29,511 nt of DNA from a virus (lineage: Duplodnaviria; Caudoviricetes). Location of the stretch: the IMG/VR virus record IMGVR_UViG_3300038393_002521, positions 1 to 29,511 of that record, one strand, 5' to 3'. A program made the position numbers and the translations under genes. Position 1 is the first letter of the stretch; each line of letters begins with the position of its first letter. Positions 1-29,511 of this stretch are shown here, in pieces. The notes under the pieces are model-generated. The model was given only the letters and a program-made list of their open reading frames with translations, had not been told where the DNA came from and did not search any database.

Positions 1-58
1 GTCAACGACCGATGAAAAAATTTCAGCGAGCCTAGTTGATGCGCGCGTATGTTTTTGG

Positions 59-87
59 TTGGCCTTTGGCCCGAATACCGGTAGTTA
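59..87 (+). promoter_or_regulatory. Putative sigma70-type (late) promoter with spacer motif GGCCCGAATA
   Basis: TTGGCC (59-64), a 17-nt spacer, then TAGTTA (82-87). The spacer motif and its spacing from TTG are identical to the element at 23377-23405 upstream of the terminase. Confidence 0.55.
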
Positions 88-149
88 GATGGCGCGTTCC
101 GGTCGCCGTGGTGTCGACCCCACTTTCGACAACCGGAACGCAACGGTGG

Positions 150-226
150 CGCGGGGTAGAGCAGCCCGGTAGCTCGCCTGGCTCATAACCAGGAGGACGT
201 CGGTTCAAATCCGACCCCCGCTACCA
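150..226 (+). tRNA. tRNA-Met(CAT), initiator (fMet)-type
   Basis: Complete 77-nt cloverleaf: acceptor CGCGGGG/CCCCGCT with C1:U72 mismatch, D-stem GAGC/GCTC (A11:U24), anticodon arm CCTGG-CTCATAA-CCAGG, T-loop TTCAAAT and encoded CCA. Confidence 0.95.
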
Positions 227-227
227 C

Positions 228-401
228 CGGCACGAGATGCCGAGCGAAAGCCGGCGCGCTGGGCCCGATCGGATCCCCGGCGCAGTCGCAAGATGGGTCC
301 CGATCGATCCATCTGCTGCCGGTCAGTAGGCCGCCCGGGGCGCGCCGGGACAAAGAGGCGGCGTCGCCAAGGGATTAGATACCCCTCGGCGGCGTAGCCT
401 C
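228..401 (+). ncRNA. Putative structured non-coding RNA downstream of tRNA-fMet
   Basis: Nested complementary segments: CGGCA/TGCCG (228-242), GC-GAAA-GC, CCGGCGCGC (251-259)/GCGCGCCGG (340-348) and AGATGGGTC (291-299)/GATCCATCT (306-314). A long hairpin at 355-401 is capped by GGATTAGATACCC. No ORF is present. Confidence 0.55.
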
Positions 402-419
402 AAACGCAAGGAGGGCGCG

Positions 420-758
420 ATGGAGCTTGCCGAACTAGAGCCGCGTCTCACCCGCTTCGTTGCGCCGCGCTCGTTTCACTATGTCCGTTCGCTGGCGAAG
501 GCCGATAGCCTATGGTTCCTCTGCCCGGCATGCTTCATCGCGAACAAGGGCAAGGTCGGCACTCACGGGATCAGGATCGACTTCGTCGGACGCGGCGTGC
601 CTGACGAAATGTGCCTCCATAATGATCAGGGAAAGCCAGTCCGCTGGAATATGACAGGCACCAGCCTCAAGGACATCAGCCTGACGCCGTCGATCCTCAT
701 ACTCAGCGGCTGCAAGTGGCACGGCTACGTCACCAATGGCGCGATCGTCACCGTCTGA
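420..758 (+). CDS. DUF6527-like protein (putative Cys/His metal-binding)
   Basis: RBS AAGGAGG. Motifs WFLCPAC, RWNMTG, SLTPSI and CKWHGYVTNG match my recollection of DUF6527. Confidence 0.7.
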   Translation: MELAELEPRLTRFVAPRSFHYVRSLAKADSLWFLCPACFIANKGKVGTHGIRIDFVGRGVPDEMCLHNDQGKPVRWNMTGTSLKDISLTPSILILSGCKWHGYVTNGAIVTV

Positions 759-1108
759 TGCCCGGCTGGTGCGAGCTCGAGAAGGTCTCGCCGATCCTGC
801 GGCGATGGGACTTTCACTATCAGGGCAAGGCCCGTTGGAACCTCTGGTTCATCTGCCCCGCCTGCAAGGAAGCTCATGCGTTCGACGAGCGGTGGGACTT
901 CAACGGCAACTATGAGAAGCCGACCTTCAGCCCGTCATTCCTGACATGGGTCGACGCCAATCCGCAGGCGACACGCGAGCCGTTCATCAGCGGTCGTCGC
1001 TGTCACTCTTTCGTGCGGGACGGGATGATCGAGTATCAGAGCGATTGCACGCACGAGTTCGGCGGGCAGACCGTGCCGATTCCGCTATGGAGCGACAAGC
1101 GCGCGTGA
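758..1108 (+). CDS. DUF6527-like protein (second paralogue)
   Basis: TGATG overlap with the upstream gene (ATG 758). Motifs FICPAC-H, WDFNGNYEKPTFSPS and RCHSFVRDGMIEYQSDCTH. Confidence 0.75.
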   Translation: MPGWCELEKVSPILRRWDFHYQGKARWNLWFICPACKEAHAFDERWDFNGNYEKPTFSPSFLTWVDANPQATREPFISGRRCHSFVRDGMIEYQSDCTHEFGGQTVPIPLWSDKRA

Positions 1109-1771
1109 GTTGATGATGCCGATCGCGCATGCCCGCCAGAGGACGGTGTCGACCGTCGGGACCTTGTAGCCCGTCACTGCGGCGATGCGTTCGCACAGTT
1201 GCTGGGCAGTGCATCCTTCATGGTCGGCCAGGCGCTGCAAATGGACATCAGGCTTGGCGACCTGGGCGCCGAAGTTCTTGGCGAGATGATATTTGGTGAT
1301 CTCGCCGATCCAAGGCAGCGAGGCGCAGAAAACCAGCTTGTCGTCGGCGTCCAGATACTGCCGGCGTAGCACGCCGCGATTGGCCCAGATGTGATCGATC
1401 GCCGAGGCTTTCCCCTTGTGCCCGAACGCATCCTGCGCGCTGCCGCCCGAGCGCAGGGATGCCATCACCCGCTCGAATATCCCCTGGGCCACGCTGAATC
1501 GCATGCCCGAGTTGCAAATGACGAAGATTGCTTCGCGAGCGAAGATCAGCGCTGATCGTGGCGGCTGGCAATTCTCCGCCCAATCGATGTCGTCGCCATA
1601 GCCAGCCTCGCGGCAATGCCGGACCAGCTCGTGGAAGATTTCGGCGGTGATCAACGGCTGACGCTCCTGTGTTCGGTTGAAGAGCCGGAACTGAAAGGTG
1701 TCGGGGATTCCTTGGAGCGGCAGTGCGTCTAGCTCGCGGCACTCCCGGCAGATGCAGCGCTCGACGTGCAT
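1085..1771 (-). CDS. HhH-GPD DNA glycosylase-like protein
   Basis: The ATG at 1771 is coupled to the upstream stop. HhH-like LPWIGEITK is followed by KPDVHL, with VDTVLW near the C-terminus. Confidence 0.65.
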   Translation of the reverse strand: MHVERCICRECRELDALPLQGIPDTFQFRLFNRTQERQPLITAEIFHELVRHCREAGYGDDIDWAENCQPPRSALIFAREAIFVICNSGMRFSVAQGIFERVMASLRSGGSAQDAFGHKGKASAIDHIWANRGVLRRQYLDADDKLVFCASLPWIGEITKYHLAKNFGAQVAKPDVHLQRLADHEGCTAQQLCERIAAVTGYKVPTVDTVLWRACAIGIINSRALVAP

Positions 1772-2313
1772 CAGCTCCGGCGGGCCACGAGCTCGTGGTA
1801 GCGGTCTTCCCAGACGACGGCAGCCATCGCCGGCAGCCAGTAATTGAACTTCACCGGCGCCGGCTCGATGTCCGCATGCGACGATCTCCCGCGGCGACCC
1901 AGATCCACCATGGCGTCCTGCTCGGCGAGCAGCATCTGGATATCGACTTTCTTGACCACGGCCGTTCGCCAGTCCGGCCAATTGAACCTCTGTCGTAGTG
2001 CATCCTCGAAGCGGCGCTCAAATTCGACATAGTCGTCAAGTAGTACCTTCAGCGGCTTCGTGATGTCCTTGATGAAAGCCTCGGCTGCATCGTGAATCTG
2101 GAACGCGAGACGCGATCCGATTGGGGCGACATAGCTGCCAAGCGTGCAGTGTTCGGCGACCGAGTAGAACGGAATTTCTTGGCGATATTGGCCGTTGAAT
2201 CTGGTCTCTCGAGCGGCGCCCAGCGCGATGTCCCGGATCTTCACCTCGCTGACGTCGATAGGATCGAAGCAGACGCGACCACCGCTAGCGGTAGGAATGG
2301 TATTTTGAGGCAC
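1771..2313 (-). CDS. HD-domain phosphohydrolase (YfbR/YfdR-like 5'-deoxynucleotidase)
   Basis: GTG at 2313 with an AAAGGA RBS. Motifs RFNGQ, FYSVAEH, IHDAAEAF-KD-PLK and VKKVD-QML-E. Confidence 0.85.
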   Translation of the reverse strand: MPQNTIPTASGGRVCFDPIDVSEVKIRDIALGAARETRFNGQYRQEIPFYSVAEHCTLGSYVAPIGSRLAFQIHDAAEAFIKDITKPLKVLLDDYVEFERRFEDALRQRFNWPDWRTAVVKKVDIQMLLAEQDAMVDLGRRGRSSHADIEPAPVKFNYWLPAMAAVVWEDRYHELVARRS

Positions 2314-2323
2314 ATCGGTCCTT

Positions 2324-2749
2324 TCAGATAAGCGATCGCTGGCGAGGCGGCGGAGCGAGATCGCCGAGAAGCGAATTGGGAACATCGAAGAGGCCTTGCG
2401 CCCCGCGGAAAGGGGCCGGCTCGGGGAGCGCCTGGATGTTCGCGAATATCCAGCCAAAGCGGCCATCGGCATAGTTGCCCCAGCGCTCTTCCTGCTCGCT
2501 GAGCGTTGGTCGCAGAATTTCGGTGCGATCGATCTTCACGAGCTGACCGACAGCCACAATAGCGCCAAGCGGCAATTCGCCTGGCAGCCCCATCAGCGCG
2601 GCGAATTCGCGCTCTTCGGCTGTCCAGCGCTTGGCCGCGTGGATCGCGAGATTGCCGCGGTGCGACGTCCACCAATGACGCGTCTCGATCGACTTCAGAC
2701 CCAGCGCCATAGCCGAGGCCCACGGCTGCCAAAGCGAGATTGCTCGCAT
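2324..2749 (-). CDS. ASCH domain protein
   Basis: AISLWQPWAS...GLKSIETRHW...RGNLAIHAAK, and C-terminal RGAQGLF. Confidence 0.9.
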   Translation of the reverse strand: MRAISLWQPWASAMALGLKSIETRHWWTSHRGNLAIHAAKRWTAEEREFAALMGLPGELPLGAIVAVGQLVKIDRTEILRPTLSEQEERWGNYADGRFGWIFANIQALPEPAPFRGAQGLFDVPNSLLGDLAPPPRQRSLI

Positions 2750-3033
2750 TATTCCCGCTCGCCCTTCGGCCAGACCGGGCCACTGTCGGCGACGAGACAG
2801 CGGGTGCCTTCATTATTGCCGACGTACATCGGGAAGAGGGTCAGGCCGGAGAATATCGCGATGAAGGCCGTGCGAGTTTTGCTGATCTCCTCCCACTCCT
2901 CATCGGTGAATTTCCAAGCGGATACGATCGCGTGGCCGTTGATGAACGTCGGGAGCGGTCGGATGGAATCCTCACGGCCTTCTGGCGCGGTGAATATCTT
3001 GTTGACCCCATGGAATTCGACTGGATCGGCCAT
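2749..3033 (-). CDS. Conserved phage hypothetical protein
   Basis: ATG 3033 is coupled to the upstream stop. The F-G-N...LP...VSAWK-T-EE pattern is common in phage proteins. Confidence 0.75.
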   Translation of the reverse strand: MADPVEFHGVNKIFTAPEGREDSIRPLPTFINGHAIVSAWKFTDEEWEEISKTRTAFIAIFSGLTLFPMYVGNNEGTRCLVADSGPVWPKGERE

Positions 3034-3431
3034 CAGAAACAGAACCTCGCTTCGCCGGCGTCCTTCACCTCCGCCCAATCGGGTCCGAACAGGCTCTTCC
3101 AGATGACGAATAGCCGCTCATAGTCCGGCATCGGGCGATCGTGCTTGCGCAGATGATGCTCGATCTTTCCCCGCGCCGCGTCGCTGACGAACACCTCGGG
3201 CTGGAAACTGCGCTGGCAGTTGGGGCACGCGGCCTGCGGGATCTCGAGGCGGTAGGGCAGGGCCTGGCCGGGAATGCGGCCGATTGGCCCGAATAGGATG
3301 ACGGGAAAGTGCGTTCCGACACCGCGACAGTTGGGATTGAAGCAGACGAGGGTATGCTCCGTGCCATTGGCATGGGCGACATCGCGAACGGCACTCGCCG
3401 GAATGGAGGAGGTGATCGTCTTGTCGGTCAT
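3033..3431 (-). CDS. Hypothetical protein with possible zinc ribbon
   Basis: CFNPNC and CPNC motifs, with ATGA coupling to the upstream gene. Confidence 0.7.
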   Translation of the reverse strand: MTDKTITSSIPASAVRDVAHANGTEHTLVCFNPNCRGVGTHFPVILFGPIGRIPGQALPYRLEIPQAACPNCQRSFQPEVFVSDAARGKIEHHLRKHDRPMPDYERLFVIWKSLFGPDWAEVKDAGEARFCF

Positions 3432-4459
3432 TGGGGATATCCATCATGCTGGACGCCATCGAGCAGTCTGCCAGCGACCTTCTTGCCAACACGCCACATG
3501 TCGCGCCCAATACTCTGGTCGATTGGCCGCACTCCCTTGACCTCCGGCATGTCACGTTCGCTGCCATCGTCCGGGTAGCAAACGACGTCCCCATCCAGGA
3601 AGTCGACCTCGCATGGAAGCCATTCGCCCCATTGCTTGAATAGGAACGGCACGCCGGCGGCTGCGCACTGGTCACGAAGCGAGCGCGCCCAATCTGGGTG
3701 CATCGGCCGCGCGCCAGGCCCGCTTTCGCCGCCGGCTACGACCCAATGCAGTTCTCGATCATAAAGGCCGAACGGCTGCACATCGACGGGGCCGAGCAGA
3801 GGCTCGCAGCTGAGCCAGCGAACCGCGGCGGGCGTGTCGAGTAGGATGGGAATTCGCTCATCGGCCCGTCGCTGATCCTCGACGCTCGTGCCGAGCCAGA
3901 CGTTTCGCAGCGGCCATGGGCGCTCGCCGCCCCAAACCGCGCCTTGACCGGCAAGAGCTGCGAGCATTGGATCGTCGCTGATGATGGGCAACCGCACATT
4001 GCCACGCAGTCCGTGCGACCAGTCATCGACGAAGTTGTCGACGCTCGACCAAATGCATTCCGCTCGCTCCGATACATAATCGCGCATGCGATCTGGCCGC
4101 TTCGTCAGCACCTGGAAGTAGTGCCAATGAGCAAGTGCCATGATGGTGAACTCGCGGTCGATCCACTCATCAGGCACACTCGGATGGAAAAGGTCGCCGT
4201 GCGCGTTCGGGAAGATCCGCCGCGGTCGCTTCCACCGCAGCGGATCAAGCAGCACTTTCTCATTGAATCGAACCTGCCCGTTCCAGACGGGCCCGGCTTT
4301 CGTGTCGATCGTCAGGCCTTCACGGCTCGGATGATGCTTCAGCCGCGTGCCGGCTAGGCGCATGGCATAGCAGTTGGTGCAGCCGGGGCTGACGACGTTG
4401 CACCCGTTGACGACATTCCACGTCGCGTCGGTCCATTCGATTTTGGTTCCGTCAGCCAT
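3428..4459 (-). CDS. Phage Gp37/Gp68 family (DUF5131) radical-SAM-like protein
   Basis: TKIEWTDATWN, GCNVVSPGCTNCYA, GDLFH, FQVLTKRP, NVWLGTSVEDQ, WLSCEPLLG, WVVAGGESG, FLFKQWGEW. Start ATG at 4459. Confidence 0.93.
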   Translation of the reverse strand: MADGTKIEWTDATWNVVNGCNVVSPGCTNCYAMRLAGTRLKHHPSREGLTIDTKAGPVWNGQVRFNEKVLLDPLRWKRPRRIFPNAHGDLFHPSVPDEWIDREFTIMALAHWHYFQVLTKRPDRMRDYVSERAECIWSSVDNFVDDWSHGLRGNVRLPIISDDPMLAALAGQGAVWGGERPWPLRNVWLGTSVEDQRRADERIPILLDTPAAVRWLSCEPLLGPVDVQPFGLYDRELHWVVAGGESGPGARPMHPDWARSLRDQCAAAGVPFLFKQWGEWLPCEVDFLDGDVVCYPDDGSERDMPEVKGVRPIDQSIGRDMWRVGKKVAGRLLDGVQHDGYPQ

Positions 4460-4761
4460 CAGTGATCGACCCTTGGTGAGAGCTCGTCGGCGAGCCGGAG
4501 GAACGATGCGGCGACCATCCGCGCCTGGTCGGCGTCCATCTGGGCGACCATGCCCATCTTGAACTCCGGCTCGTAGAGCAGGAAGCCGACGCGCGATTGC
4601 GCCGAATCCTCGGGGTTGATAATCAGCATCGTGACGAAACCAGGCGCGTCGACACACTCCATCGGTCCGTGAGGTGTCTCAATCAGGCCTGCGATGCTGG
4701 TCGCCGTGCCCCGCGACGTCTCATGCGTCGCCGTGCGCTCCATCTTTCGGACCTCAGACAT
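4459..4761 (-). CDS. Hypothetical protein
   Basis: 100-aa ORF tiling the operon, with its stop overlapping the next start. Confidence 0.7.
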   Translation of the reverse strand: MSEVRKMERTATHETSRGTATSIAGLIETPHGPMECVDAPGFVTMLIINPEDSAQSRVGFLLYEPEFKMGMVAQMDADQARMVAASFLRLADELSPRVDH

Positions 4762-4939
4762 TGCGAAGAGCCTTGATTAAGCGAGCGATGAGGAGCGCCG
4801 CAGCGCAGATCGGCCAGAAGATCGCCACAAACGGCAGGAACTTGCGGTCTTCGGACTCGAGCACCCATGCGACATCGGGATCAAAGGCCCGAACGAAGAC
4901 CACACCGGCACCGAGCGCCCAAAGGATGAGGGCGATCAT
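4754..4939 (-). CDS. Small membrane protein
   Basis: Two hydrophobic segments in 61 aa, with ATGA coupling. Confidence 0.7.
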   Translation of the reverse strand: MIALILWALGAGVVFVRAFDPDVAWVLESEDRKFLPFVAIFWPICAAALLIARLIKALRNV

Positions 4940-5142
4940 CTCGTCACCGGCTCGAGGCGAACGCCGTCGCAGAACGATTGCGGCCTCACCGTCGCGATGT
5001 CGCCCGGCCGCTCATTGTTCCAGCCGGTGACGTGGATCTCCATGCCCCGCAGTCGGCGGTCGCGGATGATGTCCGCTTTCTTGAGTAACGAGGCGATCTC
5101 GACGAGCGCGTGCGCGCGATCGATGTCAGGCGTCAGAGACAT
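4936..5142 (-). CDS. Hypothetical protein
   Basis: ATG 5142 preceded by GGAG. Tiles the operon. Confidence 0.6.
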   Translation of the reverse strand: MSLTPDIDRAHALVEIASLLKKADIIRDRRLRGMEIHVTGWNNERPGDIATVRPQSFCDGVRLEPVTR

Positions 5143-5338
5143 GCGCCTGCTCCGGATTGTGCAGAACCTCGACGATCGATGCGATTGCCACAAGCGCCTT
5201 CACGCGCTCGACCGCCTTCCGGGCGCCGCTGCGCTTGATGTAGCCCTCACCGCTGTCGGCGATGATCTTCTTGTTGTGGGCAATCAGCCGCCAGCGCCAC
5301 TCGCCTTTGCCGTCCTTGTAGAGCTCGAACATCGTCAT
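5126..5338 (-). CDS. YegP/DUF1508 family protein
   Basis: FELYKDGKGEWRWRLIAHNKKIIADSGEGY. AGGAG RBS before ATG 5338. Confidence 0.9.
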   Translation of the reverse strand: MTMFELYKDGKGEWRWRLIAHNKKIIADSGEGYIKRSGARKAVERVKALVAIASIVEVLHNPEQAHVSDA

Positions 5339-5354
5339 TCTCCTGCTAGAGGGT

Positions 5355-6995
5355 TCAGGCTGCCACGCTCTCGCGAGCAGCCGCGGCGCTTGGAGCATTG
5401 GCAGCGACAAGTGCTTCGGCGAGCGGCGGGCAGACGCTGTTGCCGCACTTTGCAACTTGCGCCGTCTTCGTGATCGGTCGGCCATCCACGCCCCGGTCGA
5501 TGATATAGTCGGCAGGGAATCCCTGCGCGTTGAACAGCTCGCGTGGTGTGAGCATCCGCATGCCGATGTCGACGATGACGTATTCCTCGCCATCGATCGT
5601 CACCGTCACGACGCTAAAGCGATCCTTCGTCGTGACCGTCCCCAGCGACCGCTCCGGATCGTGCCCCTCGCTTTCATTGCCGTAATATTTGAGCAGGAAG
5701 GCTCGAACCTCGGCCATGTGCGTGCCTTGCGCGCTCACTGTCGCCAGAGGCTCGTCGACCTGCTGCCCGTGCTGACAAGTCCCGCGGAGCTTTACCAGGT
5801 TCGACGTACAGACAGCCTGAAGCGGCCCTTTCTGGACAATGGTTGAGACCGGCTCTTCGGGCGAATGACCTTCGTTGAGCTTGCGTCCTTCCCTGGTCTC
5901 GCTGAACTGTGCCAAGTGAGCAGCAACGACCGCGTGCCGCGGGGCCCCTGCCATGACGGTATGCAGCGGCTCATCGGGCGAATAGCCCTTCCCGTTGTCG
6001 GCGAACTTCTGCATGAAGGCCTGCACAACTGCAGATTTGCCGCCGCCTCCGGATGTCGTCGTTGGAAGTGGCGCGTCAACCGGCGACCCTTCGCTCTTGC
6101 CAAATTGACGCTCGATCGTGGCGGCAACGAGCGCTAACTCACCGCCTTTCGCGGTCGTGATCGTCCGTAGGGGCTCATCGCCCGGATGATAGCGATCGCC
6201 AGCCCATTTCGTGTTGCAAACCGGCACGATAAAGGGATGCGGATTCTTCAGTACGAACTTGACGATGCCGTGAGCAATGCGCCGCAGCGTCTTTTCGGCG
6301 AGCGGCTTCTTGCGCTCGAAGATCGATGGGCAGGGAATCGACCAATCGATGATTTCCGCGGCGGTGCGCCAAGGCAGGCGCTGGCCGCTCAGAACCTCAG
6401 CGCTATCAGGCTTGCCATGCGTCGGCGCCGGCCACACGATCGGCTGGCCATCGCATCTGGCGATCATGAAAAACCGTTTGCGGATGGTCGGCGCGCCGTA
6501 GTCGCAGGCCCGCAGCTCGCGGAACTGCAACTTGTAACCCTGCCGACGAAGCGCCTTGCACCACTTCGTAAAGGTTTCGCCGACGCGATCCCGGATGATT
6601 TGGCCGTGATCGTCGAGCGGTCCCCAGGTCCGAAACTCCTCGACGTTCTCGAGGAAGATGCAGGTCGGCTTCACCCGCTGCGCCCACAGCACCACCACCC
6701 ATGCCAGATCGCGGATAGACTTCTCGCGCGGTTTGCCGCCCTTCGCCTTGCTGAAATGCTTGCAGTCCGGGCTGAACCAGGCGAGCTCGACCGGCTGGCC
6801 ATCCGTGACCTCGCAAGGATCGACTTGCCAGATGTTGTTGCGGACGTGCTTAGTGGCCGGATGGTTGGCCTCGTGCATCCGCAGGGCTTCTGCATCGTGA
6901 TTGATGGCAATATCGACGGCGCGGCCGAGCGCAGCTTCGATGCCGGTCGAAGCTCCGCCGCCGCCGGCGAAATTGTCGACGAGAAGGCCTGTCAT
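5355..6995 (-). CDS. DNA (cytosine-5) methyltransferase
   Basis: Motif I FAGGGG, catalytic SPDCKHFS, ENV, YGAPTIRKR, motif IX RMLTPRELFNAQGFP and motif X GNSV. Confidence 0.95.
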   Translation of the reverse strand: MTGLLVDNFAGGGGASTGIEAALGRAVDIAINHDAEALRMHEANHPATKHVRNNIWQVDPCEVTDGQPVELAWFSPDCKHFSKAKGGKPREKSIRDLAWVVVLWAQRVKPTCIFLENVEEFRTWGPLDDHGQIIRDRVGETFTKWCKALRRQGYKLQFRELRACDYGAPTIRKRFFMIARCDGQPIVWPAPTHGKPDSAEVLSGQRLPWRTAAEIIDWSIPCPSIFERKKPLAEKTLRRIAHGIVKFVLKNPHPFIVPVCNTKWAGDRYHPGDEPLRTITTAKGGELALVAATIERQFGKSEGSPVDAPLPTTTSGGGGKSAVVQAFMQKFADNGKGYSPDEPLHTVMAGAPRHAVVAAHLAQFSETREGRKLNEGHSPEEPVSTIVQKGPLQAVCTSNLVKLRGTCQHGQQVDEPLATVSAQGTHMAEVRAFLLKYYGNESEGHDPERSLGTVTTKDRFSVVTVTIDGEEYVIVDIGMRMLTPRELFNAQGFPADYIIDRGVDGRPITKTAQVAKCGNSVCPPLAEALVAANAPSAAAARESVAA

Positions 6996-7552
6996 GCAGC
7001 TGATCTCCAGACGAGAGGTTGCTGATCGCGCGGGATCCGATGTTTGCCGCGAGAGAGCGGGTGCTTCGGCTGCCCGCTCAGCGTGGTGCCGAGGCAGACC
7101 AGATCAACCTTGGCGAATTTGCATAGCGCGATGAAATTCTCATCGAGCCCGAGATGCCCGCCGTTGTTGCCCCAGGCCGCAACGATGCTCTTGCCGTGAT
7201 CTCGGGCGTAAATGACGGCGTCGCTCAAATAGGCGTGGTTTGACGGGCCTATTCCGAGTGCACCCTCGCGCATCATCACGGCTGGTGAAGAGGCGCGGAA
7301 CGCTGAGAGGTTGACCACCAAGATGCCGCCGTAGCCCCATAGCTTTGCGAAGTGGATCAGCGTCAGGATCGTCGGATCGTTCTTGAACGCGTCCGCCGTG
7401 CTCGGATTGAGCATGCAGACGACCAGCAGCGGCAGGCTCTCGTCCCAGATGCGCTTCAGCTCGTAGCGCCAGCAATCGACGATGACAGCGGTCATCATCA
7501 TGGGCGGCGATGGCGGTGTCGGTAGGTCAAAGAGTGCCATCTGCTCAGGCAT
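6992..7552 (-). CDS. DUF1643 domain protein
   Basis: RYELKRIWD, VCMLNPSTAD-DPT, VNLSAFRA, AAWG and GQPKHPL. ATG at 7552. Confidence 0.88.
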   Translation of the reverse strand: MPEQMALFDLPTPPSPPMMMTAVIVDCWRYELKRIWDESLPLLVVCMLNPSTADAFKNDPTILTLIHFAKLWGYGGILVVNLSAFRASSPAVMMREGALGIGPSNHAYLSDAVIYARDHGKSIVAAWGNNGGHLGLDENFIALCKFAKVDLVCLGTTLSGQPKHPLSRGKHRIPRDQQPLVWRSAA

Positions 7553-7751
7553 TGACCGTCTGCCGTTTGACCCGTTTCGGGCGCTTGGCGCGATAGTCCA
7601 TCTCACGGATGATCTTCTCGAGCCTGAGGCTGTCGCGGTCGTCGAGGCGTTCCCGACGGCTCTTAGCGTCGAGCTCGTGGAATTCGCGCTCGAGGCGCCG
7701 CTGCGAGATGTGGCCGCCGGCCCGGCGAACGGTCACCTCGAGCTTTCCCAC
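7545..7751 (-). CDS. Small basic hypothetical protein
   Basis: 68-aa charged ORF overlapping the DUF1643 start. Its GTG start lies in an att arm repeat. Confidence 0.55.
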   Translation of the reverse strand: MGKLEVTVRRAGGHISQRRLEREFHELDAKSRRERLDDRDSLRLEKIIREMDYRAKRPKRVKRQTVNA

Positions 7752-7950
7752 ACGGGGGCTAAGCCATTGATATGCAATGGCACGAACGAAGCGGGAAAAT
7801 GGGGAATGGGCGCTGAAACTAAAGCGAAAAATCGGTCCACGGCGAAAACACGGGTTCGAGTCCCGTTGGGGTCACCAGTGGCGGAAAACCGCCGTTTTCT
7901 AGCCCTTCGCATTGCCGCTCTTTCCCACATTCGGGGTCGGTTTTCCCACA
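7744..7950. mobile_element. attP: 40-bp core (7838-7877, 3' half of a tRNA-Glu) flanked by TTTCCCACA arm repeats
   Basis: CAC-GGCGA-AAAC-ACGGG-TTCGAGT-CCCGT-TGGGGTC-A-CCA is a tRNA from the anticodon loop to CCA, with no 5' half. TTTCCCACA occurs at 7744, 7921 and 7942. The site is adjacent to the integrase 3' end. Confidence 0.85.
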
Positions 7951-8972
7951 AGGCCCTCGATCCTGCCCGCAATCACCGCCGCCGCGGCGCGTTCTGCGAG
8001 CATCCATCGCCGGGCTTCCTTGGCGTAGTGACGGACGGTCTCGGCGGTCTTGCCGACGATCGCGCCGATCGTCTCGTCGCTGAGGTCCAGCTCGGTGAGG
8101 TAGCAGCAGGCGTTCTTGCTGAGGCCATGGTAGGTGTAGAGGGCCTGGCCGCGCTCATCGACATGGCCGAGGCTGCGCATCAGCCGCCTGAGGCGCGCCT
8201 GGATGCGGTCTGTGTCGCGGAACGGCTTGCCGCTGCGGTCGTAGAGCAGGGTCACCGACTTGCGCGGCATGGCGGCGATTTCCGCGACCCACAGCGGGTG
8301 CATCGGGATCACCGCGCCGGTGTCGGTCTTCTTGCTCCTCAGGCGCATGATGCGGCCGTCGTGCCAGCCATGCTGCATCAGGATCGCATCGCTGATCCGC
8401 TGGCCCGAGCAGAGGCCCGTGATGATCGCGAGACGAAGCATCGGTTCGGCTTTCTCGAGCGCTTCGCGAAGCACATGCCCCGGCCAGGGCGCATGCTCGC
8501 CGGTCTCGAGCAGTGGGATGCCGGCGGCCGGGTTGCTGGCGATCCAGCCCCGCTCAGCGCCGAACTCCAGCAGCGCCTTGAACTTCGACATGTAATTGTT
8601 CGACTTGCCCGGATTGTCGGCCATCGAGTCGCGGATCGTGTAGCAGTGCGAGCGCTCGAGGTCGCGCACCTGGCGGTGGCCGTGCTGCGCTCCGATGAGA
8701 TCGAGATAATAGGCCCATGCACCGCGCGTCGTCGCTGCCATCGGGCGCTTGGCGAGGACAGGTCGCATTTCCGCGATGAGGGCCGCCACCGTGCCGGTCT
8801 CGGGCCTGGCGCGCGGCACGACCTTGCCGTTGACGCGGGCGAGCTCGGCAGCGAATCGGGGGTCTGAGGGATCCGGCAGCTTGACGTACTGGTCGCCCCA
8901 GCGGCCATCAGGCAGGCGGACGCGGAAGCGGCGATAGGTCGATCCACCCTTCTGGCAGACGCCCGGTATCAT
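7899..8972 (-). CDS. int: Tyrosine recombinase / phage integrase
   Basis: GQRISD (Arg I), KKT, YHGLSKN, VGKT and TVRHY (Tyr). ATG 8972 overlaps the upstream stop (alternative start 8984). Lies next to attP. Confidence 0.9.
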   Translation of the reverse strand: MIPGVCQKGGSTYRRFRVRLPDGRWGDQYVKLPDPSDPRFAAELARVNGKVVPRARPETGTVAALIAEMRPVLAKRPMAATTRGAWAYYLDLIGAQHGHRQVRDLERSHCYTIRDSMADNPGKSNNYMSKFKALLEFGAERGWIASNPAAGIPLLETGEHAPWPGHVLREALEKAEPMLRLAIITGLCSGQRISDAILMQHGWHDGRIMRLRSKKTDTGAVIPMHPLWVAEIAAMPRKSVTLLYDRSGKPFRDTDRIQARLRRLMRSLGHVDERGQALYTYHGLSKNACCYLTELDLSDETIGAIVGKTAETVRHYAKEARRWMLAERAAAAVIAGRIEGLVGKPTPNVGKSGNAKG

Positions 8973-9229
8973 AAGTCGTCCCATGAATTGCGCGTTGCGC
9001 CCGTCGGCGCCGAAGCGTCAACCGGAAGACCGAACTGAGCGGCAATAAACATGTCGAGCTGCTGGCGGCTCCACAGCTTGCGCCCGCCCTCGTGGACGGG
9101 CTGCGGATATTGCCCTGCCTTCACACGATCGCGGAACGTCGTCACGCCGATGCCGAGATAGTCGGCGGCCATGTCGTCATCCATCCGCGCCGGCCAGTCC
9201 GGCATGCGGGCGATTCGCTCAGGCTTCAT
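8969..9229 (-). CDS. Excisionase / AlpA-like HTH protein
   Basis: AADYLGIGVTTFRDRVKAGQYPQP...KLWSRQQLD, directly upstream of the integrase. Confidence 0.85.
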   Translation of the reverse strand: MKPERIARMPDWPARMDDDMAADYLGIGVTTFRDRVKAGQYPQPVHEGGRKLWSRQQLDMFIAAQFGLPVDASAPTGATRNSWDDL

Positions 9230-9411
9230 TTGCGCATCTCGGCGCGCAGGGCGATGAGCTCGCGGCTGAGCGAGCAATTCAGGGTCGACGAGGATTCGCA
9301 CGATCGGATCACGCACTGGATGATTTCGGCGTCACGAAAGCGGCCTTCCGCCTTCAGTCGGTCGCGCAGCGCACGGGCATCGCCGCAGACCTTATCCAGG
9401 CGCTTGCTCAT
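9226..9411 (-). CDS. Hypothetical protein
   Basis: ATGA coupling at both ends. 61 aa, helical. Confidence 0.7.
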   Translation of the reverse strand: MSKRLDKVCGDARALRDRLKAEGRFRDAEIIQCVIRSCESSSTLNCSLSRELIALRAEMRK

Positions 9412-9647
9412 GCGAAGGCCATCATGCGCTTGATGCGCCCGCCGCCGCGCCCGAAGCTGCGGATTGACGGTGCTTCGAGGCTCTCGGGGACGTCGAGCGG
9501 CAGCGCAGTGGCGCAGAACGCGCATTCCGCAGTCACCCGCCCCACGATCCAGTGGGTACGGCCGCAGCCTGGGCAGCGGTTGGTCTCGTTCTCGCGATAG
9601 ATCGCGTAGTTGCCGCGGGCATGCGGATTGAAGCGGCGGGCGGTCAC
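9408..9647 (-). CDS. Zinc-ribbon hypothetical protein
   Basis: CPGCGRTHWIVGRVTAECAFC. GTG start at 9647 overlapping the upstream stop. Confidence 0.75.
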   Translation of the reverse strand: MTARRFNPHARGNYAIYRENETNRCPGCGRTHWIVGRVTAECAFCATALPLDVPESLEAPSIRSFGRGGGRIKRMMAFA

Positions 9648-9955
9648 AGGAACAGCACCTTGATCAGCCAACCGGTGCAAAAGAGTACGATGGGCTGAAG
9701 AGCCAGCAATCCCAAGCGGCCAAGCACATCGTCTAGTTTTTCCTGCCTCAGTGGCAGGTTGCCGACAGTGATGGTCACCAATAATCCGATGCCAATGGCC
9801 TGAGCGATGCCGATGCCGGGCAATCCGAGCGGCTCGGCGTACCAATGCCATAACATCGCCATAGCAACGCCGCGGAGCATCATTATGATAGCGAGCACCA
9901 CTGCGAAGAATACGATCAGCGCGAGCATTCGCATTGTCCTGCTGTTGGCCGTCAT
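9644..9955 (-). CDS. Membrane protein (about 3 TM)
   Basis: Hydrophobic segments, LWHWY-PLGLP-I-IAQAIG motif, and a GGAG RBS before ATG 9955. Confidence 0.75.
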   Translation of the reverse strand: MTANSRTMRMLALIVFFAVVLAIIMMLRGVAMAMLWHWYAEPLGLPGIGIAQAIGIGLLVTITVGNLPLRQEKLDDVLGRLGLLALQPIVLFCTGWLIKVLFL

Positions 9956-10188
9956 TTCGATTGCTCCTTCTGACGACCGCGCACCTCGGCGGCCTGCTTG
10001 AACCAGTCTCGCTCGGCCTGCGTCGTCGACAATTGCCGCTTCAGCCGATTGTTCTCCTCGAGCGCGCCACGACGTAGAGCGCGCGTCGCCCAATGGGCTT
10101 GCTGCTCACGCCGAAGCGCGATCGCCAAGGACGCAGCGATGATCACCGAGGCTAGGGCGATCATCAAACAGGCGGCGACCTGGCTCAC
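9952..10188 (-). CDS. Membrane-anchored coiled-coil protein
   Basis: N-terminal TM followed by a heptad-like region. GTGA coupling to dnaN. Confidence 0.7.
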   Translation of the reverse strand: MSQVAACLMIALASVIIAASLAIALRREQQAHWATRALRRGALEENNRLKRQLSTTQAERDWFKQAAEVRGRQKEQSK

Positions 10189-11336
10189 ACGCGCATCGGC
10201 ATCAGAACGGCGAGGAAATCCTCGTCATTGTCGAACTTGAAGGTGATTGGCTGAGCTGGGTCCGCCCCGAAGCCAATCGTCACGCCCGTTTTCGGATGCG
10301 TGTCCAATATCTCGGTCGCGTATCTTGCGTTGAAACCAATCGACTGTGGAACGCGATCAGCGACCTTCCCTGCAAACGTCTGGCTAAATCTGAAACCTTC
10401 TGGGGACGAAAATCTAATCGTCGAGGCGCGCGGATCTAAAACGGCACCTTTTATGGACTCGCCGCCGAGCTTCCTGATTGTCTTCAGGGGTCCAGAGAGA
10501 TCGTCCGATTGCAGAGAAAGTTCGCCTACCGAAGCGTCCGGCAAAATGCGCGTGTAATCAGGATAGGTGCCATCGATGAATTTCGTCTCGAGGAGCCATT
10601 TGCCAACGGAAAAGCAGCCGTGGAGTTTAGCAATTTCGATGAGTACGTCCGATCTGGACGAGTCGCCTGCCAGGATCGCCAATAGGCACCTAATGCCTCG
10701 CGTTCTGAAGATGACCTGCGGCATCTCTCCGTCCACCGTGAGCAGTGGGGAATGAGCCAAGTGAAGCCGATGACCGTCGGTCGCCGCCAGTTCAAGGCGA
10801 CCGTCGACCATCTTCATCGAAATGCCGTTCAAATAGTAACGGGTTTCCTCATACGAGATCGCAGGCTGACATAATTTCAGCGCTCTCATCAGAGCATCCG
10901 CTGGTGCCTCCAGGATCACATCTGGGTCTGGTCGGCGGAATGCTGGGAAATCGTCTGTCGGGAGCGAGAATATCTCGAATTCGCCAGCTTTTCCGCGAAT
11001 GAATAACTTGTCGTCAGTGGCAAAAAAGCCTAGCTCTTCTTTGCCGAACGCATTGACTGCAGCCTGCAGCGCACGATGTTCCACGAGCGAAGAAAAAGCA
11101 GGCGACCCGCAAGGCAGCACGCATGTAAGTCTGTGATCGAGATCGGTCCCGACAACCGTCAGCGTTTTTCCATTCGCCGTGAGCAACACGTTTTCCAGAG
11201 CAGGTATTGAGGCCCTTCCCTCGACCACACCCCCAAAAATAGCCAGCACTTGGCCGAGTCGCTCGCCCGTTAGGGCTGGCGACTCGGCGGCTGGGGAGGG
11301 GGTCTCTTCTATGACGGCTGCGGCGGTCTTCGGCAT
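10185..11336 (-). CDS. dnaN: DNA polymerase III beta sliding clamp
   Basis: IPALENVLL, GTDLD, DDFP, AISYEETRYYLNGI, ATDGHRL, IDGTYPDY, IGFNARY and C-terminal VLMPMRV. 383 aa. Confidence 0.93.
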   Translation of the reverse strand: MPKTAAAVIEETPSPAAESPALTGERLGQVLAIFGGVVEGRASIPALENVLLTANGKTLTVVGTDLDHRLTCVLPCGSPAFSSLVEHRALQAAVNAFGKEELGFFATDDKLFIRGKAGEFEIFSLPTDDFPAFRRPDPDVILEAPADALMRALKLCQPAISYEETRYYLNGISMKMVDGRLELAATDGHRLHLAHSPLLTVDGEMPQVIFRTRGIRCLLAILAGDSSRSDVLIEIAKLHGCFSVGKWLLETKFIDGTYPDYTRILPDASVGELSLQSDDLSGPLKTIRKLGGESIKGAVLDPRASTIRFSSPEGFRFSQTFAGKVADRVPQSIGFNARYATEILDTHPKTGVTIGFGADPAQPITFKFDNDEDFLAVLMPMRV

Positions 11337-11369
11337 GGCAAGCTCCCGGCTCTGGAGTCGTGCGTTGAG

Positions 11370-11394
11370 TGCCGAAAATCGGTAGCGCTGTCAA
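11370..11394 (-). promoter_or_regulatory. Leftward early promoter (PL-like) with operator
   Basis: TTGACA on the minus strand (11389-11394), followed by the palindromic operator TGCCGAAAATCGGTA (11370-11384), upstream of dnaN. Confidence 0.6.
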
Positions 11395-11663
11395 ACGGAA
11401 AACGGCACCGCTCCAGCGCGACTCGTCTCGCAGGCGCGAGCCACGCCGATCATGATCGGTCAATGGGCAGCCCGGGTTAAAATACCGCTTGATTTACTTT
11501 CGTTAATCGCAATCGTCGGCAGATTGGGCCGGAACGGGCCGACTCGCTGAGGCTCGGCGGCGGGTCAACGTCCCTGCTCGGGGTAACTTTTGGCTGAGTA
11601 GGGGACCGATGCCACAACGGATCACTGACGGGCAGTCAGACTGCCTATGCTATGCGACGACCT

Positions 11664-12110
11664 TCATTGCACAGAGGCTGCTGGTCGAACCTCCCGACGG
11701 ATCGCCTTTCGGGCAAGAAAAAATGCCCCTGCCATCTCGATATTGTCGCGCACCTGAGGATCAGCTGCGTATCGCAAGAATGCTTCGACGTCTTGCACGA
11801 TGTCCTCGATGTGATCCGGATCCGGAGATCCTCCAGGAGCGAGTTCCTGAAGCACATATTGCACGGCCAGCGCTAAGATTGGTTTCGTCACGATAGACTC
11901 GATCAGCGCGGACGGATCCTCGAACCCGTATTTCTCGACGAGTACGCACGCTTCATCGTGAGACAGCTTGCGCTTGCCGGACAGCAACGGCGCCATCCGC
12001 TGCGGGCTGAGCTTCAGCACGCGAGCAATCTCCTGCTTCTCCAGTTTCCCCTCGGCGATCATCGCTTTGAGGCGGCGCAAAATCTCGTCGGTGTCGATCA
12101 TCGGTAGCAT
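11664..12110 (-). CDS. CI-like XRE HTH repressor
   Basis: KQEIARVLKLSPQRMAPLLSGKRKLSHDEA HTH, a GGAGGT RBS, and divergent orientation from a cro-like gene. No S24 peptidase domain is visible. Confidence 0.8.
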   Translation of the reverse strand: MLPMIDTDEILRRLKAMIAEGKLEKQEIARVLKLSPQRMAPLLSGKRKLSHDEACVLVEKYGFEDPSALIESIVTKPILALAVQYVLQELAPGGSPDPDHIEDIVQDVEAFLRYAADPQVRDNIEMAGAFFLARKAIRREVRPAASVQ

Positions 12111-12186
12111 ATATGGATGAACCTCCACCCAAAGGCGAAAACTATTTTCGGTAGTCTGCTTGACGCCCCGCTACCCAATATGGGAA
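12092..12186. promoter_or_regulatory. Divergent switch region with three operator-like sites and the rightward -35 TTGACG
   Basis: TGTCGATCATCGGTA (12092), AAACTATTTTCGGTA (12139) and TACCCAATATGGGAA (12172). TTGACG at 12160-12165. Confidence 0.6.
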
Positions 12187-12195
12187 GTGAGTGCA

Positions 12196-12420
12196 ATGCA
12201 GCCAGTCCGCGCCATCATCGCTCAGCTCGGCGGCGTCGACGCCGTCGTCGAGGCCTATCCGACCGCCATCACCCATGGTTCAGTGCAGCGATGGGTCGAT
12301 CACAACTATGTCCCCGAGCACCGCCACCAGGGACTCATTGCGGCGGCGAAGAAACTAGGTAAGTCACTGAAAGAAGAAGACTTTCCGCCGGAGGATCAAA
12401 GCCTCCGGATCGTTGGCTGA
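12196..12420 (+). CDS. Cro-like HTH protein
   Basis: IIAQLGGVDAV...SVQRWVDHNYVP...LIAAA..L-EEDF. Small protein divergent from the repressor. Confidence 0.8.
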   Translation: MQPVRAIIAQLGGVDAVVEAYPTAITHGSVQRWVDHNYVPEHRHQGLIAAAKKLGKSLKEEDFPPEDQSLRIVG

Positions 12421-12632
12421 TGCCCGCCGGCACGCACTTCGCGATGCGCCTCGTCATCATGTTCGCGGCTGGCTTCGTCGGCTCCGCGATTGTCGTTGAG
12501 ACGGCGAAACGGGCCCGGGAAAATTATTTCATTACAGGCGTTTCATTCCGGGATTCCCGATATGGGACAGTCACTTTTTTATCCCGCCGACTCGGACGAA
12601 CGCGACTCGAGTCGCTGGCCGGGCTTCAGTGA
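12420..12632 (+). CDS. Hypothetical protein with one TM segment
   Basis: TGATG and GTGA coupling at its ends, but it overlaps a probable regulatory AT-rich patch. Confidence 0.45.
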   Translation: MPAGTHFAMRLVIMFAAGFVGSAIVVETAKRARENYFITGVSFRDSRYGTVTFLSRRLGRTRLESLAGLQ

Positions 12633-14200
12633 GCGTCGAGATACTTATTGGCGACGCGCTCGAGCAGCTGCGCACCCTCCCCGATGCCTCGATCGACATG
12701 TGCGTCACCTCGCCGCCCTATTGGGGGCTGCGGGATTACGGCGTCGAGGGCCAGCTCGGGCTCGAGCCCACGCTAGGCGAGCACATCGCCGCCCTGGTCG
12801 AGATATTCGAGGAGGTTCGGCGCGTTCTCAAGCCCACTGGCTCGTTCTGGCTCAATTACGGCGACTGCTACGCGACTTCCCCCAACGGACGCTCCGCAGC
12901 CGACACCAAGGACCTCGGCCAGGACGACCGCACCTTCCGTGACAAGCCCTTCTCAACCGTCGGCCCGATCTACGGCGCCGAGGGCGGCTCTGATCGCCCG
13001 GGCAAGCCGGCGAATGGCACGAAACGACGCGGCGGTGGCAACAATCCGTCCGGGCCCATCGCCCGCCTCGAGATCGACGATTCTCCGCGCAACCGCAGCA
13101 GGCGCGGCCGGAGCGGCAACCTCGGCAACGGTGGACTCAATGGCGTCGGCATCCCCGGGGCCCGCGTCGTCGGCGATGGCGGGCGATACGAGCCCGAGTA
13201 CGCCAAGACAGTCCGGGGCAAATGGAACAACGCCGACAGTCGCGTCACTAGGGTCGAACACAGCGGCAGGATCGTCGCCGGCGGTTACCTGAAGCCCAAA
13301 GACCTGTGCATGATCCCCAACCGCCTGGCGATCGCGCTCCAGGATGCCGGCTGGTGGGTGAGGAGCGAGATCGTCTGGGGCAAGCCCAACGCGATGCCCG
13401 ATTCCTCCGGCGTCTATCGCCCGTCGACCTCCCACGAGAAGATATTCCTGCTCACCCGCGAGGGAGGGGACGTCTATCGCGCTCGCGACACGGGCGAGAT
13501 CAGCTTCAGCCCGGACCTCAAGGAACGCTGCCCGCTCATCACCGATCCGAGCCGCGATGCGCCGCGATGGATCAACATCGAGACCTATTATGACGCGGTG
13601 GCGGTTCGCATGCCGCCCGCCGAGGCATCATTGCAGCGCTGGTCGCAGGATATTGAGAATCAAGCGGGCAGCACCCGCGCCAATGCCGGCGGAAAGACCA
13701 ACGGCACGATGAAGGCTGTTGGCGGTGCTAAGAAGCCGCCGAAAAAGCGCGGTGCTGCTCGGCCACACAGCGGCTTCGACCTTCGCTGGGATCACATGAC
13801 CGTCGCGGAGCAGCGCGGCAATGGTCGCCTGCTGCGCAATTACGAGCCCGATCTGTCGGCGATCGTCCCGCCCGAGGTGTGGGAGATCGCGACCGCTTCA
13901 TATTCAGGCGCCCATTTCGCAACCTTCCCGCCTGCGCTCGTCGCGCCGTGCATCATGGCCGGCTGCCCCAAGGGCGGCACGGTGCTGGATCCGTTCGGCG
14001 GGGCGGGGACGACCGCGCTCGTCGCCGAGGCGCTCGGCCGCGACTCGATCCTGATCGAGCTCAATCCCGAATCCGTCGAGCTCGCCAATCTGCGCATCCG
14101 CTCGCGCAATGCCCGGGCTCATCCGCCGTGCACCAAGACCGCGAAGCCTGGCCTCCTCGCCCTGCTCGATCATCCGCCGGTCGACGAGGTCGCGCCATGA
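12629..14200 (+). CDS. DNA methyltransferase (N4-C/N6-A, beta class) with large insertions
   Basis: VTSPPYWGLRDYG, LKPTGSFWLNYGD, LKPKDL, IVWGKPN, HFATFP and VLDPFGGAGTT. Confidence 0.93.
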   Translation: MSVEILIGDALEQLRTLPDASIDMCVTSPPYWGLRDYGVEGQLGLEPTLGEHIAALVEIFEEVRRVLKPTGSFWLNYGDCYATSPNGRSAADTKDLGQDDRTFRDKPFSTVGPIYGAEGGSDRPGKPANGTKRRGGGNNPSGPIARLEIDDSPRNRSRRGRSGNLGNGGLNGVGIPGARVVGDGGRYEPEYAKTVRGKWNNADSRVTRVEHSGRIVAGGYLKPKDLCMIPNRLAIALQDAGWWVRSEIVWGKPNAMPDSSGVYRPSTSHEKIFLLTREGGDVYRARDTGEISFSPDLKERCPLITDPSRDAPRWINIETYYDAVAVRMPPAEASLQRWSQDIENQAGSTRANAGGKTNGTMKAVGGAKKPPKKRGAARPHSGFDLRWDHMTVAEQRGNGRLLRNYEPDLSAIVPPEVWEIATASYSGAHFATFPPALVAPCIMAGCPKGGTVLDPFGGAGTTALVAEALGRDSILIELNPESVELANLRIRSRNARAHPPCTKTAKPGLLALLDHPPVDEVAP

Positions 14201-14511
14201 CCTACCACGGCAGTCTCGACTATTGCGAGTGGAACGGAGCGCGCATCACGATGCTGTGCGAGCGGCTCGGCGAGGGAAGCAGCTTCGCCGTAGTCGCAAG
14301 CGCGCTCGGCGTCACGCGCGGCGTCATCTCCGGCAAGTTCGATCGACTGAAGAGCGAATTTGCCGGACGCATGAGCAAGGCCGGGTTCTGCGAGCGCCTC
14401 TCTGAAGGCGCCGAGCTTGAGGACATCGCTGAGGAAGCCGGCGTCAGCTTCGGCGCCGCGGAAGCCATGCTCGCCCAGGTCCGACGGGATCTCGGGCCGC
14501 AGGCGAGGTGA
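14197..14511 (+). CDS. GcrA N-terminal-domain-like protein
   Basis: [40 protein letters not shown] resembles GcrA W-ER-L-L-G-SA-IA-LG-TRNAVIGK-HRL. It is followed by a short HTH-like segment. Confidence 0.65.
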
Positions 14512-14521
14512 GGAGGACGAC

Positions 14522-15019
14522 ATGGTGAACGGTGTTTTTGCAGCCGACCAGCTCAAGCTGTTCGTCGAGCGCATCGAGCGGCTCGAGGAAGAGAAAAAGA
14601 ACATCGGCGAGGATATCCGCGACGTCTTCGCCGAGGCGAAGGCGAATGGCTTCGATCCCAAGATCATGCGCAAGTGCATCACGCTGAGGAAACAGCCGTC
14701 GCAGCAGCGCGACGAAGAGGAAGCACTGCTCGATACCTACAAGCGCGCTCTTGGCCTGAAGTCGTTCGACGACACCCCACTCGGCAAGGCCGCTGCGGAA
14801 GAGGAAGAGACCCCGCCATCTGAAGAGCAGACCGAGGCGCCGCCGCAGGCCAAGCCTGGCAAGCCAGCTCGCCCGATCAGCCACTCGATGTCGACGGTTC
14901 CGCTCGGGGAGGAGCCCAAGCCCAAGCGGGGACGACCGAGGAAGGTGCGCGATCCCTCGGACGGCACGCTCGTCACGATTCCGGCAAACGAGACCCAAGC
15001 CCAGGCTGAGGTTGCCTGA
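14522..15019 (+). CDS. gapR: GapR (DUF2312) nucleoid protein with C-terminal extension and AT-hook
   Basis: [45 protein letters not shown]...[10 protein letters not shown], followed by [19 protein letters not shown]. Confidence 0.9.
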
Positions 15020-15576
15020 TGTACCTCGCGCTCAAGCCGGGAGCGCGGTGCGGGTGGGCCGCATGGTCGCCGAGGGATTCTCGGCCGGCCTGCGGCTCAT
15101 TCGACATGCCCGTCGATCGCGGGCTCGGCTACGCCGGCTGCCGAACGCACGCCTGGCTGCACGAACTGAATGCGGTGCATCCGTTCATCTGGCTCGCCTA
15201 CGAGCAGCCGAGCGCGCCCAGCGAAATCATCGGCGACAAGCACATGGCCGAACTCGGCATGATGATCAGCATCGCCGCGCACATCGAAAGCTACTGCGAG
15301 CATCTCAACATCAGCCATCGCAGCGTCGGCCTCGGCGCGTGGCGGCGGACGTTCCTCGGCAAGGGCGTCGGCGAGAAGACCAAGACGTTCGACGATTGGA
15401 CGCGCGCCCGGCTCGATGAATTCGGCTGGTTCCGACCCAAGCGGCGCGAGGAGAAGGACGCCTGCGGGCTCCTCGATCACCTCATCGTCCTCACCGCGCG
15501 CCACAGCCCTCCATGCCGCGCCCATGCACCCGCCAACCTCCAGATGCCCACACTCACCATCGGAGAAGAGCGGTGA
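15019..15576 (+). CDS. RuvC-like Holliday junction resolvase (degenerate)
   Basis: YLALKPG-GWA, LAYEQP, WRRTFLGKG...K and EKDACGLLD follow the phage RuvC-like layout. Confidence 0.65.
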   Translation: MYLALKPGARCGWAAWSPRDSRPACGSFDMPVDRGLGYAGCRTHAWLHELNAVHPFIWLAYEQPSAPSEIIGDKHMAELGMMISIAAHIESYCEHLNISHRSVGLGAWRRTFLGKGVGEKTKTFDDWTRARLDEFGWFRPKRREEKDACGLLDHLIVLTARHSPPCRAHAPANLQMPTLTIGEER

Positions 15577-16130
15577 GTGCCCAGCAGCTATACTTCGGCA
15601 ACACGCCCGTTCCATGGACGGTGGGCTGGTCGAGCGAAGAGGTCTTCTGGGTCGCTGACTGTCCGTTCTTCAAGCGGCCGGCGATCCATCAACTTTCGTC
15701 GCCCGGTTCTGGAAAACCGCTGTTCGGCAAGCCGCACGGCAACCGTCAGCGCCAGGCCATCGCTCAATGCCTCTGCGACCTGTGCGGTCGACCGCTGAAG
15801 TTGTCGACAAAGGTTTCGATGTCGCATGCTCGCCCGGTTCCGCACGGCGCCGAAGGTTGGGCGATCCTCCAGGTCGAGCCGATGCTTCACCGCGAGTGCG
15901 CGGCGACGTGCATCAGACTGTGTCCGTCACTTCGGCGGGATCTCGACCAGGGGTCGCTCATCATCCGCTCGGTGACGCGCTGGCGGGCTCAATGCGCAAT
16001 CATGACCGCCGAGTATATGCGCTCGGTCACGGGTGAGAATGTCCAGGCCCTTGGGCACGCCAAGATCGAATTGCTGGAGTGGATCGATCGCGATCTCGAC
16101 TGGCTGACCAGGCAGCGAGCAGCGGCATGA
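15573..16130 (+). CDS. Cys/His-rich hypothetical protein
   Basis: PVPWTVGWS-E, GKPLFG-H-RQR, LCDLCG and EPMLHRECA-LCPSL. GTG start at 15573. Confidence 0.8.
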   Translation: MSAQQLYFGNTPVPWTVGWSSEEVFWVADCPFFKRPAIHQLSSPGSGKPLFGKPHGNRQRQAIAQCLCDLCGRPLKLSTKVSMSHARPVPHGAEGWAILQVEPMLHRECAATCIRLCPSLRRDLDQGSLIIRSVTRWRAQCAIMTAEYMRSVTGENVQALGHAKIELLEWIDRDLDWLTRQRAAA

Positions 16131-16546
16131 GAGAGCACAATCGCTCCGGCCCCGCGCTGCAGTTGCTCGCCGAGATCGACAAATGGTGCGCACGCACCGC
16201 GACGCCCGAGAATGTCATCGGCGCCTACCTGTTCCGCCACGGCGGTTTCGTCGGCCTGCTGCGGCTTCGCCATACCGTCAGCGAGGAGAAAGAAGAGGCT
16301 GTTCGCCAGTTCATGACCAAGTATCCCGACGGCTTCCATGGCGCACTCCCCAAGTGCAACGTGCGCATGCCCAAGAAGCTTGCCACGACAGCTAAGTTCA
16401 TCGCGGAGCGCGGGCAGTTGCCGGAGAAAGAACGGGTTCGTCTCAGCGAGGCCGAGATCGCCGCCCGCCGGGTCAATCGCGAAGCATGCACCTATTGCGG
16501 CGTCCGCGCCGACATCGGCTGTCGTCACCGGCGGAGCTTGGCATGA
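16127..16546 (+). CDS. Hypothetical HTH-like protein with C-terminal CxxC-CxH
   Basis: ATGA coupling. LLAEIDKWCARTAT... N-terminus and REACTYCGVRADIGCRH C-terminus. Confidence 0.75.
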   Translation: MREHNRSGPALQLLAEIDKWCARTATPENVIGAYLFRHGGFVGLLRLRHTVSEEKEEAVRQFMTKYPDGFHGALPKCNVRMPKKLATTAKFIAERGQLPEKERVRLSEAEIAARRVNREACTYCGVRADIGCRHRRSLA

Positions 16547-17091
16547 ACGACCGCACCGAGCGCATCAGCCGCGACGCATATCGCAAGCTGGTCGGTTTGC
16601 CGCCTGTAGGTCAGCAGACGGAAGTCATCGAATACAAAGGCTCGTGCTGGAAGCTTGCTCCCGTCCCCGGCGTCCGCGGCGAGGACATTACCCGCACACG
16701 CGCGACCTTCGTTCCCGGACCTCAGCACAAGGGCAAGCAGCATCACATGCTTGGGCGGCTGGGCGTCGGGATCATGAACAAGACCGAGGCCCGCTACGAG
16801 CGCGAGGTGCTCATCCCCGCCAAGGAGCGCGGTGAGTACCTCTGGTACGCGTTCGAGGGGGTCAAGCTGCGCCTCGCGAACCGCACCTTCCTCACCGTCG
16901 ATTTCTTCGCCCTCAGGCCCGACCAGGTCTTCGAGGCGATCGACGTCAAGGGCGCCAGAGCCATCGTCGAGGAGGACGCCAAGGTGAAGATGAAGGTCGC
17001 CGCGGCGATGTTCCCGTTTCAATTCAGGATGGTCTTTCCCCGTCCCCGCGCTCTGGGCGGCGGCTGGTTCACCGAGGAGGTAAAAGGATGA
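16543..17091 (+). CDS. DUF1064-like PD-(D/E)xK endonuclease
   Basis: MNKTEARY, FEGVKLRLA, VDF...IDVKG, and DAKVKMKVAA-FPF. Confidence 0.8.
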   Translation: MNDRTERISRDAYRKLVGLPPVGQQTEVIEYKGSCWKLAPVPGVRGEDITRTRATFVPGPQHKGKQHHMLGRLGVGIMNKTEARYEREVLIPAKERGEYLWYAFEGVKLRLANRTFLTVDFFALRPDQVFEAIDVKGARAIVEEDAKVKMKVAAAMFPFQFRMVFPRPRALGGGWFTEEVKG

Positions 17092-18074
17092 ACGCTTTGG
17101 GCAACAAGCGCCTCGTTATCTGTGGCTGCAACCGCGTCGCCGTCGCTGCGGCGACGACGCTCGCAACACATGATCTACCCCCCTTCAGCACGCTCTTCAT
17201 CCAAGGGCCAAGCGGGAGCGGCAAGACCCATATCCTGCGCGCCATCGAAGCGATGCATCGGGCAATTCAGCCCCAGGCGACCCGCATGCTCCTCAACGCC
17301 GGCGAGCTGATGCGCTGGCCGAACAAGGTCAACGAGGACGAGCTCCATGGCATCGACCTCCTTTTGATCGATGATCTCGACGTCGTCGCCAAGTCCGGCA
17401 TCACGCAGGAAAACCTCGTCCACATCATCGATACGATCGAGCGCCTCGCCAAGGGCCGCGTCGCGATGACGAGCTCGCTCACCACGCGCGACCTCAGCGG
17501 CATCAGCCCGCGCCTGATGTCGCGCCTCTATGCGGCGGCCGGCGTCGATATCGGACGGCCGGACGAGGCGATGCGCGCCGACATGCTCCGCGCCGAGCTC
17601 GAGCAATGGCAGGAGGTCCGCATCAGCGGTTCGCTGATTGCCTCGCTCGCCGAGCGTCTTCCGAGCGACGGCCACATCATCGCCGGCGCGGCCAAACGCA
17701 TCGCGCTGCATGTCCAAGCGACCGGCCTCGAGCCTGATGAATCCGTCGTGCTGGCGATGCTCCACAACAGCATCAACCTCACGCCCAGAATCGCCGTCTC
17801 CCTGATCCAGACGCACACTGCCAAGCATTTTCACATCCCGGCGCGCGAGATGACCTCAGATCGCCGGGCCCGCGAGGTCGCACGGCCGCGCCAGGTCTCG
17901 ATGTATCTATGCAAGCTCCTGACACCCAAGTCGCTGCCCGACATCGGCAATCTGCATGGCGGGCGCGATCATACGACCGTCATCCATGCGGTGAAGCAGA
18001 TCGAGAAGCTCCGCGCTGTCGACGGCGACCTCGATAGCTCCATCCGCGTTATCGAGCGTGAGCTCACGCATTGA
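17088..18074 (+). CDS. dnaA: DnaA-like protein, domains III (AAA+) and IV only
   Basis: Walker A GPSGSGKTH, Walker B LLLIDD, RLMSRL, and domain IV RPRQVSMYL...SLPDIG...GGRDHTTVIHA. It starts right at domain III. Confidence 0.9.
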   Translation: MNALGNKRLVICGCNRVAVAAATTLATHDLPPFSTLFIQGPSGSGKTHILRAIEAMHRAIQPQATRMLLNAGELMRWPNKVNEDELHGIDLLLIDDLDVVAKSGITQENLVHIIDTIERLAKGRVAMTSSLTTRDLSGISPRLMSRLYAAAGVDIGRPDEAMRADMLRAELEQWQEVRISGSLIASLAERLPSDGHIIAGAAKRIALHVQATGLEPDESVVLAMLHNSINLTPRIAVSLIQTHTAKHFHIPAREMTSDRRAREVARPRQVSMYLCKLLTPKSLPDIGNLHGGRDHTTVIHAVKQIEKLRAVDGDLDSSIRVIERELTH

Positions 18075-18400
18075 GTTGGAGGTGGCCTCGACTGCGTGAA
18101 TCGCTTCGTCGTCGCGATGGCGAGCGCTGCCGGCGTTGTAAGGAGCCTGAGCGGCGCTGCTGGCGGTTCATGGCCTTGCGGATCAGCGACGACTGGCCGG
18201 ACTTCAGCAGATACTCCGAGATTCACCTCTGCTCGAATTTGGAGATCGACCATGTCATTGCGCGGCGGCTGGGGGGCAAGACGCGCCTGAGCAATCTCCA
18301 GCTGCTCTGCATCCCATGCCACAAGCAAAAGACGTCCTACGAGCGACTCCTTTGGCCGCAGCGCGCGCATAAGCGGCTTCCTACTAGGTTGTTCGCATGA
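18071..18400 (+). CDS. HNH endonuclease
   Basis: RRDGERCRRC, LEIDHVIA-GG-NLQLLCIPCHKQKT. TTG start. Confidence 0.88.
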   Translation: MSWRWPRLRESLRRRDGERCRRCKEPERRCWRFMALRISDDWPDFSRYSEIHLCSNLEIDHVIARRLGGKTRLSNLQLLCIPCHKQKTSYERLLWPQRAHKRLPTRLFA

Positions 18401-19494
18401 GCCGCGAAGTGGAATCATGGGCTCGGCAGCAGAAGACTGGAAATCCAGTCCGCAAAGCGGTGCTCGTCGCACTCGCTAACCAAGCCGATAGCCTCGGCCA
18501 GAATTGCTTCCCGTCGATCAACTTCCTTGCCGAAGAGGTGGAAGTCGATCCGCGCACCATTCAGCGACGCCTGAAAGAGCTTAAAGCAATGCAGCTGATC
18601 GATTGGGGAGTGCGGCTACGGGCCGACGGATCTCAATCATCCAACTGCTACACCTTCATTGGGTATGTCCCACCGAGGCTTTCCCATCGTCCCGCTCCTA
18701 CGCCACTCAAAGGGGGTGGCAAAATGCCGGGGGGTGCCAAATTGCCATCCCTGGGTGACGCCAGCGCCACCGGGCCCCACGACACTGTTGTCACCCCAAG
18801 GACTCCTGACGAATTACCTTTCCCCCCCACTGCTGAAGATAAATCTCCAGCAGTGTCGCCCCCCAAGGGTGGCGAACCGCCGGTTGATGATCAGCAGGAG
18901 GTCGAAGAGCCGAGGGCAAGGCGCGGGACACGGCTTCCCGAGGACTGGAGCCCGCCGCCGATCGACACGCTGCCGCAGACCGTGCAGGCCGTCGTCGCCC
19001 AATGGCCGAAGGGCGCCTACGAGTTCGTCGCTGCGGGCTTCGCTGGCTACTGGACGGCGGAGAACGGCCGGCGGGCGAGCAAGCGCAACTGGCGAGCTGC
19101 CTGGGTGAAGTGGCTGACGGCCGAGGGTGTCCGGGTGCTGGCGATGGCACGGAACGGCATCAAGTTCTTCTCCGGCACCGTGAAGCTTGCTGACGACGAA
19201 GCGCTCGCCGACCTCGAACGGCTGCGCAGCTCCGAAGACGAATGCGTCGCCAAATTGCGGGATCATCTGCGCAAGGATCTCGGCGCCCAGACCTATGACG
19301 GCTGGCTGAGGCCGACCGTAATCGGCATCCACCCCGGGCACCTCACCGACTGGTACGTCAACGTTATCTGCCCGAGCGCTTTCATGGCTGATTGGGTCGA
19401 GCGCAACTTCAAGCCGACCATCACCGCCATGGCCTGCCGGATCCTCGAGACCGACAGCCTCACCATCCAGTTCGAGATTGTGAGCGACCGCTGA
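18397..19494 (+). CDS. Phage replication initiator: N-terminal HTH plus C-terminal DnaA domain I
   Basis: KAVLVALAN-AD...CFPSINFLAEEVEVDPRTIQRRLKEL...SNCY, then RGTRLPEDWSP, then C-terminal LRKDLGAQTYDGWLRP...PSAFMADWVERNF. Confidence 0.88.
   Translation: MSREVESWARQQKTGNPVRKAVLVALANQADSLGQNCFPSINFLAEEVEVDPRTIQRRLKELKAMQLIDWGVRLRADGSQSSNCYTFIGYVPPRLSHRPAPTPLKGGGKMPGGAKLPSLGDASATGPHDTVVTPRTPDELPFPPTAEDKSPAVSPPKGGEPPVDDQQEVEEPRARRGTRLPEDWSPPPIDTLPQTVQAVVAQWPKGAYEFVAAGFAGYWTAENGRRASKRNWRAAWVKWLTAEGVRVLAMARNGIKFFSGTVKLADDEALADLERLRSSEDECVAKLRDHLRKDLGAQTYDGWLRPTVIGIHPGHLTDWYVNVICPSAFMADWVERNFKPTITAMACRILETDSLTIQFEIVSDR
18712..18797. repeat. Iteron-like repeats (putative phage origin) inside the rep gene
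   Basis: GGGGGTGGCAAAATGCC (18712), GGGGGTGCCAAATTGCC (18730), GGGTGACGCCAGCGCC (18753) and an inverted GGGGTGACAACAGTGTC (18781-18797). Confidence 0.65.
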
Positions 19495-19811
19495 TGCCGG
19501 TGCGCGTTCAACTCAGCCGCAAGAAGGGCTGGCGGATGCCGCCCAACACCGTGAAGGTCGATCGCACGACCCGCTGGGGCAATTGGCATCGGGCGGGCGG
19601 ACCTGTCTGGCGCAACAAGGGATTCGGCAAGGTGCGGGACGCCGCAGAGGCTGTCGAACTGTTCAGGCGGCTCCAGGCACCCGTCATGAGCGATATCGCG
19701 CGGCTGCGCGGCAAGAACCTAGCCTGTTGGTGCGCGCCAGGTGAGCCGTGTCACGCCGATGTGCTGTTGGAATTGGCTAACCGGCCACTGGCGATCGCCG
19801 ATGCCGAGTAG
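19494..19811 (+). CDS. DUF4326 domain protein
   Basis: RVQLSRKKGWRMP, VDRTTRWGN and LRGKNLACWC...CHADVLLELAN. Confidence 0.9.
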   Translation: MPVRVQLSRKKGWRMPPNTVKVDRTTRWGNWHRAGGPVWRNKGFGKVRDAAEAVELFRRLQAPVMSDIARLRGKNLACWCAPGEPCHADVLLELANRPLAIADAE

Positions 19812-19992
19812 CCTGGCGCGCTTCGCCCACCTCTGGGGAGAAGAGCATGACGAGCATGCCCGCAAGCTCGCTCGCGAGGCCTTCCACAATCACGGGATCA
19901 TCCTGCTCAGGCCCGGCTGGCTACCCGGATGGGCTGATCGAAAGCAGGCCGAGCAGTTGGCCGAGAAGGTCCACGGGAAGCGGAGGAGCTGA
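19801..19992 (+). CDS. Hypothetical protein
   Basis: 63-aa ORF from ATG 19801, tiling the operon. Confidence 0.7.
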   Translation: MPSSLARFAHLWGEEHDEHARKLAREAFHNHGIILLRPGWLPGWADRKQAEQLAEKVHGKRRS

Positions 19993-19993
19993 G

Positions 19994-20827
19994 TTGTCGG
20001 GGGAGGGAAAGAAACCGCGGATCAAGCGCCCGCCAGGCTGGTATGGGAAGCAGGCGCGCGAGGAACGCCGACGCCAGCGCCACGAGCGCCGGCAGGAGCG
20101 TCTCGCCATGCTCGAGGAGCGGCGGCAGCGCGTCGAGAAGGCGCGGCGGCAATACATCGAGCATCAGGAGAAGGTCGCTCGCCGCATCGCGACCGCCGCC
20201 GAGGAGAAGGTCAGGAAAGCGCCCCGGCTCGTGAACGGGATCGCCGCCCTCGAGGGCGAGAGCGACGCGATGTATCAGGCGCGGGTCGAATCCCTCCGCC
20301 AGATCGTCGGCCGCTCGCGCATGCTCAAGCGCTGGGATCACAAGAACGAGGGCACGGCCGAGACCCACGAGAACGCCGCCCGCACCCGGCAGGGCGCGCT
20401 CGCTAGGATGTTCATGGCGGGCCACATCAATGCGGATCAGCTCGGCTGGGCATGCGAGATCGCGGCCGTCGCGGAATCGATCGAGGCGGACGTCGCCGTG
20501 CGCGCCCAGGCCTACGAGATGCGGGTCGACTACAGCGGCAGCGGCCGGAACAGCCTTGTCGAAGGCATCATGCGGGTGCGGCGCGAGGTCGCCTACGGCT
20601 GGTGGCGCGAGCGGATCCCCGAGCCGAGGCGAGCAGTGCTCGACATGCTGGTCGGCGAGCCGGTCTCCTATTCAATGATCGCCATCCAGTTTCGCATGGG
20701 AAAGGCCCGCGCCCGGCGCCTGCTGATCGATGCTCTCGACCTCTGGCCGGACGCGATGCGGCACGCCGAGCGCGAGGTCGACGACGCTAGCCTGGCGGCG
20801 GCGCATTCCGGAATCATGGGAGGATGA
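19994..20827 (+). CDS. Putative late-gene regulator (Q-position protein) with basic N-terminus and C-terminal HTH
   Basis: TTG start after GGAGGAG. C-terminal YSMIAIQFRMGKARARRLLIDALDLW is HTH-like. It sits after the replication genes, so the function is inferred from position. Confidence 0.6.
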   Translation: MSGEGKKPRIKRPPGWYGKQAREERRRQRHERRQERLAMLEERRQRVEKARRQYIEHQEKVARRIATAAEEKVRKAPRLVNGIAALEGESDAMYQARVESLRQIVGRSRMLKRWDHKNEGTAETHENAARTRQGALARMFMAGHINADQLGWACEIAAVAESIEADVAVRAQAYEMRVDYSGSGRNSLVEGIMRVRREVAYGWWRERIPEPRRAVLDMLVGEPVSYSMIAIQFRMGKARARRLLIDALDLWPDAMRHAEREVDDASLAAAHSGIMGG

Positions 20828-20829
20828 GA

Positions 20830-20973
20830 ATGCGCAAGTTCGCAATCGATGTCGTCGTTGCGATCCCCGCCGTGATGACGGCTGCGCTGATCATGTTCGC
20901 CGTCATGGATGGGCCGCTCATCCACGCCCTCTACCGGGACGGCAAAGCGAAGCGCGAAGGAAAACCCCTATGA
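20830..20973 (+). CDS. Small membrane protein (47 aa)
   Basis: Translated by hand as MRKFAIDVVVAIPAVMTAALIMFAVMDG.... Its stop overlaps the next ATG. Confidence 0.6.
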   Translation: MRKFAIDVVVAIPAVMTAALIMFAVMDGPLIHALYRDGKAKREGKPL

Positions 20974-21326
20974 CCACACCTAACCCACATCGAGAAAGGA
21001 TCAGCTTCGATCCGGAGCGCTATCCCTGCGGCCACCCCCGCACCGAGTTCAACACCAAATACGGCAAGAGAAAAAATGGGACGCAGACTAAACGCTGCCG
21101 CATGTGCCGCAATTTGACGCGAAAACCCGGACCGGCAGACCGGGAGCGTGCTCGTCGCCGCTCAGCCGACGCCCATCGGAAAGACGCCGCGGCCGATTTG
21201 TATAACGCCTTAAATGCCATTGTCGCTGAAGCCGATAATTCGCACGGTGACTCCATAGCCGTCACTGCTCTAGCCCAACGTATCGGGCGTCCAGCATTAG
21301 CCAAAGCACGAGGCGAACCAGCATGA
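20970..21326 (+). CDS. Hypothetical protein with CGH...CxxC zinc motif
   Basis: PCGHPRTEFNT...RCRMCR, with ATGA coupling. Confidence 0.7.
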   Translation: MTTPNPHRERISFDPERYPCGHPRTEFNTKYGKRKNGTQTKRCRMCRNLTRKPGPADRERARRRSADAHRKDAAADLYNALNAIVAEADNSHGDSIAVTALAQRIGRPALAKARGEPA

Positions 21327-21613
21327 CAAACCAAAAAGCAGGGGCAGCACTGCCTATTGTGGATCGGGTTGCGCGCGCGATTGGCGAAGATGAACGCTCT
21401 CGTTGCGGTGGCACGCCGTACACCGGAGATGATCCACGCTTCGATCCATGGTTGACTGACGGCCATCTCAGTGCAGCTCGGGCCGCCCTCGAAGCATCTC
21501 ATCATGCAGAGCTTGTGGAGCGACTTCGTAACGCAATGAAGCTCTTAAATCAGAGCGGAATTGGCACTCCTACGGATGACGCCCTCCTCGCCAAGCTCGA
21601 AGGTGACGTATGA
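21323..21613 (+). CDS. Hypothetical protein
   Basis: IVDRVARAI...ARAALEA pattern, with ATGA coupling. Confidence 0.7.
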   Translation: MTNQKAGAALPIVDRVARAIGEDERSRCGGTPYTGDDPRFDPWLTDGHLSAARAALEASHHAELVERLRNAMKLLNQSGIGTPTDDALLAKLEGDV

Positions 21614-21771
21614 CACTGATCTTACTCATTGGCGGCATGGTCTGCCTACTCGTCGGTTGGGTGTTCTTCTACCTCAACCTGAACTCGCCAATCCAGACGC
21701 GCATCCCGGCATTCACTCTGCCCACTGGTGCCGTGCTGGTGCTGCTCGGATTAGGAAGGCTGATCGCATGA
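21610..21771 (+). CDS. Small 2-TM membrane protein (53 aa)
   Basis: Translated by hand as MTLILLIGGMVCLLVGWVFF...GAVLVLLGLGRLIA. ATGA overlaps at both ends. Confidence 0.65.
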   Translation: MTLILLIGGMVCLLVGWVFFYLNLNSPIQTRIPAFTLPTGAVLVLLGLGRLIA

Positions 21772-22115
21772 CAACAGGTGAAGATGGAGAAGTGCTGCAG
21801 GAGAAGATCAGCGAGCTGCTACCCAAACTTCGCGGTGATTGCGGAGGTTATTGGACAACCGAAGCCGCCGATCTTCTCGCACTCGTGATGGAGGAGAACG
21901 AGGCGCTGAAGCACGATCTAGAGCAGCAAATGACGATAGCCAACATCGAGTGCAATGAAGCTGAGCGGTTGCGGACAGTGCTGGGAAACGTCCGGAGGGT
22001 TGCGGATCGCGCGACTAGAGGGCCGGGACCTTCGGGAGCGCCGAGTGACGCTGAGTTTATCATAGAGCTAATCGACACCGCCCTTTCCCCGAAAAGCGAG
22101 GAGAAGCAGCCATGA
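21768..22115 (+). CDS. Hypothetical coiled-coil protein
   Basis: ATG 21768 is coupled to the upstream stop. EAADLL...ENEALK...EAERLR pattern. Confidence 0.7.
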   Translation: MTTGEDGEVLQEKISELLPKLRGDCGGYWTTEAADLLALVMEENEALKHDLEQQMTIANIECNEAERLRTVLGNVRRVADRATRGPGPSGAPSDAEFIIELIDTALSPKSEEKQP

Positions 22116-22387
22116 TTACTCTGTTGTTGGCCGGGTTGGTAAGCTGCGGCTTTCAGGATGCGAAGGCAACCCAGTGCGTCGAGGTTGAAGGCGGCAAGGT
22201 GCGCGCTGTGACTGGCGCAGATCAGAGGTTCGCGCTGGAACGCAAGATCATTTGCGCTCGCAAGGAAACCGGCGAGGATATGGACCTAGAAGACCCGGCA
22301 ATCCTGATATTCTGGGACAAGGGCGAGAGCCGCGACAACGCGATGGTCGATTTGGCCGGCGAGCGAGCGAACGGCTGCGACCAATGA
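22112..22387 (+). CDS. Hypothetical protein with signal/lipoprotein-like N-terminus
   Basis: MITLLLAGLVSC, with ATGA coupling. Confidence 0.65.
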   Translation: MITLLLAGLVSCGFQDAKATQCVEVEGGKVRAVTGADQRFALERKIICARKETGEDMDLEDPAILIFWDKGESRDNAMVDLAGERANGCDQ

Positions 22388-22641
22388 AAAGCGAGAAGAA
22401 GGCACTCGAACGCGAGATCGGCAAGCTTACTTCAGCGGAAGCCTTTGCTTTATCTGGTGCGCGATACGGTCCTTCGGTCGGCGGCTACTATTTTCGTCTC
22501 GCAGTTCGATCCGACGTACGGCGTAGGCTCGTCGAGAGAGGCTATGCCAGCAAGCGCATCCCTAATTTGCTCACTGCCAAGGGTGAGCGCGTCGCCGCCG
22601 TCCTAAGAGCACGAGATGGAGGAAGTCGTAATGGTCATTGA
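22384..22641 (+). CDS. Hypothetical protein (wHTH-like)
   Basis: RRLVERGYA...LTAKGERVA, with ATG at 22384. Confidence 0.65.
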   Translation: MKSEKKALEREIGKLTSAEAFALSGARYGPSVGGYYFRLAVRSDVRRRLVERGYASKRIPNLLTAKGERVAAVLRARDGGSRNGH

Positions 22642-22873
22642 CGAACCGGCGATGTGGAACCTCATTCCCGCCACCAAACGCGACCGTGTTCTTTGCGCAG
22701 CCAAAGCGATGTGCCGCAGCCGTGACGCGGACGACGGCGACGACCCCGACGACTATAATGTGCACTGCGAGGATTGCGACACGCCAAAGGGTGGTAGCTG
22801 CATAGCCTTCGCGCTGTACGGCCACATGGCGCTTGAAGTGATTGAGGCGCTCGACCGTGAAGGGAAGTCGTAA
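22631..22873 (+). CDS. Hypothetical Cys-containing protein
   Basis: GGAGG RBS before ATG 22631. Contains a CEDC motif. Confidence 0.65.
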   Translation: MVIDEPAMWNLIPATKRDRVLCAAKAMCRSRDADDGDDPDDYNVHCEDCDTPKGGSCIAFALYGHMALEVIEALDREGKS

Positions 22874-23064
22874 TGGGTGAGGTTGAGCTAAAGCTGGGGT
22901 GGCAGCCGATTGAGACTGCGCCGAAAGGGCGGCGGGCTCGGTTCTTGGTGTTTGCGGACAGGGTCTACGTTGGCAATCGTTATTCTTCTTTCGCCGGACG
23001 TGGCTTTGATGTCCTGTGCCCGACTCACTGGATGCCGCTCCCCGAACCGCCCGCCAAGCCCTGA
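22873..23064 (+). CDS. DUF551-like protein
   Basis: WQPIETAPK ... PTHWMPLPEPP. Confidence 0.85.
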   Translation: MGEVELKLGWQPIETAPKGRRARFLVFADRVYVGNRYSSFAGRGFDVLCPTHWMPLPEPPAKP

Positions 23065-23361
23065 ATGACGACGGTAGCAGAGATAGATGCTATTGCGGAC
23101 GAGCTTTCTCCATCCATGCGCCATGTGCTGCGCCGATGCTCGGACGACGTCGATTGGACGCTCGTCGATCATGTTGCGACCTGGCCGCGAGAATGGCCGG
23201 ACGTTGTTGCTGGGCGGAAAGGCGTCAGCTTCCGCGGCACCGTGCGAGCGCTCGAGCGGCGCGGGCTTGTCGAGATCGTCGCCGATCCGAAGCGCTGGCA
23301 CTGCGTCCGCCTCACTCGCGAGGGTCTTCGCGTGCAGGCCGCGCTGAGGCTCCGTGATTGA
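23065..23361 (+). CDS. Hypothetical protein (wHTH-like)
   Basis: TVRALERRGLVE...VRLTREGLRV. Confidence 0.7.
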   Translation: MTTVAEIDAIADELSPSMRHVLRRCSDDVDWTLVDHVATWPREWPDVVAGRKGVSFRGTVRALERRGLVEIVADPKRWHCVRLTREGLRVQAALRLRD

Positions 23362-23376
23362 TGCCGAAAAAATCTG

Positions 23377-23405
23377 TTGCGTTTCGGCCCGAATATGCCA
23401 ATTTT
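23377..23405 (+). promoter_or_regulatory. Putative late promoter (PR'-like)
   Basis: TTGCGT, a 17-nt spacer containing GGCCCGAATA, then AATTTT. Shares the motif and spacing with 59-87. Confidence 0.55.
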
Positions 23406-23444
23406 CACCGCGAGACGGATTGCGAGCCCTGCTCATCGACACCG

Positions 23445-23476
23445 GAAAAGCCGCAGTTTTCTGCGGCTTTTCTCTT
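23445..23476 (+). terminator. Intrinsic terminator (likely bidirectional)
   Basis: GAAAAGCCGCAG-TTTT-CTGCGGCTTTTC, a perfect 12-bp inverted repeat with U/A tails. Confidence 0.85.
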
Positions 23477-23620
23477 AGGCGGAGTTGCCGGTTGAGCGCC
23501 CTGCCCTCACATCCGAAAATAAAGTTCGGTGCTTTGCCGGCCTCATCGGCGGAGCCTCGGCCACCGGCGGCGACATGCCGAAATTCCCTTTCACATGCCC
23601 GCCGTCGGAAGGCCGGTTGA

Positions 23621-24280
23621 TTGCCCCGTGCGATCGCAGATCCGAGCGCCCGCATCGAGCTGCTGAAGGCTCGCCGCGCCAAGTTCGTCAAGTCGAAGAT
23701 CAAGGGGCCGGTGCAGGCCGAGGAGCTGGCGCAGATCGTCGGCATGTCGTGGCGGTCGACCCTGAAGCCCATGGTCGACGAGGACCCCAACTTCCCGTGC
23801 CTGATGCGCGGCAGCGAGGGCGTCGCCTACAAGTTCGATGCGCTGAAAGCCATCGACTACATCATCAAGGTGCTGGCCGCGAAGCTCAAGGAGCGGACGA
23901 CCAGGATCGCCGCGATGGCGGAGATGGCCGGGTTCGACCCGCAGCTCGCCGAGGCGGGGATGTCGCTCGATGAATTGCGGACTTTGGATGCACTCCAGGT
24001 CTCGATGCAGCGGCGCAAGATCGAGCAGCGTAATTATGTGCCGCTTGCCGAGTTCGAGGCGACGATCGCCGATATCTTTTCCACGATCCAGGCCGAGCTT
24101 TTGTCGACGGCTGGCCGGCTCGACCCATCGGGCCGCTGGCCGGCGGCGGTGCGGAACGCAGTGAGGGAGGAAATGCGCAGCGTACTTGTCAGGACGCATG
24201 ACAAGCTGGGCAAGCGCCTGAACCCCAATGCTGCAACCGCTCCTCGCCGTACAGGAAGAGCTCGATCGGCTCGGACGTGA
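23621..24280 (+). CDS. Terminase small subunit (Nu1-like)
   Basis: wHTH-like ELAQIVGMSW...G-EGVAYKFD followed by coiled coils. Overlaps the large subunit. Confidence 0.75.
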   Translation: MPRAIADPSARIELLKARRAKFVKSKIKGPVQAEELAQIVGMSWRSTLKPMVDEDPNFPCLMRGSEGVAYKFDALKAIDYIIKVLAAKLKERTTRIAAMAEMAGFDPQLAEAGMSLDELRTLDALQVSMQRRKIEQRNYVPLAEFEATIADIFSTIQAELLSTAGRLDPSGRWPAAVRNAVREEMRSVLVRTHDKLGKRLNPNAATAPRRTGRARSART

Positions 24281-26423
24281 CGCCTACTGCGCCAGTGCCC
24301 GTGCATCGGCGAACGACAACCTCGAGCTGCTGCTGCCGCCCGAGGACATTTCGACGAAGGAGTGTGCGGCCCAGCACCGCCATCTGCCCGCTTCCGAGGG
24401 GGCGATGGATGCGGACGGCAAGCCGCAGAAGCGGCTCTATGATCGCAAGCTCACACCGTACATGGACGGCCCGCAGGATGCGATGGACGATCCGCAGTTC
24501 ATCGAGGTCGATGTCGTCGGCCCTGGTCGAACCGGCAAGTCGATCGCGGGCGAGAACCATCTCTTCAAGCGGCTTCGCAACGGCCCCTTAACCGATACCA
24601 TCATCTATCTGCCGGCTGCCGAGGATGTGAACTCCTACGCCGACAAGGAATTCGCCGACTTCTTCACCCTCCACCCGGAGATCATGGAGAAGGTCGGCAA
24701 GCGCCCGACCGACAACAAGCGCAAGTTCAAGCGGGTAGCGGGCCGGGCAATCCAGCTCTTCCCCGCCAACCCCGGCACCGTTCGTCAGAAGCAGGCGCCG
24801 TTGATAATGGCGACCGAGGTCGACGGCTTCAGGGTCAAGCTGAGAGCGGCCTTTCGCGGCCTCGCCAGGGTCCGCGGCCGGGCGTTCGGGACACAGTTCA
24901 AGCTCTACATGGAATCGCACCCCGACGCCGGCTGGACAGCGGGCATCGCGAGCTTCTGGCTGCTTAGCAATCGGGGTCTCTGGTACTGGCCGTGCCCGCA
25001 CTGCAAGCTATGGTCGAGCCCGCATTCGCTCGCGCCCAAGGTGATCGACAGCGTCAGCGGCGTCACCTCGGACATGTACATGCGGCTCGAGTACGAGCGC
25101 GACGACGAGCTCGACGACGACGAGCTGCTCGACCGGGTAAGGGACACCGCCGGCCTGGGCTGCCCGCATTGCGGCAAGCGCATCGCCGACAAGCACAAGC
25201 ACAGCATGAACCTTGCCGGCAAATGGGTCTTCGCCGGCGAGATCATCACCCCGGACGGCCGGGTCACCGGAAAGACGAAGCCAGGCGACACGGCCGGCTT
25301 CTGGATTCACGGGACCATGTCGCCCTTCTATTCATGGGGTCAGCTTGCCCGCGAATATGTCGAGGTGCTGCTGCACTATGAGCGGACGCGCAATCCGCAG
25401 CCGCTCGCAGAATTCTCGGCCAAGAACCTGGGTATCGTCTATGAGGGCTCGGGCCCTGGCAGCCGGGTGCTCAACCCGAAGCTGCTCGCCCAGCGTGTCG
25501 CCGATATCGAACTCAATCCGGCGTTCGCTCGCGGGACCTGCCCGCCCCGGGTAGATTTCATCACGGCGTCTGTCGACGTCGGCGGTCGCAAGTTCGATTA
25601 CGCGATCTGGGGCTGGGATCTCGAAGGCCGCTCCTGGCTGATCGAGCGCGATACGATCCGCACGAACGCGGAAGGCCGGGAACTGAGGCCGCCGGAGCGG
25701 CAGGAAGACTGGACCGTCATCCGCGACGTCCTGCTCAAGCGGGTCGTCCCGCTGAGCGAGGATCCCTCGCTCGGCATGCCGATCGCGTGCGTCAGCGTCG
25801 ACACCGGCGGTTCGGGCAATCCGAACCAGGACGAGCCCAAGAACGGCGTGACATGGAAGGCTCGCGAATTCGCCCGCCGGATGGCGCGGAGCGGCGACAG
25901 CGGCATCAAGGGCTACCGCCTGATGCTGGTGAAGGGCGCCGCAGGCAAGACCGGGCCCGAGGTCGCCAGCCCCCGGGAGATAAACAAGGATGCCGAGGGG
26001 CATCCGATGAAGCCGGCGGTCAAGGAATTCACCCTGAACGTCTTCAGGCTGAAGATGCAGGCGATCGAGCGCCTCGCCGTCGAGGACGCTGGACCGGGCC
26101 AGGTGCACTTCGCATCCGGACTGCCGAAGTCGACCTACGACGAGCTCTGCGGCGAAGTGATGATCGACGGCAAGTTCGAGCGCAGAGGCGCGAACGAGGC
26201 GCTCGACCTGTTCGTCTACGCCGAGGCCGCGAGGGTCTCGCTTCAGCCCGAGCGCGCCGAGATCCGCTGGTTCGACGATGCCCGGGGACCGGCCCGCAGG
26301 CCGGTGTGGGCCCGACCGGTACCGATCGACGAAACCGCCGGTGAGGCGGTCCCGAAGAAACAGAAGAAACGACGACCCGCGACGACTTCGCGGGAACGAC
26401 TTGCCGAACTCAACCGGAGGTAG
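24228..26423 (+). CDS. Terminase large subunit (lambda GpA family)
   Basis: TPYM, Walker A GPGRTGKS, WYWPCPHC, CPHCG, GFWIHG-SPF-SW, ASVDVG, VDTGG, LMLVKG and NEALDL. Confidence 0.92.
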   Translation: MLQPLLAVQEELDRLGRDAYCASARASANDNLELLLPPEDISTKECAAQHRHLPASEGAMDADGKPQKRLYDRKLTPYMDGPQDAMDDPQFIEVDVVGPGRTGKSIAGENHLFKRLRNGPLTDTIIYLPAAEDVNSYADKEFADFFTLHPEIMEKVGKRPTDNKRKFKRVAGRAIQLFPANPGTVRQKQAPLIMATEVDGFRVKLRAAFRGLARVRGRAFGTQFKLYMESHPDAGWTAGIASFWLLSNRGLWYWPCPHCKLWSSPHSLAPKVIDSVSGVTSDMYMRLEYERDDELDDDELLDRVRDTAGLGCPHCGKRIADKHKHSMNLAGKWVFAGEIITPDGRVTGKTKPGDTAGFWIHGTMSPFYSWGQLAREYVEVLLHYERTRNPQPLAEFSAKNLGIVYEGSGPGSRVLNPKLLAQRVADIELNPAFARGTCPPRVDFITASVDVGGRKFDYAIWGWDLEGRSWLIERDTIRTNAEGRELRPPERQEDWTVIRDVLLKRVVPLSEDPSLGMPIACVSVDTGGSGNPNQDEPKNGVTWKAREFARRMARSGDSGIKGYRLMLVKGAAGKTGPEVASPREINKDAEGHPMKPAVKEFTLNVFRLKMQAIERLAVEDAGPGQVHFASGLPKSTYDELCGEVMIDGKFERRGANEALDLFVYAEAARVSLQPERAEIRWFDDARGPARRPVWARPVPIDETAGEAVPKKQKKRRPATTSRERLAELNRR

Positions 26424-26426
26424 GAC

Positions 26427-26858
26427 ATGTCCTTCTCGAATACCGCTGAAAACTCCATCCTCGGTCTCATCTTCTGCGCGACAGCGTGGGCGAATATGGC
26501 GGACAACGCCGCATCCAGCCCACAGACCCAGATTTCCATGGCGCTGCACACGGCCGACCCAGGCGATGGTGGCACGCAGTCGACGTCGGAAGCGACATAC
26601 ACGTCCTATGCCCGCCAGACGCCCGCGCGCACCACGGGCGGCTTCTCCGCCCCATCGGGCGGCTCGACATCGCCAGTGGCGAACATCGACTTCCCCACGG
26701 GCACGGGCGGCTCCGGTACGGTCACGCACGCCTCGGCGGGCAAGACAGGCGGCGGCGCGAGCGACATCCATATGTCCGGCACGGTCACCCCGAACATCGT
26801 CACCGGCAACGGCGTCCTGCCGCGCCTGACCACGGCATCGACGTTCACGCTCGACTGA
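26427..26858 (+). CDS. Putative virion structural / tail-associated protein
   Basis: ALHTADPG...E-YTSYARQ...N-IDFP...TVTH: a Gly/Thr/Ser-rich beta protein pattern typical of phage tail accessory proteins. GGAGG RBS. Confidence 0.75.
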   Translation: MSFSNTAENSILGLIFCATAWANMADNAASSPQTQISMALHTADPGDGGTQSTSEATYTSYARQTPARTTGGFSAPSGGSTSPVANIDFPTGTGGSGTVTHASAGKTGGGASDIHMSGTVTPNIVTGNGVLPRLTTASTFTLD

Positions 26859-27019
26859 TGCCGACCCCCAATTCGCCTGCGCGTGCGCAGGCCATCGTCC
26901 GCACCGCACCGCGTCTCGGCCGGGCGAACGCGACTGCGCGCGAGATCGCAAGGGAAGCGAAGAAGCTTGCCCGAGAGGGCGATCTTCGCCGCTATCATCC
27001 AGGGCAAAGGCGGGTCTGA
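26858..27019 (+). CDS. Small basic hypothetical protein
   Basis: TGATG coupling at both ends. 53 aa, Arg/Ala-rich. Confidence 0.6.
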   Translation: MPTPNSPARAQAIVRTAPRLGRANATAREIAREAKKLAREGDLRRYHPGQRRV

Positions 27020-27219
27020 TGAACGACCCCATCACCGCGGCAAGGCTCCTGCACTTCCTCGCCTGGCCGCTGGTTGTTGCCCTCATCGCCGCAGGCCTCC
27101 TGATCTACTTCGCGGGTCTCGGTTCGACGACGGGCGACAGCGGCTATCTGAGGACCGGCCTCAAGCTCATCGTCGCCGGCCTCATCCTCTTCGTCTGTCT
27201 GTTGCTGGGACTTAGATGA
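27019..27219 (+). CDS. 2-TM membrane protein (holin-like size)
   Basis: Two hydrophobic helices in 66 aa. Confidence 0.7.
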   Translation: MNDPITAARLLHFLAWPLVVALIAAGLLIYFAGLGSTTGDSGYLRTGLKLIVAGLILFVCLLLGLR

Positions 27220-27722
27220 CCAACCAGTCAGTCGCCCAGCGCATCCTCATCGATGGCGATCACAAGGCCCTTCGCCGGCACTGGGGCGACCTCTTCCCGC
27301 ATCTCGCCGCGCAGGGACCAAAGACGCTCGAGGATGCCGAGGTCGCGCTTCACATGGCGCGGACGCAGGTGGGCAATATCCCGATTCGGCTGCGGGCCTG
27401 GTCGCATCGCTGGCTGCGCGAACGCGGGCATATCTCGTTCCTGCCCGACGACCTCAAACCTAAGGCCGAGCAGATCTGCCCGATCGTCAAGGAGGCGGTG
27501 CTGATCAGCAACTCGCTCGGCCGGCTCGGCAACCAGTCGCCGCTGAGCAAGGCAATCGCGCCGCTGATCCGCCGCGAGATGGAAAATGCGGTGCTCGATG
27601 CAGAGGCTGAGGGCCGCCTCGGCGACGCGCCATTCGTCAAGGCGCGGATGCAGGAAGCACGCGGCCGTGCGGTCAAGGAACTGCTCGGATCCACGCTCGA
27701 AAAGCTGATGAAAGGACATTAA
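27216..27722 (+). CDS. Hypothetical protein
   Basis: 168-aa ORF with typical codon usage and ATGA coupling. Confidence 0.8.
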   Translation: MTNQSVAQRILIDGDHKALRRHWGDLFPHLAAQGPKTLEDAEVALHMARTQVGNIPIRLRAWSHRWLRERGHISFLPDDLKPKAEQICPIVKEAVLISNSLGRLGNQSPLSKAIAPLIRREMENAVLDAEAEGRLGDAPFVKARMQEARGRAVKELLGSTLEKLMKGH

Positions 27723-27725
27723 GTC

Positions 27726-27985
27726 ATGGTCAGGAAGGCAGCACCCAGGATCGCCGCGGCATCGGTGAGCACCTCGTCGGCTGGCGGAATGACGCGGCGT
27801 GGGCTCGGAGCGGCGATCGAGGCGGCGATGGCTCAGGCTGTCACGGACTGCTTCAAGAAGGGCATCACCGACGACGATTCCGTGCGCGAGGCGAAGCTCG
27901 AGGCGCGCGAGCGCGTCAAGCGCGAGTTCGCGGCAGCCGAGGCAAAAGCCGCCAAGGCAGCGGCTACGGAAGCGAAGAAGCAGAA

Positions 27986-27989
<4 letters not shown>
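27726..27989 (+). CDS. Hypothetical Ala/Lys-rich protein
   Basis: 87-aa ORF with an AAGGA RBS. Confidence 0.7.

Positions 27990-29511
<1,522 letters not shown>

Follow-up and report, generated by a model that had tools for sequence, protein, structure and literature searches.

Why should a soil phage carry, on a hairpin of its own, a loop that is otherwise found in the small subunit of the ribosome? The question is raised by positions 355-401 of the window (the whole stretch of 29,511 nucleotides analyzed here). The genes of the window, which include those for a gpA terminase, an integrase, and DnaA-like, beta-clamp, and GapR-like proteins, identify it as a phage fragment, and the GapR-like gene suggests an alphaproteobacterial host. 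The 13-mer GGATTAGATACCC lies at 372-384 on the plus strand, its single occurrence in the window, and it is present in none of 100 shuffled sequences. By sequence comparison, it is exactly the tip of helix 24 of 16S rRNA, i.e., two G-C closing pairs and the nine nucleotides of the 790 loop (374-382), named by the numbering of E. coli 16S rRNA. In the ribosome, the 790 loop contacts KsgA. In the phage, it caps a plus-strand hairpin (355-401) predicted to have 17 base pairs (5+8+4) and two 1x1 mismatches: GAGGC at 355-359 pairs with 397-401, GCGTCGCC at 361-368 with 388-395, and AGGG at 370-373 with 383-386, while the nine nucleotides of the loop stay open. The fold energy of -32.1 kcal/mol (z -5.9) is reached by none of 200 shuffles. 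The minus strand folds as well as the plus (-31.3), so folding energy leaves the strand of the hairpin unfixed.

Except for the two or three pairs closing the loop, the stem is unlike 16S rRNA, and identity stops at 13 nucleotides (compared to Aureimonas 16S) or 15 nucleotides (compared to the 16S in locus L041). The first-pass annotation had described a 13-mer capping a non-rRNA hairpin about 130 nucleotides 3' of a tRNA-fMet, with loop closure of the rRNA type and flanks unlike rRNA, and it was correct in each respect; the tRNA ends 128 nucleotides before the hairpin. The hairpin shares with helix 24 its nine loop nucleotides, two or three closing pairs, and the position at a hairpin tip, but it differs in being a free-standing structure of 47 nucleotides, with an unrelated lower stem and no further 16S sequence.

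The element falls outside the ribosomal-protein leaders, tRNA-like elements, terminators, and repeats. Within positions 1-3000 of the window, the tRNA is the sole Rfam match, and neither SSU rRNA nor a ribosomal-protein leader was found. ARAGORN and Rfam call only 150-226, and the hairpin has no acceptor stem or CCA that might identify it as a tRNA or tRNA-like T-arm. No intrinsic terminator (stem plus U run) was found in positions 1500-3400 of locus L053, the region covering the locus, and a scan for promoters and terminators detected none. The hairpin occurs once in the window, unlike a multi-copy mobile palindrome or a repeated DNA site.

It is also a real feature rather than an artefact of assembly, the possibility by which the first-pass annotation proposed that its reading might fall. 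Another contig (L053) is 100% identical over 3365 nucleotides, the ORF1 protein encoded next to the hairpin is present on nine contigs, and contigs of two further runs (X11 and X12), neither flagged as a possible source, cross the hairpin with zero differences. An identical locus in another contig and in two further runs excludes the artefact. Of 17 runs that carry the sequence, none is listed as an RNA run, which speaks neither for nor against transcription. L053 is the only representative of the DNA upstream of the window. Homologues of the exact locus among viral contigs came only from the same phage, and among cultured phages only the tRNA was matched. A relative from soil matches positions 144-261. 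Alignment A1, which had no positive control, covered 201 genomes from a single alphaproteobacterial order and found the exact locus in none, and two distant homologues of ORF1 have no 790 loop within 1.5 kb.

The tRNA (150-226, plus strand; Rfam RF00005, 63.2 bits) is a tRNA-Met(CAT) with an encoded CCA, and it is of initiator type by the rules for such tRNAs, an unpaired 1:72 and A11:U24. Its anticodon stem carries U29-A41, also seen in the tRNA of the L085 prophage, where the alignment shows A29-U41 in the host tRNA-fMet of two alphaproteobacterial Aureimonas relatives. The noncoding spacer between tRNA and hairpin (227-354, plus strand) contains four or five small hairpins, has no Rfam match, and does not fold clearly better than shuffles (z -1.67). 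Downstream of the hairpin, on the same strand, lie two DUF6527/BubE-like genes: ORF1 (420-758, 112 amino acids; Pfam PF20137, 32.7 bits, cut-off 23.6) and ORF2 (758-1108, 116 amino acids; PF20137, 28.7 bits; phrog_3362), whose start overlaps the stop of ORF1. ORF2 ends against a convergent gene, the first of the opposite operon.

DUF6527 has been equated with the serine peptidase BubE (bioRxiv 2024.11.21.623953, in part), and Ser91, Cys98, and His101 of ORF1 have the same spacing as Ser92, Cys99, and His102 of the published protein. With scores above the PF20137 cut-off and a Ser-His dyad, ORF1 and ORF2 may be classed as putative BubE/DUF6527 peptidases. They resemble the products of Bub operons (bioRxiv 2024.11.21.623953, in part) in these respects but differ in forming a stand-alone phage pair, as no gene for a ubiquitin-like protein, E1, or E2 was found among the 30 scanned of the 244 listed ORFs of the window. 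PADLOC called none of three proteins. Such a pair could strip ubiquitin-like tags set by a host defence. Stand-alone BubE-like genes in phages without the rest of the Bub operon, seen at 420-1108 of the window (a coupled pair) and at L522:1495-2159, are candidate anti-ubiquitination peptidases. One other locus carrying the 790 loop (L460) has it after a DUF6527 gene 36% identical to ORF2. Of 527 loci, the only ones with DUF6527-like genes were L460, that of this phage, and two chosen for carrying such a gene, both of which lack the loop.

What does the match to 16S rRNA signify? About 1.35 matches of 13 nucleotides to any 16S site are expected by chance in a window of this size, and there is indeed another at 10741, so the match by itself is not above chance, a caveat absent from the first-pass annotation. 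Other phages were therefore examined for display of the loop beyond chance, and the case rests on those. An anchor-free scan for the loop closed by three pairs, CGG-loop-CCG, gave 50 viral loci, 36 once homologues were removed. The stem past the fixed core amounts in total to 79 pairs in this class, compared to 23.5 when the arms are permuted (0 of 5000 permutations did as well). Stems of at least 5 bp are found in 16 of the 36, whereas real viral DNA taken as background has them in 29 of 178 loops (p 4e-4), and the loop is displayed at P of at least 0.9 in 21 of the 36, compared to 21 of 176 loops of the background (p 1e-8) or to 15 of 61 when background loops rich in AT are taken (p 1e-3). 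The longest perfect stems of the class reach 16, 14, 10, and 8 bp.

In scans anchored on tRNAs, whose pattern itself fixes two pairs, stems of at least 4 bp appeared in 6 of 9 viral matches and 9 of 11 tRNA-adjacent metagenome matches (duplicates removed) but in 0 of 13 matches to three neutral control 11-mers. A fourth control 11-mer turned out not to be neutral, and only the other three served as control: it found a family of hairpins beside tRNAs (12 of 15 with stems of at least 4), so loop families at the side of tRNAs are not unique to copies of rRNA. Hairpins with loop AUUUGAUCA, a family distinct from that of the 790 loop and brought to light by a control pattern, occur beside phage tRNAs in L177, L182, L196, L207, L233, L248, and L257 (near 480-500 in each), several of them within minimal tRNA-like bodies that have an acceptor-like stem.

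Taking six scans together, 36 of 113 distinct matches outside 16S genes fold at P of at least 0.8 and 77 do not; those that fold make up 15 of the 22 matches close to a tRNA and 21 of the other 91. Some of the folded matches away from tRNAs lie in coding frames and probably arose by chance; dividing coding from noncoding matches by open frames is uninformative in GC-rich DNA. The eight of 66 anchor-free matches that lie within 200 nucleotides of a tRNA (one is this phage's own copy) are all on the strand of the tRNA, and there was one strong copy per record in each of 15 records. The two 15-mers occur 52 and 50 times in viral contigs, raw counts that by a rough estimate look no higher than chance and that were set aside, and chromosomes of Patescibacteria showed no overall excess (5 of 401 compared to 5 control matches). 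An alignment of 21 rows is 84% paired, with 36 two-sided changes (reached in none of 500 shuffles), and its stems use every type of pair; since the rows were picked by hand from the 113 for their folding, the count describes covariation and does not test it. L054 and L090 alter the pair equivalent to 785:797. Two of three weak extra matches to the model were rejected, one an antisense tRNA and the other a sequence lacking the loop.

The hairpin of the window belongs to a different class, GGG-loop-CCC, and here the numbers, which include this phage's own copy, are less striking. Permutation of the arms gives p 0.037; stems of at least 5 bp occur in 6 of 30 compared to 19 of 156 in real background (p 0.19); the loop is displayed at P of at least 0.9 in 3 of 29 compared to 7 of 151 (p 0.21); and at P of at least 0.5, p is 0.005, or 0.08 against AT-rich loops. 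The GGG class is thus weakly enriched. At the level of the family, the loop is a copy of a host RNA site on a structure under selection, and this holds less strongly for the GGG class. The hairpin at 355-401 probably belongs to a family, so far undescribed, of RNAs that display rRNA loops.

The first-pass annotation, which proposed an rRNA-mimic RNA made by the phage in association with tRNA-fMet, stands in part. Display of the 790 loop is selected, as seen from its unrelated but paired stems, its occurrence in the sense of neighbouring tRNAs, and two accompanying copies of the 690 loop, but the tie to the initiator tRNA is not specific. The nearest tRNA has a CAT anticodon in 2 of 15 folded tRNA-adjacent members, compared to 33 of 498 control tRNAs (p 0.26), and 21 of 36 folded matches sit amid protein genes with no tRNA nearby.

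Three further explanations were considered. Perhaps an ordinary stable hairpin, in a structured phage spacer, acquired the 13-mer by chance. The expectation of 1.35 such matches, the presence of a second one, and the lack of clear enrichment of the GGG class in long stems are all in keeping with this. It is nonetheless improbable, in that the match is placed exactly as a loop, with the closing pairs of 16S rRNA and on the strand of the tRNA, and loops displayed in this way are strongly enriched in the CGG class and next to tRNAs, with the 690 loop alongside in two cases. Or the loop may be a generic T-loop, part of a fold like the tRNA elbow or a substrate of enzymes that act on T-loops, its identity to 16S rRNA a matter of convergence. 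The 790 loop does resemble the T-loop consensus, and in mitochondria it is methylated by TRMT2B, a tRNA enzyme, while TrmA methylates 16S rRNA in vitro (bioRxiv 797472, in part); moreover, another family with nine-nucleotide loops occurs in tRNA-like elements next to phage tRNAs. The phage loop, although it fits the consensus of the T-arm substrates of TrmA and TRMT2B (bioRxiv 797472, in part), differs from them in its A-C closure and its fixed 16S sequence, and the hairpin of the window lacks their acceptor stem and CCA. When 96 allowed loop variants near T-loops were sought, the exact loop gave two matches, both folded, the 15 closest variants (ATTAGA-NN-C) gave none in this test with only two exact matches, ATTAAATAC gave two that were unfolded, and no near-variant was folded among the 46 distinct matches (two of them exact). 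What else folded in the variant scan comprised anticodon arms of tRNAs, a single terminator-like stem, and three matches of unclear nature. In this small test (two exact matches), positions free to vary in T-loops are constant among folded matches.

Also, two loci unrelated in sequence, L158 and L165, carry within 50 nucleotides of the 790 hairpin a copy of 13-14 nucleotides of the 16S 690 loop, itself presented as a hairpin. The 690-loop 12-mer is absent from 366,792 nucleotides of control sequence, and there is no copy of the 690 loop in the window. The site of IF3 on the 30S platform is made up of helices 23 and 24 together, and the C-terminal domain of IF3 binds the 790 loop (PMC3130014, in part). 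The 690 copies point to the platform, and together with the variant test, small as it is, they favour 16S rRNA over a plain T-loop, which is itself an improbable account, slightly more so than a chance match. A third possibility, that the hairpin is a decayed fragment of host 16S rRNA or an artefact of primers or assembly, is already largely refuted and very improbable. A copy in an rRNA operon spacer (L152) retains a 16S tail past the loop, and that in L028 resembles a 16S remnant, but against this, identity ends at 13-15 nucleotides whereas the new stem pairs fully. None of 20 member loci has an SSU match in Rfam, the element in genome G002 differs in its stem from that genome's own 16S rRNA, and such elements occur in independent assemblies and in a prophage of an isolate.

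The settings in which the loop appears are varied. In L044, L089, L158, and L165, it lies between two tRNAs. Those of L044 (1392-1606) both have CUA anticodons, which suggests amber recoding or suppression in that phage. In a tRNA-like gene (L156:457-561), a 790-loop hairpin takes the place of the anticodon loop. A long insertion in a 23S rRNA gene (L147:532-1974) contains tRNA-like genes and a 790 hairpin, and a 23S-5S spacer (L152:1084-1105) has two tRNAs and the copy with the 16S tail, either a remnant or a misassembly. Further members lie between co-directional replication genes, just 5' of a Shine-Dalgarno sequence. Two tRNA arrays also have 790 hairpins (L529:4950-4993 and 3546-3611; L530:246-599 and 3278-3336), along with an SRP-like stretch, Y-RNA-like matches below the cut-off, and RNase P RNA.

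The module is swapped among relatives, as seen by comparing L085 to L515 and L158 to L166; L166 keeps the 790 hairpin while the 690 hairpin is replaced. In two Aureimonas relatives (L085:1025-1130 and L515:1490-1640), a conserved scaffold RNA with no Rfam match bears different hairpin inserts; in G412, the scaffold of the Aureimonas prophage has another insert. The core of the scaffold has a short likeness, not significant, to a 23S helix, presumably helix 41. Among Bacillus phages, 7 of 12 records carry the 13-mer in a block of 73 nucleotides within a tRNA cluster, and 5 of 12 match only up to the block; in the slot of the 790 block of Basilisk and PBC4, Bak10 and BCPST (L526:755-780 and L527:755-775) have a hairpin with loop CUUAAU. 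By energy, the loop does not fold in the cultured phages Phrappuccino (P 0.01) and Basilisk, and since it is not predicted to be open, the matches in Phrappuccino and phages of the Basilisk type are doubtful.

That the loop has this sequence and fold, recurs on unrelated stems, appears with the 690 loop, and is swapped in the manner of a cassette is a matter of observation. An RNA hairpin that is present in a single copy, lies on the sense strand, is swappable, and keeps a ribosomal loop exact to the letter among unrelated genes is most readily understood as bait for a protein recognizing that loop. We would give a probability of roughly 0.45 to the hairpin serving as an RNA decoy that engages a host protein recognizing the 30S platform, probably in counter-defence. 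According to this model, the hairpin would be one of a family of small RNA modules in which the 790 loop of 16S rRNA has been copied onto an unrelated stable stem. It would most likely share a transcript with the tRNA-fMet and both BubE-like genes, then be released as a stable RNA to act in trans. The host protein bound would be one able to read the platform loop. A defence nuclease or a modifying toxin is the likeliest candidate; IF3 is a less likely one, as is a factor of assembly or hibernation. Binding would protect or redirect translation during infection, to the benefit of the phage.

Counter-defence is preferred because hairpins of this kind lie among tRNAs, proposed to act against nucleases, and that of the window beside BubE-like genes. 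The more specific claim, counter-defence as such, is tentative, and titration of IF3 or assembly factors is quite unlikely. Phage tRNAs have been proposed as a counter to tRNA nucleases (PMC10264068, in part; see also PMC11464382), and the hairpin shares their genomic setting, next to a tRNA-fMet that differs from the host's at 29:41; it differs in not being a tRNA and in imitating the ribosome rather than the decoding adaptor. Helix 24 is sensitive to RNase in the absence of hibernation factors, and helix 41 inhibits RNase I (PMC8406268, in part), so it is possible for helices of rRNA to engage nucleases. In the open-licence literature of PubMed Central and bioRxiv, neither a nuclease nor a toxin with specificity for the 790 loop was found. 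Decoy RNAs made by phages exist, e.g., pseudo-ToxI mimics of antitoxins and RNA anti-CRISPRs. Like these, the hairpin would be a small phage RNA mimicking a host RNA, with a protein partner that is in its case putative, but it is modelled on ribosomal RNA and is present as a single copy rather than an array.

Perhaps, however, the hairpin acts in cis. On its own transcript it would then be the binding site of IF3, a nuclease, or a ribosomal protein, and would thereby control translation of the next gene or mark a site of processing or stabilization. This reading is strong for the window, where the hairpin abuts the Shine-Dalgarno sequence of ORF1 (AGGAGG, 409-414, plus strand), ending seven nucleotides before it, and where in an alternative fold of 340-430 (z -2.63) positions 413-419 could pair with 341-347 and so be covered. 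Several other members directly precede a ribosome-binding site, and those in L443, L471, L451, L452, L460, and L473 lie between co-directional genes, 30-70 nucleotides before the next start. Mimicry of rRNA in mRNA leaders is an established principle (PMC10931766, in part), and the hairpin shares with the leaders by which ribosomal-protein mRNAs are autogenously controlled an rRNA-like site in the transcript, in the window directly before the ribosome-binding site. In contrast, the phage elements copy the rRNA loop letter for letter and precede unrelated genes (primase-like, DNA polymerase, Sak4-like, BubE-like), none for a ribosomal protein, or lie between tRNAs. The four members flanked by two tRNAs have no gene to regulate, and the one in L156 is part of the anticodon arm of a tRNA-like body. 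A scan of 45 flanking ORFs revealed no ribosomal-protein gene (the gene 3' of the window's hairpin encodes DUF6527), and no Rfam leader family matched the member loci. Overall, action in cis seems rather unlikely.

A decoy acting in trans would fit a broader conjecture, that phages and some Patescibacteria possess a set of interchangeable small RNAs, each bearing a functional loop copied from the ribosome (790, 690, and probably others) and acting as a decoy against an undescribed class of defence enzymes that target ribosomes. The window might then hold a counter-defence unit in which a 790 decoy is combined with a variant form of tRNA-fMet and two BubE-like peptidases that stand alone and act in deconjugation. 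We consider this possible but doubtful.

The first-pass annotation knew of no described system like this, and neither Rfam nor the open-licence literature of PubMed Central and bioRxiv provided one: a phage mimic of the 790 loop is described in none of these articles and has no Rfam family, and the available portion of PMC2615604 makes no statement on the 790 loop. In the hairpin we may be seeing a kind of ribosome-mimicking RNA that has so far gone undescribed. Should phages indeed maintain ribosomal loops in exact copy, each copy may flag a host protein by which the corresponding site on the ribosome is attacked or controlled during infection, and the 790 hairpin would be ready bait with which to fish for such a protein. 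If the decoy model is true, then counter-defence by RNA would reach beyond tRNAs to ribosomal RNA, and part of the unexplained noncoding DNA in phage tRNA clusters would be offered a testable function. Even if the hairpin acts in cis, it would represent a new and portable mimicry of rRNA outside ribosomal-protein operons.

Copies of other 16S segments were also found. The segment 1496-1508 is found as a hairpin near a 790 member (L090:1359-1371), a 14-mer of the 530 loop lies antisense to another member (L451:1053-1066), and an 18-nucleotide copy of the 3' end of 16S rRNA is on the minus strand of a control locus (L324, 158-175); the background of such 16S 13-mers in controls is 8.7 per 100 kb. 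Elsewhere in the window, a DnaA-like ATPase with the C-terminal domain of DnaA is encoded beside a replication initiator with the N-terminal domain (17088-19494), and the window also encodes a beta clamp (10185-11336) and two DNA methylases.

Follow-up and report, generated by a model that had tools for sequence, protein, structure and literature searches.

Why should a temperate phage carry two pieces of the bacterial initiator DnaA, one comprising the AAA+ and DNA-binding domains (III and IV) as a separate gene and the other, domain I, attached to the C-terminus of its own replication initiator? The question is raised by a stretch of 29,511 nucleotides (IMG/VR record IMGVR_UViG_3300038393_002521; here, the window), which is part of the genome of a temperate phage infecting Sphingomonas-type bacteria and covers about 46% of it. 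The window encodes an integrase, cI-like and cro-like genes, a rightward early operon and a terminase, and the genomes in which the initiator finds matches are Sphingomonadales in 9 of 9 cases. One public contig, which may be the source of this DNA, spans positions 16400-20000 with zero differences from the window, and a misassembly was rejected. The genes at issue are:

16486..17091, forward strand: RusA-like resolvase gene, found immediately before the headless gene in 3 of 3 loci with context
17088..18074, forward strand: headless DnaA of 328 aa, with domain III at about residues 8-228 and domain IV at 234-326, without domains I-II
18071..18400, forward strand: HNH endonuclease gene, in a variable slot between headless DnaA and initiator
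18397..19494, forward strand: replication initiator of 365 aa, with a winged helix (1-92), a disordered iteron-encoding linker, a helical middle region (173-260) and domain I (279-362)

The initiator thus lies two genes after the headless DnaA with the HNH gene in between, as an earlier sequence-only reading of the window had described. In relatives the same slot holds a methyltransferase and other genes, and the HNH gene is outside the module. The four Pfam families which that reading had anticipated (DnaA_N, Bac_DnaA, Bac_DnaA_C and HTH_36) are all found above their cut-offs in the expected ORFs.

The ORF at 18397-19494 is a lambdoid (O-like) initiator ending in a DnaA domain I. Its winged helix is backed by HTH_36 (residues 19-67, 35.2 bits, cut-off 25), by PHROG 1032 and 391 and by the structure model. 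At the other end, DnaA_N (PF11638) matches residues 286-345 with 34.7 bits (cut-off 24.6), while Pfam gave no DciA match for this domain; its predicted fold is KH-like, and the best PDB match of the initiator model is domain I of B. subtilis DnaA (4TPS, E 0.002; chain B with TM 0.82 of the target and rmsd 1.7). The gene also contains its own iterons, so that this part of the sequence-only reading is borne out:

18715-18731, 18733-18749, 18754-18771 and 18778-18795, no strand assigned: four imperfect dyad iterons, read by eye together with relatives
18830..18853, no strand assigned: inverted repeat, read by eye, directly after the iterons, with a similar repeat there in several relatives
19231..19482, forward strand: DnaA domain I part of the initiator, with Phe329 corresponding to E. 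coli Phe46 and Val284 at the Trp6 position

The dyads follow the pattern GGTG(A/C/G)CA-n3-4-TGTCACC and span 18715-18795 within the initiator gene; a default repeat finder returned just one 17-nt pair among them. The relatives used for comparison were L083, L179, L180, L087 and L090; dyads of similar form occur in several relatives, and in others this part of the linker carries repeats of another kind, which is what an origin within the initiator gene would lead one to expect. The A+T content after the iterons is at most 0.47 in 30-nt windows versus about 0.37 overall. We regard 18715..18795 as the probable phage origin.

A profile search with the initiator against 1.84 billion representatives recovered 111 matches at E 1e-30 or better, and DnaA_N is matched in 45 of the 51 full-length aligned members. 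The fusion of initiator and domain I is a large sphingomonad prophage family, and no record among the GenBank phages covers 80% of the initiator. Going by database annotation the architecture recurs in other lineages, with ESM Atlas clusters in which DnaA_N is combined with HTH_36, DnaD_N, Phage_rep_O or DnaB_2 as leads. Of the 118 initiator ORFs in the fetched loci, 59 remained once redundancy was removed; domain I is present in 28 of these, among them that of the window, and absent from 31. L225 (genome G722) was left out of all analyses.

These two groups differ in what lies behind the initiator: a small helical loader-like gene is present at 25 of 30 loci without domain I versus 0 of 28 with it, counted over loci with at least 600 bp downstream (which excludes L119, a carrier of the gene with a short flank). 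Nineteen of these 25 genes were seeds of the profile and six were found fresh, and leave-one-out runs recovered 15 of the 19; one of the five loci devoid of the gene has a primase-helicase after the initiator. Screening for Walker A failed to tell initiators that have domain I from those without it, the difference being seen with the small non-ATPase gene alone. With the structure model of this gene, Foldseek placed SPP1 G39P first (E 1.2, TM 0.60) and lambda P third, and VIA likewise placed SPP1 G39P first (Z 6.1, where the tool advises caution below 8; rmsd 2.1 over 58 residues). One member is matched by the PHROG 'P-like helicase loader' (E 1.5e-14), and a sequence search of the PDB with the profile returned nothing significant. 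The gene is thus predicted to be G39P/lambda-P-like, a call made at modest scores from genomic context and the agreement of the searches; in the available part of PMC11087808, the VdhL loaders are likewise identified through a G39P-like fold at a similar Z.

The claim that neither a helicase nor a DnaC/P-type loader follows the initiator holds at all 28 fusion loci, that of the window included, and the complete genome of a relative (G002, 58,951 bp) gave no match to DnaB_C, IstB/DnaC, phrog_109 or the G39P-like profile. In the tree, all domain I fusions form one clade (SH-aLRT 99), and the mutual exclusion of loader-like gene and domain I therefore counts as one gain-and-loss event rather than 28. 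Within this clade L157 has neither domain I nor loader-like gene and shows an unrelated tail instead.

The fused domain retains the Phe46 position in 30 of 33 copies, three being without it, and has Trp at the Trp6 position in 0 of 33 versus 36 of 37 hosts. In E. coli DnaA, according to the available parts of PMC5742627 and PMC12818906, Phe46 binds DnaB and Trp6 makes the self-contact of domain I. DnaB and DciA are both encoded in 5 of 5 host genomes tested, and PMC9825169, in its available part, describes the DnaB side of the domain I contact as poorly conserved in DciA-type species. Prediction of a complex between domain I of a sphingomonad prophage and a pair of DnaB copies from the host of that prophage scored 0.27 against a mark of 0.32 and counts neither for nor against the contact. 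The earlier proposal that the initiator recruits the host helicase through domain I hence gains comparative support from the exclusion of the loader, the kept Phe46 and the lost Trp6, with the contact itself carried over from E. coli. Domain I might instead use its Phe46 patch to bind another host factor, e.g. a regulator or replication protein, in line with the binding of DiaA and YfdR by this patch in E. coli (available parts of PMC5742627 and PMC5448010), with a SirA complex as the best fold match and with the unrelated tail that replaces domain I in L157. This would not account for the disappearance of the loader-like gene at loci that have gained domain I, and we regard it as highly improbable.

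We consider it likely that the initiator recognises the iterons which its own gene contains, as the lambda-O layout suggests, and that the fused domain I, by analogy with the E. coli Phe46-DnaB contact, tethers host DnaB. Domain I would thereby have replaced in function the G39P/P-type loader encoded behind related initiators, and loading of the DnaB ring would probably proceed via host DciA.

The second piece is equally clear in its identity. Bac_DnaA matches the headless protein at residues 9-149 (58.3 bits, cut-off 23) and Bac_DnaA_C at 238-305 (91.7 bits, cut-off 31.5), DnaA_N is absent from the Pfam matches listed for it, and its alignment to B. subtilis DnaA starts at residue 121 of the latter; the description of this ORF as the AAA+ and DNA-binding domains of DnaA without domains I-II is accordingly sound. 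Its ATG follows a GAGGAGG-type site and overlaps the upstream stop (ATGA), and six relatives have nearly the same length (329-332 aa), so that a mis-called start was rejected and the truncation is real. It lacks domain I and scores 217.7 bits against TIGR00362 (DnaA), below the cut-off of 343.9, and its closest DnaA proteins are those of Sphingomicrobium, Sphingomonas and Sphingosinicella.

Seven headless proteins are known to us from this survey, six of them at 55-100% identity and one found beside a related initiator. A metagenome scan for further ones with a generic Walker B pattern gave 13 weak AAA+ matches at 23-40% identity; 401 Sphingomonadaceae genomes yielded no headless gene at E 1e-44, in a screen that scored seven candidates per genome and had no positive control; and the DnaA matches among GenBank phages were host-like or comprised domain IV only.

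Are the two pieces halves of one gene? In 3 of 3 cases with context the headless gene comes next to the RusA-like gene, on its downstream side, and a domain I initiator lies 0.3-1.6 kb further on behind differing intervening genes; a fourth pair, both members of which are on contigs of 8,683 in length, presumably shares one contig. Conversely, just 3 of the 28 fusion loci carry a headless DnaA: it is missing from 22 of the 25 with at least 2.8 kb upstream (three were excluded for short flanks). Whether built from domain I or from the middle domain, the trees (quick ones with few columns) place the carriers together in a single nested group, to which the non-carrier L178 is sister in the middle-domain tree. 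Genes with domain IV only precede the initiator at 9 of 24 related loci found via the initiator query alone, and at 16 of 31 when loci found via domain IV are counted too. A single fission, with which the trees are still compatible, would have to be followed by more than one loss. It is simpler to suppose that domains III-IV were captured later, into the slot that a domain IV-only gene often occupies, and headless DnaA and domain I fusion look like separate modules. The 'split, permuted DnaA' of the sequence-only reading, taken as one co-operating unit, finds no support, given the fusion loci devoid of the headless gene and the confinement of the carriers to one nested clade.

The same evidence weighs upon the possibility of a truly split initiator, in which the headless DnaA would assemble at and open the phage origin and domain I would load the helicase. 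The adjacency of the genes, the nearest affinity of both captured pieces to sphingomonad DnaA (weakly supported for domain I) and the unwinding of oriC in vitro by E. coli domains III-IV alone (PMC5448010) speak for it; the many fusions without a headless partner and the position of L178 speak against it, as do the residue and box patterns described below, and we hold it to be improbable.

The seven headless proteins were compared with 66 alphaproteobacterial DnaA sequences. E. coli numbers were given to the domain III positions by motif, with the B. subtilis alignment as a check. Domain IV is well conserved, with 25 of 29 host-invariant columns retained and 64-69% identity to host DnaA, versus 23 of 71 columns and 25-35% in domain III; the box-reading Arg399 and Asp433-His434-Thr435-Thr436 are kept in 7 of 7. 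Also retained in all seven are the Walker A Lys, both Walker B Asp and the two box VII arginine positions, Arg281 and the arginine finger Arg285 (Arg142 and Arg146 in the window). The sensors are altered throughout: the sensor I Asp, present in 66 of 66 hosts, is replaced by Ser or Thr in 7 of 7 (Ser130 in the window), and sensor II is changed at

17673..17675, forward strand: sensor II codon, here for His196; the headless proteins share this His (7 of 7), where host DnaA has Arg (66 of 66)

E. coli DnaA R334H is defective in hydrolysis. The position of the strand-binding Val211 (H motif) is gapped in 7 of 7 and the initiator-specific helix is about eight residues shorter, the span from Walker A to Walker B being 49 residues versus 57 (spans of 36, 73, 90 and 98, where the pattern fell on a different DD, were set aside). 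Arg227, Leu290 and the aromatic residue at His136 are gone from all seven, Lys is found at the Lys243 position in 0 of 7 (two have Arg), and the AID1 and AID2 positions are gone in most or all members.

We take the roles of these E. coli residues from the available part of a review (PMC5742627). There, sensor I serves high-affinity nucleotide binding, sensor II is needed for hydrolysis and RIDA and dispensable for the formation of initiation complexes, and AID1, AID2 and Lys243 are needed for domain III to make functional contacts. The headless DnaA is hence predicted to read DnaA boxes and to offer an arginine finger, lacking the helicase contact and the strand-binding helix and having a degraded ATP pocket. 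The deleted Val211 position stands against the opening of the phage origin by this protein, and the losses of AID1, AID2 and Lys243 suggest that its joining of host filaments may be weak.

The dispensability of sensor II for initiation complexes, together with an escape from domain I regulators that the missing domain I would afford, could also suit an activator, locked in the ATP state, that lengthens host filaments and drives the cell into S phase, to the advantage of a prophage or an infecting phage. With sensor I, the H motif, AID1 and AID2 lost as well, a filament competent for unwinding is unlikely, and we rate such an activator as very unlikely.

Somewhat less unlikely, although still not our choice, is that the headless DnaA chiefly regulates transcription or simply occupies boxes, as a longer form of the domain IV-only genes, and that its domain III serves just to help it self-oligomerise. 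The frequency of those genes upstream of related initiators agrees with this, as do the lost AID1 and AID2 positions and the divergence of domain III relative to domain IV. It sits poorly with the Walker motifs and the pair of box VII arginines, which are invariant across the seven proteins, and with a sensor II that is fixed as His rather than drifting, and also with the distribution of boxes.

In three carrier phages (110 kb, including one complete genome) box-like 9-mers number 5 versus 5.0 expected, and in 20 domain IV-only loci 20 versus 27, whereas 30 host dnaA loci have 29 versus 12.7 expected. The whole window has no site within one mismatch of TTATCCACA; a looser one-mismatch pattern gives 22 scattered sites versus 10.8 expected, none exact and none near the iterons, an excess which codon use may account for. 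As boxes are at chance level in the phages and enriched at host dnaA, a host target is likelier than the phage origin, and the absence of boxes near the iterons counts further against a split initiator; since the window is 46% of the phage genome, boxes could lie elsewhere in the phage. What the earlier reading suggested for this protein, occupation of host boxes or entry into host filaments with no helicase loaded, fits both the residue pattern and the box counts.

We lean towards the headless DnaA as an accessory of one phage clade, a disarmed DnaA that would read host-type boxes and antagonise host DnaA there. To judge from the E. coli mutants, it would bind neither the unwound strand nor the helicase and would hydrolyse ATP poorly; it may compete for host boxes, or insert into and terminate the DnaA assemblies formed on them. 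Host initiation would then drop and helicase would be freed for the phage. A more specific version, which we put forward tentatively and consider doubtful, is a DNA-guided one-way inactivator: domain IV would target the host boxes, and the intact finger would engage the ATP of the adjacent host DnaA and trigger hydrolysis in the manner of Hda, or cap the filament, nothing extending from the protein as its own ATP face would be dead. Were this so, one piece of DnaA would silence oriC and the other would take the helicase, with no loader gene needed. On balance, and with some reserve, we favour for the locus as a whole two separately useful pieces of sphingomonad DnaA, a helicase-tethering initiator and a host-antagonising headless DnaA.

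The sequence-only reading had further joined the module to neighbouring genes in an integrated takeover system:

10185..11336, reverse strand: phage beta-clamp (DnaN) gene, in the leftward operon and present in 3 of 3 headless loci
14417..15019, forward strand: GapR-like gene, frequent in related prophages whether or not they have the module

DnaN and GapR are genuine, and the GcrA-like gene matches its family with 15 bits, below the cut-off of 26.9, and in its N-terminal part only. The three genes are syntenic in the three carriers, for which shared operon ancestry suffices. A GapR gene accompanies 17 of the 28 fusion loci and also 7 of the 31 loci without domain I; DnaN is near 5 of 28 fusion loci within the fetched flanks, and its putative link to the module consists in co-presence at the three headless loci. 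These data lend no specific support to a takeover system of DnaN, GcrA and GapR. A self-encoded circuit of clamp plus Hda-like protein was likewise rejected, as a search with what we take to be the clamp-binding motif found it in 0 of 7 headless proteins.

The absent clamp motif and the presence of domain IV also set the headless protein apart from Hda/HdaA (TIGR03420), with which it shares a DnaA-derived AAA+ domain without domain I and a kept arginine finger (the invariant Arg146); DnaA is the nearer family, with 217.7 bits versus 55.7 for Hda (cut-off 194.8). The arginine finger of Hda acts on DnaA in trans. From chromosomal DnaA (TIGR00362; PDB 8BTG, 2E0G and 4TPS), nearest in Sphingosinicella, Sphingomicrobium and Sphingomonas, the phage pieces differ in that domain I is the C-terminus of another protein and that domain III is without sensor I, sensor II, H motif and AID1/2. 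The domain IV-only phage proteins (Bac_DnaA_C; PRK06030-like) have the same DNA-reading domain and the same place upstream of the initiator and lack the AAA+ domain; we found no functional study of them in the literature.

Like lambda O/P and SPP1 G38P/G39P (PHROG 1032 and 391; PDB 1NO1 and 9OA1), the fusion phages have a winged-helix initiator with iterons in its own gene, encoded in a rightward early operon behind cI/cro-like genes. The sister initiators retain the G39P/P-like gene as those modules do, whereas the fusion phages have, instead of a loader gene, a captured host helicase-binding domain. The DANL domain of DciA (PF05258) resembles DnaA domain I and binds DnaB (available part of PMC9825169), whereas the fused domain is DnaA-derived by its sequence; YfdR is a prophage protein that blocks Phe46 of DnaA (PMC5448010) and, unlike the present proteins, is no DnaA fragment. 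The literature covered, with few subscription papers or older replication-module reviews and no supplements, described neither a fusion of initiator and domain I nor a phage DnaA of the headless kind, and the available part of PMC9437464 has nothing on either.

If our interpretation is right, these phages possess a loader-free replication module in which a captured DnaA domain I stands in place of the P/G39P gene. With the fusion one could then ask, in a small system, how DnaB reaches an origin in DciA-type bacteria and whether domain I suffices, and as such fusions recur across lineages the strategy may be common and have gone unnoticed. The headless DnaA, with its finger kept and its sensors lost, would be a natural separation-of-function mutant and is a candidate for a new kind of phage inhibitor of host initiation. 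Together they would represent a new way for a phage to divert the replication machinery of its host.

Beside its integrase, the window carries a putative attachment region and, elsewhere, several further genes:
150-226, tRNA-Met (CAT) gene
5355-6995, DNA methyltransferase of the C5 type
7852-7877 (approximate), stretch resembling a tRNA 3' end, adjoining the integrase end
12629-14200, DNA methyltransferase of the N6/N4 type with long insertions
27986-29509, DUF1996 domain protein, truncated by the window end

The DUF1996 gene follows the terminase and Gp80-like genes, and genes for DUF5131 and DUF1643 proteins are also present. Three copies of TTTCCCACA occur at 7744, 7921 and 7942; together with the tRNA-like stretch, they suggest that 7744-7950 probably comprises the attP core and its arm sites.

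Beyond the seven-member headless DnaA family of the window, two other loci encode partial DnaA proteins:
L004:9022-10038, a second headless DnaA (338 aa)
L024:9365-10291, phage ORF in which DnaA is represented by domain IV and the domain III lid alone, preceded by an unrelated stretch

The L004 protein, encoded on an integrative element alongside an integrase, a ParB-like gene and another initiator, is the mirror image of the window's family: its two sensors are still present and its arginine finger has been replaced by Leu, whereas the window's family retains the finger and has lost both sensors. It apparently arose independently of that family.

Genes for domain IV alone are common in phages (viral loci L005-L081), often lying directly upstream of an initiator, and their DHTT motifs are intact. 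DnaA boxes are not enriched in the 20 such loci examined.

Several alphaproteobacterial phage initiators (L113, L115, L124, L136, L148 and others) are followed by a divergent G39P/P-like family, most of which is overlooked by Pfam and PHROGs. A further initiator belongs to the domain I clade:
L157:9689-10555, initiator that has an unrelated, helical C-terminus in place of domain I

The loader-like gene is absent at this locus, and the arrangement is a candidate for a third way of reaching the helicase.
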